From: Nitrosopumilus sp.
Lineage (GTDB): Archaea; Thermoproteota; Nitrososphaeria; Nitrososphaerales; Nitrosopumilaceae
Assembly: GCA_965218785.1 (NCBI GenBank)
Contig: OZ244650.1
Span: forward strand, 736,001 to 800,000
Direction of reading: 5' to 3'
DNA: 64,000 nt
Shown here: positions 1-64,000 of the stretch, one piece after another
Numbering within the stretch: the stretch's first letter is position 1
Layout: the number at the start of each line of letters is the position of its first letter
Position numbers and translations under genes: made by a program
The notes under the pieces: generated by a model
The model's input: only the letters and a program-made list of their open reading frames with translations
Databases searched by the model: none
Told to the model about the DNA's origin: nothing

Positions 1-175
1 GGGCAGCTAAGCCATTTAGGCTAAGTGCTGAAAGCATCTAAGCACGAATCCTATCCCGAGACAAGTTATTCTTTCATAAGATGAAGGTCGGCAGCAGAAG
101 ACTGCGTTGATAGGAAGGTGGTGTAGATCACAAGCTTCGGCGAGTGATGAGCCAGCCTTTACTAATAGACCAACA
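1..175 (+). rRNA. rrl: 23S rRNA, 3' end (partial)
   Basis: Conserved LSU domain VI motifs GCTGAAAGCATCTAAGCACGAA, GTTGATAGG and TACTAATAGACC; 3' end approximate. Confidence 0.93.
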
Positions 176-283
176 CATCGGTTCAGCCACTTACATAGAG
201 ACATTGACACCGGCTTGGAGTAAATATCCAGGCCGTGTCTATGCACGATGATCATATATTACACGACAAATTTTTTATTTTTA

Positions 284-426
284 AAACATTGTTCCAAACA
301 TTGTTTTAAACGACATTGTTCCAAACATTGTTTTAAACGACATTGTTCTAAACATTGTTTTAAACGACATTGTTCTAAACATTGTTCTAAACGACATTGT
401 TCCAAACATTGTTCTAAACCACATTG
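284..426. repeat. Tandem repeat (VNTR), 27-bp unit of alternating 12- and 15-bp subunits
   Basis: 11 ACATTG cores at 286,298,313,325,340,352,367,379,394,406,421; consensus AAACATTGTTTTAAACGACATTGTTC(C/T). Confidence 0.95.
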
Positions 427-674
427 CCAAATTATTTGGAAAATACGGGATGCCTATCTGGAATCTATTCAGTCAAGAATCGTGCAACTCTTCAAGAGAT
501 TTTTTACTTGATGATGTTTTTCTGTCTTTTGATTGATAGAACTCTCAATATCTTTGATTTCCCCATGAGTAAGATCTTCTGCCTGCCTTGTATCTGATAT
601 GTGTCTCACAATGTTGCGCCACTACGAAATTTCAGCTGCTGAGTCTGGATCTCATGTTATCTAAAGTTATGATG

Positions 675-1118
675 TTAGGTGCAATTGACATCTTCAAGTT
701 GGATGGTCCTGCCATTTTGTATCCAGGTGGATACAACCTCCACGCAGTAAGGAATCTCAACATGTGCATAAGGATAAACCAACGTAAATCCTGGATCACC
801 TTTGGAATCAACCTCGACATGCGCTATTGGGGCATCGTCATACTCTGCATCAAACAAAAATACATCATATTTTATTGGCAGCTGGCTGTATATGGGCTCG
901 CCGGTAACTTTCTTACTGACACAATCAGGATCGCGAGATATTACATCGATGAGCAGTTTTGTATGGCCTGCATCATCAACGTCTAAAAATTCAAGTGATA
1001 TTACGGGTGATGTCACTCCATAACAGCCTCCCTCTCCTCCATATGCAGCCTCCTTCTCGAATCCGAGTATCATGATAAATGCAAAAATTGCGACAATTGG
1101 AAAAATGATTTTCAACAA
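675..1118 (-). CDS. Secreted hypothetical protein
   Basis: 147 aa; N-terminal signal/TM segment MLKIIFPIVAIFAFIMILG; acidic Cys-containing domain. Confidence 0.7.
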   Translation of the reverse strand: MLKIIFPIVAIFAFIMILGFEKEAAYGGEGGCYGVTSPVISLEFLDVDDAGHTKLLIDVISRDPDCVSKKVTGEPIYSQLPIKYDVFLFDAEYDDAPIAHVEVDSKGDPGFTLVYPYAHVEIPYCVEVVSTWIQNGRTIQLEDVNCT

Positions 1119-1168
1119 TATTTGGATGTTGATAAGATATTATAATATTGTGTTCACTGCGGTGTAAT

Positions 1169-1226
1169 GGATGTTTTCGAGAATTTGAGGGATCAGAAAA
1201 CAGATTGATATTTCTGGTTTTTACGA
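1169..1226 (+). repeat. Dispersed direct repeat copy 1, probable IS end
   Basis: 37 bp GGATGTTTTCGAGAATTTGAGGGATCAGAAAACAGAT identical to 2763-2799, similarity extends about 20 bp further; lies about 100 bp upstream of an IS630-like transposase remnant. Confidence 0.85.
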
Positions 1227-1331
1227 GACAAAAATCATGAATTTACTGATATCTATAGTTACAAGTAAATGTCTTTGAGATCATTTTTATCACACCAAAA
1301 ACTACAAGGATCACCTTTCTCCTAAAACAGC

Positions 1332-1735
1332 ATGAGATCAACCATACCTGAAGATTTCAGAAAAGCATACAAAAAAGAAATAGATCCAAAAATAAAGCCA
1401 AGAATGTTAGTGCACATGTATTATGTGTGCAACATGGCGTGCAGGAAATGACAGTATCTACTGCAATGTCCCAACCGGGTTTACCATGGTAGAACGCTTT
1501 GAAAAGGAAGGTCTTATGGCTCTTGAATCCCAAATGCAGAAGACCTGTAAAAATTCCACACAAAAACGGATCAGATAACACTCAAAACATTCATGGATGC
1601 ACCACGCCGGTGCAGCTGCAACAACTCTTGTTTGCAGACTGGGATTACACTCCACATACACATGTTAGAAAGATTATGCACAGTTACAACAACATGTCAC
1701 CAAAAAAACCAAATCCAATTCATGTAAATCGTTCA
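1332..1735 (+). pseudogene. IS630-family transposase N-terminal remnant (frameshifted)
   Basis: Fragments in shifting frames: MRSTIPEDFRKAYKKEIDPKIKPRML, VERFEKEGLMAL, PKCRRPVKIP, VRKIMHSYNNMSPKKPNPIHVNR, resembling the IS630 HTH/winged-HTH region. Confidence 0.65.
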
Positions 1736-2075
1736 AACAACATGCATATCCCACTGGACATACCGTCTAAAAAAGAAGATTCCACACCTAGAAAAGAAAG
1801 GATACCGTGTGTGTTGAAGACGAATCAATAACACCAATATGCCATTGTAACGGTATGTGATCTCATCAATGTGTATGTGATCACTCTTTTGAATCTTGGA
1901 TATGGTATCCTGTGTGTATGCTTCTAGTGTCTCTGCAACACGGTATACGGCGTTAATTGCTGTGGATTTACTAATGCGTATGCCAAACGTGTTTAATATG
2001 ATTTCAGATATAAAATCAAAAGGCACATTTGATGCGCGCAGATCCATGATCAGATCAACAACATTTTTCCGTATG
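1733..2075 (-). pseudogene. IS66-family transposase internal fragment
   Basis: ISEIILNTFGIRISKSTAINAVYRVAETL...IQKSDHIHIDEITY resembles the IS66 TnpC core leading to the first catalytic DE(T) motif; truncated. Confidence 0.7.
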
Positions 2076-2085
2076 ATCTATTTGT

Positions 2086-2478
2086 TTACGGTGCTCTATA
2101 TCTCATTTTATGCATGAGTTTGCCTATGGTCCTAGAGACATCCTGTATTATTGCCAAGATTGTTTTTGGTTCCAGATTTGATTCATAAAAATTTGAATGC
2201 AACAAACTTGCCTTTGAAAACGAATCAAATATCTCCTTATCTTTCTGCTGTTTTGCAAGTTCTCTTACATATTCACCCAGTGCTCTATGACTTTTCAATG
2301 ATTTATTTTGTTTTGCGGCAATAGTTTTAATTACACATGACATCGCACCCCACATCATCTCACTGGCTTTATGATAATCCTTGATTTTCAGATATGTCTC
2401 TGCATTGTGACTATAATGTAACACCATGGATGCAAATTTATCTGCATCATTTTTGGCCTCGTCAATTTTTTCTGACAT
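2086..2478 (-). CDS. PaREP1-family (HEPN-like) protein
   Basis: ASEMMWGA...LKSHRAL...ASLLHSNFYE motifs typical of PaREP1. Confidence 0.8.
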   Translation of the reverse strand: MSEKIDEAKNDADKFASMVLHYSHNAETYLKIKDYHKASEMMWGAMSCVIKTIAAKQNKSLKSHRALGEYVRELAKQQKDKEIFDSFSKASLLHSNFYESNLEPKTILAIIQDVSRTIGKLMHKMRYRAP

Positions 2479-2689
2479 CTATGAATCCCAAAATCTTCCC
2501 AGAAACAGCGTCAACTTTGATCTCTTTAACCTCTTCATTGAGAAAACCCACATCACATATGATGATCCATGCGTTGTCTTCCGATGTAGTCGATATCAAA
2601 CGAAATGAATCACGATATTCTTCCAAAAATGCCTTGGCTTTTTCTATGGCCTCTTTTGCATCAATATTTTGTATCACGAAAATAATCAT
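2462..2689 (-). CDS. Small PepSY-like domain protein
   Basis: 75 aa; IDAKEAIEKAK...W...EIKVDAVSGKIL PepSY-like signature; no signal peptide; overlaps PaREP1 start by 17 nt. Confidence 0.7.
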   Translation of the reverse strand: MIIFVIQNIDAKEAIEKAKAFLEEYRDSFRLISTTSEDNAWIIICDVGFLNEEVKEIKVDAVSGKILGFIDVRKN

Positions 2690-2762
2690 TTGTAAATACT
2701 ATTTATTAATTTAGATATTCTGCTCTGGGTAATTCGTGGGTGTTTTCATGGCACTGTAATTA

Positions 2763-2819
2763 GGATGTTTTCGAGAATTTGAGGGATCAGAAAACAGATC
2801 AATGTTCCTGGTTTTACGA
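2763..2819 (+). repeat. Dispersed direct repeat copy 2 (isolated IS-end-like)
   Basis: Matches 1169-1226. Confidence 0.85.
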
Positions 2820-3141
2820 TCGTATGCCTGGTAATTCCAATTCTAAAATATCACTTACACGACAAGTTACAGATGATTTGACTTTACTGCCTAGAATGAT
2901 AGTTTCAGGAATTTTGATAAATTAATAATCAGAATTCAACAATGTGACAGACAAAGTAATTCGAGATCTTACATTTTGCATCCCTGATGGTTTTGTTTGA
3001 TTTTTTTTCCTTGAAATCCACCCCTTGTTAGATGTGGCAAATCCCAGTACCATGATTTTTTAAGGATTTAGATAACATTCTAATTCTAAATCATACTTCA
3101 AATCATCCAAGGTGTCTATTTGAGAGATCCAATATGCTTTT

Positions 3142-3828
3142 CTAATGAGTGGATTTCTTTGGTAACTCCTCCTGAACTTTTAGTATGGTATCTACCGTAA
3201 ACCTGACCTTGGTTTTTATCCTATCCTTGTGGGTCAGCATGATTGCCGCAGCATCCAGAAAACTTCGCCCGCCATTTGCTACACAATCAAGAAAGACCCT
3301 TTCAATGGGATTTTCAAATGAACCCATCTTTGGAAGCAGTACAACATTGCCTTTTTTTCCCTCCCTAAACCCATGACTCTTCAAAAACTTGGAGATCTTT
3401 TCCACATCATTAACATATACATACAAGTTAAGCGGAGTTTGAAACTTTGTTAATTCGTAGGCCCTGTGATCCAGTGTTATAATGGAATCCTTTGGAAGAT
3501 GTTTTTTCATAAAGTTGACATCAGTTGATTTGTAGTGTCTTCCAAACCTTCTGGCTTTTTTGAGTGCTGTTAATGAGGGGATTATAGTTTGTAAAACCAT
3601 GTATGGTTGGGAAATTACTTCTCTTTTTATTGTAAATTTTCCACGGTTATAATCTGCCAGACCAAGCTCTTCTAGACGACCCAGCCTTCTTTTGATGGTC
3701 CTAGCAGATACGCTGACTATCGTTTCCAAATTCTTCAGATTATAGATTGGATGGGGAGGCAGCTCCTGTGCGAATCCTATTGCATCCCTTGCCTTTTCAA
3801 GTATTGTTGTGGATTCCTGTGTATTCAT
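3142..3828 (-). CDS. wHTH protein, AbiEi-like (type IV TA antitoxin-like)
   Basis: N-terminal HTH (VSVSARTIKRRLGRLEELGL); C-terminal LYVYV...GNVVLL...IERVFLDCVANGGRSFLDAA resembles AbiEi C-terminal domains. Confidence 0.55.
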   Translation of the reverse strand: MNTQESTTILEKARDAIGFAQELPPHPIYNLKNLETIVSVSARTIKRRLGRLEELGLADYNRGKFTIKREVISQPYMVLQTIIPSLTALKKARRFGRHYKSTDVNFMKKHLPKDSIITLDHRAYELTKFQTPLNLYVYVNDVEKISKFLKSHGFREGKKGNVVLLPKMGSFENPIERVFLDCVANGGRSFLDAAAIMLTHKDRIKTKVRFTVDTILKVQEELPKKSTH

Positions 3829-3991
3829 ATCGCAGTAATATGTGCAATATATTTATACTTTGGACAAATTTGTCTATTTCCATGTATAATTATATGGAAA
3901 AAAACATAGAGGTTAGTAATGCGATATCAGATTGGAGCTGCCAATCTTCATCATTTAATTTCAACAAGAAAGGTAGCCACAGAGGAATTGG

Positions 3992-4549
3992 ATGATGTTT
4001 ACTAGAAAACAAGGACTTGTAACAACTGCACTCATAATGGTGGCAGTTGGTGGAATGACTTTGGCAATGCTAGATAGTTATCCCCAAACAACCCATGTAG
4101 ACGGTCTACTTGATCCTTGGTCTATACAGGACGTTTCAGATAATTCTCAATATGTTGTAAAGGGAAGAGTAGGAGATCTCAATATCAGCATAGATAAAAA
4201 TTCTAGGGAATTTGGAGACAAACCAATCGTCTACACCGATGCTATAATTGAAATAGAGGAAGAACTAACTGGAAAATATTTGGAAGACAAGATAACTGTT
4301 AGAACAGTCGGTGGAAAAACCGATAAATATTGGACAAGCAGTTCAATATATCCGGAATTCAAACAAGGTGAAGATGTAATATTGTTTGTAGGATATGAAC
4401 CGGATTCGATAATGGGAGGCAATTATTTTGTTGCAGGATATAATCTGGGCAAATATGTGGTGCAAGATGGAAAAGCATATGGTGATGAATACAAAGATGG
4501 ATTATCTGAAAAACAGTTTCTTACAAAAATTCGACAGATAGTCAAATAA
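3992..4549 (+). CDS. Secreted/membrane-anchored hypothetical protein
   Basis: 185 aa; signal/TM segment, then S..VVKG.V...VRTVGG...FKQGEDVILF beta-rich domain. Confidence 0.75.
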   Translation: MMFTRKQGLVTTALIMVAVGGMTLAMLDSYPQTTHVDGLLDPWSIQDVSDNSQYVVKGRVGDLNISIDKNSREFGDKPIVYTDAIIEIEEELTGKYLEDKITVRTVGGKTDKYWTSSSIYPEFKQGEDVILFVGYEPDSIMGGNYFVAGYNLGKYVVQDGKAYGDEYKDGLSEKQFLTKIRQIVK

Positions 4550-4864
4550 CTTTGTATTTTATTTTCAACTTGCCAGTATACGCAAATGTGTTTTCTCTTT
4601 ACTTTCTAGTCTCTGCAAAGTAACATCCGGTTGATGCAAAACATGATCTGATTACCAAATGCACCAGAACTCATGAATTTTTCAATCTGGAGAAGATCCG
4701 TATTTCAGACCTCGACAAATTTAGTGCCAAAGAGGAAGAACTGATAAAAGACAATGAGAAACCCCGGCCACTACTTCCCAGTAAACAGATTTGAAAATAG
4801 AAAACCTAAAACAGAAAGTTAATCTGTCTCATCTGAGATGTGTCACAGGATTAGAACAAACCCG

Positions 4865-5443
4865 TCAGAGATATTTCCATGCAATCATGTTAGATGTGGT
4901 ACCATCCGCATCCCCCAGCGTATTGGTCTGAAATCCAATACTTTGCATATCCTTGGGATAAATGTCCCACTGGTGTGTCTCGTGAGTGTTTCCATATACC
5001 GTGCCCTGTGCATAGTGTCCGTATGGCATTCCTAATACGATCAGATTGGTTGTAATCCCTTCTAGTCTATCGAGCACGGCTTTGGTCTCCTCTTTATGCA
5101 GATGCTCCGGACCGTGCCAGAAAAAACAGACATCGAATTTTCCAGGCAATAATCTTGCAGCGTCTCGCACGTCCCCCTCTACTATCTTTACGTGGGGGTT
5201 GGTAAATTTTTCCTTCAGGTATCTCACATTTTCTGAAAAAATCTCCAAAACCACGACACTGTCATAATTCTTTACAAAATCTGATAAAAAATGCTGTCTT
5301 CGATGACTTGCACCCACATACAGGACGCTTTTGTACCTGTCTGAAAACAGTTCTGGAAGGCAGCCTCTTAACTGCTTGTCACGTCCATCATCATAAGTGG
5401 GGCTATCTGGAAATTCTTTTAATCCCTTTTCCTGCTTTACCAT
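4865..5443 (-). CDS. Class I SAM-dependent methyltransferase-like protein
   Basis: VLYVGA motif I, VVLEI, VEGDVRD, FDVCFFWHGPEHL. Confidence 0.75.
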   Translation of the reverse strand: MVKQEKGLKEFPDSPTYDDGRDKQLRGCLPELFSDRYKSVLYVGASHRRQHFLSDFVKNYDSVVVLEIFSENVRYLKEKFTNPHVKIVEGDVRDAARLLPGKFDVCFFWHGPEHLHKEETKAVLDRLEGITTNLIVLGMPYGHYAQGTVYGNTHETHQWDIYPKDMQSIGFQTNTLGDADGTTSNMIAWKYL

Positions 5444-5539
5444 TATTTTGTAATTCTGATTTTTTTAATTTATGTGTTTTCTAATCCCTTATGATCCCAT
5501 ATTATTATTATTATATCACAAGGGATAATATTACATAAC

Positions 5540-5655
5540 TAAAGACAACAGAGCCAAACAAATCATGGTGCCACCCGGATATTGCTTATAATTCCAGCAA
5601 GATAAATTCAGAGTGAGATCACAGGCAAATCTAGAAAAATATTACATTGTTTCCA
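5540..5655 (+). pseudogene. 5' remnant of a thaumarchaeal DDE (IS6-like) transposase
   Basis: NRAKQIM...(stop)FQQDKFRVRSQANLEKYYIVS resembles the N-terminus of these transposases; recognised from memory, short. Confidence 0.4.
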
Positions 5656-6107
5656 ATACTTAAAGTATCAAATTTTCTTTGCTCTGAAATTATGGATACT
5701 TTCAAGTCTTATGGGTAATTATTCCTATGAATTATTAAATTATTCTAAAATCCGAATAATTTTTTAATATAAAATATCGTTATTGTTATTATAGCCAGCT
5801 ATCTCGGTATAATTTATCAAAAACATTCGTTGATCCTTGTCACAAAAACGTCTGTAACTGGTTTTTGTTTGTTTGTTAAAGTATTACCAAGTAATGCTAT
5901 GATGGTATTTTGAAAGCCTTCTTCCTACATGCCGCCAGACTCAAAATATTTGATTTATTCCTCTAGTTCTATGTCCTTTTGAAGTTCTTTTGGTAATCCG
6001 ACCCACCATTCCTTTTGACTCACAGACATAACATCAATAACCTCGGGTTGTTAATAGATCTGTTGGTTAATTATTCACTGTAACTGTTAAAGAATATCTG
6101 ACAAAAT

Positions 6108-6605
6108 CTAGTCCTTTAGATATCTGATATCTGAGGTAGATTCGGTCTCCCTTATCTTCACAACTATGGTATCCCCCAGTTTATTGAATATTCTTTGACG
6201 TTTCTCATTTGTCAAAAACCAGCCCAAGACAACATCGATTGGAAGCAGTAATGCTTTTCCAAAACTGTTTATCATGATGCCCTTCAAATCGGCCTCTTCT
6301 CCGGAAATACTGACTGTTCTCAAATTGAGAATTTTTTTCCCAATTGTCTGACCTGTCTTGTATTCTAAAACCGTCCAATATACAAAAAATATGATGCTGG
6401 TTGGAACATACTGTATGATTTCAGCCCCAAAATCATCCTCTTTTTCAAACTCGTAATATGTAGTCCCAAACGATGCAATAGTTATTATTGTGAAAATAGC
6501 CGAAATTATGATAAAATCCACCAGCCAAGCAAGAAACCTGTCTGTCCATTTTGCTAAATGTATTCCTGATGATGTTTCAGAATCAACCATGCAATAACTG
6601 CACAT
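6108..6605 (-). CDS. RDD family membrane protein
   Basis: RFLAWLVD, GQTIGKKILNLR, RQRIFNKLGDTIVV. Confidence 0.92.
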   Translation of the reverse strand: MCSYCMVDSETSSGIHLAKWTDRFLAWLVDFIIISAIFTIITIASFGTTYYEFEKEDDFGAEIIQYVPTSIIFFVYWTVLEYKTGQTIGKKILNLRTVSISGEEADLKGIMINSFGKALLLPIDVVLGWFLTNEKRQRIFNKLGDTIVVKIRETESTSDIRYLKD

Positions 6606-6687
6606 TTCAGATTAATAAAACATGTTGATCACTTGTCAACATCATTTACATAACAGATAATTTATTTGTGACTAGCAACACAGATGC

Positions 6688-6819
6688 ATGAAGGCAAAAT
6701 TTGCAACATCCTGTAACTCCTGCGGTGATAAGATACAGCCTGGCAAGGAGATCTCAAAAAATAAGGACGAAAAATGGGTTCACAAGCACTGTGTCGAAGA
6801 TTCTGAAGGATTACCTTAG
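6688..6819 (+). CDS. Zn-binding microprotein (43 aa)
   Basis: Translated by hand: MKAKFATSCNSCGDKIQPGKEISKNKDEKWVHKHCVEDSEGLP; CxxC...HxxC; below the ORF-track cutoff. Confidence 0.8.
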   Translation: MKAKFATSCNSCGDKIQPGKEISKNKDEKWVHKHCVEDSEGLP

Positions 6820-6848
6820 AAATTAATAACAGTGCCATCCAAACAGAT

Positions 6849-7709
6849 TTGAAACTATTTTTGGTATCTATAAACCCCCTCGATGTGCTGCTTTGGACCT
6901 TTCGCAGAAATGAAAAAGACGTCGTGAATCTTTACACCGCGCTCTCCCCCCTGATGCAAATTGCCACAGGTGGCACCATGCTCAATTTTGGTTACTGGTC
7001 TTCAAAACACACGGATCCGATCTCTGCCCAAAATAACCTTTGCACGGTTTTTGGGGATTTGGCAGAATTATCCTCTAGCCGACATGCAGTTGATGTTGGA
7101 AGCGGGCTGTCATCCCCGTCAAAACTATGGAGGGATAATCATGACGATCTTGATCTGTATGATGTAAATATCAATTTCAAACAGCTGTCTTTTTCTGGAA
7201 GACAAAAAAACATCGGATTTCTAAACTCTACATCCACCAAACTCCCATTTGCCGATTCCTCAGTTGATCGTGTATTGGCATTGGAATCAGCACAACACTT
7301 CAAGCCTTTGGAGGATTTTATCTCCGAATCAAAAAGAATCCTGACTCCCGACGGATTACTTGCATTGGCAATTCCGATAACCATTGGCAATCCCTCGATT
7401 GGAAAGTTGGGACTCTTGAAATTTACCTGGTCTTCTGAACACTACAGCATGGATTATCTGCGGAATCTGATTTTATCTGCAGGGTTTTTGATATCTGATG
7501 AAAAATTAATTGGTCCGAACGTATATGATCCCCTTGCTGATTACTATATCCGAAACAGACCACAATTAAAAGAGTCAATCCTGAGGAATTATCCCAGTTA
7601 TGTTGAAAACCTCCTCTTCAAATCAATTCAAAAAATGAAAAAAGCATCACAAGAAAAAGTTATTGACTATGCGTTATTAAAATGCAGACTCGTAAAGAAC
7701 ACATCCTGA
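6849..7709 (+). CDS. Class I SAM-dependent methyltransferase (sterol/tocopherol C-methyltransferase-like)
   Basis: MLNFGYW, VDVGSG, LPFADSSVDRVLALESAQHF, RILTPDG. Confidence 0.88.
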   Translation: MKLFLVSINPLDVLLWTFRRNEKDVVNLYTALSPLMQIATGGTMLNFGYWSSKHTDPISAQNNLCTVFGDLAELSSSRHAVDVGSGLSSPSKLWRDNHDDLDLYDVNINFKQLSFSGRQKNIGFLNSTSTKLPFADSSVDRVLALESAQHFKPLEDFISESKRILTPDGLLALAIPITIGNPSIGKLGLLKFTWSSEHYSMDYLRNLILSAGFLISDEKLIGPNVYDPLADYYIRNRPQLKESILRNYPSYVENLLFKSIQKMKKASQEKVIDYALLKCRLVKNTS

Positions 7710-8068
7710 TGTCGTGCGGTAAATCATAACTAAAGAAATATGGAATGCTGTCGCACCTGACAGATGATACCATTTACCATATACCTGGAATAACCCTGTT
7801 TCCTATCCTCTCCGAATCCGGCGCTAAAATCATGCCTTTTCAGAATCATCAATCGTATTACATCCCAAAAATACATCTGTTACCATCAAAACCAAATGAA
7901 CCTGCAGACATTGAAAATACGTATCTTATCACAAGTGTCGTTTCTGTAGTTATCTCTTGATATCCTCATTTTATGCCCAAATCTCTGGGTGCCTTGGGAA
8001 GGATTTAGCCTAAATCTGCGTATCATTGAATCCATATATTTAAAAAATCCAAAAACAACTACATTTTA

Positions 8069-10486
8069 TTGAAAAGCATTGCTGCCATCATTGCAATTTT
8101 ATTTTTACCTGTATGCGGTTTTGCCTTTGCTGATGATGATTACTATGTGTATGTTGATGAACTGCCTGATTATGCGGAATTTGCCGTAAACGTACTGTAT
8201 GAATCAACCCTGTATTGGGAAGAACAGATTCCCGGATTGCATTTTTATCTGGTAGACGATCCGACTGATGCGAATTTTCGTGTACAATGGGTAAAAGAAT
8301 TCGGAGTCGAGCATGTCGGATATGCGTTTGGAAACAAATTCATCGAAGTCGGTCTTGGAGATAGCAACTGCATAGATTCATGGACTCCCTTTTCGGCAAA
8401 CCACGTATCTAATATCGTAAAGCATGAGATTGGCCATATTCTGGGCTTTGATCACAGCACTGATAAAAATGATATAATGTATCCTGTCGCACTCTCCCAC
8501 GAATACGGCCTGGTCAAAAATGATTATCCCTTTGTTGAAAATTATGGATATTTTGTACCCTTTTGTACTTCAAAACCAGTAACATCCTTTGATTATGAGA
8601 TTTCAACTGATGATCCTGTTTATGGCTTTGATGTTTATTTTGTACCAAGTGCGGATTCCCTCCAAAAATTTGGAGATAATGAACCATTTGAGTATTATGC
8701 AGATGAATCTTGTTATGGGAAAAATTATCTAAGCTATGGGGGAACATGCGAATCAGTATCTGGAGATGGCGGAATAATGATTTTCACACATGACACCCTG
8801 TCTAATCCATTGACTACTATTACCCTCCAATATGAAGAGCACTCTTTGAATGAGCCTCTTCCTGACAGAAAAGTGGTATTCTCAAAGCCTTCAAAACCAA
8901 ATGCTCCTGATGATGCTTCCCCTGTCCCTGTCCCCGTCCCACCAGAGCCTGTTCCTGATGATCCTGCCCCTGCCCCTGTTCCACCAGAGTTACCTTCAGA
9001 TGATGACCCTCTTGTTCCCGTCCCCGTCCCACCAGAGTCAGTTCCAGCTGAAATAATATCGTCTACTGATGTTGGTTCGATAAAACTGGACTCGGGGACT
9101 TTTCAGATTGCATATTCAGATACAGTATACGTCAAAGTTTCTGGAACCATCTATGACAAACAGTCCGTAGACAAGGTAGCTATAACCTGGACATATCCGG
9201 ACGGGCTAACCAATGGAAATATTGTCTTTATTACTGATCAGGGCTATTTTGAATCACTGCTGATTTTAGATGGTAAATCCCCGATTGGAACCTATGAGGT
9301 GCTGGCCTCATCTCGACAAAAAATCGTTGGACTGTTAACATTTGATGTAGTTGAAAAAACATCTTCGCAGGATCCGATAATTTCAAAACCTGTTGAGACT
9401 ACTAGTGTTCCAAACCTTTTGGTTTCTGGAAAAGATCCATCTCACTACATCGATCGTTATAATAACGAATCAGGGTACAAAGACTGGTTTGATGCCAACT
9501 ATCCTGATTATTCAATTTATGAACTGGTAGGATTAAAAGATCCCACATCCTTTGTTGATGCCGACAAGGATCCCCCGTACTACATCAATCGCTACAACAA
9601 CGAACCAGAATACAAAGACTGGTTTGATGCCAACTATCCCGGCTACTCCATTTATGACGTGGTAGGACTAAAAGATCCCACATCCTTTGTTGATGCCGAC
9701 AAGGATCCCCGGTACTACATCAATCGCTACAACAACGAACCAGAATACAAAGACTGGTTTGATGCCAACTATCCCGATTATTCAATTTATGAACTGGTAG
9801 GACTAAAAGATCCCACATCCTTTGTTGATGCCGACAAGGATCCCCAATACTATATTGATCGCTACAACAACGAACCAGAATACAAAGACTGGTTTGATGC
9901 CAACTATCCCGATTATTCAATTTATGAACTGGTAGGACTAAAAGATCCCACATCCTTTGTTGATGCCGACAAGGATCCCCAATACTATATTGATCGCTAC
10001 AACAACGAACCAGAATACAAAGACTGGTTTGATACCAACTATCCAGGCTACTCCATTTATGACGTGGTAGGACTAAAAGATCCCACATCCTTTGTTGATG
10101 CCGACAAGGATCCCCAGTATTACATCAATCGCTACAACAACGAACCAGAATACAAAGACTGGTTTGATACCAACTATCCAGGCTACTCCATTTATGACGT
10201 GGTGGGAATTGATGCCCCGCAATCTATTACATGGATAAAACAAAATGCAAAGATGTGGTCAGATGGCGAGATCTCCGATGAGACTTTTGTTTCGGATATT
10301 TCATATTTGATCTCCAATGATGTCATTGTGATCTCAGAGCCAACAGCTAGTTCTTTTTCTTCAGAATCGTCTATTCCTAGCTGGCTAAAATACAATGTGA
10401 GTCTTTGGCATGATGAAAAGATCAATGATGCGACATTTCTTGAGCTAGTCAAATATCTAGTCGAACATGGGGTTATTGTGAGGTAA
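8069..10486 (+). CDS. Secreted metzincin (matrixin/M10-like) metalloprotease with Pro-rich linker, 45-aa tandem repeats and C-terminal thaumarchaeal surface domain
   Basis: Signal peptide; HEIGHILGFDH zinc motif and DIMYP Met-turn; WIKQNAKMWSDGEI / IPSWLKYNVSLW C-terminal motifs. Confidence 0.88.
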   Translation: MKSIAAIIAILFLPVCGFAFADDDYYVYVDELPDYAEFAVNVLYESTLYWEEQIPGLHFYLVDDPTDANFRVQWVKEFGVEHVGYAFGNKFIEVGLGDSNCIDSWTPFSANHVSNIVKHEIGHILGFDHSTDKNDIMYPVALSHEYGLVKNDYPFVENYGYFVPFCTSKPVTSFDYEISTDDPVYGFDVYFVPSADSLQKFGDNEPFEYYADESCYGKNYLSYGGTCESVSGDGGIMIFTHDTLSNPLTTITLQYEEHSLNEPLPDRKVVFSKPSKPNAPDDASPVPVPVPPEPVPDDPAPAPVPPELPSDDDPLVPVPVPPESVPAEIISSTDVGSIKLDSGTFQIAYSDTVYVKVSGTIYDKQSVDKVAITWTYPDGLTNGNIVFITDQGYFESLLILDGKSPIGTYEVLASSRQKIVGLLTFDVVEKTSSQDPIISKPVETTSVPNLLVSGKDPSHYIDRYNNESGYKDWFDANYPDYSIYELVGLKDPTSFVDADKDPPYYINRYNNEPEYKDWFDANYPGYSIYDVVGLKDPTSFVDADKDPRYYINRYNNEPEYKDWFDANYPDYSIYELVGLKDPTSFVDADKDPQYYIDRYNNEPEYKDWFDANYPDYSIYELVGLKDPTSFVDADKDPQYYIDRYNNEPEYKDWFDTNYPGYSIYDVVGLKDPTSFVDADKDPQYYINRYNNEPEYKDWFDTNYPGYSIYDVVGIDAPQSITWIKQNAKMWSDGEISDETFVSDISYLISNDVIVISEPTASSFSSESSIPSWLKYNVSLWHDEKINDATFLELVKYLVEHGVIVR
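8909..9047 (+). repeat. Three imperfect Pro-rich coding repeats (DD..P(V/A)PVPPE)
   Basis: GATGAT...CCACCAGAG occurs three times. Confidence 0.75.
9430..10207 (+). repeat. 135-bp (45-aa) coding tandem repeat, about 5.8 copies
   Basis: AAAAGATCCCACATCC recurs with AAAGA ending at 9540, 9675, 9810, 9945, 10080 (period 135). Confidence 0.97.
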
Positions 10487-10759
10487 ACCTGGTGATTGGA
10501 ATCAGATTTCCATGGAAATTACAGAATTAACAAATGGTAAAAAGGACTTGGAAATCAGTCTGAAAACCCGCCATGTGGCAGATGCGTGCCTTGAGCAGGC
10601 AGAATTCGGGCGTATCCTGCATGTCCCAACTATGACCAATACCTCCATCTGCTTTTCTGGCGGTGTTGCCAGATATCTGACTCCAATACTTGATCTTGAT
10701 AACCCGGAAGAATCAAAATTAACTAGGTTTTTATTTTTCATACCCTGACTTGAGTTATC

Positions 10760-11143
10760 GTGTCTGATTCAAATACCTCCTTGCAGTTATTTAGTGAAAA
10801 ATGCAGTCAATTACTTGGAGAATCTGAAATAAGATTTGCAGGAATTGTTGACAATGATGGCAAGCTTGTGGCGGGAGGTTTCAAAAAAGGACTCATTCCC
10901 TATGAAGGCGATGAGACTAAATTACAGTCCTTTTTTGATTTTGTCTCAAAGGCATCCATTCGAAAAGAATTTGATGAGAGCCTGGGACCGATAAACTATC
11001 TTGCTGCAAGAAGAGACAAGGCAGTCTTGGTCAGTTTCCCATTTCCAATCACGCATATCCTGCTGTTAATATCTGCAGAACCCACTGTCAATATTGAAAG
11101 TCTGGCCAAAAAAGTCGTCGAAATATTCACTGATGTGAATTAA
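10760..11143 (+). CDS. DUF6659-like (roadblock/profilin-like) thaumarchaeal protein
   Basis: IRFAGIVDNDGKLVAGG...RKEFDESLG; paralog of 15963..16355. Confidence 0.75.
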   Translation: MSDSNTSLQLFSEKCSQLLGESEIRFAGIVDNDGKLVAGGFKKGLIPYEGDETKLQSFFDFVSKASIRKEFDESLGPINYLAARRDKAVLVSFPFPITHILLLISAEPTVNIESLAKKVVEIFTDVN

Positions 11144-11538
11144 CCCCGATTAAAAAGCAACGCATTCTTTGATTGTTCCTAAAATCAATTTAGAATACAC
11201 TTTTAGTTTTCTTATTTTATTGGCATCAAGATCCGCCTATGCAGTTAGGATGAAGATCTGTCTATCTGCCGGCATGGATTAAAACTAACATTGAAAGTCG
11301 ATGAGATAACTTGAATTTACCATGAGGATTGAATTTATGTTCGATGATAAAATAATTCTATTTCAGATTGCTGCCAAAACCATCCAATAAAGAGATCCTC
11401 GATTATATTGCAAGTACACGACACTTGATTTCAGTAGATGATCTCTCCATTTATCATTCCTTATTTGGGGATAATCACAACATCTGACCTACATTTTGGC
11501 AAATAGTTTTAATCTGATGAATATTTACATTAATTGAA

Positions 11539-11994
11539 TTGAAGGCAACATTTGGTGCGGGATGTTTTTGGCATGTTGAGGATTTACTTGGTAAAACCAA
11601 GGGTGTTAAATCCACCCAGGCCGGATACACCGGCGGTCAACTCTCAAATCCTACATATGAACAGGTATGCACTGACAATACAGGACATGCCGAAGCTGTC
11701 GAAGTAGAGTATGACCCTGATGAAATATCCTATGAGCAGCTTCTTGACGTATTTTGGAATAACCACAATCCTACCACACTAAACAGACAGGGTCCTGATA
11801 TGGGAATCCAGTACCGCTCTGCAATTTTTTACCATGACGAAGAACAAAAGACAACTGCTGAAAAATCCAAACAGTCACTAGATGTGTCTGAAAAATATGA
11901 AGATCCGATTGTCACTGAGATTGTTCCTGCCACCACCTTTTACAAGGCAGAAGAATACCATCAAAAATATTTCAAAAAATGCGGTCATTCTTGA
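11539..11994 (+). CDS. msrA: Peptide-methionine (S)-S-oxide reductase
   Basis: [27 protein letters not shown]. Confidence 0.97.
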
Positions 11995-11995
11995 A

Positions 11996-12427
11996 TTATT
12001 TTACAATAACTACCGGAATCTTTGCAGTATGTATCACATAATTTGAAACACTGCCAAAGAATATCTCCTTTGTAGAACTTCTTCCACGGGAACCCATCAC
12101 GATCATATCAAATTTGTTTTTACCATGGGCAAGTTTGACGATGTTGTATCCAACCTCCCCCCTCATTATTTTCTCCTTGAAGACGATTCCATTTTGGGCT
12201 GCCATCACCTTGGCATTACTCATTATTTTTTTTATCTCGATGTTTAATGATTTTCGAACCGAGCCTACCCCTCTAAACTCTGAATGTGGTGGCACATGAA
12301 TCAAATACACCCCGGTAATGATTGCCCCGCACTGTCTGGCCAGGGTAATTGCCATTTCCAAGCCTCTGATCGAGTTTTTAGATCCGTCAAGAGGTACTAG
12401 GATTTTTGAGATCTTCTTTTTTATCAC
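11996..12427 (-). CDS. Universal stress protein
   Basis: KILVPLDGS, DMIVMGSRG, GSVSNYV. Confidence 0.95.
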   Translation of the reverse strand: MIKKKISKILVPLDGSKNSIRGLEMAITLARQCGAIITGVYLIHVPPHSEFRGVGSVRKSLNIEIKKIMSNAKVMAAQNGIVFKEKIMRGEVGYNIVKLAHGKNKFDMIVMGSRGRSSTKEIFFGSVSNYVIHTAKIPVVIVK

Positions 12428-12537
12428 ACAATACCAGTATTTTAGATCCTAAAAAACGTACTTTATAACCCCTGATTTGGAAATATGGAAAAACTATAAA
12501 TGCGTTTGATCGCAGGATTTACTAAAACTTATCTGCC

Positions 12538-13350
12538 ATGGTAATTGAAGCTAAAATTGTGGAACAGAAATTCATTCAAATTGATGGAAACACAATTCGT
12601 TATTTGGAATCCGGCGATTCTAAAAAAACCCTGGTTCTTGTTCATGGTCTGGGTGCATCAGCTGAAAGATGGTTGCCAGTAATTCCACTCTTTGCAGACG
12701 AATTTCGTGTTATAGTCCCTGATCTTATTGGATTTGGTTACAGTGCCAAGCCTCTTGTTGACTATACCCCCGAATTCTTTTCAGAATTCCTGACAAAGTT
12801 TCTTAGTGCATCTAACATCGTGCGTCCTAACATTGTCGGCTCCTCGCTGGGAGGGCAAATATCCATCCAATACGCCTCTTCACATCCCCAAGATATTGAA
12901 AAACTTGTCCTAGTCTCCCCCTCTGGCATAATGAAAGAATCCACCCCCGCACTTGACGCATACATAATGGCTGCGTTATACCCCAACAAACAAAACGCGA
13001 CAAATGCATTTGAATTGATGGATGGCTCTGCTCATAAAGTCGATGAGGAGGTTGTTACCGGATTTATAAAACGAATGCGACTACCTAACGCAAAACTTGC
13101 CTTCATGTCTACCCTGCTGGGAATGAAAAACTCTGTTCTCATCACATCCAAACTTCAAACTCTTCGGACTCCAACCCTGATTATTTGGGGCTCAAATGAC
13201 CCTGTCATTCCAATTCATCACGCAGATAAATTCGTCTCTGCAATTCCGGATTGTCAGTTTTACAAGATGGAGCGATGCGGTCATACCCCACACGTTCAGG
13301 ATCCGCATACTTTTGTCTCCAAAGTTTCAGAGTTCCTAAATGCGCCTTGA
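12538..13350 (+). CDS. Alpha/beta hydrolase
   Basis: VHGLG, PDLIGFG, GSSLGG nucleophile elbow, WGSND, CGHTPH. Confidence 0.92.
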   Translation: MVIEAKIVEQKFIQIDGNTIRYLESGDSKKTLVLVHGLGASAERWLPVIPLFADEFRVIVPDLIGFGYSAKPLVDYTPEFFSEFLTKFLSASNIVRPNIVGSSLGGQISIQYASSHPQDIEKLVLVSPSGIMKESTPALDAYIMAALYPNKQNATNAFELMDGSAHKVDEEVVTGFIKRMRLPNAKLAFMSTLLGMKNSVLITSKLQTLRTPTLIIWGSNDPVIPIHHADKFVSAIPDCQFYKMERCGHTPHVQDPHTFVSKVSEFLNAP

Positions 13351-13356
13351 TCTACA

Positions 13357-13364
13357 TTTAAATA
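13357..13364 (+). promoter_or_regulatory. Putative TATA box for the phaR-phaP-like operon
   Basis: TTTAAATA 24-31 nt upstream of ATG 13388, spacing typical of leaderless archaeal transcripts. Confidence 0.55.
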
Positions 13365-13387
13365 CCCTTTAATCCCAATCATTACCA

Positions 13388-13813
13388 ATGAGTGGTAATA
13401 CTAACCAATATGATCCCACCGAAATGTTCAAGGATTGGATCCAAAAAAGCGGGCGTGCTCAGGCAGAATTTATGAAAAGTTTTGGCTCTTTGATGGCAAA
13501 TCAATCAGGCCAGACATTTAATCCACTAGAAACCCTAAAGGGAGTTTCTGATGGTGCCAGGGATGCCCAATCAAGTATGATGCAAGGTTTGTCCTCCATA
13601 CAAAACAAAAACATGGATGCCATCTTCAACATTGGACAAATGCTTCCCTCCTTCATGAATTGGGGTGCTTACAAAACTACCATCAGTAGTAATGGAAGAA
13701 TCTCAATCCCTGAGGCAGAGCGTAATGCACTTGGTCTGGGAGAGGGCGATTTGGTTCAGATAGTTATCCTACCAATTGCAAAAAAATCAAAAAACAAGGA
13801 GGTGAAACAATGA
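13388..13813 (+). CDS. AbrB/MazE-domain regulator, PhaR-like
   Basis: C-terminal TISSNGRISIPEAERNALGLGEGDLVQI AbrB fold; Gln/Met-rich N-terminus; ATGA-coupled to the phasin-like gene. Confidence 0.8.
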   Translation: MSGNTNQYDPTEMFKDWIQKSGRAQAEFMKSFGSLMANQSGQTFNPLETLKGVSDGARDAQSSMMQGLSSIQNKNMDAIFNIGQMLPSFMNWGAYKTTISSNGRISIPEAERNALGLGEGDLVQIVILPIAKKSKNKEVKQ

Positions 13814-14241
13814 GTAACGAAACAACAACAAAACCAAGCAGTTCAAAGGATGTATTTTCAGTATGTCAGCAAAACGTAGACAAACTCTTCAACGGTGTTA
13901 GACAGTCAGTACCACAGTATCATCAATCAATTACTAATGTACAGCAGGAATATCTGCAAGCATATGAAAACGTAATAGATTCGACCATTACACTGCAAAA
14001 AGAATATACACGAAAGGCAGGTATTGCAGCAAATATTCCTGAAGCAAGTCTTAAGGTAATACGTGATACTACGGAAGAATTTGTAAAGGCAACTTCAATA
14101 CAGAATCAGGTGGTACTTGCAACTATCGATGCAACACAGCAAAACATCAAAACATTCAACGATAATGCAAAATCATTTGCTGAACTGAACAAAAATATTC
14201 TACAGTCTTGGATTTCCGCATTTACCACAAAGTACAACTAG
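13810..14241 (+). CDS. Phasin-like PHA granule protein
   Basis: Q/N/T-rich amphipathic helical 143 aa protein next to phaEC. Confidence 0.65.
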   Translation: MSNETTTKPSSSKDVFSVCQQNVDKLFNGVRQSVPQYHQSITNVQQEYLQAYENVIDSTITLQKEYTRKAGIAANIPEASLKVIRDTTEEFVKATSIQNQVVLATIDATQQNIKTFNDNAKSFAELNKNILQSWISAFTTKYN

Positions 14242-14276
14242 GTAAATCCAAACTGTTAATTTTTTCTTTTTTTATT

Positions 14277-15341
14277 TTATGATTTTTCAGTTAGCCATTG
14301 GCCTAGTTCGGGCAGTATTTTCTTTTGTGACATCGAACTGGCTATCATTCCAACGTGTCCGGTAGGATATATTCTCAGTGTTTTATCCTCACTTCCCACC
14401 GCATAATGCAGTGGCATACTGCATTCAGGGGACACCAAGTGGTCTCCCACTGCCACCTGTGTGAATATCGGCATGTCTATCTTTTTCAAATTAATGACCT
14501 CCCCTTCTATGGACATTTTGTTTTGAATGAGCAGGTTGTCCTGATAGATGTCTTTAATCCACTGTTTGAACAGCTGTCCGGGAATGGGGGGCGTATCTCC
14601 GAGCCATTTTTCCACCCTGAGAAAACTATCCACAAATTTCTTATTATCTATATTTTTGAAAAAGTTCACGTATTTTTCGATTCCCTGCTCGAATGGTTTT
14701 AGGACTGAAAAGCAGTAATACATGAACTCGGGAGGCATGTTTCCGATGATATCTACCATTTTATCTGCATCCATGTGTTTTGCAAGATTGCTGATTACCG
14801 TGGTGTCCCGCCATCCGTCAATGACTGGAGCAGTCGCAACATAGTTTTTCACGTTTTCTGGATGCAGTGCCGCGTATGCCGTTGCTATTGTTGCACCGGT
14901 ACAGTATCCCTGTAATGAAATTTTCTCACATGATGATTCGTTTTTGATGTACTCCACATAGTAATCCAGGTAGCCATTAACATAATCATCAAAATCAAGA
15001 TACTTGTCCATGCTAGTCGGTGTTCCCCAATCCAGCATGTAGACATCAAATCCCTGCTGGAGAAGATTTCTTACCCAGCTTTTTTCTGGATGAATGTCAA
15101 GTATGTGGTATCTGTTAATCAGTGCATATGCAATTAACAGCGGTGTCTTGTGCTGCTTGTCTGTAAGCGGTCTGTAGTGTAATAGTCTTGTCTTGTCCAT
15201 CTTGTGCACGACATCGTGCTGTGTTACCTCCAAGTTGATTTCATCTGGTGCCGAAACTAATTTTGGCGCCTCGATGACATTCTTGCTGAATTTCAGAATC
15301 TCCTCGATTATTTTTGGATCTACTCTTGACTCACTTTGCAT
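14277..15341 (-). CDS. phaC: Class III polyhydroxyalkanoate synthase subunit PhaC
   Basis: PLLIAYALINRYHILD, GFDVYMLDWG, catalytic GYCTG, DHLV, GHVG. Confidence 0.96.
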   Translation of the reverse strand: MQSESRVDPKIIEEILKFSKNVIEAPKLVSAPDEINLEVTQHDVVHKMDKTRLLHYRPLTDKQHKTPLLIAYALINRYHILDIHPEKSWVRNLLQQGFDVYMLDWGTPTSMDKYLDFDDYVNGYLDYYVEYIKNESSCEKISLQGYCTGATIATAYAALHPENVKNYVATAPVIDGWRDTTVISNLAKHMDADKMVDIIGNMPPEFMYYCFSVLKPFEQGIEKYVNFFKNIDNKKFVDSFLRVEKWLGDTPPIPGQLFKQWIKDIYQDNLLIQNKMSIEGEVINLKKIDMPIFTQVAVGDHLVSPECSMPLHYAVGSEDKTLRIYPTGHVGMIASSMSQKKILPELGQWLTEKS

Positions 15342-15909
15342 TTTTTTCCATCTTTTTTTTCTTTAACTCCAACTCTAATCTGCCGATTCTTTTTTTAAGT
15401 GAATGCATCTCCTTGTAAACCTCGTCAATCTCCTCCTTGCTTGGAAGATTCACTGACTGTAGTATTACATTGGTGATGTTGTTCCAGTGCTTGGTTAATT
15501 CAAGTTCTTTTGAAACCAGTCTTCCATAATTTTCCCCGAATTTTCCAGAATCAAACAACTCTGTAAAATCATTGTCAAAAATATCTATCCAGATTCTTTT
15601 AAACGCCTCTATCTGTTCGACATCATGGGGAACCTCGGGCGCCTTTATGTTTACCTTCTTTTGTGCGTCAGTCCATGTTTCTGAGAGCTGTTTATAGTAT
15701 TCTGTAAGATGCTTATTAAACTCCAACAACACCTCGTTGATCTCAATTAACTCGGTGGATATCTTTTTAGAGTTTGCCGCAAAGGATCTCATCGGGCCAA
15801 TGGATGCCAATGCCTGAGGCTTGCTTGACATCAAATGGATGATATCTGTCCAGAAAAGCGACAGGTGTTTGTAATAATCGGTAATATCCTTGGATGACTC
15901 TGGCTCCAC
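15331..15909 (-). CDS. phaE: PHA synthase subunit PhaE
   Basis: FKRIWID...LF.S..F, NLPSKEEIDEVYKEMHSLKK; overlaps phaC start. Confidence 0.9.
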   Translation of the reverse strand: MEPESSKDITDYYKHLSLFWTDIIHLMSSKPQALASIGPMRSFAANSKKISTELIEINEVLLEFNKHLTEYYKQLSETWTDAQKKVNIKAPEVPHDVEQIEAFKRIWIDIFDNDFTELFDSGKFGENYGRLVSKELELTKHWNNITNVILQSVNLPSKEEIDEVYKEMHSLKKRIGRLELELKKKKMEKNAK

Positions 15910-15962
15910 AGATACCTGCTGATACAGCTCGCAATAAATAGATCGCTTGCCTAATCAAACAA

Positions 15963-16355
15963 ATGCAGAATGTGGAGGAGCTTGAAAAGATTTGTCGGCA
16001 AATCATAAAACTAGATCCCATGATGCGCTCGGCCAGGCTCATAAACAGCAGAGGTCATTTGTTAGCCGGCGGAATGAAGGAGGGACTGCTCTCACTTGAA
16101 GCTCAAAAACAAGATGAGATGATGTTCATGGAACTTGCCTTGCGTGTACGAATGAGACACGAGTTTGATAATGAATTTGGCAAGGTACATTTTTCCATGT
16201 CATACAGGGACAGGATCATTGTGATGAGCTTTCCACTAACTAACGATGATGTGTTTTTGATATCCTGTGAAAAGGAGACTGATTTTGGAAAAACTGCATT
16301 TCAAATTCTCAATATAATCAAGCCTCTTAAAAAAAACCCGATGAAGACATTCTAG
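15963..16355 (+). CDS. DUF6659-like (roadblock/profilin-like) thaumarchaeal protein
   Basis: LAGGMKEGL...EMMFMELALRVRMRHEFD. Confidence 0.78.
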   Translation: MQNVEELEKICRQIIKLDPMMRSARLINSRGHLLAGGMKEGLLSLEAQKQDEMMFMELALRVRMRHEFDNEFGKVHFSMSYRDRIIVMSFPLTNDDVFLISCEKETDFGKTAFQILNIIKPLKKNPMKTF

Positions 16356-17275
16356 TCGTTGAGCATTTTTCTCAATCCTGCACATCTGTTTCTTATGGTG
16401 ACTTCGGTAACTCCGGATGCAATTGAGATGTCTTTTTGTGATTTTACTTCGCCCGTACTAATACATGCAAGATACAGTGCTGCAGCAGCTATTCCCATGG
16501 GATCCTTTCCTGCCACAATTCCTACTTCTTTTGCCTGGTTCAGAATTATAATCGCCTTTCGCTTACTTTTTTCACTCAATTCTGCAATGCTTGCAATTCT
16601 TGAGACTCCTTTGACAGGATCAACTACCGGCATCTTTAATTCAAGTTCCCTGAAAATCAGCCTGTAACATCTGGCAACATCTTTTCTTCTGATGTTGATT
16701 CCCTTTGCAATGTCGTCTAGCGTTCTTGGTGTCTCTGTATTTCTACATGATGCATAAAGACATGCTGCAACCAGTCCGTGAATTGAACGCCCTCTGACTA
16801 GTTTTTTCTCCATTGCCTTTCTGTAAATGTAGGCTGCCTTTTCTATCACTGCGTTAGTCAATGCAAGTTTGTCTTTTAGTTTGTCCATTTCATTAAGTGC
16901 CTGTCTTAGATTCCTGTCTGCAGACGAATGTGCCTGGCTTCTGCTGTCCCATGTTCTCAGCCTTTCAATCGAACTTTTCACACTTGCAGACAGCGGCTTT
17001 CCAGTGGAGTCCTTGTTGACTGCGCCGATCACAGTTGATAATCCCATGTCGTGCATCGTCAATGAGGTTCCGGCACCTGTTCTTGCCTTGTTCCCCTCAT
17101 CATTTGAAAATGAACGCCATTCTGCACCGGTATCTGTTATTTTATCAGTTACTACAAAACCACACTTTCCACAGAATAACTCTCCTGTATTTTCATCTGT
17201 TACCATCTTTCTGTCTCCGCAGGCTGGACATTTCGGACCTACTGCTGTCGAATTTTTGAGCATAATTGAATACAC
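16352..17275 (-). CDS. tfb: Transcription initiation factor IIB
   Basis: Zn ribbon CPACG...CGKCG, EWRSF, cyclin repeats, GKDPMGIAAAALY, GVTEVTIRNR. Confidence 0.97.
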   Translation of the reverse strand: MYSIMLKNSTAVGPKCPACGDRKMVTDENTGELFCGKCGFVVTDKITDTGAEWRSFSNDEGNKARTGAGTSLTMHDMGLSTVIGAVNKDSTGKPLSASVKSSIERLRTWDSRSQAHSSADRNLRQALNEMDKLKDKLALTNAVIEKAAYIYRKAMEKKLVRGRSIHGLVAACLYASCRNTETPRTLDDIAKGINIRRKDVARCYRLIFRELELKMPVVDPVKGVSRIASIAELSEKSKRKAIIILNQAKEVGIVAGKDPMGIAAAALYLACISTGEVKSQKDISIASGVTEVTIRNRCAGLRKMLND

Positions 17276-17563
17276 TGTTATATTATCCTGTTATCAACTT
17301 AACCATTTCTACATAGTTGTTTGTATGTAGGTTGAGCTAACACTGATTCTAATCTTTTGGAATGACACCCTGTATTTTCCTTAGAAGGCGATATGCCATA
17401 AAACTGGTATTATTCATTACTTTTTCATACTGATTTCATTATAATTCACCATGATCCGCTATATCATTCCTAATTGGGGTTGTCCTGCTGCGGCAGCAGG
17501 CACCGTATAAATAACATCTGACTTGGAAAATCTTTAATTCATTCATGATTACGTGTTTTTGTA

Positions 17564-17911
17564 ATGAAGAAGATCGGCACCGGGAAGGTCATTTATAATC
17601 TGCGCAAAAAAATCCAGCAGGCTCAGGCAGACCTGGATCAGCTGGGCAAACCGGTATCTGAGATTCCCGAACTGATTGTTTCAGCAAACCTGCTGAGATC
17701 CAATGAATATCTATCTCAAATAAATGAAAAAAAGACCGAACTGTTATCTGCATACATCCAATATTCTGACGCACTCGAAGAACTGCTTTCAACTGTCTTT
17801 GACATACAAAACGATCTAAAGGAAATCCTGAAAAAACAGTCATCTATGATATCCTCCAGAAAAAAGAAACAATCAAAGTCAAAAACCAGATCAAAAAATT
17901 CTAAAAGATAG
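17564..17911 (+). CDS. Hypothetical coiled-coil protein with basic tail
   Basis: 115-aa helical ORF filling the intergenic space. Confidence 0.75.
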   Translation: MKKIGTGKVIYNLRKKIQQAQADLDQLGKPVSEIPELIVSANLLRSNEYLSQINEKKTELLSAYIQYSDALEELLSTVFDIQNDLKEILKKQSSMISSRKKKQSKSKTRSKNSKR

Positions 17912-17912
17912 C

Positions 17913-18914
17913 CTATTTTGATAAATGAATGATGTCTCCTGCAAGTATTCTCTCCCCGTTATCTAGTATTAATGCACCATCCTCATCAATCCTGGCTGCC
18001 ATCCCACCGGTTCTTCCGTATGCCGTGTCTAGTTCCACGTTCCTCCCAATCGTTGATGATCTTTTTGTCCATTCTGAAATGATCTTTTTGGTCTGTTTTT
18101 TATTTGGCAGCATCTCGTAGATTTTTTCCAGCTCTATCAAGAATGCCTGAATTAATTCAACGGGCCGGACTTTTTTTCTGTGTTCTGCAAGTGATGCAAC
18201 TCCGTAAAAATTAGGCGAGTCCTTTAGTGTTTTTTCCATCTGTTTTGCATCCACGTCAAAATTTATTCCAACTCCCAGGACAAGATTCTCTATCCTGTTT
18301 GATTCCAATGACGCATCTACTAGTATTCCTGCAACTTTTTTGCCCTTGATGGTCAGATCATTTGGCCATTTCAATTCCGGTGAAATTTTAAATGTTTTCT
18401 CCAATGCGTTTGCCAATGCCAGTGATGATGCAATTGGAAACAGCGTGGTAATTGAAATATCTGATTTTGGACGTAAAATTATTGAAAACCATATGCCGCC
18501 TTTGGGTGAAATCCATTTTCTGCCTGCCCTTCCCCTGCCGCCTGTCTGTTTTGCGGCAACTATTATCGTACCATCCTCTGCAGATTCACCTGCCATTTTT
18601 AACGCCTGATCCTGGGTGGAATCAACTGAATCAAAATAGCATGCCCGCTGGCCGATAACTCTTGTCTTAAGACCGGCGGTAATCTCCCATGGAAAAAGTG
18701 AGTCTGAATTGGCCGTCAGCTTGTAGCCTAACTTTTGTTTTGACTCTACGGTGTATCCTAACTCCTGAATCTTTTTGATATGTTTCCACACTGCGACCCT
18801 GCTTATTCTTAAAACATCGCTCAAATCCTGCCCTGATAAATACTCTGTATTGTGGGTCTGCAGAAACGTTAGAACCTTTACCAATCCCGGATTATCATAT
18901 GAATTATAAATCAA
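17913..18914 (-). CDS. birA: Bifunctional biotin--[acetyl-CoA carboxylase] ligase/repressor
   Basis: HTH (SRVAVWKHI), GRGRAGRKW, KWPND, KVAGIL; start placed at TTG 18914 (ORF track extends to 18950). Confidence 0.95.
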   Translation of the reverse strand: MIYNSYDNPGLVKVLTFLQTHNTEYLSGQDLSDVLRISRVAVWKHIKKIQELGYTVESKQKLGYKLTANSDSLFPWEITAGLKTRVIGQRACYFDSVDSTQDQALKMAGESAEDGTIIVAAKQTGGRGRAGRKWISPKGGIWFSIILRPKSDISITTLFPIASSLALANALEKTFKISPELKWPNDLTIKGKKVAGILVDASLESNRIENLVLGVGINFDVDAKQMEKTLKDSPNFYGVASLAEHRKKVRPVELIQAFLIELEKIYEMLPNKKQTKKIISEWTKRSSTIGRNVELDTAYGRTGGMAARIDEDGALILDNGERILAGDIIHLSK

Positions 18915-18949
18915 CTGCTGTTTGTTTTTAATCCAAGTATAAAATTGCA

Positions 18950-19459
18950 CTAGAATCCGATATCAAAATCAAATCCGCCGTCATCCATGCCGCCGCCATC
19001 TGTGCCTCCGTCTGCACCTTCTGCTGGCATGTTTTCTGCTGGCACGTAATCTGATATTACAGCGCCCATCATTGTAAACATCATTGAGAACATCACCATA
19101 TCCATTATGCCAAAAAACATCATCGTGGGAAGCACGCCCTTGTTCTCATTCATGACCTGCTGGAGTTTTTGCTTGTTCCCCGTTTTGTAAATCTGTGACA
19201 TGTCGCTCCACTTTTCTTGCAGTTCATGAATCCGCTCATCTATCTCCCTGGAACCTTTGTCTGTGACTGTCAGTTCTATCTTTTGACCAAACAACCCCTT
19301 TTTTTCTAGCACCTGAATGAATCCACGCCCTTCTAATTTCTCCAAAATGGCATTGATCTCTTTGGGCTCGATCTGTGTTGTTTTTTGAATCATGTCAAAT
19401 CTTTTTGCGCCGCGTCTGATTGCGCCCAAAATTATTACATCCTTTGCCTCTGACTCCAT
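18950..19459 (-). CDS. MarR-like wHTH protein with Met-rich hydrophobic segment and acidic Gly tail
   Basis: INAILEKLEGRGFI...VTDKG; MMFFGIMDMVMFSMMF; GGMDDGGFDFDIGF. Confidence 0.8.
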   Translation of the reverse strand: MESEAKDVIILGAIRRGAKRFDMIQKTTQIEPKEINAILEKLEGRGFIQVLEKKGLFGQKIELTVTDKGSREIDERIHELQEKWSDMSQIYKTGNKQKLQQVMNENKGVLPTMMFFGIMDMVMFSMMFTMMGAVISDYVPAENMPAEGADGGTDGGGMDDGGFDFDIGF

Positions 19460-19544
19460 GATTTGGTGTATTTGGGAGTCTTAAAATATTCTTTGCTTTC
19501 CTCGACGTTTAAAAATTATATTCGGCTTTTCTGCGTTGTTTTGC

Positions 19545-19958
19545 ATGGAGCAGGACCATCACACAGATGAGCAGATACGTGATATTTTGTCCCTGAAGAG
19601 GATCGCTGTAATAGGAATGTCTAAAAACCCATCAAAAGCGGCACACCGTGTTCCAAAGTATCTCTCTGATAACGGATATGACATCATTCCTGTAAATCCG
19701 ACTGCCCGTGAGATCCTGGGGAAGAGGTGCTATGACTCTGTTTTAGAGATAAACGATGATATTGACATTGTAGATGTGTTTCGACCATCTGATAAAGTCC
19801 TGACCTTTATCCAAGATGCCATAAAGAAAAAACCCAGGGTAATCTGGCTGCAAGAGGGAATACATAACGCCGAGGCAGAACAGATTGCAAGAGACGAGGG
19901 AATCAGGGTTGTTTTTAACCGATGCATGCTGGCAGAACATCAGAGACTATTGACATGA
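19545..19958 (+). CDS. CoA-binding protein (YccU-like)
   Basis: IAVIGMS, IIPVNP, DIVDVFRP, IWLQEG, NRCM. Confidence 0.93.
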   Translation: MEQDHHTDEQIRDILSLKRIAVIGMSKNPSKAAHRVPKYLSDNGYDIIPVNPTAREILGKRCYDSVLEINDDIDIVDVFRPSDKVLTFIQDAIKKKPRVIWLQEGIHNAEAEQIARDEGIRVVFNRCMLAEHQRLLT

Positions 19959-20320
19959 CTGGTTTTGAAAGTTTTTATCATGAACTGCTTGATCTGGCAA
20001 AAAAACATGAAAAGGAAAACACCCCTCTAAAAATCCAGCAGGATCTTGAAAACGACATCATCAAAATATTTGGCCCGAACATATCCTCGCTGGCAAGGGC
20101 AAAAAACGGACTCGCTGATATAAGCGAACTTGCATATGCAACAGCTGAGCACCATCCCTACTGGAATTTGCTGTATAACTGCTCAGAGATTGCCTCTAGT
20201 GTTTTGGAAAAATGGAAAGACGACCTGTCAGCAGACGACATATCTGATATTGAATGGGCCATCAAGGAACTTTGTCAAACCCTTGAAAAAATCAAAAGCA
20301 AAAATTTTTCAAATTCCTAG
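19955..20320 (+). CDS. Hypothetical protein
   Basis: ATGA overlap with the upstream gene; AEHHPYWNLLY. Confidence 0.75.
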   Translation: MTGFESFYHELLDLAKKHEKENTPLKIQQDLENDIIKIFGPNISSLARAKNGLADISELAYATAEHHPYWNLLYNCSEIASSVLEKWKDDLSADDISDIEWAIKELCQTLEKIKSKNFSNS

Positions 20321-20354
20321 ACAGAGATAAATATTCAAATTCTGCAGTTATTAT

Positions 20355-21566
20355 ATGCCAATCAAGCTTGGTCTAATTGGCAAGACCAATACCGGAAAAA
20401 CAACCTTCTTTAACTCTGCCACGCTGTCTTCCAAAGACATCTCGTCTTATCCGTTTACCACTAAAAAGCCGGTATCTGGAGTGGCGCATGCCGTATCACT
20501 GTGTGTTCATCCGGAATTCAAGGTAAAGGATAATCCAAACAACTCAAAATGCGTTGAAGGCTGGAGATACATTCCAATCGAACTAATCGACCTGCCCGGG
20601 CTCATCAAGGATGCGTGGAAGGGCAAGGGACTGGGAAATCAGTTTCTCTCCATTGCAGCACAATCTGATGCCTTACTTCACGTAGTTGATGCCTCTGGCG
20701 GAATTGATTCGACTGGGAGAATTACCCAGGCCGGAACCGGTGATCCAATCTCTGATTTTGCCGACATCGAGGAGGAATTAATCATGTGGTATCATAAAAT
20801 TTTGGAGGGAAACAGGGACAAGGTATCAAAATCAATCCGAATGGGTCTGGAGATCTCAGATGCAATTACCGATCTTTATCGCGGCATCGGCGTTAACAAA
20901 ACCCATGTTAAAGACACGCTGCTGGCAACTGGAACAGCTGATAAGGATTTTGATGATTTTGACATGACAGATAGCAAGAAATTTGTATCGCATCTGAGAA
21001 AAATCTCAAAACCGACATTGATTGTGGCCAATAAAATCGATGTTGAAGGCGCAGACAAAAATTTTATAAAATTAAGGGAGCGTTACAATGATTCTATCGT
21101 GGTTCCTGCCAGCGGTGACAGTGAATTCAGTCTTAGACGTGCCGAACAAAAAGGGCTCATAAAATACTCCCCCGGTTCTGAGCAGTTTGATATAGTCAGA
21201 TCCGATGAGCTAAACGAAAAGCAGGTCAGCGCATTGAATTCCATCAAGAAGGGAATCATGGGCGAGTATATGCGGACAGGCGTCCAGTTTTCAATCAACG
21301 TGGCCGTTTTCAAACTGCTTAAAATGAACTCAATATACCCTGTCGCCGATGAGAAGAACCTCGCAGATAAAAAGGGCAGAGTCCTCCCTGATCTAATCCT
21401 GTTAAAAAACGGGGCGACAATCAGTGATCTTGCAAAAGAGATCCACTCAGACCTGACAAAGGGCCTTCTTTATGGAAAGGATCTGCGATATAATCTGAGG
21501 CTTCCAGTTGATTACCAGCTAAGAGACAGAGACGTCGTCTCACTAATTAACGCATCAAAAAAATAA
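20355..21566 (+). CDS. ychF: YchF/OLA1-family P-loop NTPase (archaeal type)
   Basis: GKTNTGKT, YPFTT, DLPGL, GLGNQFL, ANKID, C-terminal TGS domain. Confidence 0.93.
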   Translation: MPIKLGLIGKTNTGKTTFFNSATLSSKDISSYPFTTKKPVSGVAHAVSLCVHPEFKVKDNPNNSKCVEGWRYIPIELIDLPGLIKDAWKGKGLGNQFLSIAAQSDALLHVVDASGGIDSTGRITQAGTGDPISDFADIEEELIMWYHKILEGNRDKVSKSIRMGLEISDAITDLYRGIGVNKTHVKDTLLATGTADKDFDDFDMTDSKKFVSHLRKISKPTLIVANKIDVEGADKNFIKLRERYNDSIVVPASGDSEFSLRRAEQKGLIKYSPGSEQFDIVRSDELNEKQVSALNSIKKGIMGEYMRTGVQFSINVAVFKLLKMNSIYPVADEKNLADKKGRVLPDLILLKNGATISDLAKEIHSDLTKGLLYGKDLRYNLRLPVDYQLRDRDVVSLINASKK

Positions 21567-21678
21567 TTGATTTGAGATGCCGCACTATCTGATTTTATTT
21601 GCGGTGATTCAGACCCACGTCTGATGTCCTCCCAACCTGACTGAAATTCCCTGCCACCACTTTCTTGCATGAAATAAC

Positions 21679-22611
21679 CTATCTTGTGATCTTTGAATAA
21701 GACTGCCGGGAGACCTCAATATGATCGAATTTTCCAGGCTGGATGATTTTGGCTAGTATCTCAATTCCCTCCACTGTTCTGATGCTAGGCTTGCTAAAAA
21801 ATGAATTTGCATCTACTGCAAAAACCCTGTCATCTCTTACCGCTCTTAGGGAATTCCATCTTTTATCTTCTGCAAGCGTCTTGCCGTATTCTAGAACCGT
21901 CCGCCCTGTATCAAAACCGCACGGCATCACAATGATCATGTCCGGATCAGATTCGATGATCTCTTGAATGCCCAGACGTCTTGAATGCTCGCCGGTCTTG
22001 CTTATCATGTTGATTCCACCTGCGGCTTGTATCATTTCTGGTATCCAGTGCCCTGCAGTAAATAACGGCTCAATCCATTCTATTGCAAGAATCCTTGGTT
22101 TTTGCATGTTTCTGACTGTGTTGATATTTTGGATTCTCTGCTTCAGGTTAACTGCAACCTGTTCTGCCCGGGGTTCCCTTCCTAAAATCTTTCCAAGTTC
22201 TGTGACAGAGTCTATGATTTCTTGCAAATTATGGGGATCCATGGAATAAACCACTGGTTTTTTTGAAAGAATCCGCACTGCCCTGTCTACCTGGTTATCA
22301 TATGCCGCGCAGACTTTGCATGTCTTTTGTGAAATAATTAAATCCGGTTTTGCATCTTTTAGATTTTTTTCATTTAATACAAAAATATCTTTGCCGTTCT
22401 CTAGCAACTGGCTAGTCATCGCATCAATCTCCGCACTGCTCATCTTCTCTGATGCTATCACCGAACTGATTACCTGTGGTTTTGATGCCGCATCTGGAGG
22501 GTATCTGCATTCATGAGTGACGCCATAAAGCTCATCTTGTGCCCCGAGTTCATATAGTAACTCAGTTGCACTAGGTAAGAATGAGACAATTTTTTTAATC
22601 ATCATCATCAT
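21679..22611 (-). CDS. Cobalamin/iron-siderophore binding protein family (BtuF-like)
   Basis: IVSFLPSATELL, GVTHEC, EWIEPLFTAGHW, FSKPSIR. Confidence 0.88.
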   Translation of the reverse strand: MMMMIKKIVSFLPSATELLYELGAQDELYGVTHECRYPPDAASKPQVISSVIASEKMSSAEIDAMTSQLLENGKDIFVLNEKNLKDAKPDLIISQKTCKVCAAYDNQVDRAVRILSKKPVVYSMDPHNLQEIIDSVTELGKILGREPRAEQVAVNLKQRIQNINTVRNMQKPRILAIEWIEPLFTAGHWIPEMIQAAGGINMISKTGEHSRRLGIQEIIESDPDMIIVMPCGFDTGRTVLEYGKTLAEDKRWNSLRAVRDDRVFAVDANSFFSKPSIRTVEGIEILAKIIQPGKFDHIEVSRQSYSKITR

Positions 22612-22704
22612 CTGATGGCTTTTGATCTTTAAACACCCTGTGTTGACTGATCATCAAAATCACTGATCAGGCAGGGATTAATAGGCATGATTCAGGCACA
22701 AAAC

Positions 22705-23859
22705 ATGTCATCTGATTCCCAGGACATACGGCGCTCAATTTTGGCAAAATGGCACGAATCACTCTCAAAATACGGAAACCTGTTTTCCTCTGATTCCATA
22801 AGTGGAGCTAGCCCCCCGTCTGTCTTTGTAGGCTCTTACAACTATCCCAAGGTCCTTGTTGGTCCGATGGTCCCACCAATACACGGAGATACCAGCCTTC
22901 TTGATAGTCCGGAGAAATGGAAGGGAAAGTCACTTGAGGAAATTGTAAATTTCAGGCTGCGTCTGGTTCGCGGCATACAAAAAATTCCAATCAAGGAAAC
23001 CACCGGAAGATACATCGAGAATCTTCAGCATCTCACAATGTCATCAAGACCAATCGATTCTGATCTGATATTTGAAAAGCCTCCCTCCTCCATATCCCTT
23101 GATGATCAAAGCGCCCCCTTTGGTCCCATCGCCCATCTAAAATCTGCAAAATTTTCTGGCACTACACCGGTAAAATCCATCGAAAAAACATTCTATGACG
23201 GGGATCTAAAGGCGCAGGATGCCGTCTTGAATCTGTACAACTCTGGAATCGAAATTTCTAAGATTCAAAAATGCTTTAGCATTGGAATGCTCGGAGAGAA
23301 AAGAAGACTTGTTCCAACCCGCTGGAGCATCACTGCCACTGATGATATTATCTCCAAATCCCTTTCAGATGAAATCCTGGATTACAGTCTGATTGATTCA
23401 TGCAGGGTTTTCTCCTATCAACATCTGGGAAACGTCTTCTCTGTTGTTTTATTTCCACACCGATGGATATATGAAATGATTGAAGCCTGGTACTCCAATG
23501 GAATACTTGGATTTGGTTCTGATTCTGAGGATGCACGTGGCATAAGTCATCCTCCTGCAATAGCCGGTGCTTATTTTGCAGCTAAACTAGGTGTTGCCGA
23601 ATACCTGTCAAGACAGAAAATCCAGGCAGGCGTCGTGGTTCTCAGGGAGATAAGGCCTGAATATGCGATTCCCGTGGGTGTGTGGCAGGTACGTGAGGGG
23701 ATTCGTGAGGCCATGAGGCAAAATCCTGTCATGGCTGAAAATTTTGATGATGCCCTGCTAATGGCATCAGCCAAGATGAGCATCAGCAAATCTGAATGGC
23801 TCGCTCATGGAAACATCTCAAAATTAGTGAGGCAGAAAACCATGTCTGATTTTTTTTAA
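22705..23859 (+). CDS. nreA: Nre-family DNA repair protein
   Basis: SPPSVFVGSYNYP, RRLVPTRWSITATDD, PVGVWQVRE, C-terminal PIP box QKTMSDFF. Confidence 0.92.
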   Translation: MSSDSQDIRRSILAKWHESLSKYGNLFSSDSISGASPPSVFVGSYNYPKVLVGPMVPPIHGDTSLLDSPEKWKGKSLEEIVNFRLRLVRGIQKIPIKETTGRYIENLQHLTMSSRPIDSDLIFEKPPSSISLDDQSAPFGPIAHLKSAKFSGTTPVKSIEKTFYDGDLKAQDAVLNLYNSGIEISKIQKCFSIGMLGEKRRLVPTRWSITATDDIISKSLSDEILDYSLIDSCRVFSYQHLGNVFSVVLFPHRWIYEMIEAWYSNGILGFGSDSEDARGISHPPAIAGAYFAAKLGVAEYLSRQKIQAGVVVLREIRPEYAIPVGVWQVREGIREAMRQNPVMAENFDDALLMASAKMSISKSEWLAHGNISKLVRQKTMSDFF

Positions 23860-24267
23860 TTGCCCTGCATTACTTTCTTTAACAGTTTGAAGAGTCAAGA
23901 GAGTATTTTGAGGGAACAACAGCATCAAATTTTATCTTGCTTTGTATTATTCCTGCACCCAACAATGACTGGATGGCATGCCTGTCTTTAATTTTTTTAT
24001 CAGCCGCTGGCCGTTTTTTAGGTTATCATCAAGGGTTATCGAAACTAGCCACCCTGCATTGTTTTTAATCCAGTCTGGAATTTCAGCATAAGAATACTTG
24101 ATGATATGCCAGTATTAGTGCGGCTGACCAAAACTCTCATCATCCGGATATCGACTAATATTTAATCGTGTTAATTTATGGTGCCAACTCTGGATATGGT
24201 GTTTTTGCCGATCTACCCCCAAAAGAGAGGGCATAAATTCTGGATTTTAAATAAAAAAAATGAAATT

Positions 24268-25020
24268 ATGAGCGCTGAAACTGAAGACACCTTCTCCAAC
24301 TATGGTGTTTATACCGTTAGTGACAGTCTTGAACTCTCACTTCCCAACACGCTGATCAAAATTCAGCGAATAGGAGAAAACGTCTTTTCATACTTTAGAA
24401 GGGATTCTGAGGGAAGGATTGCTGAAAAAATGATTCCTGTAAAATCCAATGAAATTCAAATTGAGGTGGCGCCAATACGTCCGCTTAATCATCCTGCCAG
24501 GAGAACAGGCCATATCTTTTTAAAATTTGACAAGGATATCCATCTCGGCGAGAATTCAGCTGCTAGTATCTTTGTTCATTGTCCAATTGAGATTGGAGTT
24601 TTCCTAGTTTATGGTGCAAGCCGGGAATCTTTGGACTGGGTTACATGCAGTCCTGTAAATTCCAGATTCGGCCTTTATGGTCCGCCTGACACTGGCACAC
24701 TATGCAAGTATGCCAAGGTGTCACTGGCAACTGATTATGGCGATTCGGTTTCATATGTTCAATGCGTTATGAAAATCATCATTGAAAATACCCTGAAAAC
24801 CGGACAAACGGTAAGTAAGGTAGTCTTTCCAATCACTGATAACTCGCTGTACTATCAAGGCTCAAAAACGATAATTGACGGCATCAAAGTCACTCTCCGG
24901 AAGAGGGCTGCAGTCAACATTGCCGATGTCAAAACCGATCCTGCTGGTACGGATTGGGTCAAATCCCCGACATGGGAAGACACCACTGTTAGCACCACTA
25001 TGGAGATGGGTCTGGAGTAA
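24268..25020 (+). CDS. DUF432-family protein
   Basis: PIRPLNHP, PIEIGV, LYGPPDTGTLCKY; coupled to MscS. Confidence 0.8.
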   Translation: MSAETEDTFSNYGVYTVSDSLELSLPNTLIKIQRIGENVFSYFRRDSEGRIAEKMIPVKSNEIQIEVAPIRPLNHPARRTGHIFLKFDKDIHLGENSAASIFVHCPIEIGVFLVYGASRESLDWVTCSPVNSRFGLYGPPDTGTLCKYAKVSLATDYGDSVSYVQCVMKIIIENTLKTGQTVSKVVFPITDNSLYYQGSKTIIDGIKVTLRKRAAVNIADVKTDPAGTDWVKSPTWEDTTVSTTMEMGLE

Positions 25021-25844
25021 TGCCTTTGGAATTCCTTCAGGGTCTATCTGAGATGCAAATTATCGGCGAACTGACCGTTCTTTCACTGTTAATTGGGGGA
25101 ATCATCATGGCAGTCGGAGTCATTATTGCCAAGATTGCCAAACTGCTGTTTCATAAGTATTACGCGCCGACACTGCCAAAAGATACCGCGCAAAATCTCA
25201 GCAAGCTGATCTATTTTGGAATAGTAATACTCTCGTTTCTGGCATTCACATCAAGCCAGGGAATTGATCTATCCGGTCTAATTGTCGCAGGAGGAATTTT
25301 TGCAGTGGTGATTGGATTTGCGACACAGTCCGTCGTGTCCAACCTGATTTCGGGAATCTTCCTCATCGTTGAAAAGCCTGCAAAACATGGGGATACAATT
25401 CATCTGCCTGACATGGGAATCTATGGTACCCTGCTAGATATTGGAACCTTTTCTAGCATGGTTAGAAAATTTGATGGGACCATAATCCGAATTCCAAACG
25501 AAAAGTTCTTCACATCAAACATACGATCCCTTGCCGTCTCGACTGTCAGACGTGCTGATGCCACAGTCGGAATTTCCTACAAAACCAACATTGATCATGC
25601 GGTATCTGCAATAAAAAAGGAGATTGAGATCGCCATGCCTTTTGTACTCTGTATTCCTGAACCTGAATTTAGAGTAAACGAGCTTGGCGACTCTAGTGTA
25701 AATATCCAGATACTGGTATGGTATCCCAGGGATGACTGGAGCCTGGTTCAGCCGGTTTTGCTTACCACGATAAAGCGCGCACTGGATAATGCAGGCATTG
25801 AAATTCCATTTCCACAACGCGTTATCTGGGGTGCAAAGGACTAG
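25020..25844 (+). CDS. mscS: Small-conductance mechanosensitive channel
   Basis: IGFATQSVVSNLISG, IRIPNE, LGDSSVN, GIEIPFPQR. Confidence 0.95.
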   Translation: MPLEFLQGLSEMQIIGELTVLSLLIGGIIMAVGVIIAKIAKLLFHKYYAPTLPKDTAQNLSKLIYFGIVILSFLAFTSSQGIDLSGLIVAGGIFAVVIGFATQSVVSNLISGIFLIVEKPAKHGDTIHLPDMGIYGTLLDIGTFSSMVRKFDGTIIRIPNEKFFTSNIRSLAVSTVRRADATVGISYKTNIDHAVSAIKKEIEIAMPFVLCIPEPEFRVNELGDSSVNIQILVWYPRDDWSLVQPVLLTTIKRALDNAGIEIPFPQRVIWGAKD

Positions 25845-25847
25845 TTG

Positions 25848-26126
25848 TTACTGTGTTGAGACCTGCCTGCTGCTTTTTTGTCTTTTTCTGATCAGACTAA
25901 ACATTATCATTCCGACATTGATGATTGAAACGATTTCAATCAGGTCCACCCCGTACAGGAACCAATCGATAACCGGATGAACCCTGGATATGATTCCTGC
26001 CTCCAGCATGATATCTGCATTCCAAACCATGTGTGGGATCTGAATGAACTGTATTACTGCAATGATAACTATGCTTCCCAGGATCTTATTCTCGTACCAC
26101 TTCCAGAACTTGTTCCATGGATTCAT
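25848..26126 (-). CDS. Small membrane protein
   Basis: 92 aa, two hydrophobic segments; QIPHMVW, YGVDLIE. Confidence 0.75.
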   Translation of the reverse strand: MNPWNKFWKWYENKILGSIVIIAVIQFIQIPHMVWNADIMLEAGIISRVHPVIDWFLYGVDLIEIVSIINVGMIMFSLIRKRQKSSRQVSTQ

Positions 26127-26557
26127 GATGTTCCTTGATGCTCAATTCTATTAAACACTGTGAAAATTAGATTCGACTAATTAAGACGGACTAATTTTTT
26201 TACGCATAAATTCTTCATTTAAAATATGCAACTTTTCCGTCTTTTTTTCTAATGATGATATACCTCCTAGATGAGTTTCCACATCTGAAATGATCTGATC
26301 AAACTTACTTTAGAATTTTTGCAGAGACGGCCCTTGATTTTGCAGGTGACTGATTTTGTGTGACCGTTCTGGTGACCTGTCATCAAACTATCTTCTGCAA
26401 CACCTGCATCAATGTTGAAATTGCACTCGTGTGACTGTCTTTAATTTCTGATATTTAACAGATGGAACATGTTCCTAGTGCCAATGCCTCACTAGCAAAA
26501 AAATGACTTGCCAGTCATGGCGCAACAATTCCTAGAACCACTGCCATATCTGCTTTT

Positions 26558-27946
26558 TTAACTTTCGGCCTTGATGTGTTCTTTTTTCATCCAGATCGTC
26601 CTATCTTTATGATCAATTAATTCGACATTCATCTCGTTTAGCCTGTCACGAATCTCATCTGCGTCTGCAAACTGCCTTTTCTTTCTTAGTTCCTCCCTGC
26701 CTTGAATCATCTCGTCTATCTTGTGCTTTTCATCTTTAGTCATTTCTGGAATGCTCAATCCCAAGACATTCATCATCCTCTCAAATTCTATCTTGATAAT
26801 TCGTGCATCCACACCTCCGAGTATTCCCTCTGCTGCCAGTCTGTTTGATTCCCTGACAAGCTGGAAGAACGCCGATAATGCAAGATGCGTGTTAAAATTG
26901 CCTTCTAGCGCGTCATCAAATCCGGTTTTTGCATTTTTGATAATTCTGTCTGATTCCCCCCGGTTTTCATTATCTGCGTGTAATAATTCGTAATAGCACG
27001 TTTCAACCTGCCTCCACTTTGTGAGATTTTCCTTCAAGAGTTCCTCTGAATAGTCAATCGGTTTTGAATAGTGTCCTGACAGACAAAACAGCCTGATGAT
27101 GTTGGGTCCCCAGTCTTCTAATACGCGTCTGATTGATTTTATATTTCCAAGGGATTTTGACATCTTTTCGCCGTTAATTGTTACCATTCCTACATGCATC
27201 CAAATCTTTGCAAACTGTGAGCCTGTATAACATTCGGACTGTGCAATCTCGTTTTCATGGTGGGGAAAGATCAAATCCCGCCCGCCCCCGTGAATATCAA
27301 AATTTTCTCCAAGATACTTTATGCTCATCGCCGAGCATTCCACATGCCATCCGGGCCTGCCTTTACCCCACGGGCTGCTCCATACGGGTTCCACATCTGA
27401 GAACTTCCACAATGCAAAATCCAACGGATTGTTTTTTGACTCGTCTATCTCAATTCTGGCCCCTGACTGGAGATCGTCTGTCTTTTTTTTTGATAGTTTT
27501 CCGTATTCGGAGAACTTTGAGACTGAAAAATAAACCCCGTTCTTTGAGGCGTATGCGTACTCTTTCTCAACTAGCCCTTTGATGAACTCGATGATATCCT
27601 CTATGTGCTCTGTGGCCTTTGGATAACCTGTTGCACGTTTTACATTTAATTCATCAAAATCCTCAAAGTAATTCTTGATGTACCTCTCACTGACTGCCTT
27701 TGCAGGTACGTTCTCTGTCTTTGCACGGCTGATTATTTTATCATCCACGTCTGTAAAGTTTTGAACAAACTCGATCTCTGCCCCCTTTGATTCGATGTAT
27801 CTTCTTAGCACGTCAAAGACTATGATGGTTCTGGCATGACCGACATGTGATTCATCATAAACTGTCACCCCGCACAGGTAGATTCTGATCTTTTTTGAAA
27901 CATCCAGCCTCTGCTCGGAATTTGTCAGCGTATCTTGAAGATTCAT
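26558..27946 (-). CDS. cysS: Cysteine--tRNA ligase
   Basis: CGVTVYD, HVGH, GRPGWHVEC, FPHHENE, KMSKS. Confidence 0.98.
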   Translation of the reverse strand: MNLQDTLTNSEQRLDVSKKIRIYLCGVTVYDESHVGHARTIIVFDVLRRYIESKGAEIEFVQNFTDVDDKIISRAKTENVPAKAVSERYIKNYFEDFDELNVKRATGYPKATEHIEDIIEFIKGLVEKEYAYASKNGVYFSVSKFSEYGKLSKKKTDDLQSGARIEIDESKNNPLDFALWKFSDVEPVWSSPWGKGRPGWHVECSAMSIKYLGENFDIHGGGRDLIFPHHENEIAQSECYTGSQFAKIWMHVGMVTINGEKMSKSLGNIKSIRRVLEDWGPNIIRLFCLSGHYSKPIDYSEELLKENLTKWRQVETCYYELLHADNENRGESDRIIKNAKTGFDDALEGNFNTHLALSAFFQLVRESNRLAAEGILGGVDARIIKIEFERMMNVLGLSIPEMTKDEKHKIDEMIQGREELRKKRQFADADEIRDRLNEMNVELIDHKDRTIWMKKEHIKAES

Positions 27947-28740
27947 CTCTGCTTCCTGTCTGGTTTTTGTTCTGGCAGTCTTTTATGTTCGCTGTTTTTG
28001 TTTAATTCAACAATCTTCTCCACAACCTTCTTTTCAATCTGGCTTATCTCTGCTGTCTTGTCAACTGATAATTTTTTCTCAAACAGGCAGTACAGGATGG
28101 AGTCTATCTCCTCATAAGACATACCCAGCTCGCCTTCTGCCTCGTGGTCTTTCCATAAATGGGGGCTGCTCTTTTTTGAAATGATTTCCTCTGATATTCC
28201 AAGATGTCTTGCAATCTCCCTTACCTGCAACTTGTATAGCGAGATAATCGGGGTAAGATCCGATGCGCCGTCTCCAAACTTTGTAAAATATCCTATCAGG
28301 TGTTCACTCCTGTCACTGGAACCCAAGACCAGGTAATTTTTGATGTTTGCATAATAATACAGGATGTTGGTTCTGATTCTTGCGCGAAGGTTTCCTCTGG
28401 CCTTCTCACTGGGTTCGAGATACATGGAATACTCGTTTACAATCGGCTTGATATCAATCAACTTGTATTTTATTCCTGTCAGTGCAATCACCCGAAGTGC
28501 GTCCTGTGTCTCTATCTCCGGCGTAACTGACGTATCTGGCATGATTAGTGCCGTGGTATCTTCTTTTAGTTTTGATTTGCACAGGTATGCCAGGACTGCC
28601 GAATCAATCCCCCCGCTCAGCCCCAGGATGACCCCCTGAGATTGATTCTTTGTTATCTGCTCTAGGATGAACTCCTGGATTGTTTCTGTGATCTCCGAAT
28701 AATCCTGATTCTTGATCTCATTTATGATGTCCTGATTCAA
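27943..28740 (-). CDS. nadE: NH3-dependent NAD+ synthetase
   Basis: GLSGGIDS, GNLRARIR, GYFTKFGDG. Confidence 0.97.
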   Translation of the reverse strand: MNQDIINEIKNQDYSEITETIQEFILEQITKNQSQGVILGLSGGIDSAVLAYLCKSKLKEDTTALIMPDTSVTPEIETQDALRVIALTGIKYKLIDIKPIVNEYSMYLEPSEKARGNLRARIRTNILYYYANIKNYLVLGSSDRSEHLIGYFTKFGDGASDLTPIISLYKLQVREIARHLGISEEIISKKSSPHLWKDHEAEGELGMSYEEIDSILYCLFEKKLSVDKTAEISQIEKKVVEKIVELNKNSEHKRLPEQKPDRKQR

Positions 28741-29190
28741 TAATTGTTTTTCATACTGCGGGAATAAAACTTATGCCTGATATAGTAAAGACGGCGTTCC
28801 TATCAAATACTAGGTAAGTGCTTGGGTGTCTTGACTTGTAAGTTGATGTGTCTTGCGAAATTATCCCAAAAACATCTGATCGCAAAATCATAACTTGGAA
28901 GAATTCGTCTGGAAGAAGAGAGCTACTCAGCAAGATGCTGCTGCATCGGACCCGTTAGATGTGAAAGAGCTATGAGATGACGGTGGTTCTGGTGCAAAAC
29001 AGTGATTATATAATCAGATACGCCAGTCTTTAATTTTTCAATCCGGCAAAGATCATATTTGGGGTAACATTTCACAAAACATCCGGGGCTTTACAATAGT
29101 CAAAACACCTGCCAACTTGTCAGAGCAGGCATTCTAATCTGGGAATACTGACATGGAGTGCTGATTGTTAAATTTATCATCTGTTTTTTC

Positions 29191-29493
29191 TCAAATGTCT
29201 ACATAAATGCCATCGTCTCTTGCTTCAACCAGATACGTTTCTATTTTGACGTCTTTGAGATAGTCCTTCAACTCCCCTGTTTTGATGTTATAGTGCCAAA
29301 AATGTAATGGACATTCGACAATGCCCCCCTCGAGCTTTCCTGAGGCAATTGAGCCGTCCTGATGAACGCAAAGATCATCTAATGCATGATATCCGTCCTG
29401 ATTGAACACAGCTATCTGCTTTCCGTCAATCTTGAAGGCCTTGCCTTTTCCCTCAGAGACCTCCCCCTTTTCAGCAATTTTCTTCCAGGTCAA
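29191..29493 (-). CDS. Rieske-type [2Fe-2S] ferredoxin
   Basis: CVH...ECPLH. Confidence 0.93.
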   Translation of the reverse strand: MTWKKIAEKGEVSEGKGKAFKIDGKQIAVFNQDGYHALDDLCVHQDGSIASGKLEGGIVECPLHFWHYNIKTGELKDYLKDVKIETYLVEARDDGIYVDI

Positions 29494-29568
29494 TAATTTA
29501 GCGATACTTTTGTCATTTATTTACATTCGCATGATAGGATTTTATAGTCTTATTCGTGGATTTGTTCA

Positions 29569-30810
29569 TTGAGCAAGGTAAAGACCAGTAAAAAATTGAT
29601 CAGTGACGGCAAACTCTCCTATCAATGGGCCAGATCCCACATGCAGATTCTAGATAATACCATTAATCGTTTTAAAAAATCAAAACCGCTAAAGGGCATA
29701 ACTCTTGGATTCTGCCTGCATATTACAAAAGAGACCTCCGTTTTGCTTATCGGTGCCAAGGAGCTTGGCGCAACTGTTGCATGCTGTGGTGGCAATCCTT
29801 TGACGACCCAGGATGACATTGCCGCATTTCTGGTCTCTCAGGGAATTCATGTGTACTCGTGGCATGGACAGTCTGTCAAGGAATATGACTGGTGCATTGA
29901 CCAGGTTTTGAAGCACAAACCTACAATTCTAACTGATGATGGTGCAGACATGAACATCAAGGCTCATTTTGACAAGAGATTCAAGAACATGAAAATTCTT
30001 GGGGCAACTGAGGAGACTACTGCCGGTGTTACTAGAATCCGGGCAGTCGAAAACCGGGGAATGCTCCGTTATCCGGTCATTTTGGTAAACGAGGCATATA
30101 CAAAACACATGTTTGATAACCGGTATGGCACCGGACAGAGTACAATTGATGGCTATCTTCGAGCCATGAATCTGCTTATGGCGTCAAAACGCGTGGTTAT
30201 AGTCGGGTATGGCTGGGTTGGCCGTGGTGTTGCAGCACGGTGTAATGGAATGGGCTCAAAGGTAATAGTTACAGAGATAGATCCGATAAAGGCACTAGAA
30301 GCCCACATGGACGGTTTTGAAGTAATGCCAATGTCGCAGGCCTGCAAAACAGGTGATATCTTCATCACGTGTACCGGAATGACTAGCGTGATTAGAAAAG
30401 AACACATCCTGCAAATGAAGGACGGTGCAATCATGGGAAACGTCGGTCATTTTGATGTTGAAATAGATAGTAACTTTCTGCTCAAGAAATCAAAGTCCGT
30501 CAAAACAGTAAGACCGAATCTTGATGAATGCGTCCTGAAAAACGGAAGAAAGGTATACCTGATTGGACAGGGCAGACTGGCAAACCTGGTTGCAGCAGAA
30601 GGGCATCCTCCCGAAGTCATGGCACAGTCATTCTCAAATCAAATCCTGTCCGTGTTATACATTCTCAAAAACCACAAAAAAATGGAAGATAAAATCATTA
30701 ATGTTCCCAAAGAAATCGACAGACAAGTCGCAGTCGATGCGCTAAGGGCAATGGATGTTAAAATCGACAGACTCACTCCAGAACAGGTAAAATACGCCGA
30801 CAGCTGGTAG
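29569..30810 (+). CDS. ahcY: Adenosylhomocysteinase
   Basis: EETTAG, KHMFDNRYGTGQS, GYGWVGRG, NVGHFD, EGHP. Confidence 0.98.
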   Translation: MSKVKTSKKLISDGKLSYQWARSHMQILDNTINRFKKSKPLKGITLGFCLHITKETSVLLIGAKELGATVACCGGNPLTTQDDIAAFLVSQGIHVYSWHGQSVKEYDWCIDQVLKHKPTILTDDGADMNIKAHFDKRFKNMKILGATEETTAGVTRIRAVENRGMLRYPVILVNEAYTKHMFDNRYGTGQSTIDGYLRAMNLLMASKRVVIVGYGWVGRGVAARCNGMGSKVIVTEIDPIKALEAHMDGFEVMPMSQACKTGDIFITCTGMTSVIRKEHILQMKDGAIMGNVGHFDVEIDSNFLLKKSKSVKTVRPNLDECVLKNGRKVYLIGQGRLANLVAAEGHPPEVMAQSFSNQILSVLYILKNHKKMEDKIINVPKEIDRQVAVDALRAMDVKIDRLTPEQVKYADSW

Positions 30811-30975
30811 ACTCTCTGCAAATCATACATGCCAGAACTTCATAACTGCTGTCTTGATTTCCCATCTGATGATTTAGAATCATGATGTTGATAACTGATT
30901 CCATCTGTTTTTTATCCTGATTCCTGCCCCAGTCTAAAACTTCTTAACCCCAGCGTTGTTGCTGGCTATTATCTG

Positions 30976-32637
30976 ATGAACAAAAAAGCCATCATTACCA
31001 GTGCGTTGCCTTATGCAAATGGGGAAATTCATTTGGGACACGTCGCATCCACGTACCTGCCAGCAGACATCACCACTAGATTCCTAAAGCTAAACGGTGT
31101 GGAGGCATACTATGTCTGCGCATCAGATGATTTTGGAACCCCGATATTAATTCAATCAGAAAAAGAGGGAAAGACACCTGCTGACTATGTTGCCCATTGG
31201 AACAAGCGTGATCTGGAGGATTTTACCGCGTTTAACATCGGATTTGATTATTTCTACAAGACAAGCTCTGCTGAGAACGTTGCATTTGTCCAAGATGTCT
31301 TCAAAAAACTAAACGATGCGGGCCACATCTACGAACAGGAGATCATTCAGTTTTACTGTAATAATGATAAAAAATTCCTGCCTGACAGATATGTCCGGGG
31401 CGCATGTCCATACTGTCATGCCGAAGATCAATACTCTGATCTCTGTGAAGGCTGCGGCCGTGTTCCAGATGAAATTATCAATCCACAATGCTCGCTTTGC
31501 GGTCAGCCTCCGACAAAAGAAAAGACAAATCATTATTTTTTCAAACTGAAAAATTTTAGCGATTCATTATCCAAGTGGCTTGATGAAAACGAACATCTTC
31601 AAAAGGATGTAAAAAAATATGTCCAGAATTGGATAAAATCCGGCCTGATTGATTGGGATATAACGCGTGATATCTCTTGGGGCGTGCCGATACCGCTAGA
31701 CGGTGCGGGAGACAAGGTGTTTTATGGATGGTTTGATAATCATCTGGCATACATTTCAACTGCGATAAAATTCCTCAATGATAAGGGAATCAACGGCAAG
31801 GACTTTTGGAATTCTGCTGACATTTATCACTTTATTGGAAAGGACATCGTGTATCATCACTATCTCTTTTTGCCTGCAATGAGGCTGGGAATCGGCAGTG
31901 AATACAAGCTGCCTGATTACATTCCGACTCGGGGCCATCTCACTTTACAGTCAAAAAAGATCTCCAAAAGCAGAAACTGGTATGTCGGCCTCAAAGAGTT
32001 TCTGGAATACTATCCTGCAGACTATCTTAGATATTATCTCGTATCAATCAATCCTTATTCCCAGGACGATCTTAACTTTGATTGGAATGACTTTACTACT
32101 AGGATTAATTCAGAACTGATTGGAAATCTTGGGAATTTCATAAATCGTGCCTTGGGATTTACCAAAAAATCATTTGATGGCAGAGTTCCCGAACATGATT
32201 CCTTTGACGAGAAGGATTCCAATGCAGAACAGAAGATCATGACCCTTGCAGCGGATGTGGGATCACTCTTGGAGCAAAATCATCTTGACAGGGCCCTAAA
32301 GAAGATAATGGAATTCTCGTCATACTTTAATCAGTATTTTCAACACAAAGAACCATGGAAGAACGGACCTGGAACTGCAAACTGTGTATTTCTTTCACTC
32401 AACGCCGCTAAAAGCCTGGCAATTGTCATCTTTTCGTTTCTTCCAGAGTCTGCCCAGAAAATTTGGGAACAGCTGGGCCTGGATGGAAATGTCGATGAAT
32501 CATCCTGGGATGAAATCTCCACACTTGGAATCTGCGCCGGACACGTCTTGGGGGATGTTGCCCCCTTGTTTCTCAAGGTTGAGGAGTCCGACATTGCAAA
32601 ATACAAAAAACAGCTGGGTCCCTCTGAGCAGGCATGA
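30976..32637 (+). CDS. metG: Methionine--tRNA ligase
   Basis: ALPYANGEIHLGH, Zn knuckle, KISKS. Confidence 0.98.
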   Translation: MNKKAIITSALPYANGEIHLGHVASTYLPADITTRFLKLNGVEAYYVCASDDFGTPILIQSEKEGKTPADYVAHWNKRDLEDFTAFNIGFDYFYKTSSAENVAFVQDVFKKLNDAGHIYEQEIIQFYCNNDKKFLPDRYVRGACPYCHAEDQYSDLCEGCGRVPDEIINPQCSLCGQPPTKEKTNHYFFKLKNFSDSLSKWLDENEHLQKDVKKYVQNWIKSGLIDWDITRDISWGVPIPLDGAGDKVFYGWFDNHLAYISTAIKFLNDKGINGKDFWNSADIYHFIGKDIVYHHYLFLPAMRLGIGSEYKLPDYIPTRGHLTLQSKKISKSRNWYVGLKEFLEYYPADYLRYYLVSINPYSQDDLNFDWNDFTTRINSELIGNLGNFINRALGFTKKSFDGRVPEHDSFDEKDSNAEQKIMTLAADVGSLLEQNHLDRALKKIMEFSSYFNQYFQHKEPWKNGPGTANCVFLSLNAAKSLAIVIFSFLPESAQKIWEQLGLDGNVDESSWDEISTLGICAGHVLGDVAPLFLKVEESDIAKYKKQLGPSEQA

Positions 32638-33386
32638 AACCGATTCCACGAATCTCTACTAGGGGATACTATGACAGGTCTACTGGAAAAACGATAAAAA
32701 ACAATCCGTACCACCTGTATCCTAAAAAGTATTTTGAAAAACTAGCTGGCTCAAAGGAGCTCACCATAATGATTCATGGTCTGCAAAATGACAATGCCGG
32801 TGCAGTAGCCAAGATCGTTTTGGCAAGAAACAGGCTGCGTAAACTGGGATATGCCCACCATGTGGTCGGTTTTAGCTATGATTCAAACACCATTGGTGCC
32901 CATCTGATCACACATGCAAAACACGCACTTGCCGTAGGTCAGATAATTGCAAAGAAGAACGGACGAAACCTTGGAAGATTCATTGAGGACTTTAAAGACA
33001 CCAGTCCTGGGACAAAAATCCGCCTAATGGGTCATTCACTGGGATCGCAAGTAATTCTGAGCACCGTTGAATACCTTGCAAAAAAGAAACAAAACAAGGG
33101 CGTTGTTGAAAGCGTTTATTTTTTTGGCGCATCCATAACTGATGATGTCCCGGCTTCGAGAAAATACGGAAAGTTACTGCAAATCGTCGTTAATAAAAAG
33201 ATCATAAACTACTTTTCCCCGACAGACGAGGTTCTTTACTGGTCAAACATGGCAAACTATATCCGGGGACCGCTGGGTTTGAATGGCGCAACTGGCAGGC
33301 CCATCAGTAAATACCATCAAAGACTGGTAAGGCCGCAAAATCACAGATTTGCCAGCTATGCTCTGACATTAAACTCGTTTCCGTAG
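32634..33386 (+). CDS. Alpha/beta hydrolase (DUF726/DUF900-like)
   Basis: MIHGL, GHSLG, INYFSPTDEVL; ATGA-coupled to metG. Confidence 0.85.
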   Translation: MKPIPRISTRGYYDRSTGKTIKNNPYHLYPKKYFEKLAGSKELTIMIHGLQNDNAGAVAKIVLARNRLRKLGYAHHVVGFSYDSNTIGAHLITHAKHALAVGQIIAKKNGRNLGRFIEDFKDTSPGTKIRLMGHSLGSQVILSTVEYLAKKKQNKGVVESVYFFGASITDDVPASRKYGKLLQIVVNKKIINYFSPTDEVLYWSNMANYIRGPLGLNGATGRPISKYHQRLVRPQNHRFASYALTLNSFP

Positions 33387-33458
33387 ATCATATTCATCTC
33401 TGCTGATCCTAGATGATTCGTACACTAGTCTTTTATATGATAATTAAATTCACACCTT

Positions 33459-33560
33459 ATGAAAGCACAGACCTCATCACGAAAATCCATACTGTACCAC
33501 CTCCACGTATTAGATGAGGTCTCTGAGAACTCTGCTGATCTTTCTGAATACCCGTGCTGA
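33459..33560 (+). CDS. Candidate microprotein (33 aa)
   Basis: MKAQTSSRKSILYHLHVLDEVSENSADLSEYPC; TTTTATAT box at 33431-33438 at leaderless spacing. Confidence 0.45.
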   Translation: MKAQTSSRKSILYHLHVLDEVSENSADLSEYPC

Positions 33561-33939
33561 GATTCACTTTATGGGTTTTACCTGATGCCTGCACTCCTCT
33601 ACAGTATTCAAATAAGGGGGGTGGGGTCTTTTGGAAGGTAAATTAATTTAACATTTGGATTTTTTCTTAAAAATTCCCTGAGAACTTTTGCGCGATGCTG
33701 TGGTGCCCTATCAAAATTACTGCAGCCTTGTCCCGTTTTCTTTTTAATTTCTTGAGATACGACATGTGTATCTGTATTAAATTTCCAATATGCTCTAAAA
33801 AACCGTCTTCCATTTTTTGTGATGGAGCCATAATGATGATTCTCTGATGAGAAGATGCAAAAAAGATGTCATTCTAGGCATGAATTTGTAAAAATATGAT
33901 CGATTTTACTCAAAACATATCTGGAGAGACAATTTGAAT

Positions 33940-34390
33940 TTATAACATCGACCCCAAAATGCTTCTTGCAGTAGTTAGAAGAGCGTCAGCATCACCTATT
34001 AATCCAACAGTGTCTTGTCTACCAATCAATCCAACTTGATCATAAACTGCATTATTTCTATTTTGACGTGCCTTACCAAATGCCGTTAAAACATTGCCAG
34101 GAATCAGTCCTTTGAATTCTGATTTTAAATACTGCTCCACTGTCCAATGATGAGAACCAGAGGATCTTTTTGGTCTATACCCATGAGAATACATTAATGC
34201 CGTGCCCGTCTGGAGCAATACATTAGGCCTGAGCATAAGCCCATTCTATAGATCTGGCATTTTTTCCATTTATAGAAGATCTTGCCACATCAAGATCTGC
34301 CACTGCAATTGAAATTTTTTGCTTGATTTGATCAGATGAAGCAGTAAATGATTCAATTAGATTTTCATCCAACAGTTTTTGTAAATCCAT
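33940..34390 (-). pseudogene. HEPN-domain toxin, frameshifted
   Basis: ATG 34390 reads MDLQKLLDEN...EWAYAQA then TAA at 34223-34225; a second frame continues NVLLQTGTALMYSHGYRP...HHW...RQNRNNAVY. Confidence 0.8.
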
Positions 34391-35351
34391 CCCTGTCTCC
34401 TTTTATCATGATTACTTTATTCTTCTGGATATTATCGAGTAATGAAATTTTTTGCTTAATTTTTTCTTTGAATTCTTTCTCTGTCCATAACACAAAATTA
34501 ATCTCTCTGCCAATTTTACTTTCCAATTCTGAGACTGAATGTAATATGGAATTTCTATCCACATCTCCTATTATTAACAAATCCATATCACTTGTTTCAG
34601 TTTCTGTCCCTCTAGCAAATGAGCCATAAATTAACGCATATTTTATATTCAATTTTTCAAATTCTTTAGATATTATTTCATCAGTTAATTCAAATTTCAA
34701 AAAAATTCTTTTTAGGTCTTCAAAAATAACAGAATCTATGTTAATTTTGTAATATGTAATATGACCCCGACCTGATTTTATAACCAGGTTTAATGGACGG
34801 ATTTTATCTAATTCTCTTAATGCAGTTGATGATGAAATTCCGGCTTGGTCAGCTAGTTCACGCAGATAATAATCCCGAGTCTGATTCAAAAATAAAAGTT
34901 TTAGAATTTGTACGAGTGCTTTTGATCTAAACAATACTTCAAGTGAGCTCTTTTTTTTAGAAATTGGTTTTTCTGTTTTTGGAGATTTGAAAACACCATT
35001 TTTTACAGATTCTAATGCTTTTGTCAACTCTGGTCTTGTTATTTCTCTTACATCTTGATCAATTGAGATTAGACCTATTCCAAGACTTTTACATACAGAA
35101 TGTGTCTTTTCAGTTATGATGTCATCCGGAACAGCAAGATATGCATAGTTTGCAGCGTTTTTAAAGTGTAGTACTTTTTTTATTCCATTATCAAAATCCG
35201 CTCTTTTACTCTTTACTTCTACTATTGCCAATTTACCATCTTTTTCAACTATAAAATCAGGCCGGAATCCACGAATTTTGTTAGGAGAATGAAATTTCCA
35301 TCCTTCTTTTTTGAAATACTCTTCCACCCGTTCTACACAATATGATTCCAT
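34365..35351 (-). CDS. PD-(D/E)XK nuclease-wHTH-minimal nucleotidyltransferase (MNT) fusion
   Basis: RPDFIV...IVEVK; YYLRELADQAGISSSTALREL; YGSFARG...SDMDLL. Confidence 0.88.
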   Translation of the reverse strand: MESYCVERVEEYFKKEGWKFHSPNKIRGFRPDFIVEKDGKLAIVEVKSKRADFDNGIKKVLHFKNAANYAYLAVPDDIITEKTHSVCKSLGIGLISIDQDVREITRPELTKALESVKNGVFKSPKTEKPISKKKSSLEVLFRSKALVQILKLLFLNQTRDYYLRELADQAGISSSTALRELDKIRPLNLVIKSGRGHITYYKINIDSVIFEDLKRIFLKFELTDEIISKEFEKLNIKYALIYGSFARGTETETSDMDLLIIGDVDRNSILHSVSELESKIGREINFVLWTEKEFKEKIKQKISLLDNIQKNKVIMIKGDRDGFTKTVG

Positions 35352-36083
35352 TACTTTAAACCCCTATTTCCTGTAGTGAAACAATCATTAGCTAATAGGA
35401 AATACTACTTTTGAGTATTTAAGATTTATGCGATCTAATGTAAAATTTGCGTTTGTAATCAAAAGTTCAGATTATGTGCCTTTGATCAACCCATCTCACG
35501 ATGGATCCGGTAGTCTGCTGTGAAACATGCCCTACGTGTGTACACAATACTCATCAACATCAACAGGTCTGCAAGTCAAGTGTGTTCATTGCATGTCCCG
35601 AGAAAAACCCAGAGTTTGTAAATAATAGGGACATGAAAAACATGAATGCTCTGACTGATCTGCCTGTGCTGGTGGCACGGGGTCTGACTGCCTTTACACT
35701 TGTATCTGTTCAGTACCTCACTCCCCTTGGCGAATCTGCTCTCAAAACAGATTCAAAATTCAAGTATGCCTTTGGCCGAGCATTTTGGATTGGAACTGCC
35801 TTTTGAGCAGCATATATCGGTACGGATCACAAAATCACTGGCATGACATGGTCTGAGTAATACCATCTTGTTACATTTATTCACTGATTTTCCATCCCTC
35901 CTTTCTTAATCCTATATGCAATCATTTCATGTTTGTCGATTTCCAGATTATCCAGTAACTGTATCATGAGAAAGAACTGAGCGTGATATTTTGAATGTCT
36001 CGTCGATGACACGCCATCAGTGTATGATTTCTAATGCCAAAATTTATGATAAATTCTTATGAACGATCTTTTATTCAAAATTA

Positions 36084-37004
36084 TTGGTCGAATCTGTAAA
36101 CTTTGTAGTCCTGGGCAAGCAAGAGATTGCATCTGAATTCGGAAAAAAGGGAACGGCCACTGATCTATCTCTTTATGATAGAAAAGAATCCGATATTATC
36201 AAGACATGGGTGACTCCAAGCGGGTTTCCTGATAAGATACAGCCCTTGTTTCAGGCAATCAATCTGGCAGAATACGTGGTATTACATGTGGATAAGCTAG
36301 ACAAGTTTACAGGCGAACAGATCATCGCACTTGATTCGTTAAAAAAAGAAAAGGGAATCATCTCCCACACCTTTGATGTGGATGAATCAAAACTGGATGC
36401 AATGATCAAGGGAACAGTAGTTGAGAAATATCTCAAAGTTGATCAAGACAAAATCAAGGAGGCCATGGATAAACTTGAACCGGTATCACATGACGGTTCT
36501 TCTGAAATGGTAGTCGATCACTGTTTTGATGTCAAGGGCGTTGGAACTGTGATTTTGGGCAAAGTAACTAGCGGAAAAATAAAACAGTATGACAATCTAA
36601 AACTCTATCCTGCGGGAATCGACATCCTCATAAAATCAATCCAGATGCATGATGATCCAGTAAGTGAATCTGTCTGCCCTGCAAGGGTTGGACTGGCAGT
36701 AAAGGGGGCAAAACCTGATGATGTGAACCGTGGAGATATAATTTCTGCAGAAAATACAGTTGATGTCAGGACTGAAATCGAACTTGATTTTCAAAAGAGC
36801 CCCTTTTACAAGAATGATATCGCAGGGAATCAGGGGTGTCTTGTCAGCATTGGATTGCAAATCAAGGCTGCAAAATTCGAATCAGTCTCCCCTCTGAGAC
36901 TGGTATTTGAAAAACCAGTCGTATGCAAGAAAGGCCAGATTGCCGTAATTTTAAAACCAGAATCGACTAGCATTAGAATTCTTGGCAGCGGCACAATTCA
37001 ATAG
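36084..37004 (+). CDS. SelB-like/EF-Tu-related protein with degenerate G domain
   Basis: VDHCFDVKGVGTVILG, IKSIQMHD, RVGLAVK; no GxxxxGKT. Confidence 0.85.
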   Translation: MVESVNFVVLGKQEIASEFGKKGTATDLSLYDRKESDIIKTWVTPSGFPDKIQPLFQAINLAEYVVLHVDKLDKFTGEQIIALDSLKKEKGIISHTFDVDESKLDAMIKGTVVEKYLKVDQDKIKEAMDKLEPVSHDGSSEMVVDHCFDVKGVGTVILGKVTSGKIKQYDNLKLYPAGIDILIKSIQMHDDPVSESVCPARVGLAVKGAKPDDVNRGDIISAENTVDVRTEIELDFQKSPFYKNDIAGNQGCLVSIGLQIKAAKFESVSPLRLVFEKPVVCKKGQIAVILKPESTSIRILGSGTIQ

Positions 37005-37040
37005 ACTGGTTTAATAAAATCAAATATAATTTCCTAATAC

Positions 37041-37160
37041 ATGGAACCAGTACGTGCATGCCCCATATGTCCAAACTGCGGCTCCAAGAGATTTACTAGG
37101 CTGCCTGGTGATAAAGTCACTGTAAAATGCCGTTCATGTGATAAAATAATCAAGATCTAA
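37041..37160 (+). CDS. Zn-ribbon microprotein (39 aa)
   Basis: MEPVRACPICPNCGSKRFTRLPGDKVTVKCRSCDKIIKI; CPNCG...CRSC; TTTAATAA upstream. Confidence 0.75.
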   Translation: MEPVRACPICPNCGSKRFTRLPGDKVTVKCRSCDKIIKI

Positions 37161-37198
37161 ATTTCATGGTTAATATTTGCTGTATTACTGCCAAAATC

Positions 37199-38197
37199 AT
37201 GGCAAAAACATGGAAAGATGATGATATCAGTCTTGATCCAATCAAGGATCAGATAATTGCTGTAATTGGTTATGGAATACAAGGTGATGCACAGGCCAAC
37301 AACATGAAAGACTCTGGTCTCAACGTGATAATAGGTCTTAAAGAGGGCGGCAACAGCTGGAAAAAGGCAGAAGCTGACGGCCACAAAGTAATGTCAGTTG
37401 CCGATGCTACAAAACAGGCCGACATTATTCACATACTGATTCCAGACATGATTCAGGGCCAGGTGTATGGGGATGAAATCAGACCAAATCTTTCAGAGGG
37501 AAACGCATTATCGTTTTCTCATGCAGCGGCAATCTATTGGAAATGGATTGAGGCGCCAGAGAACGTTGATTTAATCATGGCTGCTCCAAAGGGACCTGGT
37601 TCCAAAGTTAGAGAGACATATCTTAACAATTTTGGAACCCCATCCATAGTTGCAGTCGAACAGGACTTTACAGGAAAGGCATGGGATAGAACGTTGGGAC
37701 TTGCAAAAGCAATCGGAAGTGCAAGAGCCGGACTGATTCAAACCACTTTCAAAGAGGAGGTGGAGACTGACTGGTTTGGCGAACAGGCAGATCTTTGCGG
37801 CGGTGCGGCCTCGATGGTGACAAATGCGTTTGAAACCCTGGTTGAAGCAGGATACCAGCCGGAAATAGCATACTTTGAGGTTTTACATGAACTCAAGCTC
37901 ATCGTAGATATGATTCAGAGATACGGGATTAACGGAATGTGGAGACGTGTTAGCGAAACTGCCAGATACGGCGGCCTGACTCGCGGACCGATGGTTATGG
38001 ATTCTACAAACAAGGCAAACATGAAAAAGGTTCTTACCATGATTCAAGACGGCACATTCAACAAAGAATGGGTCTCTGAATACCAGAAAAGCGGCAAGGA
38101 TGCATTTGATAAATACATCAAACAGTATGACGAACACCAGATTGAAAAGGTCGGTAAGGAAATGCGCAAAATGATGTGGCCTGATTCCACAGAATAG
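37199..38197 (+). CDS. ilvC: Ketol-acid reductoisomerase
   Basis: IGYGIQG, APKGPG, ETDWFGEQ, AYFEVLHE, SETARYG. Confidence 0.98.
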   Translation: MAKTWKDDDISLDPIKDQIIAVIGYGIQGDAQANNMKDSGLNVIIGLKEGGNSWKKAEADGHKVMSVADATKQADIIHILIPDMIQGQVYGDEIRPNLSEGNALSFSHAAAIYWKWIEAPENVDLIMAAPKGPGSKVRETYLNNFGTPSIVAVEQDFTGKAWDRTLGLAKAIGSARAGLIQTTFKEEVETDWFGEQADLCGGAASMVTNAFETLVEAGYQPEIAYFEVLHELKLIVDMIQRYGINGMWRRVSETARYGGLTRGPMVMDSTNKANMKKVLTMIQDGTFNKEWVSEYQKSGKDAFDKYIKQYDEHQIEKVGKEMRKMMWPDSTE

Positions 38198-38357
38198 TGT
38201 TGTTAAAAACCCCGGATCTTTTTTATTTACCGTGACCAGAAAAAGGCAAAAGCAAACTGTAGATGGGCAAACTGACAGTCTCAATCCTGAGAAAAACCCA
38301 CGAATCTCAAAGAACCATCTGATAACTCTGATTTAATCCACAACATGAATCCTCTTT

Positions 38358-38783
38358 TCACATCTTTCTTAATTTGGAAACGCCGGTATTGATGTGATCA
38401 ATAATTGTCTGCAACGGCGTACCCGGACCAAACACGTGATCCACTCCTGCCTTGATCAAATCACTGTGGTCTATCTCCGGAATCACGCCTCCTCCAACTA
38501 CTAGTACGTCATTGAGCCCCTTCTTTTTTACCGCCTTGACTACTCTTGGAAACAACGTTCCATGTGCCCCGTTTAGCAAACTCATTGCAACTGCATCAAC
38601 GTCTTCGTCCTCTGCAATCTGTGCCACCCTTTCTGGTGTTGCAAAAAGTCCCGAATAAATCACCTCCATCCCTGCATCCCTAAATGCCCTGCACAGCACC
38701 AGCGCCCCCCTGTCATGACCGTCTAATCCCAGCTTGGCGACAAGAATTTTGACGCTTCGTGATGGTGCAGGTTTTTGTTTCAT
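38358..38783 (-). CDS. Methylmalonyl-CoA mutase small (B12-binding) subunit
   Basis: KLGLDGHDRG (DxHxxG), VGGGVIP. Confidence 0.95.
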   Translation of the reverse strand: MKQKPAPSRSVKILVAKLGLDGHDRGALVLCRAFRDAGMEVIYSGLFATPERVAQIAEDEDVDAVAMSLLNGAHGTLFPRVVKAVKKKGLNDVLVVGGGVIPEIDHSDLIKAGVDHVFGPGTPLQTIIDHINTGVSKLRKM

Positions 38784-38879
38784 AATACCATAATTATCCC
38801 GTATATTTTAAAGGCTTTTTCTATTTCTTGGTTTTGCCTTTGGAAAATCTACTTAAGGCGTCTTTGATGTGCCTATAAC

Positions 38880-41372
38880 GTGGATGTTACTCCGATTAAT
38901 TATGACCTGGTCTTCAAGCCAGATCTCAAGGGATTCACGTTTGAGGGAACCGAATCTGTTTTGGCAAACTGCAAAAAGTCCACCAATAAGATAACGATGA
39001 ACTGTGCCGAACTTGAAATAAAATCATGCCAGGTGACCTCTCGTAATACAATCATCAAATCCACCCATAAAACAAACGAAAAGAAGGAAGAATTGGAAAT
39101 CACGCTGGGTGAAAAAATCAGGGGCAGAATCATCATACATCTGGAATTTCAGGGAATCCTAAATGACAGACTGCTTGGATTTTACCGCAGCCAGTACAAG
39201 CAGGGTAAAAAAACAAAATATCTTGCCACGACGCAGTTTGAAGCAGCAGATGCAAGACGGGCGTTTCCTTGCTGGGACGAACCAGCGGCGAAAGCAACGT
39301 TTGTAATTTCAATAATTGCCGATAACAAGTTTACTGCCATCTCCAACATGCCAGTCCAATCAAAGAAAAAAACTGGAAACAAAACAACCTACAAATTCAG
39401 AAAAACCCCGATCGTCTCAACGTACCTGATCTATCTTGGTGTCGGCGAATTTGAATATCTTACCGGAAAGATAGGTAAAACACAGATTAGGGTTGTAACA
39501 ACGAAGGGAAATAAATCCAAGGGCCGATTCTCACTGGAACTTGGAAAAAAACTTCTTGCATCATATGAAAAATATTTCGGAATAAGATACCCGCTGCCAA
39601 AGCTTGACCTGATTGCGGTTCCTGATTTTGCGGCAGGCGCCATGGAGAACTGGGGTGCGATAACTTTCAGGGAGACAATCCTGCTTTATGATCCAAAAAC
39701 GTCTTCTACTAGGACCAAGCAGTTCATAGCCGAAGTAATCTCACATGAAATAGCACATCAGTGGTTTGGAAATCTGGTTACCATGAAGTGGTGGAATGAC
39801 CTGTGGTTAAATGAAAGCTTTGCAACTTTTATGGCGACTAAATTCGTTGACAAATTCTATCCCCAATGGGATCTGTGGAACCAGTTCGTCGATGATGCGA
39901 TGAATACTGCAATGGGACTTGATTCCTTAAAGACGACCCATCCAATCGACGTCAAGGTAAACTCTCCTGCGGAAATCAGGGAAATCTTTGATGCAATCTC
40001 ATATGACAAGGGGGGATGCGTGCTAAGGATGCTTGAACACTATGTGGGCGAGCCTAACTTTAGAAGGGGCCTGAAAAAATACCTATCTGATTTCAAATAC
40101 GGCAATGCCCAGGGATCTGACTTGTGGAATGCCATCGGCAAGGCATCAAAAATGCCTGTCACATCCATGATAAACACGTGGCTCAAACAACCCGGGTTCC
40201 CGCTAGTTGAGATTCATCAGGATGGCAGCACGCTAAAACTTGAACAAAAAAGATACCTGCATGAACCTGATAAGAAATTCAGCAGGGGGCTGTGGTCCAT
40301 ACCGCTGTCACTGGGTCTGGAAAACGAGATTTATAAAAAATTATTCTCCAAAAAGTCAATGTCTGTAAAACTGCCAAAAAACACGGTGGGCTTTGTTGCA
40401 AACTATGGCAGAAAGGGATTCTACCGTGTAAAATATGATCAGGGAATCCTGCTTGATCTAAAGATGCTAGTGGATCAAAAACGCATTCAGGCCATTGACA
40501 GATGGGCAGTACAAAACGACCTGTTCTCCCTCTGTCTTTCCGGGGATGAAAAAGTCAGGACGTATCTTGATTTTTCAGACGCGTATTTTGATGAGGATAG
40601 TTATCTTGCATCAGTCAACGTGGCACATAATTTGACTTCGCTGTATTTTCGTGCCTTTAATGAGGAATTCGTCGGTGAGATCCGCGATTATGCGGTAAAT
40701 TATCTTGGAAGAATTTTATCTGACCTGGGATGGGAGCCTAAAAAATCAGACAAGCACACTGATGCGTTACTGCGCTCCTTTGTAATCGCTGCATTGGGAA
40801 GGATGGATGACGAGGCAGTCACCGCGAAGGCGCTCCGCCTATATTCCAAATTCTTAAAATCCCCCAATTCCCTGTCACCTGACCTGGTAGAGCCGATCTG
40901 CTCAATTGCAGCATGGAATGGCAATGCCAGAACACATTCCGAGTTGAGCAGACTGTACAAAAATGCAAAAACCATGGAGGAAAAACTTCGTTTTCTGGGA
41001 GCCATGTGCGGATTTAAAGACAAAAAACTCCTCATAAAATCACTGGACTTTTCTCGGACTCCTGATGTCCGTTCACAAAACATGCAACTGCCGATAATGA
41101 GAGTTGCCGCAAATCCTTATGGTAAGAAAATATTGTGGCCGTGGTTAAAGAAGAATTGGAAGAGACTAAACGGCAAAGTCGGACATGGAAACCCGCTGTT
41201 TAACAGGATCGTAGCGAGCATATCTCTGGTATCTGATGACTCCATGGAAAAAGAGATCAAGGAATTCTTCAAAAGCAATCCCACCCCTGGAACAGAACGC
41301 ACCCAGACCCAAACCCTTGAGCGAATACGAATAAATTCAAGACTGCTTAGATCCATGAGAAAAGAGTTCTGA
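38880..41372 (+). CDS. pepN: M1-family aminopeptidase
   Basis: ARRAFPCWDEP, GAMENWG, HEIAHQW...LNE, YDKG. Confidence 0.96.
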   Translation: MDVTPINYDLVFKPDLKGFTFEGTESVLANCKKSTNKITMNCAELEIKSCQVTSRNTIIKSTHKTNEKKEELEITLGEKIRGRIIIHLEFQGILNDRLLGFYRSQYKQGKKTKYLATTQFEAADARRAFPCWDEPAAKATFVISIIADNKFTAISNMPVQSKKKTGNKTTYKFRKTPIVSTYLIYLGVGEFEYLTGKIGKTQIRVVTTKGNKSKGRFSLELGKKLLASYEKYFGIRYPLPKLDLIAVPDFAAGAMENWGAITFRETILLYDPKTSSTRTKQFIAEVISHEIAHQWFGNLVTMKWWNDLWLNESFATFMATKFVDKFYPQWDLWNQFVDDAMNTAMGLDSLKTTHPIDVKVNSPAEIREIFDAISYDKGGCVLRMLEHYVGEPNFRRGLKKYLSDFKYGNAQGSDLWNAIGKASKMPVTSMINTWLKQPGFPLVEIHQDGSTLKLEQKRYLHEPDKKFSRGLWSIPLSLGLENEIYKKLFSKKSMSVKLPKNTVGFVANYGRKGFYRVKYDQGILLDLKMLVDQKRIQAIDRWAVQNDLFSLCLSGDEKVRTYLDFSDAYFDEDSYLASVNVAHNLTSLYFRAFNEEFVGEIRDYAVNYLGRILSDLGWEPKKSDKHTDALLRSFVIAALGRMDDEAVTAKALRLYSKFLKSPNSLSPDLVEPICSIAAWNGNARTHSELSRLYKNAKTMEEKLRFLGAMCGFKDKKLLIKSLDFSRTPDVRSQNMQLPIMRVAANPYGKKILWPWLKKNWKRLNGKVGHGNPLFNRIVASISLVSDDSMEKEIKEFFKSNPTPGTERTQTQTLERIRINSRLLRSMRKEF

Positions 41373-41373
41373 T

Positions 41374-41778
41374 ATGGCTAGAAGATTTACCGCCCCGATC
41401 TTTCTTGGACTAATCACCGTTCTTGCGCTGGTTTTTCTGACTAGTGGAACTGCCGACAAGGATGTTCTTCGTCAAACGTTTCAAGTCGAGGCAGTCTACC
41501 ATGATTCTGGAAATGTCGAGATCTCATATCTGGACAAGTCAGGTAAAACGGATTCTGTTGTTTTGGAAGTTCTTGGAATGGCAGAATCCTATCAAAAAAC
41601 GTTTTCTGGTTCCGAGTTTGTAGAAACGGTGCCATTTCCAACCCAATCAAAATTTGGCTGGTCTGTCAATCCTGTGGTTTTTGAAATTGAACATGAAGAA
41701 CTAGGCCACATTCAACTAAAAACCGAAATTCATTCCCCTGATGAACCCGCCCCACGTGTGATCTATTCCCGGCCATAG
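41374..41778 (+). CDS. Secreted/membrane-anchored hypothetical protein
   Basis: N-terminal TM segment; starts 1 nt after the pepN stop. Confidence 0.75.
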   Translation: MARRFTAPIFLGLITVLALVFLTSGTADKDVLRQTFQVEAVYHDSGNVEISYLDKSGKTDSVVLEVLGMAESYQKTFSGSEFVETVPFPTQSKFGWSVNPVVFEIEHEELGHIQLKTEIHSPDEPAPRVIYSRP

Positions 41779-41821
41779 ACCAGAACACAAGATTTTATTG
41801 CACCTCTAAAACATCACAGTT

Positions 41822-42739
41822 ATGGGCTTGCTTGAGGATCTCAAAAAGGGAAAACGCGGGGCGATTGCAAAGGCGATAACCATAATTGAAAATGATCCAC
41901 GGGAGGCAAAAAAGATACTAGGGAAGATCTTCCCGCACACTGGAAACTCCATTGTTATTGGCATTACCGGTCCTGCCGGCGCCGGAAAAAGCTCCCTTAT
42001 TGACAAAACCACCATCATTTTGAAGAAACTTGGTACAAAGCCTGCTGTCTTGGCAGTTGATCCTACCAGTCATGTTACCGGCGGTGCCATACTAGGTGAC
42101 AGGGTTCGAATGACTGATTCTACGGATTCAGGAACATACATCCGAAGTATCGCATCAAGGGGGGCTACTGGTGCAATATCTAATTCGCTGCGAAACAGCA
42201 TTCGCATCCTGGAATATTCCGGATTCAATCCGATTATTATTGAAAGTGTCGGGGCAGGACAGACTGAAATTGATATTTCAAATATTGCAGACATTACAGT
42301 GGTGGTCTTTAATCCTAATACGGGTGATAGCATACAGACGATCAAGGCAGGTCTGACGGAAATTGGAGATATTTACATTATAAACAAGAGTGACCTTGCT
42401 GGAACAAACCAACTCTTTGATGCCGTAATGAGCTTTATTGGAGATTCACAACGAAAACCTGCAATCCTCAAGACGTCTGTAAAAAAGAATACCGGAATTA
42501 CGGTATTTGCAAAAACACTCAAGGAAATGATGAAATCCAAAAATAAAACCAAAAAGGAGAGAGATCATCAGCGCCTAGAGGCAGAACTAAAGGATATTGT
42601 TTTAAATAACATCCAAAAAAAGATTGATGACATGTCTGACTCTGATAAACTATTCTCAAGGTATCTCAAAAAACTGCAGTTAAAAAGTATCAATCCGTTT
42701 GAAGCCGGAGATAAAATTACAAAATCCCTGTTAAAGTGA
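41822..42739 (+). CDS. meaB: Methylmalonyl-CoA mutase-associated GTPase
   Basis: GPAGAGKS, VDPTS...GAILGDR, ESVGAGQ, NKSD. Confidence 0.96.
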   Translation: MGLLEDLKKGKRGAIAKAITIIENDPREAKKILGKIFPHTGNSIVIGITGPAGAGKSSLIDKTTIILKKLGTKPAVLAVDPTSHVTGGAILGDRVRMTDSTDSGTYIRSIASRGATGAISNSLRNSIRILEYSGFNPIIIESVGAGQTEIDISNIADITVVVFNPNTGDSIQTIKAGLTEIGDIYIINKSDLAGTNQLFDAVMSFIGDSQRKPAILKTSVKKNTGITVFAKTLKEMMKSKNKTKKERDHQRLEAELKDIVLNNIQKKIDDMSDSDKLFSRYLKKLQLKSINPFEAGDKITKSLLK

Positions 42740-44340
42740 AAATCATGGCCGCAAAAAAATCAAAACAACCTGAAAAAAAGTTTTTTACAGATTCAAACTT
42801 TTCAGTAAAGCGCATCTATCAAAAATCCTCCAAAAAAAGACCTGCTGAGGATGCGGGAACATACCCGTTTACTAGAGGAATCCATCCTGGAATGTTTCGT
42901 GACAGGTTCTGGACCATGCGACAGTACTCCGGATTTGGAGATGCCAAACTAACTAATGGGAGATTCAAATTCATGCTTGAAAAGGGACAAACAGGTCTTA
43001 GCATGGCCTTTGATCTGCCAACACAGATAGGGTACGACTCTGATTCCCCACAGGCCGAAGGCGAGGTGGGAAAAGTCGGGGTCTCTATAACATCAATCAA
43101 GGATATGATGACTGCCTTTGATGGCATTCCACTGGGCAAGGTCAGCTCATCGATGACTATCAACTCCACTGCATCTACACTGCTTGCATATTACATCGCA
43201 GTCGGCGAATCACAGGGATTCAAAAGCGTCCAGCTTCGCGGAACAACGCAGAATGACATTCTAAAGGAGTACATTGCAAGAAACACCTACATTTATCCGC
43301 CGCAGCCATCAATGCGGTTGATCGGTGATATGATAGAGTACTGTGCAGATAAAGTCCCCTCCTGGTATCCCGTATCAATCTCAGGATACCACATGAGGGA
43401 GGCCGGCTGTACTGCAACCCAGGAAGTGGCATTCACACTGGCAAATGCCATTGCATACATTCAGACCTGCCTGGATAAGGGGCTGAAGATTGACGACTTT
43501 GCACCACGTCTGTCATTTTTCTTTTGCTGCACCATAGAATTCTTTGAAGAGGTTGCAAAGTTCAGGGTTGCAAGAAAAGTCTATGCGAAAATCCTCAAGG
43601 ACATGTTTCATGCAAAAAATCCGCGCTCATTACAATTGAAATTCCACACTCAAACCAGCGGCGAGTCGCTGACTGCACAGCAGCCTGACAACAATATCGT
43701 GCGCGTCGCAATCCAGACAATGGCCGCAGTAGCCGGCGGTACCCAGTCACTGCATACGAATTCCAGGGATGAGGCACTGGCACTTCCCACACAGGAATCT
43801 GCCAAAATTGCGCTCAGAACACAGCAGATCGTCGCCCATGAGAGTGGCATTACAAAGACTGCAGATCCGATGGCAGGCTCTTACTATCTTGAGGAATTAT
43901 CTGATCAAATCGAGGACGGCGTGTGGAAGTATCTTAAAAAAATCCAGAAAATGGGCGGTTCTGTCAGGGCAATCGAGAAGGGATTCTTCCAGTCAGAGAT
44001 AAGGCAGAATGCCTACCGTCTGAAGAAGGAAGCAGACGATGGCAAGCGGATTCTTGTCGGTGTAAACAAGTACCATGATGAGGATGAGAAACAGCCTGAC
44101 CTGCTTAGAATCGGCGGCAAGGTTGAAACCCAGCAAAGAAAGGCACTCAAGGCATTGCGCTCATCTAGGGACAAGAAGAAATGGGAAAAGGCGTTATCTG
44201 CAATGCAGGCCGTAGCTGATACTGATGAAAACCTCATGCCGTACATAGTTACTGCCGCAAAAGCGTTTGCCACCACCGGTGAAATCAGCGATACCTTCAG
44301 GGAGGTCTTTGGGGTGTATCATCCAAAGGAGGTCTTTTAA
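42736..44340 (+). CDS. Methylmalonyl-CoA mutase large subunit
   Basis: YPFTRG, WTMRQYSGFG, QNDILKEY, SISGYH, QSLHTN. Confidence 0.97.
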   Translation: MKIMAAKKSKQPEKKFFTDSNFSVKRIYQKSSKKRPAEDAGTYPFTRGIHPGMFRDRFWTMRQYSGFGDAKLTNGRFKFMLEKGQTGLSMAFDLPTQIGYDSDSPQAEGEVGKVGVSITSIKDMMTAFDGIPLGKVSSSMTINSTASTLLAYYIAVGESQGFKSVQLRGTTQNDILKEYIARNTYIYPPQPSMRLIGDMIEYCADKVPSWYPVSISGYHMREAGCTATQEVAFTLANAIAYIQTCLDKGLKIDDFAPRLSFFFCCTIEFFEEVAKFRVARKVYAKILKDMFHAKNPRSLQLKFHTQTSGESLTAQQPDNNIVRVAIQTMAAVAGGTQSLHTNSRDEALALPTQESAKIALRTQQIVAHESGITKTADPMAGSYYLEELSDQIEDGVWKYLKKIQKMGGSVRAIEKGFFQSEIRQNAYRLKKEADDGKRILVGVNKYHDEDEKQPDLLRIGGKVETQQRKALKALRSSRDKKKWEKALSAMQAVADTDENLMPYIVTAAKAFATTGEISDTFREVFGVYHPKEVF

Positions 44341-44608
44341 CTGGATACTTTTTTTATTGCTTTAGTTGGATGGATGGTTTGAGCAAATCAAGCTGTCTGT
44401 TCTCTTGAACTTGGACATACCATTACACTTTATTCCCATTCTAAATAGAATCATTCTGAATTAGCATCTTTATCAAGAGTCGATCTGACCTTTGATAACT
44501 TGACATGTCCACACCCATCAAAAACCGGCATGAAAAAACACTTCCTACAAGCTAACATAACTCTCTGCATAATATTGAATAACCATTAACTTCAACTCAA
44601 AGACAGCC

Positions 44609-45346
44609 TTGATCAGAATTAACAAAGAATCTGACATTACCATTCTCAATGCATCTGTTACTGATTTTGCAGATTCCCTGGGATACTGTGAATACAAAAT
44701 CCCTTTATCCATTGAGGGCATTAAACCGGTGCCTACTGAGGCACTGATTTCAGGTGCAAGGGCCCACCATGAGGAGGAAAAATTTGAGGCAGAACACGCA
44801 GAATTAGTGCCAGTCTCAGTTGAGCAAATTGAGGATAGGAAGGAAGACATTGAGTTTGCCAGGGAGAACATCTACTCTACTTTGATCATACCTTTTGAGT
44901 TTCCATCTGAGAACGTGTTGCTGAGACTCTCAGGGAGAATTGATAAAATCCTGCGAGTTGATGGGACTCTAATAGTCCAAGATGACAAGTTTGCAGGCAG
45001 GCCGCAAAACTATGATTCCAAGACCCAGCCATATCCGGGCCAACTGCTACAGGTTCTGGCCTATCTGAACTCTAGTTTTTCAGAAAAAAGAAGTGCAAAC
45101 CCCGATGATTTTTTTGACATGCCTCACAGCCAAAAAAAATGGAAGATTAGAATCTGCGATAGAAAGACTCGGGAGCCATACAAGGTATTCTCAGAACTAC
45201 AGGATTCATTTTCACTACATTACCTCCACACATCACTGGAAAAATTTGCCACTATCTCATTGGGTATTACAAAGCCGGAGCATCATAACAACTCAAACAA
45301 ATGTAATGCCTGTAATTTGAAATCATTTTGTGATTACAGATTATAA
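44609..45346 (+). CDS. Solo Cas4-like PD-(D/E)XK nuclease
   Basis: GYCEY (Cys1), G...H, GRIDKI...QDDK, QVLAY, C-terminal CNACNLKSFC (Cys2-4), the Cas4/AddB Fe-S staple layout. Confidence 0.82.
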   Translation: MIRINKESDITILNASVTDFADSLGYCEYKIPLSIEGIKPVPTEALISGARAHHEEEKFEAEHAELVPVSVEQIEDRKEDIEFARENIYSTLIIPFEFPSENVLLRLSGRIDKILRVDGTLIVQDDKFAGRPQNYDSKTQPYPGQLLQVLAYLNSSFSEKRSANPDDFFDMPHSQKKWKIRICDRKTREPYKVFSELQDSFSLHYLHTSLEKFATISLGITKPEHHNNSNKCNACNLKSFCDYRL

Positions 45347-45586
45347 AACACTATGATCCAACTCATCTAATGGACATGCATGGATTTTGTGTTTTCAAGA
45401 ACCGCATTATGATTGCCACATTTGTGGAATTTCAGATAACAGTTGATGATCATAATTTTGTAGAGTACAAATAACAAAATGATCCTTTCTAATAAAATTA
45501 AGAATTGGTGTGTGTATGGGATGTTTTTAATTGGTAAAAGTACTTTTGATAGCATTGTTTTAATACAATACATCAAGATTGTAAAT

Positions 45587-45793
45587 ATGAAAGGATGGTT
45601 GCCATTGCTGGCAATACCTGTAGTTATGATTGCATTATTTGTGCCCTTTGAAGAATGTCGAGATGATGAAGATAAACCCACAATTTGGAGTCAGATTGCA
45701 TGTCCGGGATGGAGTTCAGGTGATAAAGCGTGTTTGGAGATGGGTTTTATGACTATTTGTGAAACAAAATCATTATTTGAATTAATAAAATAA
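45587..45793 (+). CDS. Small membrane-anchored Cys-containing protein (68 aa)
   Basis: MKGWLPLLAIPVVMIALFVP TM segment followed by four Cys. Confidence 0.6.
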   Translation: MKGWLPLLAIPVVMIALFVPFEECRDDEDKPTIWSQIACPGWSSGDKACLEMGFMTICETKSLFELIK

Positions 45794-45905
45794 AAAAGGG
45801 TTTAACGATGTCCAACTCTTCTAATGTTTTCTCAAGGTAGAATCCATCAACAAAAATTATTTAGAACCCTAGAGTGATTGCAACAAACACACACCCCCTG
45901 AAATC

Positions 45906-46190
45906 CTATCTTAATCTCCTAAACCCCTTGATTCCTAATCTGACGAAATTATCATCAATTCCAAACCTCTCAAAGATCCGTCTCAAAAAGTAACTTCTAG
46001 CAAAAGAAACAGTGGCATAAACAAATGTAATTGCCAAGTTTGCGACAAGCGGATCTTCCTGAATCCATCCCAGTGACAGGGGTAAAATCACAATTCCCAG
46101 ACCATATCCCACCGGATATCCGCCAAATGAATTGACAAATGCTTCAGACAAACTCTTTTTGTGGGAATCAACTGCCGCCTGATTTGACAT
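45906..46190 (-). CDS. Small two-TM membrane protein (phage-like)
   Basis: SHKKSLSEAFVN...YATVSFARSYFLRRIFE resembles small phage membrane proteins; TAATG-coupled to the upstream ORF. Confidence 0.7.
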   Translation of the reverse strand: MSNQAAVDSHKKSLSEAFVNSFGGYPVGYGLGIVILPLSLGWIQEDPLVANLAITFVYATVSFARSYFLRRIFERFGIDDNFVRLGIKGFRRLR

Positions 46191-46483
46191 TATCTCATAT
46201 CCTCCATGACCTCATCTGAGAATGAATCCATTTTTGATGGGGCATCTCTATTCCTATTGAAACCGTTACTCCTCCCGTCATAACTGACATATTCCACTGC
46301 CCTCCAACTGCCATCTGAGTTGCAACACTTTTGGGAATACCTCCACACGATACACGATTCCTTGATAATCCATGCCAAATAATGCAAAACTATCAATCCC
46401 CAAGAAATTACGGGATTTACAAATTTTGACACCCTACAAAACATCCAAAACATGGCGGCGGTGATTTTTAACAGTGGAATCAT
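46190..46483 (-). CDS. Hypothetical protein
   Basis: 97 aa; start and stop both overlap neighbouring genes. Confidence 0.55.
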   Translation of the reverse strand: MIPLLKITAAMFWMFCRVSKFVNPVISWGLIVLHYLAWIIKESCIVWRYSQKCCNSDGSWRAVEYVSYDGRSNGFNRNRDAPSKMDSFSDEVMEDMR

Positions 46484-46770
46484 TGATCATAAACCTCCTC
46501 AATATTGAATCCCTGATCAAAATCAAAAGAATCTATCCTGTCTGACTCTTCGTTATGTTCTGCATTGCCCCATCTATGCTGACAGTCAATGCATTCCCAT
46601 TTCGGGTCATGATCAGTAACCATGCATCCACCCATGACGATCTCTTTTTTATCTAGCTGCTCCTTTATTGAATCCATATCCGTATACCCCCAAAAAATTT
46701 CTGCAACACTTGAACTTTTACAGTTGGGGCAGTTCAACTTTTTTTGCCCCGATACTCGTGCAAACAGCAT
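46480..46770 (-). CDS. Zn-ribbon protein
   Basis: CPNC...IFWGY...MGGC...PKWECIDC; alternative start TTG 46737 overlaps the upstream stop. Confidence 0.8.
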   Translation of the reverse strand: MLFARVSGQKKLNCPNCKSSSVAEIFWGYTDMDSIKEQLDKKEIVMGGCMVTDHDPKWECIDCQHRWGNAEHNEESDRIDSFDFDQGFNIEEVYDQ

Positions 46771-46922
46771 CCATTCTTTGATCGTTTCATCTTTTCTTCA
46801 ATGTGTGCTGGCAGTTGATCACCCTGTCTTTGAATCAGAGAATCCGCCCTTCTCTGATCTAAACCGTATAACATCTTTTGTACTGTCTGCTTAATACCTG
46901 TCCCGCTTTTACTGCAAGTCAT
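46734..46922 (-). CDS. Small hypothetical protein
   Basis: 62 aa; coupled to neighbours at both ends. Confidence 0.5.
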   Translation of the reverse strand: MTCSKSGTGIKQTVQKMLYGLDQRRADSLIQRQGDQLPAHIEEKMKRSKNGCCLHEYRGKKS

Positions 46923-47002
46923 TCAAATCTTTCCACATAAACTAGCGGTTCATCAGAATCCTCAAACTCTCGAATGATTCTAGGATACATTGCGGGTTTC
47001 AT
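46919..47002 (-). CDS. Candidate 27-aa microprotein
   Basis: MKPAMYPRIIREFEDSDEPLVYVERFE; starts 1 nt after the PIN stop; ATGA overlap with the next ORF. Confidence 0.45.
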   Translation of the reverse strand: MKPAMYPRIIREFEDSDEPLVYVERFE

Positions 47003-47003
47003 T

Positions 47004-47429
47004 TTAAATTCCCCTCACAGTTGATGGATGAAATCCGATGACTCCGATAAACTCACAGGTCTTTAGCAGCATCCTATCAAAAGTTATTAAAATGAAATTT
47101 TTTGCTTGACAGAGACTGAGAATTTTATTGTCCCCGTTATGGCATATCTGAAACTGCATACTGATATTTCTGGCATTTTCTTTTTCCTGTTTTTCAACTG
47201 TGATAGTCTCTATGCTGCGATTAAGCAGTTTTGCAACAGTTGAGATTATTTTCTGATGTGTAAAACCCCTGACTCTTTGCACCTCGTTTAATACCACATC
47301 GCAGAGGATTACTCTGATCTGTTTTCCCCTTAGACGGGTTTTGAGTTTATAGGCTATTTGCGGCTTTTCAATAATGTCTATTACTACGCATGAATCTAGT
47401 GTAATTTTTTGAATCTGTATCTGTTTCAT
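47004..47429 (-). CDS. PIN-domain (VapC-like) ribonuclease
   Basis: ITLDSCVVI, VVLNEV, GDNKIL, LITFD: four acidic catalytic positions present. Confidence 0.88.
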   Translation of the reverse strand: MKQIQIQKITLDSCVVIDIIEKPQIAYKLKTRLRGKQIRVILCDVVLNEVQRVRGFTHQKIISTVAKLLNRSIETITVEKQEKENARNISMQFQICHNGDNKILSLCQAKNFILITFDRMLLKTCEFIGVIGFHPSTVRGI

Positions 47430-47494
47430 GAATCGCCTTGATGGTGAGAATTATTATATATCATGACAATAGTAAACATACTGATCATACTGTT

Positions 47495-48232
47495 ATGTCT
47501 AAAATTCCCAATCTGCGCATCCATATTGCCCCTGTGGGATATGAGATAGATAGAATCGTACTCCCTGCAAAAAAGATGCGTGCAGACAAGGTGATCCTGC
47601 TGGTCCATGAGAACCCAAGCGAGGACAAGGCGACAAAATTCTATCAAAAGATTTCAGAGCAGCTAGAGGCACTGAACATCGAAGTTGTAATGGAGTACCA
47701 TGATAGAACCGCGTTATTTCAAATTATCAAAACCGTCAAAAATTTGATTTCGCAAGAGTCGGGGAATATAATCTCAGTTAATCTGGCATCTGGTTCCAAG
47801 GTTCAGGCAATAGGATGCATGATGGCATCAATGATGTTCAATGAGGATTCCAATGTAAATCCATTTTACGTGGAGGCAGAAGAGTATCTGGGATTTTCAG
47901 GCAAGGCAATGTCCAAGGGAATCAAGGAGATAGAATACATTCCAACATATGAGATTCAAAAGCCCCAGGAACGGCACATCCGGGCGTTGAAGATTATCGT
48001 AGATAATGATGGACGAATTTCTAAAAAAGAGATGGCAAAAAAGGCAGTGGAGCAAAAACTAATTGTAGTTAATGCTGAAAACCAGTCACAGGCCACATTT
48101 GCAAGTCTTGACAAAAACATCATCTCTGTGCTGGAGAACCAGTGGAGGTTTGTCAAAGTAAGTAAGATTGGACGGACTCGGTGGATTGAGATTACCAAAG
48201 AAGGAAGACACGCAGTGGAATTTCTAATCTAG
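47495..48232 (+). CDS. CARF-like (DUF6293/HFX_2341-type) sensor-HTH transcriptional regulator
   Basis: IHIAPVGYEIDRIVLP, ADKVILL, VNLASGSK, C-terminal wHTH (ISKKEMA...GRTRWIEITKEG). Confidence 0.85.
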   Translation: MSKIPNLRIHIAPVGYEIDRIVLPAKKMRADKVILLVHENPSEDKATKFYQKISEQLEALNIEVVMEYHDRTALFQIIKTVKNLISQESGNIISVNLASGSKVQAIGCMMASMMFNEDSNVNPFYVEAEEYLGFSGKAMSKGIKEIEYIPTYEIQKPQERHIRALKIIVDNDGRISKKEMAKKAVEQKLIVVNAENQSQATFASLDKNIISVLENQWRFVKVSKIGRTRWIEITKEGRHAVEFLI

Positions 48233-48888
48233 TTTGAGTGCATCGTGCTAAATTCGCGGGGTATCTGATGCGTGAGACGTACTTGGTTCTTACTGCCTTG
48301 CATCTCTTATATTTTCTGATGTTTTGCATCTTTGTTTTTTTGTATGTGTCACATGGTGCAGTTGAATCTACAAACTGACTGGTTCAAAAATAACCTTGCT
48401 CTGATCATTGTTGCATCTGCCGTCTTTTGGCATTAACTGATCTAGTCATCCTAAACGTACCACTCTGATACTCACTTTTTTGATATCTCCAGTCTCTTGC
48501 CCTCATGAGGAATCTGTTATACCATTGGTTGTTTTGGTACGTCTTGCAGAATTGGGATATTTTTGATGGCTTTTTTTTGTCCCAAGACTCCCTGTTTTAT
48601 TCCCCGATGAAATTAAAAAACAGACTAATGACATCTGGTTCTCTGTCCCTGTAGTTATACTGCCAACGAATCAAATCTGATACAATAGGCTCATTTATCA
48701 AAAATGCCACCGGATTTAATCCTGAGAAGATCCAATTATGTCCTATAACATGTTACAGAGCCAATAAATAAAACCCATAAAACAACTAAATCGTAGAACT
48801 TTGAATGCTGATAAAGAAATGACTGATAATCCGTCCAAAATCGACTGTTATCTCTTACCGCTAATTCATAAAACCGGGGCTTACACAG

Positions 48889-49287
48889 ATGAAGATTGAT
48901 CATATTGCAATTGCAGTAAATGATGTGGAGGAATCTGCCAAAGTATACCGGCAGGCACTCGGTGTTGAGAGTGTGGAATTTGAGACAGTTGAATCAGAGG
49001 GGGTCAAAGTTGCAATCATTCATTTGGAAAACTGCCGCGTTGAACTAATGCAGCCAACAAATGATGCTAGTCCCATCAAAAAATTTCTGGACAAAAGAGG
49101 TCAGGGACTGCATCACATGGCATTGGAGACTGATGACATCAAAGGTGAGGTGGAAAGAATGGAGGGATGTGGCATTCAATTCTTGGGGCAGATCAGGCCC
49201 GGTTCTGCGGGAACCAAAGTTACTTTTATCCATCCAAAGTCCCTTCATGGTGTGCTAGCAGAACTCTGTTCACACTCTAAAGAATAA
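48889..49287 (+). CDS. mce: Methylmalonyl-CoA epimerase
   Basis: IDHIAIAV, GLHHMAL, FIHPKSLHGVLAEL. Confidence 0.96.
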   Translation: MKIDHIAIAVNDVEESAKVYRQALGVESVEFETVESEGVKVAIIHLENCRVELMQPTNDASPIKKFLDKRGQGLHHMALETDDIKGEVERMEGCGIQFLGQIRPGSAGTKVTFIHPKSLHGVLAELCSHSKE

Positions 49288-49391
49288 CACTCTTGTTTAC
49301 ATGCAATAGCATGCTGTTGACTGCAGAAGATTATCTTCTTTGATCGTCAATCCACTTTGCTGAAACATCTGCAGGTTTTAACTGGGAATAA

Positions 49392-49949
49392 TCATTCCAT
49401 CATCTTTAGCGTGTCTGATGCCGTAATTATTCCCACAACCTTGGATTTTTTTGAAACAAGAATGCATTTTGAATATCTAATTAATGGGACAAGGACGTTT
49501 GCCGGAGTATCAAAATCCACGATTGGCGGAATGGGATCCATCGTATCTGCCAGTTGGGCTTTTTTGAGATCGGCTTCTCCCAAATCTGCAAGATGTCTTA
49601 CAATCCCGTCCTCAGATACGACCCCCACAACTTCTGAATTGTTAAAAACGGGAATCTGACTGATTGACAACTGGTGCATCTTTTTGATTGCATCATGAAG
49701 CGTGTTGGTTGGTTTTAACTTTATGATATCCTTGCTACAAAAATCCCCTGCCCTGTGTGATGATGACTGGCCCTCTAGTTTTGCAAGATTCTCAAAAATC
49801 TTCTTTGCAGTATCATAACTTGGCTTACTCCTTCCGGATTCTATCTGGTTGATCATCGACGTGCTGACTCCAGTCATTGCAGCTAGTTTTTTCTGTGTAA
49901 TTCCGATTTTTTGCCGTATCTGCTTGATTGAATCGATCCTCGGTAACAT
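49392..49949 (-). CDS. XRE-HTH plus CBS-domain regulator
   Basis: ITQKKLAAMTGVS...IESGRSKP; tandem CBS domains. Confidence 0.93.
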   Translation of the reverse strand: MLPRIDSIKQIRQKIGITQKKLAAMTGVSTSMINQIESGRSKPSYDTAKKIFENLAKLEGQSSSHRAGDFCSKDIIKLKPTNTLHDAIKKMHQLSISQIPVFNNSEVVGVVSEDGIVRHLADLGEADLKKAQLADTMDPIPPIVDFDTPANVLVPLIRYSKCILVSKKSKVVGIITASDTLKMME

Positions 49950-49951
49950 CT

Positions 49952-50344
49952 TTACAGGCCTCCGCCGGAAACTTTTCCCAACTCTATCTCATATCCGCTG
50001 GGATCCACAATATACACCGATTTTGATTTCTCCCAGTCTATGGGACCTCCATACAGTACCTCTACTGCCTGCTCCCTGCATCTTGTCATTATTTCATCAA
50101 AATTTGTAACGTTGAATCCAAAGTGGGCTATTCCGCCCTCTGGTGACATATCTGGAACCTCATACATGCATAGTTTAATTGAATCGTTGCCGATAATCAC
50201 TGATGGAACATCTGCCTTGTTTGGATTTTCCTCCTGTCTTATCTCAAAACCAAAAAGATTCCTGTAAAACCCCACACTTTGTTCCAGATTCTTGACTTTC
50301 ATATTTACGTGATCAATTAATACTGCATTGAGGAATTTTCCCAT
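49952..50344 (-). CDS. VOC/glyoxalase family protein
   Basis: IDHVNMKV...FY...HFGF...DPSGYEIEL. Confidence 0.92.
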   Translation of the reverse strand: MGKFLNAVLIDHVNMKVKNLEQSVGFYRNLFGFEIRQEENPNKADVPSVIIGNDSIKLCMYEVPDMSPEGGIAHFGFNVTNFDEIMTRCREQAVEVLYGGPIDWEKSKSVYIVDPSGYEIELGKVSGGGL

Positions 50345-50374
50345 GTCCTGTTGTAGATGTTGTAGATATTTAAT

Positions 50375-53032
50375 TTACCGCTTCTTTTTAGGTTGCTCGA
50401 TTGCCGCCTGTGCGGCTGCAACGATTGCAATTGGGATTCTATGAGGTGACGCACTCACATAACTCAGATTCACACCGTGGCAGAATTTTATGGAATTTGG
50501 ATCCCCCCCATGTTCGCCACAGATGCCGATCTCCATGTCTGGTCTGGCTTTGCGTCCGTGCTCAATTCCTATCTTCATTAAACTGCCTACACCGTTTACA
50601 TCAATTGACTGGAACGGATTTCTTTCAAGCAGTTCCTTTTCCATGTATTCAGGAAGGAACTTTCCCTCTACATCCTCCCTGCTAAAACTAAACGTTCCCT
50701 GTGTCAGGTCATTTGTCCCGAAACTAAAGAATTCCGCAGTACTTACAAGCTCATCTGCAGTCAGTGCGGCCCTTACCACCTCAATCATGGTTCCAAAGTT
50801 GATCTTTAGCTTTGTTTTGTGTTTTGCCTCCATCTCTTTTTTGATGGAATCATAAATCTTTTTGATGTGATTTAATTCTTCAATACTGCTGATTTGTGGA
50901 ATCATGATTTGAGGATGCGCTTTTACTTTTTTCTTTGATAGCTCCACTAGTGCCTCAAAAACTGCCCGAATCTGCATCTCATAAATCTCCGGATGCGTGA
51001 TGCCGACTCTTACCCCCCTGTGACCCATCATCGGGTTTATCTCTGCAAGCTCTCTTGCCCTTTTTAGAACGACTCTTGCCTTTTTGATCTGCACTACTGA
51101 CTTTTTTAGTTCCATCCTGTGTATCTTTTCGGCTAGTTCCTCGGGGTTTGGCAGGAATTCATGCAATGGTGGATCCAGCAGTCTAATTGTAACCTCGTAT
51201 CCCTCCATTGCCTTTAGAATCTGGATAAAATCACTTTTTTGCAGCTGGCCCAGCTTTTTTAGAACCTTGATCCTCGCGTCGATGTTTTCTGCCATTATCA
51301 TATCTACAAACAGGCCAATCCTGTCTTTCCCATTGAACATTCTTTCGGTTCTGCACAATCCGATTCCCTGACCGCCGAAACTTCTTGCCAGTCTTGCGCC
51401 TTCAGGCGTGTCTGCATTTGCCCTGATGCCTATCTTCTTTGCCATTTGCGCCCATTTCAAAATCTGTCTAAAGTCTGATGTTATTTTTGGCTCTATTGTT
51501 GGGATGTTCCCGATGTATACAATGCCGGAACTTCCGTCAATGGTCATGGCATCCCCCTCTAGTAATGTTTTTCCGTTTATACTGCATTGCCTGTCTTCAT
51601 AATTTATTTTCAAATCCGCACATCCGACAATACACGGTTTTCCCATTCCCCTGGCCACTACTGCGGCATGGGATGTCTTGCCTCCCCTGCTAGTCAGAAT
51701 TCCCACTGATTCAAAAAACGCCGGAACGTCTTCTGGTTTTGTTTCCTCCCTGATTAAGATGACTTTGGCGCCATTTTCCCCCATTGCAGCTGCCCTCTTT
51801 ACATCAAACACTGCTACCCCGCTTGCGGCTCCAGGTGATGCTGCGATTCCCTCTGCCAACTGCTCGTATTTACTGACTTCTTTAGGATCCATTCTCCTAT
51901 GTAGCAACTGCTCGAGTTGTTCTGCATGGAGTCTGGTTAGCGCCTTGTTTTTATCAATCAGCCTTTCTTTGACCATGTCTACTGACGTCTTTACCATGGC
52001 TATCGCATTCATCTTTGCATTTCTTGTCTGAAGCAGGTAGAACCTGCCCTGCTCGACTGTAAATTCAATATCCTGCGGCTCCCTGTAATGCTTTTCGAGT
52101 ATTTCACAGGTTTTTGCCAGCTGCCTGTATGATTCTGGAAGATCCTTTTTCAACTGGTCTACCTGCTTTCCTGTTCTTACACCTGCCACGACGTCTTCGC
52201 CTTGTGCATTGATTAGATATTCCCCGTAGATCTGGCGTGTACCGTCTCCTGGATTTCTCGTAAATACGACGCCAGTCGCACTGTCATCTCCCATGTTTCC
52301 AAATACCATCGAGACGATATTTACTGCTGTACCATCAGCTATATCCTTTGTAATGTTGTTCTTCTCCCTGTATACTACTGACCTCTCACCCGTCCAACTT
52401 CCAAAGACTGCCTTTATTGCAAGTTCAACCTGTTCGGTGGGATTTACCGGGAATTTTCTTCCGGCATGCCTGACACAAATTCGTTTGTACTGCTCTACTA
52501 TTTTTTTCAGGGAATCCTCACTCAAATCACTGTCTAGCGTTACACGCTGCTTTTTCTTTGCAGCACCCAAGACCTCGTCGAATTTCTCGTCATCTACTCC
52601 AAAAACCACCTTGCCAAAAAGTTGAATGAACCTCCTGTACGAGTCCCATGCAAATCTTGGATTGCCGCTTTTCTCGGCCAGACCCAGTACCGTCTGATCG
52701 TTTAGTCCCAGATTCAGAATGGTATCCATCATTCCAGGCATGGAAACTGCCGCCCCGGATCTGACTGATACGAGCAGCGGATTTGACTTTGAATTCCATC
52801 TCTTGCCTGTTCTCTTTTCTATCTTTGCAATATTTTTTTTAACATCTGCCATCAAAGTCCTTGGTAGTTTTTTGTTGTTTTCATAATATTTTTTGCATAC
52901 GTTAGTTGTGATTGTAAATCCCGGCGGTACTGGCAGCTTTAGTCTTGTCATTTCACAAAGACCTGCCCCCTTTCCACCCAGAAGCTTCTTGTTTTTGCCA
53001 TCTCCCTGGTCATAAAAGTAAACTTGTTTCAT
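50375..53032 (-). CDS. ppdK: Pyruvate, phosphate dikinase
   Basis: LGGKGAGL, SVRSGA, GKTSHAAV, GTNDLTQ, GICGEHGG. Confidence 0.98.
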   Translation of the reverse strand: MKQVYFYDQGDGKNKKLLGGKGAGLCEMTRLKLPVPPGFTITTNVCKKYYENNKKLPRTLMADVKKNIAKIEKRTGKRWNSKSNPLLVSVRSGAAVSMPGMMDTILNLGLNDQTVLGLAEKSGNPRFAWDSYRRFIQLFGKVVFGVDDEKFDEVLGAAKKKQRVTLDSDLSEDSLKKIVEQYKRICVRHAGRKFPVNPTEQVELAIKAVFGSWTGERSVVYREKNNITKDIADGTAVNIVSMVFGNMGDDSATGVVFTRNPGDGTRQIYGEYLINAQGEDVVAGVRTGKQVDQLKKDLPESYRQLAKTCEILEKHYREPQDIEFTVEQGRFYLLQTRNAKMNAIAMVKTSVDMVKERLIDKNKALTRLHAEQLEQLLHRRMDPKEVSKYEQLAEGIAASPGAASGVAVFDVKRAAAMGENGAKVILIREETKPEDVPAFFESVGILTSRGGKTSHAAVVARGMGKPCIVGCADLKINYEDRQCSINGKTLLEGDAMTIDGSSGIVYIGNIPTIEPKITSDFRQILKWAQMAKKIGIRANADTPEGARLARSFGGQGIGLCRTERMFNGKDRIGLFVDMIMAENIDARIKVLKKLGQLQKSDFIQILKAMEGYEVTIRLLDPPLHEFLPNPEELAEKIHRMELKKSVVQIKKARVVLKRARELAEINPMMGHRGVRVGITHPEIYEMQIRAVFEALVELSKKKVKAHPQIMIPQISSIEELNHIKKIYDSIKKEMEAKHKTKLKINFGTMIEVVRAALTADELVSTAEFFSFGTNDLTQGTFSFSREDVEGKFLPEYMEKELLERNPFQSIDVNGVGSLMKIGIEHGRKARPDMEIGICGEHGGDPNSIKFCHGVNLSYVSASPHRIPIAIVAAAQAAIEQPKKKR

Positions 53033-53177
53033 TTTTACGATTAACCAATCCAAGAAAGGGGGTATTAAACCATTGACTTTAATTATGATTGTCAGTTATA
53101 CTGATACTTTTTTCATGGGTTCTCCAATATCAAATCCTTTCCAGTATTCTGGAAACCTGCTAACATCATATGCCGGA

Positions 53178-53855
53178 TCAGACTGATTTTGCCATGTGTT
53201 TTATCTTATACTTTTGTTCTGTGAGATCCCTATTCTGTGTACGATACACCACGCCGTTAGTCCGTATGTACCATATTATCTCCAGTATGTGTCTTGCAAC
53301 TGCAATCTTTGCCTTCTGCCATCTGCGTCTCTTGGTTATCCCCTGATGATGGATTTCATCCTCTCGTCATATCGTATGGCGGTGCTTACAGCATCCACCA
53401 TGGCATTGCGTATCCATACTGTATCCCGTTTGGCTATGCCGCCACTCTTATGCGTGTCGGCACTCCTTGTGGGATGGAACTAGGCTTGCATATGATATAG
53501 TTTTTCAGCCGTTGCAAACCTCTTGATGTCTACAATTTCAGATATTATCGTCAGTGCCGTGATGTGGCTGATTCCAGGTATCGTTAATAGTAGTCTTGTT
53601 CTTTCATCATTTTCGAATATTGATGCAATATTGCATTCCAATTTATGAATCTGCTCTTGTATCCTGAATACGTTCTCAAGGTTCATGTCTACTGCAATCC
53701 TGTCTATTTCTGAGAGTTTTATCTCCTGTAATGATGCCACAGTTGATTTTAAAAATACACTGTGTGTGGATATACCATAATCGTATTTTACAAGTATCGA
53801 GTGAATCTGATTCTTGTATTTTGTCACATCATGTACCAGATTTAGTTTCTGCTAT
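53178..53855 (-). pseudogene. IS110-family transposase remnant (C-terminal part, multiple frameshifts)
   Basis: KNQIHSIL, LLTIPGISHITALTIISEI..I.RF, LVP, WIRNAMVDA, ARHILEIIW in shifting frames. Confidence 0.85.
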
Positions 53856-53909
53856 GAATTGCCGACATAACTGCATTGATTAGTTGACAGATGTTTTTAG
53901 GTTGAAAAT

Positions 53910-54296
53910 CTAAAATGGTGTACTATCAAATATTTTTGATCCGGATAATTGTTTAAGAACCTGAAATATGTTGTTACTTATAACACCTCCAACCAGTACC
54001 ACTAGAACCCAAGGATCTATATGAAAATAACTTGGAAGAAAACCAGACATCACTATTGCAAATGTCATCAATGCGTAACCCCAATACGTTGTTCTTTTAA
54101 AAAGCTCCACCGTTTTTCTGATTTCCAATTTATTGGATTTACGATCATCAGGATCACCTGCACTAACCATGCCTCGTTCTAGAATCTTTTTCTCTTTTTT
54201 TGCATTATCGCCAATTCGTGTGGGTTTGACAGGAGGCGCTATTACTGGTTGTTGATTATCCTCAGTATGACTAATATCCCTGCTTGCCATCGTCAT
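53910..54296 (-). CDS. Membrane protein, putative toxin partner of the Panacea antitoxin
   Basis: Hydrophilic N-terminus then two TM segments; overlaps the Panacea gene end by 26 nt. Confidence 0.65.
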   Translation of the reverse strand: MTMASRDISHTEDNQQPVIAPPVKPTRIGDNAKKEKKILERGMVSAGDPDDRKSNKLEIRKTVELFKRTTYWGYALMTFAIVMSGFLPSYFHIDPWVLVVLVGGVISNNIFQVLKQLSGSKIFDSTPF

Positions 54297-54777
54297 TCAT
54301 TTTTTGTTCATAAAATTCTTGTATGATATCATTGGGAATCAATGTAAATAATTTGCCACGTTGATAACATTGATGCCAAGGCGTACCTTTCTCATGTGTG
54401 AGTGATGATAATTCAAGTGCAGATAAGCAACCAAAACGTTCACCCATCTGATCAAGTATGTTGCGAGTTTCAGGATCAATTAAAGATTCGATGAATTCTT
54501 TTCTTTCCTGAAATTCTTCATTATCTGCAGACAATGTGCCACAGTAATTGAGTTTATCGATGATGTCTCCCCCGTATCCCTTGTATGTTTGATATAGTAA
54601 CGGAATTACAGGACCCAATTTCCATGCCTCAATTCTTGATGCTATAAGAGGGTTTTTTGTAATGGCGAGTGTAAAGCCATGTGCAATATACGTCATTTTG
54701 ATCATGTGCATTGCGGTAAGGGAATTATTTGTATGAGTAAGAAAATAATCAGCTATCAGTTGTGCAGAATATGTCAT
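54271..54777 (-). CDS. Panacea (DUF4065/SocA-like) antitoxin
   Basis: IADYF, LTAMHMIKMTYIAHG, IEAWKLGPVIPLLY, LSALELSSLTH..GTPW. Confidence 0.92.
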   Translation of the reverse strand: MTYSAQLIADYFLTHTNNSLTAMHMIKMTYIAHGFTLAITKNPLIASRIEAWKLGPVIPLLYQTYKGYGGDIIDKLNYCGTLSADNEEFQERKEFIESLIDPETRNILDQMGERFGCLSALELSSLTHEKGTPWHQCYQRGKLFTLIPNDIIQEFYEQKMNDDGKQGY

Positions 54778-54954
54778 AGTATCCTATAAAATAAAATAAG
54801 ATATTTTAAATGTTTAGTGTGAGTAAAAAGACAGTTCGATCAATGTTTGATCTACAAATTGAAAAATTTGTGCCTGTTTGGAATTTATATGATGCTAAAA
54901 TCAACCATTTGTCCGAATATCTCTGGAGATATTTATGTTTCATCAAATTGATGG

Positions 54955-55300
54955 CAGTGACAAAGGTACGGAGGATGTAAAACCAATGTTTGTAAATGCA
55001 ATGATGACTGCAGATAAAAAACCTGCAACATTGATTTCAGATGGAGCAGCCAACTTTCACGATGCGTGAAAGTCAGAATACCGACAGAAAAACTCTCTAC
55101 ACAAGAAGACCAAACACATCCACATGAAGATGACATAAACAACAATCAAATGGAGAGGTTAAATGATACCATCAGACCGAGAAACCCCATACCGGAAAAT
55201 AAGATGATAAACAGCTCACGTTTGATGGATTTCAAACATTCTATAATTTTACCAAAAAACATGGATCTTTGAACGGTAGGACACCTGCTGAAATGGTGAG
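54955..55300 (+). pseudogene. IS6-like DDE transposase C-terminal remnant
   Basis: KPATLISDGAANFHDA(TGA)KSEY, NNNQMERLN, NGRTPAE across frameshifts. Confidence 0.75.
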
Positions 55301-55402
55301 AATTATGGAACTGGCAGGCCTGATCTCCAAAATATTTTCATCAATGTTGGTTTTTAAATTACAGGTTAGTCGTCTCTCCACTGTTTTTATCCTGGTGGAG
55401 AG

Positions 55403-56044
55403 TCACCTGTCCTGCCCTAGAATCTTTCTGATTCTTTCCACGACTGGTGGTTTTTCATTTTGTTCTAACAAAAAATCCAGATCCTCGGTATTATCAACAT
55501 CTAGCATGACTCTTTTCACAAAGACTAGTGCCACATTCCGTGTGTGTTCTTTGGCAGTATTCATGTGGATTTTGTAACTATCTTCATCATAACTGGTCCC
55601 CATCAAATCTACTGGCATTCTGACTAGCGCATTAGTCCCGTCAAATCTTCTAGATGGAACAACTATGGCAAAATTTGGCGGAGTCATATAATTTAGCATA
55701 AAATCAATGTCCTGGGTCTTCATAAACGGTATGTCTTGAGGAAATACAATCGAGGCATCAAAGCCATTCTCCAAAAGGTACTTGTCTGCAAGTGCAACTG
55801 CACCATTGACGCTTTCCTCTTTTTCATCAATTATGATTACGGCATTAAATTTTTTGCCAATCTCAATTGCCTTTTCTTCTTTTGTTACGATGACTATCTC
55901 TTTGATTTTGGGGGATATTGACACGGTGTACAGAATCTCCTCTAGCATTATTTTGCACAGTTCTTCTTTTTGATCTGGGGATAAATCTAGACGGGTTTTT
56001 GCATTAGAGAAAGTCTTTACGGGAATTATTGCAGCTATTTTCAA
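55403..56044 (-). CDS. cofC: 2-phospho-L-lactate/PEP guanylyltransferase
   Basis: IIPVK..SNAKTRL, QDIP, GTNAL, LDVD. Confidence 0.95.
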   Translation of the reverse strand: MKIAAIIPVKTFSNAKTRLDLSPDQKEELCKIMLEEILYTVSISPKIKEIVIVTKEEKAIEIGKKFNAVIIIDEKEESVNGAVALADKYLLENGFDASIVFPQDIPFMKTQDIDFMLNYMTPPNFAIVVPSRRFDGTNALVRMPVDLMGTSYDEDSYKIHMNTAKEHTRNVALVFVKRVMLDVDNTEDLDFLLEQNEKPPVVERIRKILGQDR

Positions 56045-56045
56045 G

Positions 56046-56966
56046 TTATACGTGTACTTGTTTTAAAATAAAATTTGCCAACGCGTCCTCAGCTATTTTG
56101 TTCTTCATGGTAATTTTTGTTTCAAACACCTTCATGTCCAAACTCTGTATCTTTTTTACAAGCATTCTATCCTTGGTATCTACAATGATGTTGGAGCAAA
56201 CGTCTGAATACATTTTTGCCAATCCGTATGCGTTTGATTCTATTCCTGCGGCCTGCATATATTTTCCGCCCGGACCGCTAATGGTATCATCCCCAATTAG
56301 CGGACTGACTGCAACCACCTTTTTCTTTATTTTTGATAATTCCTTTCTTATTCCCTTGATTTGGAGCATCGGTCCAATTGATGTCAATGGATTTCCCGGT
56401 GCTAAAATTATCATGTCTGCATCATGTATTGCGTTTACTGCCTCTGGATTCGGACGTGCCTTGTCTGCGCCGATATACTGAATTCCTATGACGGGATCTT
56501 TTCCCCTGTGCTTGACCCAGTATTCCTGCAAATGTAATTCCCCCTTGTCTGTAGTTATTCTTGTTTCAATACTGTTGTCTGTTACTGGTATGATGTTTGC
56601 ACTAACTGCAAATTTTTCACACATCCATTTTGTAATGTCACTGAGATTCTTTCCATTCTTTAGCATGTTTGTTCTGATCAAATGCGTTGCAGCGTCCCTG
56701 TCTCCTATTCTAAACCATGTCTCTTCTCCAAAAACCTCCATCTGGCGCAAAAAATTAAAGGTGTCTTTTTTTACCCCCCACCCCTTTTCCTGATCAAGCA
56801 AATCTGCCAGGCCATAAACAATGGTGTCAATATCCGGACACACGTACAGCCCATAAAGCCAGTAATTGTCCCCTACATTACTAATTACATTAACTTTGGA
56901 TTCCTGAGATATCAATCCTCTGATTAACTTGACTGAACCTGTTCCTCCTGCCAAAACTGTGATCAT
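56046..56966 (-). CDS. cofD: 2-phospho-L-lactate transferase
   Basis: LAGGTG, VCPDIDT, FRIGDRD, PGNPLTSIGP. Confidence 0.96.
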   Translation of the reverse strand: MITVLAGGTGSVKLIRGLISQESKVNVISNVGDNYWLYGLYVCPDIDTIVYGLADLLDQEKGWGVKKDTFNFLRQMEVFGEETWFRIGDRDAATHLIRTNMLKNGKNLSDITKWMCEKFAVSANIIPVTDNSIETRITTDKGELHLQEYWVKHRGKDPVIGIQYIGADKARPNPEAVNAIHDADMIILAPGNPLTSIGPMLQIKGIRKELSKIKKKVVAVSPLIGDDTISGPGGKYMQAAGIESNAYGLAKMYSDVCSNIIVDTKDRMLVKKIQSLDMKVFETKITMKNKIAEDALANFILKQVHV

Positions 56967-57078
56967 ACCATTTCTCCTAAAACCACTAGTCTTCATGCCT
57001 TGCTCCATATTACTTTTTCAAAATACAGCGATCAATAACTTGGTAAAGTTTATTACTTTCTTGAGCCTGATTTTTTTC

Positions 57079-58491
57079 GTGTCAAAGGGTATAGTTTTAA
57101 CAGTTTTGATCGCATGCCTCATAGTTATCGGTACTAGTACCTCTGCATGGGCCGCACAACTAGATACTACAATCAATCCAAACAATGACTCATCACCATT
57201 TAAGATGAGTTATCAAAAGACCATTTTCATCGATTACCCGGATGGAGGGGATCTATATGATGCATTAAAAGGAAAGGATTGGACCGTACAAGGGACTGCT
57301 GATTCGTCAGATCCCGGAGTTCAAGATCTTATAAAACAACTCAATAACGGAATTATCGCCGATCGAAGTCAGGCAAGAATTTCAGACTTGAACGTATCTT
57401 ATGATTTTCATCTCATAGCAAGAAACCCCACCATTGGTACCTCTATTGATTACAGGGTAGTTCTGGAAGGCATGTTAACTGATTATGTAATTGTAAAAGA
57501 CTCTATAAAGTCTCTAGTTGATTTGAACTGGAGGGGATTATCTACTGACGGTAAAGTTGTAATTAACGGCGTGGATATCAACCACCCAATAAACTTACTC
57601 CGGGATCAAGAACCGGACGTCCATGCAATATTTGCTGGAACTGAGGCAGACACCATCTTTAATCGAAGTCTTATCAATGCCGACTATATCCTAGAACAGC
57701 CAATAACAAACTGGCACTTTTTGTTTGATCCCACCGGAATTAACGTGGATGCAGGAACATTTGGATTAAATGAAGAGATCTCCGGATTTATCGTATCAAA
57801 GTGGACCATGGGGGAGAGCAGTATTAGAGAAGGCAGACAGGTTGAATCAGATATTCAAGTAGAAATAATCTCTGATGAAAGATACATTGTTCGAAGTGTC
57901 CAGTCAGCTGATCAGGGTAATTTATCAATAATTGGATTTGGTTCAAATGACATATTGGATGGAATAGAAATTGCAGGTATTACTCCGACTGCTCCTCCAG
58001 ACCTTGGTGGACCTCAAGGCGGTTTTCCTATTATGATAGTTTATGGGATGGCAGGAATTGCAGCCATTGCAGGAATTGGATTCTTTATCTTTAGTAACAG
58101 ATCACTCAAAAATGAAAAACAGGGACAGCAGGGAATTGATCCTACTAAATTGGTAGGTTACGCAACTAGCGCATCTTCAGGCGGTTATCAAACCAACAGG
58201 GGTGAGGCTCAACTCAAAGATGATACTGGCTATCAGCAAACCCGAAATGTTTATGATGCAAATACACAAAGTACTCCACCTCCACCACCACCACCACCTT
58301 CTACCACTACTCCCCCTCCCTCCTCTCTCCCGGCGGCTTCTTCTGCTGTTGAAGATGCGGCATGTGGATGCGCTGCCTCTGCAGACATGGGTTCTGAATG
58401 TGACTGTGCAATGCAGAGTGCATGTCTTTGTGATGCCACATGTGGCTGCAATGCAGATATCTGCAAAGAGCAGGCTCACGCCATGAGTTAA
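57079..58491 (+). CDS. Single-pass membrane protein with poly-Pro linker and Cys-rich C-terminal tail
   Basis: GTG 57079 gives a signal peptide; late TM segment IMIVYGMAGIAAIAGIGFFIF; PPPPPPPP; CGC-CDC-CLC-CGC-C. Confidence 0.85.
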   Translation: MSKGIVLTVLIACLIVIGTSTSAWAAQLDTTINPNNDSSPFKMSYQKTIFIDYPDGGDLYDALKGKDWTVQGTADSSDPGVQDLIKQLNNGIIADRSQARISDLNVSYDFHLIARNPTIGTSIDYRVVLEGMLTDYVIVKDSIKSLVDLNWRGLSTDGKVVINGVDINHPINLLRDQEPDVHAIFAGTEADTIFNRSLINADYILEQPITNWHFLFDPTGINVDAGTFGLNEEISGFIVSKWTMGESSIREGRQVESDIQVEIISDERYIVRSVQSADQGNLSIIGFGSNDILDGIEIAGITPTAPPDLGGPQGGFPIMIVYGMAGIAAIAGIGFFIFSNRSLKNEKQGQQGIDPTKLVGYATSASSGGYQTNRGEAQLKDDTGYQQTRNVYDANTQSTPPPPPPPPSTTTPPPSSLPAASSAVEDAACGCAASADMGSECDCAMQSACLCDATCGCNADICKEQAHAMS

Positions 58492-58510
58492 AAGAAATTT
58501 TAAAAAATAA

Positions 58511-58792
58511 TGTGTGCTGGGAGTAACCCTCCTTCTGTTTTCACGATATTTCGCTTTGCAGCCTACCTGAACTTGGTACAGGAACCTCTAGTTCTGTTTG
58601 GCCTTGCTCCATGCGGGTCGGCTTTTTTCATTCCTTTTATGGAAATCTCAGGTTTTGCCATCATTGTGCGCCATATTGGATTTTTTTCTGCTCCGTTGCC
58701 AACCATCTCTGGTTATCCATCTCCGGATCGCATTTCCTGTATGGAGGGAGGAGTTTCCTCTGCCGTAGCAGCGTGTCGTGCTCCAGCTCACA
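58511..58792 (-). ncRNA. rnpB: RNase P RNA
   Basis: Minus strand has GAGGAAACTCC (CR-I), GAGCAAGGCCAAAC (CR-IV region), AACAGAAGGAGGGTTACT (CR-V); ends TGTGAGCTGGAG and CTCCCAGCACACA can pair as P1. Confidence 0.93.
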
Positions 58793-58802
58793 TTATACCA
58801 TT

Positions 58803-59450
58803 TCATCTCTTGGATTTGAGTATTGCCCGGGGTTTTGTGCCTGTTATAAATAATGTTCCAAACTCCCTCTTCCACTTTTTCCTGCTTTTCAAATCTTTGA
58901 TGTGTTTTGTTCTGACACCAAAGCCTGCATTTTGAAATAATGTCCTCCATTCCTTTTTTGAATGCAGGTGCATCTGTATCTTCATAACATCTGCCCATCT
59001 TGCAGTTGCCTTGTTATCTGTGTAAAAATCAGTTCCACAAAAAAACATCCCGCCTGGTTTTAACAGCCTGTATATTTTTTCAAGTGCCGCCTTGATGGAA
59101 TCTGCATAATAAAGCGACTCCATTGAAAAGATAAAATCAAACCCTCTCCTGTACTTCATTGACTCTATATCCGTATGAAAGAACTCCTCTTTGCTGCTGA
59201 GTATCTTCTTTTTAGACTGTATGATCATCTTTTTGCTTTTATCAATGCCTATGACTTTTTTGCAATTTTTTTCCTGGGCAATCTTTCTTACAACCCATCC
59301 ATTCCCGCACCCTACATCAAGAAAGGTAAACGGTACATCAAATGATATGGTCTGTAAAAACCTTGCAACGTTTTTGCCGTGCTCTGTCTCCATCAACTCC
59401 GCCCTGCCGTTTTGAGCCCATACATCAAATGTCTTTCTGACTGTATCCAT
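58803..59450 (-). CDS. Class I SAM-dependent methyltransferase
   Basis: FLDVGCGNG, IGID, FSMESLYY, LKPGG. Confidence 0.93.
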   Translation of the reverse strand: MDTVRKTFDVWAQNGRAELMETEHGKNVARFLQTISFDVPFTFLDVGCGNGWVVRKIAQEKNCKKVIGIDKSKKMIIQSKKKILSSKEEFFHTDIESMKYRRGFDFIFSMESLYYADSIKAALEKIYRLLKPGGMFFCGTDFYTDNKATARWADVMKIQMHLHSKKEWRTLFQNAGFGVRTKHIKDLKSRKKWKREFGTLFITGTKPRAILKSKR

Positions 59451-59768
59451 GATTCCTGAATATTTTATTTACATTATAATCTTCGTCTTGCATGTCTTTG
59501 CTGGGTGGCTTTACCTTCATCCTCTTTGATTTTGCCTTTTTGATGCATGGGATCGGTTTTCTGCCATGGTGAGACAAACGCCTCTGATACAATGCGGTGT
59601 GAATAGCCAATAAAATTATTCAGTTAATTGATGTGATGTGACATATGATGCATCTTTTGCAGTCTGCCAGATTCTAAAAGGTGGTGTTGCCATTGATATG
59701 TGTGGTGCTTACCCTCAAATTCATAGGAATTAATATCTGATTAATTCTTAATAATGTAATTATTTACA

Positions 59769-60176
59769 TCATTGAGAATTATGATGTTTAGAGCCTATAT
59801 CACGAAAAACATATGCAATTATGAGCCAAAAAATCAAATTTGAAATTACCAATATTATTGGAATTGTAAACCAATCATATTGATGCAAACCCCTTTCAAA
59901 ATAAAATGGCATATACAACAAACCATCTATCCCAAGTGGTATAAAATTAAAGAAAAGCCATACGTGAAAAAGAAAATCCCCTCTATCAAGTATGGGAATA
60001 TTGATTATTTCAAATCGAATAATTGAAAATAAAATTCCTTGAAGCGGTAATACTGTAAATAATAGAATTTTCTTTGGATTCCAAATAAAAAAGAGATTTA
60101 GAAATATCATGCTGGATGTAAAATTCAAAGTATGATATACATCAACTGTTATCTGAATCAATCCTGCGATCTTCAT
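59769..60176 (-). CDS. AT-rich multi-pass membrane protein
   Basis: 135 aa, about four hydrophobic segments. Confidence 0.6.
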   Translation of the reverse strand: MKIAGLIQITVDVYHTLNFTSSMIFLNLFFIWNPKKILLFTVLPLQGILFSIIRFEIINIPILDRGDFLFHVWLFFNFIPLGIDGLLYMPFYFERGLHQYDWFTIPIILVISNLIFWLIIAYVFRDIGSKHHNSQ

Positions 60177-60278
60177 GTGTAACTTCCTGTCTCATGGATG
60201 ATCTCATGACTAGGCACGTAATCCCCATATCGTTTAGTATGATTACTGCATAAGTTTTAAGTAAGACAAGCATCGTTT

Positions 60279-63242
60279 TTGATCTTTGTGAGACAAATTT
60301 CAATATTATTTGGCGTAATTGCGCTTCTTTTGATACCTGCGTATGCATCTGCCCAATCCCCTGACAGAATCACGGTTTTAGATACTTTTGGCACTTATGT
60401 TGAGGGTGAACCACTGTTCATTTATGGACAAGTTGCAAGCATCGTTGATGACTCTTTTCTAATAATGCAGATTATTAATCCACAAGAGGATTTGTGTCAA
60501 ATCCAGCAGATCACGCCACTGCCAAACGGCGTCTTTATCACAGATGTGATTCCGCTAAAAGGCAGAATCTGCGGCCTTCCTGGCGAATACGAGGTCAGGT
60601 TATTCTACGGTGATTACTCCAAATCTACGATCTTTAACGTCACTCCCGGTCCCTTTTTGGGACCAAACGATTTTGAAAAGATCTTCCTGGCACAAAACCT
60701 GATACTTGCCCATCAATCCATAATTGATGAGGCACTTGACATTTCATCCCCTGTAACGGAGCTATCCGATGATGATTTATCTGCGTTGGAAACTGTCTTT
60801 GTTGATTTATGGGACGGATTCTTCGCCGATGAACTGCTTTTTGAGGTAGACCCGCTAATACGACCTGCCATCTCTTCGTCACTAGAATCCGTGCAGCAGC
60901 TGCTAGATAACGATGAGATATCCTTTGAGATTGCAGAATCCATTGACCGCAGAATTTTTACAGCTGTATTTTATTATGAGATTGGCGATAAATCCCAGTC
61001 TGTTGGCCTGCTAACTGATGCATTTGTTGATATAAGAAATGCAAATCCTGAAAAAACGACCCTGCCAGTCCTGACATTTGATCAACTAGAAACAACATTG
61101 CTAAACCTGATGAAAAAATCTGACACCGTAATGAGCAGAGACGTCAAACATGAAATTGCGTTTATCTTTGCTCGAGGAACAGCCCCCGTCTACTCTGATG
61201 AAATCCCCCAACTCATAGACATTCTTTCAAAATCCCGATATCTTGATGTTGTTTCAAGAAAAGACAGTGATCTTTACAGGCTCGTCAACAACAACTGGGA
61301 GTTTCTAAAGCCGTCCCTGCAGGAGAAAGAATCCATTGAGGAACTACTTGCCTCCAGTGCAGATGTCTCAAAGTTACACACCGCTGCAATACTCTTGCGG
61401 GAACTAGACGGTGTTGGAAGATTCATCCTCGCTGATTCTGAGGAAAACAGCGAGCTTGCCAACCTCTTGGTGCCTGACTGGGATGATCTACAGTCTGATT
61501 TGACACTGGCAACTTCAGTCGATGATATCCTGGAAGCTGAATCTGAAATTCATCAGATGAGCCAGATTATAGACATCTCGGCGCGAATTAGCGCAAGTGT
61601 TAAGATTTCACAATCCAACAATGTCAACTCTGCAGTCATCTCTGACTGGGAATCACTCTTGGAACGTGTTGAAAACGCCCAGTCTACAGATGAGATACTG
61701 GAAATTGTTTCTGCCTTTGACCAGTCAATGACTGAACTCAGGGAAAAACGAAATCCTTTGACTTTGTTGGAATTTCAGTATGGCACCCTAAAGGACAGGG
61801 CTGAAATTCAGGCAGACTATGAAAATCTGGTTCTAATTAATAACGCATTGAAAATTTTGAATACCGCCAAACAGATGGAATCTGGCAATCCGTCTATTAC
61901 CCGAATTGACAGGATTGAGGTATTGCTGACCTGGGCTAGCGAAACTGCACCCAAGATAAAGTCAGACTTGGATTCCTACAACAAGGACACATCGAAAATC
62001 CGCGCAAGTGACATCCTACAGCGAGCACAATCACTTGAGAATCTAGTCGATCTGAGTCTGACAAAGAACAGATTCCTGCCAAACTATGTCGCATTCACCG
62101 AAGATTTCAGCGAAAAGATTGCCGTTGTAAGGGATCTCGTAATTAAGAAAGATCTAGATTTTGCCAATACAATGGTTGAGGATCTGTTTGATGAATGGGT
62201 TCTTGTTTCAACTGCATATGCTAATAATCCCGACGGCTCCAAGGTTGGATACAACGTCGATGAGATAAAACGTATTGAATTCCGTGAAAAACTATCTGCA
62301 TACTCTGATACGGTCTCCAATTTCCGCAACAGCGGATTTGACGAACATGCAAGCGAGTACCACAAGCTGATGGATGAGGCGTATGAGTTAATTGAGATTG
62401 CAAATTTTGTTGATGTTGAATCGCATATTAAAAAGATCGGCGATTACCTCAGCGAGCATCTGACGCTGCGTGCTGATAATATAATCTTTGATCTGTCATT
62501 TGATGCTGAAAAAGACATCTGGATTATAAACGGCGCCACTGAAAAATCCCGCTTTGAGTCTCGAGAAAACCTCTATGTCACTGTTTACAAAATGGATGGC
62601 AGCACCCACAGCAGTTTGAAATTTACTGATACCAGACAGGGGAATTTCTACACCCAGTGGAACGCGCCGACTGATCCCGGTCTTTACGTCGTATCCCTGC
62701 AGTATCTAAACTCAAAGGCCACGCAGATTGCATACATTGAGGAAGAATTCACCACCGAATACGCCCAGCCTGACTTGGATGCGGCCAAACAGTCCCGCGT
62801 GTTTGACGAGTTAAGGTCGTTTGCCAAAGAATTTGGCGGTGCCAACTTTGATAATAATCCCAGGATCACATCCATCATTAATGAAATAAAATCAGGGATT
62901 GCAGATAAAAACACCCAAAAGGTAAAAAACAGCCTAGATGAATTAAGAAAGAACATTGAACGATACCTGCCAATAAGGGATCCTTCTGCCCCCATTGAGG
63001 CAGCGTATGATGGAAACAAGCTTGTCATAACCGGACGCGTTCTAAAGGCAGTCGAATTCAGCGAGGATCTCTTCATTGACGTATATGATCAGCAGGGCGA
63101 TCTTGTAAAGGCGATTGCCCTCAGAGACGATCCTACTGGACTCTTCAACGAGGTAGTCTCAGAGCCCTTTGACACGGGCATCTATGTCGTCAGATTACAA
63201 TATCACGATCTAGTGGTAACTGACTTTTTCAATGTGCCGTAG
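60279..63242 (+). CDS. Large secreted acidic protein
   Basis: 987 aa; signal peptide ending AYASA; beta-rich ends (PGEYEV, PGLYVV, TGIYVV) around a long helical core. Confidence 0.85.
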   Translation: MIFVRQISILFGVIALLLIPAYASAQSPDRITVLDTFGTYVEGEPLFIYGQVASIVDDSFLIMQIINPQEDLCQIQQITPLPNGVFITDVIPLKGRICGLPGEYEVRLFYGDYSKSTIFNVTPGPFLGPNDFEKIFLAQNLILAHQSIIDEALDISSPVTELSDDDLSALETVFVDLWDGFFADELLFEVDPLIRPAISSSLESVQQLLDNDEISFEIAESIDRRIFTAVFYYEIGDKSQSVGLLTDAFVDIRNANPEKTTLPVLTFDQLETTLLNLMKKSDTVMSRDVKHEIAFIFARGTAPVYSDEIPQLIDILSKSRYLDVVSRKDSDLYRLVNNNWEFLKPSLQEKESIEELLASSADVSKLHTAAILLRELDGVGRFILADSEENSELANLLVPDWDDLQSDLTLATSVDDILEAESEIHQMSQIIDISARISASVKISQSNNVNSAVISDWESLLERVENAQSTDEILEIVSAFDQSMTELREKRNPLTLLEFQYGTLKDRAEIQADYENLVLINNALKILNTAKQMESGNPSITRIDRIEVLLTWASETAPKIKSDLDSYNKDTSKIRASDILQRAQSLENLVDLSLTKNRFLPNYVAFTEDFSEKIAVVRDLVIKKDLDFANTMVEDLFDEWVLVSTAYANNPDGSKVGYNVDEIKRIEFREKLSAYSDTVSNFRNSGFDEHASEYHKLMDEAYELIEIANFVDVESHIKKIGDYLSEHLTLRADNIIFDLSFDAEKDIWIINGATEKSRFESRENLYVTVYKMDGSTHSSLKFTDTRQGNFYTQWNAPTDPGLYVVSLQYLNSKATQIAYIEEEFTTEYAQPDLDAAKQSRVFDELRSFAKEFGGANFDNNPRITSIINEIKSGIADKNTQKVKNSLDELRKNIERYLPIRDPSAPIEAAYDGNKLVITGRVLKAVEFSEDLFIDVYDQQGDLVKAIALRDDPTGLFNEVVSEPFDTGIYVVRLQYHDLVVTDFFNVP

Positions 63243-63246
63243 CACT

Positions 63247-64000
63247 TCATCTCCCCCCTACCAGGCTGAAGAGCTGCCGTACTGCCAGTTTTGGATGCCG
63301 TGTTGCCAGTTTTATCATGTTGGCCAGTCCAAAGTCTGCCTTTATAAAATCCAGAAATTCCTTTGAATTTAATTCCTTGATAATCTCCAGCTCGCCGTCC
63401 CATTCCTTATCTGATAATCCAATCCATCTGTCCTGAACCTTTCTGGCCGAATTTATCTTTGATTCAACTGCCTTTCTCCAGATCTTTTCATATGGATAAA
63501 GTGATTCCCTGTCTGTTTTTCCAGACAGTATGGCCTTTGAGGCGACATCTCCTGCAACCCTTCCAAATTTTATCGCGTATCTTATTCCCTCCAAAACAAG
63601 CGGATTTGCCTGCCCTGCCGAATCGCCAACTAACATCAGATTGTTAAAAACCGTCTTTCTTGAGAGCCCGTCATTTGGAATCAGCCCGTAATGAAATTCA
63701 ATGGGTGTCATCTCTCCGAGTTTCTTTATCGGACCAAGCCTTGCATCCATTATTTCTTTGAGTCTCTGTGTTGGATCCACTCCTGACTCTGGCTTTCCTA
63801 TGCCGACTCCGATTCTTACAGTGCTGCCTCCTACGGGAAAAATCCACGCATATCCTGCAGGGGAATACTGCTGCCCCACCATCAGCCACCATGTATGGGG
63901 ATCTACATTCTCTGCCTTTACTTCATATTCTGCACCTGCCCCAAATCTTTTCCACTGTGTTGCAAACCCCATCGCCTTGCACACCGTTGAGGGAAACCCG
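63247..64000 (-). CDS. Digeranylgeranylglycerophospholipid reductase (geranylgeranyl reductase family), 5' end outside window
   Basis: PAGYAWIFP, RIGVG, LVGDSAGQANPLVLEGI. Confidence 0.9.
   Translation of the reverse strand, partial: GFPSTVCKAMGFATQWKRFGAGAEYEVKAENVDPHTWWLMVGQQYSPAGYAWIFPVGGSTVRIGVGIGKPESGVDPTQRLKEIMDARLGPIKKLGEMTPIEFHYGLIPNDGLSRKTVFNNLMLVGDSAGQANPLVLEGIRYAIKFGRVAGDVASKAILSGKTDRESLYPYEKIWRKAVESKINSARKVQDRWIGLSDKEWDGELEIIKELNSKEFLDFIKADFGLANMIKLATRHPKLAVRQLFSLVGGR

Follow-up and report, generated by a model that had tools for sequence, protein, structure and literature searches.

A Csa3-like regulator, a putative operator and a PIN-led operon as a candidate CRISPR-independent stress module in Nitrosopumilus

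In Sulfolobus, Csa3a binds and activates the herA and nurA promoters (PMC5587795). HFX_2341 of Haloferax is reported to be inherited vertically and to regulate globally, chiefly genes for nutrient transport, in the one experimental paper on its family (PMC11434293); Pfam models of that family also exist. We analysed a regulator of the latter family, together with the genes around it, in a 64,000-nt stretch of Nitrosopumilus sp. DNA (the window, numbered from its first letter). A preliminary description of the window had called this locus a candidate undescribed defence or stress island. The term ‘undescribed’ suits the module of thaumarchaea with its operator and micropeptide, of which no description was found in the literature searched, and does not suit the regulator family, which was already known from the models and the paper just mentioned.

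The locus extends over 44341–48888, from the mutase stop codon to the epimerase start codon, and is, judged by where homology to relatives breaks (44340 and 48887), an insertion with exact borders between methylmalonyl-CoA mutase and its epimerase. DNA homology with the mutase of relatives ends at 44338–44352 (9 loci) and homology with their epimerase begins at 48887–48890 (12 loci), which bears out the earlier statement that 4.5 kb part the two genes. The comparison with empty sites that had been proposed agrees with this, because the site is empty, with the two genes adjacent, in 11 of 19 assessable genomes of the same genus, and mutase and epimerase also adjoin each other in five of the six genomes that could be assessed from other families of this order. 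Nor is the island a product of misassembly: a single 9119-nt contig from a run of a second study covers 43800–48924 with 11 differing letters, and both junctions are bridged by contigs of another public run. Two stretches of the island are largely devoid of recognisable genes, namely an AT-rich spacer between convergent gene ends (45347–45905, GC 0.34), in which two overlapping 104-aa ORFs within 45367–45793 are doubtful (no family match, and neither jackhmmer nor tblastx gave a homologue in any locus), and the 656-nt interval between regulator and epimerase (48233–48888), which holds no conserved ORF, matches none of the loci by blastn or tblastx and has no Rfam match.

The regulator (47495–48232, plus strand, 245 aa) is a Csa3-like protein of the HFX_2341/DUF6293 family with a CARF and a winged-helix part. 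It matches the Pfam models HFX_2341_N (E=9.1e-35) and DUF6293_C (E=1.1e-18) and the PADLOC model ‘CARF3--CARF’ (E=1.2e-69). A longer ORF begins at 47438, and the start codon is most likely the ATG at 47495 rather than the TTG at 47438. The AlphaFold model has a pLDDT of 93.4, and its top Foldseek matches are the ring nuclease Sis0811, Csa3, Csm6 and Can2, with E about 1e-8 for Csa3 and for Sis0811, itself a CARF-wHTH protein; the sequence profile likewise matches Can2, Card1 and Csm6 in the PDB. The most conserved columns of the family are CARF loop positions, in the beta1 loop and in the ‘VNxASGSK’ loop.

Upstream of the regulator lies a promoter region shared with a divergent operon on the minus strand. 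An AT-rich element at 47449–47460, AATTATTATATA, is kept where 13 intergenic regions are aligned and stands in the consensus drawn from 78 distinct loci, and from general knowledge of archaeal promoters we take it to be a TATA box. It is followed at 47469–47493 (plus strand) by a 25-nt putative operator, ATAGTAAACATACTGATCATACTGT, which ends 1 nt ahead of the regulator ATG and is the best match to our position weight matrix (PWM) in the whole genome (score 28.8). The family consensus of 78 distinct sites is ATAGTATGCATACT-ATA-CATACTAT, in which a 12-nt palindrome is joined by a third half-site. Of 80 Nitrosopumilaceae loci, 79 have such a site where the regulator starts; the PWM derives from 12 family sites, which makes its recovery in close relatives partly a matter of construction, and most of the 80 loci did not contribute to the matrix. 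Beyond regulator starts, only five sites in 612,138 bases score above 18, and the extra sites, where examined, precede extra copies of the micropeptide gene, PIN or an RNase H-like exonuclease. Moreover, one genome has a PIN-DUF7220 pair that retains the operator with its sole PF19810 match ∼188 kb away. Together, these comparisons support the view that a conserved promoter region common to both, with its putative operator, ties the regulator to the PIN operon.

The operon begins with a PIN-domain RNase (47004–47429, minus strand, 141 aa; PF01850, E=6e-9), in which D12 is kept in at least 90% of 18 homologues, and E49, D100 and D118 are invariant. One nucleotide past its stop codon starts a conserved acidic micropeptide gene (46919–47002, minus strand), found by tblastx and ORF listing, whose product has 27 aa if translation begins at the ATG at 47002 and 23 aa (MYPRIIREFEDSDEPLVYVERFE) if it begins at that at 46990. 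The preliminary description had overlooked this micro-ORF. Across relatives the peptide has 21–27 aa with the motif YPRIIREF..., its P, R, I, R, E and F do not vary among 23 aligned copies, and variation at the three codon positions is 0.07/0.03/0.41, a pattern by which comparison shows the ORF to be coding. All of its relatives in databases carry the name ‘hypothetical’ and lack a Pfam domain. Downstream follow a Zn-ribbon protein (46480–46770, minus strand, 96 aa), with C14, C17, C60 and C63 conserved among 25 distinct homologues, only sub-threshold Pfam matches and unnamed Zn-ribbon clusters in the ESM Atlas, and a small hydrophobic protein, here called o97 (46190–46483, minus strand, 97 aa), which gave no match in family searches and has homologues in the identical position in relatives. 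The o97 gene overlaps the Zn-ribbon stop with its start and, with its stop, the start of the last gene, which encodes a 94-aa DUF7220 protein with two hydrophobic helices (45906–46190, minus strand; PF23858, E=6.9e-18; PHROG 4276, E=2.9e-11). Hydropathy peaks at residues 1–19 and 22–40 in o97 and at residues 25–43 and 46–64 in the DUF7220 protein. A 62-aa ORF at 46734–46922 (minus strand) has no homologue in any locus and no family match and is probably not a gene. Thus the gene content reported earlier stands for the Cas4-like nuclease, the PIN-led operon and the divergent CARF-wHTH regulator, but not for a count of six ORFs, in view of the doubtful 62-aa and 104-aa frames and the missed micro-ORF.

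Convergent with the operon is a solo Cas4-like PD-(D/E)XK nuclease (44609–45346, plus strand, 245 aa), which matches PDDEXK_1 (E=5.6e-7) and the PADLOC Cas4 model (E=4.1e-5), while its match to Cas_Cas4 is below the cut-off of that model. Residues conserved across 17 distinct homologues include C27, D112, D125/D126-K127, Q148..Y152, C232, C235 and C241, and from such conserved catalytic residues both the Cas4-like and the PIN enzymes look active. Six of 24 homologues, from five genera in a 151-genome sample, lie within 3 kb of the regulator. No operator-like site was found upstream of the Cas4-like gene, the best PWM score at 42000–51000 outside the regulator promoter being 8.0, and co-regulation with the PIN operon need not occur in this genome. 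The earlier suggestion that the nuclease belongs to the same unit is therefore right as to a recurrent companion of the regulator, found in 11 of 80 loci, but only a facultative one.

Neighbourhood analysis, which had been named as a check, recovered recurring partners of the regulator. In the 151-genome sample, 16 of 17 full-length PIN homologues with at least 38% identity lie directly beside a PF19810 match on the opposite strand, 25 of 28 strong micropeptide matches lie within 1 kb of one, and DUF7220 family matches are within 6 kb of the regulator in 10 of 18 cases. L075, in another genus and at a different site, also has the same order of genes. Among the 80 loci whose regulators are closest in sequence, taken with 4-kb flanks, the cassette genes occur as micropeptide (30), DUF7220 (25), PIN (20), Zn-ribbon (18), the Cas4-like gene (11) and o97 (7). 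Hence comparison of sequences supports a recurrent unit in Nitrosopumilaceae and not the random accretion that had been considered. Module sites differ across chromosomes and are often beside NurA-HerA-Mre11-Rad50, with a syntenic position beside rad50 in four genera; these repair genes adjoin the regulator in 9 of 46 loci and a UvrD-PD-(D/E)XK helicase-nuclease does so in 8 of 46, although in the 80-locus set Rad50 is near only 4 and the helicase-nuclease near only 2. The neighbourhoods point to DNA-break repair at least as much as to defence.

The best reading of these observations is a CRISPR-independent, ligand-gated, Csa3a-like switch over a nuclease and membrane stress cassette. In agreement with the earlier view of the window, no cas1, Cas10 palm domain or CRISPR-like array was found in the whole genome. 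The regulator would bind its private 25-nt operator between the shared TATA element and its own start codon, a position that would make it autoregulatory, and the same 65-nt divergent promoter would serve the effector operon of PIN, the 23–27-aa acidic micropeptide, Zn-ribbon, o97 and DUF7220. A ligand on the CARF domain would switch the regulator, and the presumed sign of regulation is that the small-molecule-gated switch turns on nucleases and small membrane proteins; the solo Cas4-like nuclease would be a facultative neighbour, transcribed here from its own promoter. We regard this regulatory architecture as highly probable, and give an even chance to the architecture together with a Csa3a-type alarm whose trigger would be damage or infection.

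An alternative that is possible but unlikely, in line with the preliminary description, is a dedicated antiviral system of abortive-infection type, in which the CARF domain senses an infection signal and frees a toxic PIN RNase and small membrane-disrupting proteins. CARF, PIN and Cas4 are common building blocks of defence. The regulator matches PADLOC CARF models, the spread is patchy (77 of the 151 family genomes have PF19810 and 11 of the 24 genomes of the genus have the regulator, with up to four copies per genome), both cargo and chromosomal site vary, the present copy sits in a variable hotspot, and weak homologues of DUF7220 are found in eight phage records (three ‘TM-helix proteins’, five hypothetical) and in one archaeal virus. 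However, the PADLOC check gave no complete known system, only single-gene matches, with seven of nine ORFs having none. A nucleotide-type signal, as proposed earlier, was not borne out: a search of the genome found no Cas10, SMODS, DAC, GGDEF or CYTH enzyme, and no known synthase of cyclic oligonucleotides, c-di-AMP, c-di-GMP or cAMP (CYTH type), so that a nucleotide ligand is unsupported. The sole SMODS-like match is the CCA-adding enzyme. Furthermore, the CARF part is fused to a DNA-binding and not an effector domain, so that any response would be transcriptional and slow, PIN is missing from 60 of the 80 regulator loci, and the neighbours of the module are repair genes and not recognised defence genes.

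It is improbable that the locus is a toxin-antitoxin-like trio, with PIN as VapC-type toxin, the micropeptide as minimal antitoxin and the CARF-wHTH protein in the DNA-binding and autoregulatory role of VapB. The micropeptide gene does lie 1–15 nt downstream of PIN in 13 loci with intact PIN, the peptide has two invariant Arg and an acidic tail, and PIN scores 25.8 bits against TIGR00305 (‘putative TA toxin, PIN family’), below the cut-off of 29.15. Nevertheless the two genes occur independently, in the numbers given above, loci with only one of them exist, and one genome has PIN beside the regulator and a micropeptide match at E<=0.01 nowhere. Purifying selection on the micropeptide persists in loci without PIN, the toxin gene comes first, and the regulator is divergent and not co-transcribed.

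There is similarly little likelihood that the regulator is an ordinary global transcription factor like HFX_2341 and its neighbours incidental cargo in a recombination hotspot. Unrelated cargo fills the mutase-epimerase junction in 8 of 19 same-genus genomes, HFX_2341 is described as vertically inherited, and 37 of 80 regulator loci are without any cassette gene, thus the regulator has a life of its own. But the linkage of PIN and micropeptide to the regulator is far above chance, the gene order is repeated in L075, and operator sites with high scores are nearly restricted to the module, the 14-mer core elsewhere in five complete genomes lying inside coding sequences with full-PWM scores <=11.4. 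Least probable is a decayed mobile-element fragment (provirus, casposon-like or IS-borne cargo) with Cas4, PIN and small membrane genes, for although Cas4 homologues are reported in thaumarchaeal casposons (PMC6563490), in another Nitrosopumilus record the regulator in the same mutase-epimerase gap has an IS110 transposase and IS5-like fragments beside it, DUF7220 occurs in phages, and the module of the closest relative (L085) shares only 46361–48233 with the window, homology stopping at 48233, the island has a GC content of 0.34–0.44 near the 0.406 of the genome, no integrase, transposase, tRNA, Rfam family, flanking or att-like direct repeat or terminal inverted repeat was found in it, and the rad50-side positions are syntenic.

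The ligand-gated switch would also be an alarm linked to the NurA-HerA-Mre11-Rad50 break-repair operon that works without CRISPR-Cas. Only two sites in the genome score above 18, that of the regulator and a second (19.9, the next best being 16.7) located 145 nt upstream of nurA-herA-mre11-rad50, and a relative within the genus has this site too, at −150 from nurA and with a score of 26.0; the site is present in only two of seven nurA upstream regions examined, both carriers being of the same genus, so that shared descent could account for it. The regulator combines an N-terminal CARF sensor domain with a C-terminal winged helix, and by analogy with Csa3a of Sulfolobus, which has the nurA and herA promoters as targets, the operator-like site upstream of nurA may be a target of the regulator here.

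The island (44341-48888) lies between the genes for the methylmalonyl-CoA mutase large subunit (42736-44340, plus strand, left flank) and methylmalonyl-CoA epimerase (48889-49287, plus strand, right flank), and the stop codon of the former and the start codon of the latter are the exact ends of DNA homology to relatives. The insertion is real, because public contigs of two studies span the island and its junctions. When the site was compared among 24 same-genus genomes, both genes were on one contig in 19 and on different contigs in 2, with at least one gene missing in 3; in the 19 same-contig genomes the gap was ≤9 nt in 11 and 720-3630 nt in 8. Moreover, mutase and epimerase were adjacent in 5 of 6 assessable genomes from other families of the same order. 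The filled gaps (8/19 same-genus genomes; loci L026-L033 and L036-L039) held low-GC cargo (GC 0.28-0.34), namely a 272-280-aa methyltransferase-like protein (below the Pfam cut-off), a CopG-like protein of 174-193 aa, a Cys-rich 67-aa protein, a histidine kinase and a CBS protein, and no homologues of the island genes were present in them. Hence, because this cargo is unrelated, the junction between 44340 and 48889 is a variable hotspot. We found no integrase or transposase, tRNA, Rfam element, att-like repeat or flanking repeat in the island, and its spacers (44341-44608, 45347-45905 and 48233-48888) matched nothing by tblastx or blastn, either in any of the loci or in the rest of the genome. 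In a further Nitrosopumilus record (L092:3555-7820) the mutase-epimerase gap also holds the regulator (82% identical), with neither PIN nor micropeptide there; an IS110 transposase (5862-6977) and IS5-like fragments follow it. In run X1, the region 46500-48200 of the window was covered by many short contigs with variant letters and its flanks by single long contigs, a hint that strains in a single sample differ in the PIN and regulator region.

Family searches upheld the main genes of the preliminary description; its ORFs of 62 aa and 104 aa are doubtful, with no relatives, and it overlooked a conserved micro-ORF directly 3′ of the PIN gene. On the minus strand, the PIN protein (47004-47429) matched PF01850 with 37 bits against a cut-off of 23.6 and conserves D12, E49, D100 and D118, and the sole PDB match of its profile was MJ1533 (E=0.041). 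The micropeptide ORF (46919-47002) is followed by a Zn-ribbon protein (46480-46770) with four conserved cysteines, which matched only unnamed clusters in the ESM Atlas, and then by a 97-aa hydrophobic protein (o97; 46190-46483) and DUF7220 (45906-46190), each with two hydrophobic stretches. On the plus strand are a 245-aa PD-(D/E)XK nuclease with Cas4-like features (44609-45346) and the regulator, in which a CARF-like HFX_2341_N domain is joined to a DUF6293_C winged helix (ORF from 47438). In the nuclease, D112, D125/D126-K127, Q148..Y152, C27, C232, C235 and C241 are kept in at least 90% of 17 sequences. NCBIfam returned nothing for 5 of 6 island proteins.

We then asked how far these genes travel together. 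The regulator occurs in 11/24 same-genus genomes, and its Pfam domain in 77/151 genomes and 19/27 genera of the family Nitrosopumilaceae, counts that include G000 and the unpublished genomes G391 and G403. By record title, the carriers of the regulator include cultured or enriched strains of Nitrosopumilus, Nitrosarchaeum and Nitrosotalea. In the 151-genome sample, full-length PIN homologues at ≥38% identity were beside the regulator and divergent from it in 16 of 17 cases, and PINs at ≤34% identity were mostly not linked to it; strong micropeptide matches were within 1 kb of the regulator in 25/28 cases, DUF7220 matches within 6 kb in 10/18, and Cas4-like matches within 3 kb in 6/24, from five genera. 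Among the best 80 of 249 relatives by regulator sequence, picked blind to neighbours, the micropeptide was present at 30 loci, DUF7220 at 25, an RNase J-like beta-CASP gene at 22, PIN at 20, the Zn-ribbon at 18, the Cas4-like gene at 11 and o97 at 7, and 37 of the 80 had none of the listed cassette genes. Several genomes (L115 and L117) have the micropeptide, Zn-ribbon, o97, DUF7220, Cas4-like and beta-CASP genes on a single strand, arranged in this order; the Cas4-like gene immediately follows the micropeptide in three genomes. One locus of another genus (L075) has nearly exactly the gene order of the window at a different chromosomal site, and mutase or epimerase was near the regulator in 0 of the first 13 relatives' loci. 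The preliminary description, which proposed a CRISPR-independent, nucleotide-signal-controlled defence/stress module, would have been contradicted if its genes did not co-occur elsewhere or if mutase and epimerase were separated by these genes in most relatives. Gene linkage recurs in relatives and 11/19 same-genus genomes have mutase and epimerase adjacent, so both points are answered in favour of a real module. At 7 of the 80 loci (best 80 of 249) the cassette also contains 'c13', a 70-148-aa protein with repeated IWGK motifs and no Pfam match (for example L054:15186-15632, L023:5898-6290 and L002:1529-1848), which is absent from the window. Regulators of the HFX_2341 type in a second family of the phylum (L057-L065), about 25-30% identical, have a different conserved neighbourhood of clusters c16, c6 and c5 and sometimes a beta-CASP gene; these loci showed no micropeptide motif and no operator match above a weight-matrix threshold of 13.

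Taking the conserved ATG at 47495 as the start of the regulator (245 aa), the start codons of PIN and regulator are 65 nt apart, and the spacer reads, from the PIN ATG, about 19-24 nt, AATTATTATATA, 8 nt, a 25-nt element (47469-47493) and 1-2 nt before the regulator ATG. This element, ATAGTATGCATACT-ATA-CATACTAT, consists of a 12-nt perfect palindrome and a third half-site, and from archaeal promoter architecture we read it as the operator of the regulator's winged helix. With a weight matrix of 25 nt derived from 12 sites, the element was found at the regulator start in 79/80 loci (best 80 of 249), and just two positions of the window's own 2-Mb genome scored above 18. The predicted operator overlaps the regulator's own transcription start, thus suggesting autorepression; as viewed from the PIN operon it is upstream of the TATA element. 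In relatives, additional operator copies stand before PIN, before an RNase H-like exonuclease gene or before further copies of the micropeptide gene, and where an insertion parts PIN from the regulator (L047), an operator copy is kept on both sides. A PIN-DUF7220 pair at L080:6441-7354 (with L046) keeps the operator in a genome whose only match to PF19810, the regulator's Pfam domain, adjoins rad50 ~188 kb away, so that nature here provides an 'in trans' arrangement. Next to the regulator, three loci (L018:10944, L019:10971 and L023:7628) have a gene for an RNase H-superfamily exonuclease-like protein of 182-211 aa ('c22') with a separate operator copy at the start of that gene. We also looked for a wider regulon, searching five complete relatives for the 14-nt operator core with ≤1 mismatch, and did not accept the outcome as evidence for one: core sites away from regulator or micropeptide genes, such as one in a superoxide-dismutase-like gene, were all within coding sequences and scored ≤11.4 with the full matrix.

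The overlooked micro-ORF encodes MKPA-MYPRIIREFEDSDEPLVYVERFE, and P, R, I, R, E and F are invariant across 23 aligned copies. Because variation is concentrated in the third position of codons (0.41) and low in the other two (0.07 and 0.03), the micro-ORF is a protein-coding gene under purifying selection. At loci that lack PIN, the micropeptide is directly opposite the regulator and often has an N-terminal extension resembling the PIN N-terminus, which points to a deletion that removed PIN. Searches with a 42-aa variant gave 28 protein clusters, of which the named ones are all 'hypothetical'; no Pfam domain was found in these 28 clusters or in the window micropeptide. Across this regulator subfamily, no predicted output is more constant than the micropeptide.

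The regulator was modelled with a pLDDT of 93.4, and the best PDB matches of the model were Sis0811 (a CARF-wHTH ring nuclease), Csa3 (apo and cA4-bound), Csm6 and Can2, with a Foldseek probability of 1.00 for Csa3, Csm6 and Can2 and with alignments to Csa3 and Sis0811 of 249-315 columns, about the whole length of the regulator. Separately, its sequence profile matched Can2, Card1 and Csm6 in the PDB. The N-terminal CARF matched HFX_2341_N (E=9.1e-35), Csa3_N (27.4 bits against a cut-off of 27) and CARF_Card1 (E=1.4e-3); the C-terminus matched the DUF6293_C winged helix (E=1.1e-18), where the model has helices and a hairpin at residues 159-244. Both family domains exceed the curated Pfam cut-offs (120.2 bits against 30, and 68 bits against 27). 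Conservation peaks in the loops that follow beta1 and beta4, where H10, P13, G15, E17, D19, R20 and, in the 'VNxASGSK' loop, N96 and G100 are invariant or nearly so in 32 regulator sequences; as in CARF structures, these loops may form the ligand pocket. The family itself is already known from its Pfam models and from Haloferax HFX_2341 (PMC11434293); the operator, cassette and micropeptide were not found in the literature searched.

The window genome gave no match to Cas1, the Cas10 palm, DAC, GGDEF or CYTH, and its sole SMODS-like match is the CCA-adding enzyme. With neither Cas1 nor a Cas10 palm in this genome, no association of the regulator with CRISPR-cas was found there. To our knowledge, nearly all CARF domains with a known role receive cyclic oligoadenylates made by Cas10. 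PADLOC model matches in the island were limited to the regulator (CARF models) and the Cas4-like gene; 7 of 9 ORFs had no match, and these matches made up the full component set of no anti-phage system known to PADLOC. The repeat arrays of the genome are perfect tandem repeats without spacers; those met in the CRISPR scan, at 58635-59260 and 382627-382900 of the genome's contig C1, comprise 8 x 78 nt and 6 x 48 nt, and the 6 x 48 nt set is rich in GTCGAC palindromes.

DNA-repair genes recur around the regulator in relatives. Among 46 mapped loci, which are partly content-selected, NurA/HerA/Mre11/Rad50 genes were beside the regulator in 9, a UvrD-PD-(D/E)XK helicase-nuclease in 8 and an RNase J-like gene in 7. 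L071-L084 had been chosen for known PIN, micropeptide or Cas4-like matches, and the maps leave out L057-L069 (second family, or weak matches); the 151-genome sample and the 80-locus set are free of this selection bias. In the window genome the repair operon is away from the island, at C1:1566854-1573198. The second-best operator match of this genome (19.9; the next scores 16.7), at C1:1566709-1566733, is 145 nt upstream of nurA, and a same-genus relative has a match at -150 from nurA with a score of 26.0; five other nurA upstream regions had none. This site may parallel the activation of herA and nurA by Csa3a described in PMC5587795, and with matches in 2/7 regions, both from one genus, the parallel is only suggestive.

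The regulatory architecture predicted from these sequences is well supported by comparison, and we favour the view that the island would be a Csa3a-like damage or infection alarm working without CRISPR. Its main rival is an abortive-infection defence, which fits equally well the patchy distribution, the multi-copy genomes, the variable cargo and the DUF7220 homologues in phages. A classical toxin-antitoxin pair of PIN and micropeptide is unlikely, because the two are inherited independently and each occurs without the other. The PIN protein resembles VapBC toxins in being small, in conserving the acidic catalytic set and in its tight coupling to a tiny downstream ORF. Beyond the favoured alarm, we give rather little credence to a more far-reaching reading, by which CRISPR-less ammonia-oxidising archaea would keep a CARF pathway of their own with a Csa3-like sensor responding to a non-Cas10 small molecule. 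Such a sensor would use its private operator to switch on the 21-27-aa acidic micropeptide, the PIN RNase and the small membrane proteins, and in some species might also switch on the NurA-HerA-Mre11-Rad50 operon. If true, these archaea would have an SOS-like or antiviral alarm of which the micropeptide is the most conserved output. If the regulator is a plain autoregulated repressor of the PIN cassette, the island would be a tidy but ordinary accessory module. The archaeal family in which this Csa3-like CARF regulator is widespread is abundant and ecologically important, and the window genome shows neither CRISPR-Cas nor a known synthase. The comparison supplies testable parts: a 25-nt predicted operator, a compact bidirectional promoter, a defined effector cassette and a strongly conserved micropeptide without known family. 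Finding the ligand and the trigger would reveal what CRISPR-independent CARF sensors listen to, and would show whether the link of Csa3a from sensing to DNA-break repair predates or outlives CRISPR.

Several known systems share parts of this arrangement. VapBC operons differ from it further, in that here PIN comes first after the promoter with no upstream DNA-binding antitoxin, and the sole DNA-binding protein at the island is the divergent regulator with its CARF sensor. Like solo Cas4-family nucleases, the Cas4-like protein conserves RecB-type motifs and a four-Cys cluster and matches PADLOC Cas4 models, but it scores 14.1 bits with Pfam Cas_Cas4, below the cut-off of 22.7, the window genome has neither cas1 nor cas2, and a minority of genomes link its gene to the CARF regulator. 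Ring nucleases of the Sis0811/Crn1 type have the same CARF and HTH layout and provide the top structural match of the regulator (7pq3, E=1.5e-8). Ring-nuclease activity requires a cyclic oligoadenylate substrate, whereas no cyclic oligoadenylate synthase was found in the window genome. HFX_2341 of Haloferax mediterranei (DUF6293 family) belongs to the same Pfam families, both above the cut-offs; it is described as a global regulator passed on vertically, whose over-expression represses cas genes; its gene shows no linkage to CRISPR loci, and species without CRISPR also have homologues (PMC11434293). The thaumarchaeal clade, in contrast, is patchy, sometimes multi-copy and shifts between sites, with an apparently private predicted operator and a dedicated divergent cassette. 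Finally, Csa3a of Sulfolobus/Saccharolobus shares with the window regulator its two-domain architecture and its fold (Foldseek E about 2e-8 to 2wte, 6wxq and 6w11), at about 11% sequence identity. The window genome has no CRISPR-Cas and no Cas10 to make cA4, and the predicted targets here are PIN, the micropeptide and the membrane-protein cassette, not cas genes. According to PMC5587795, Csa3a recognises palindromes in promoters and is a direct activator of herA and nurA; similarly, our regulator often adjoins nurA-herA-mre11-rad50, and two genomes have its predicted operator upstream of nurA.
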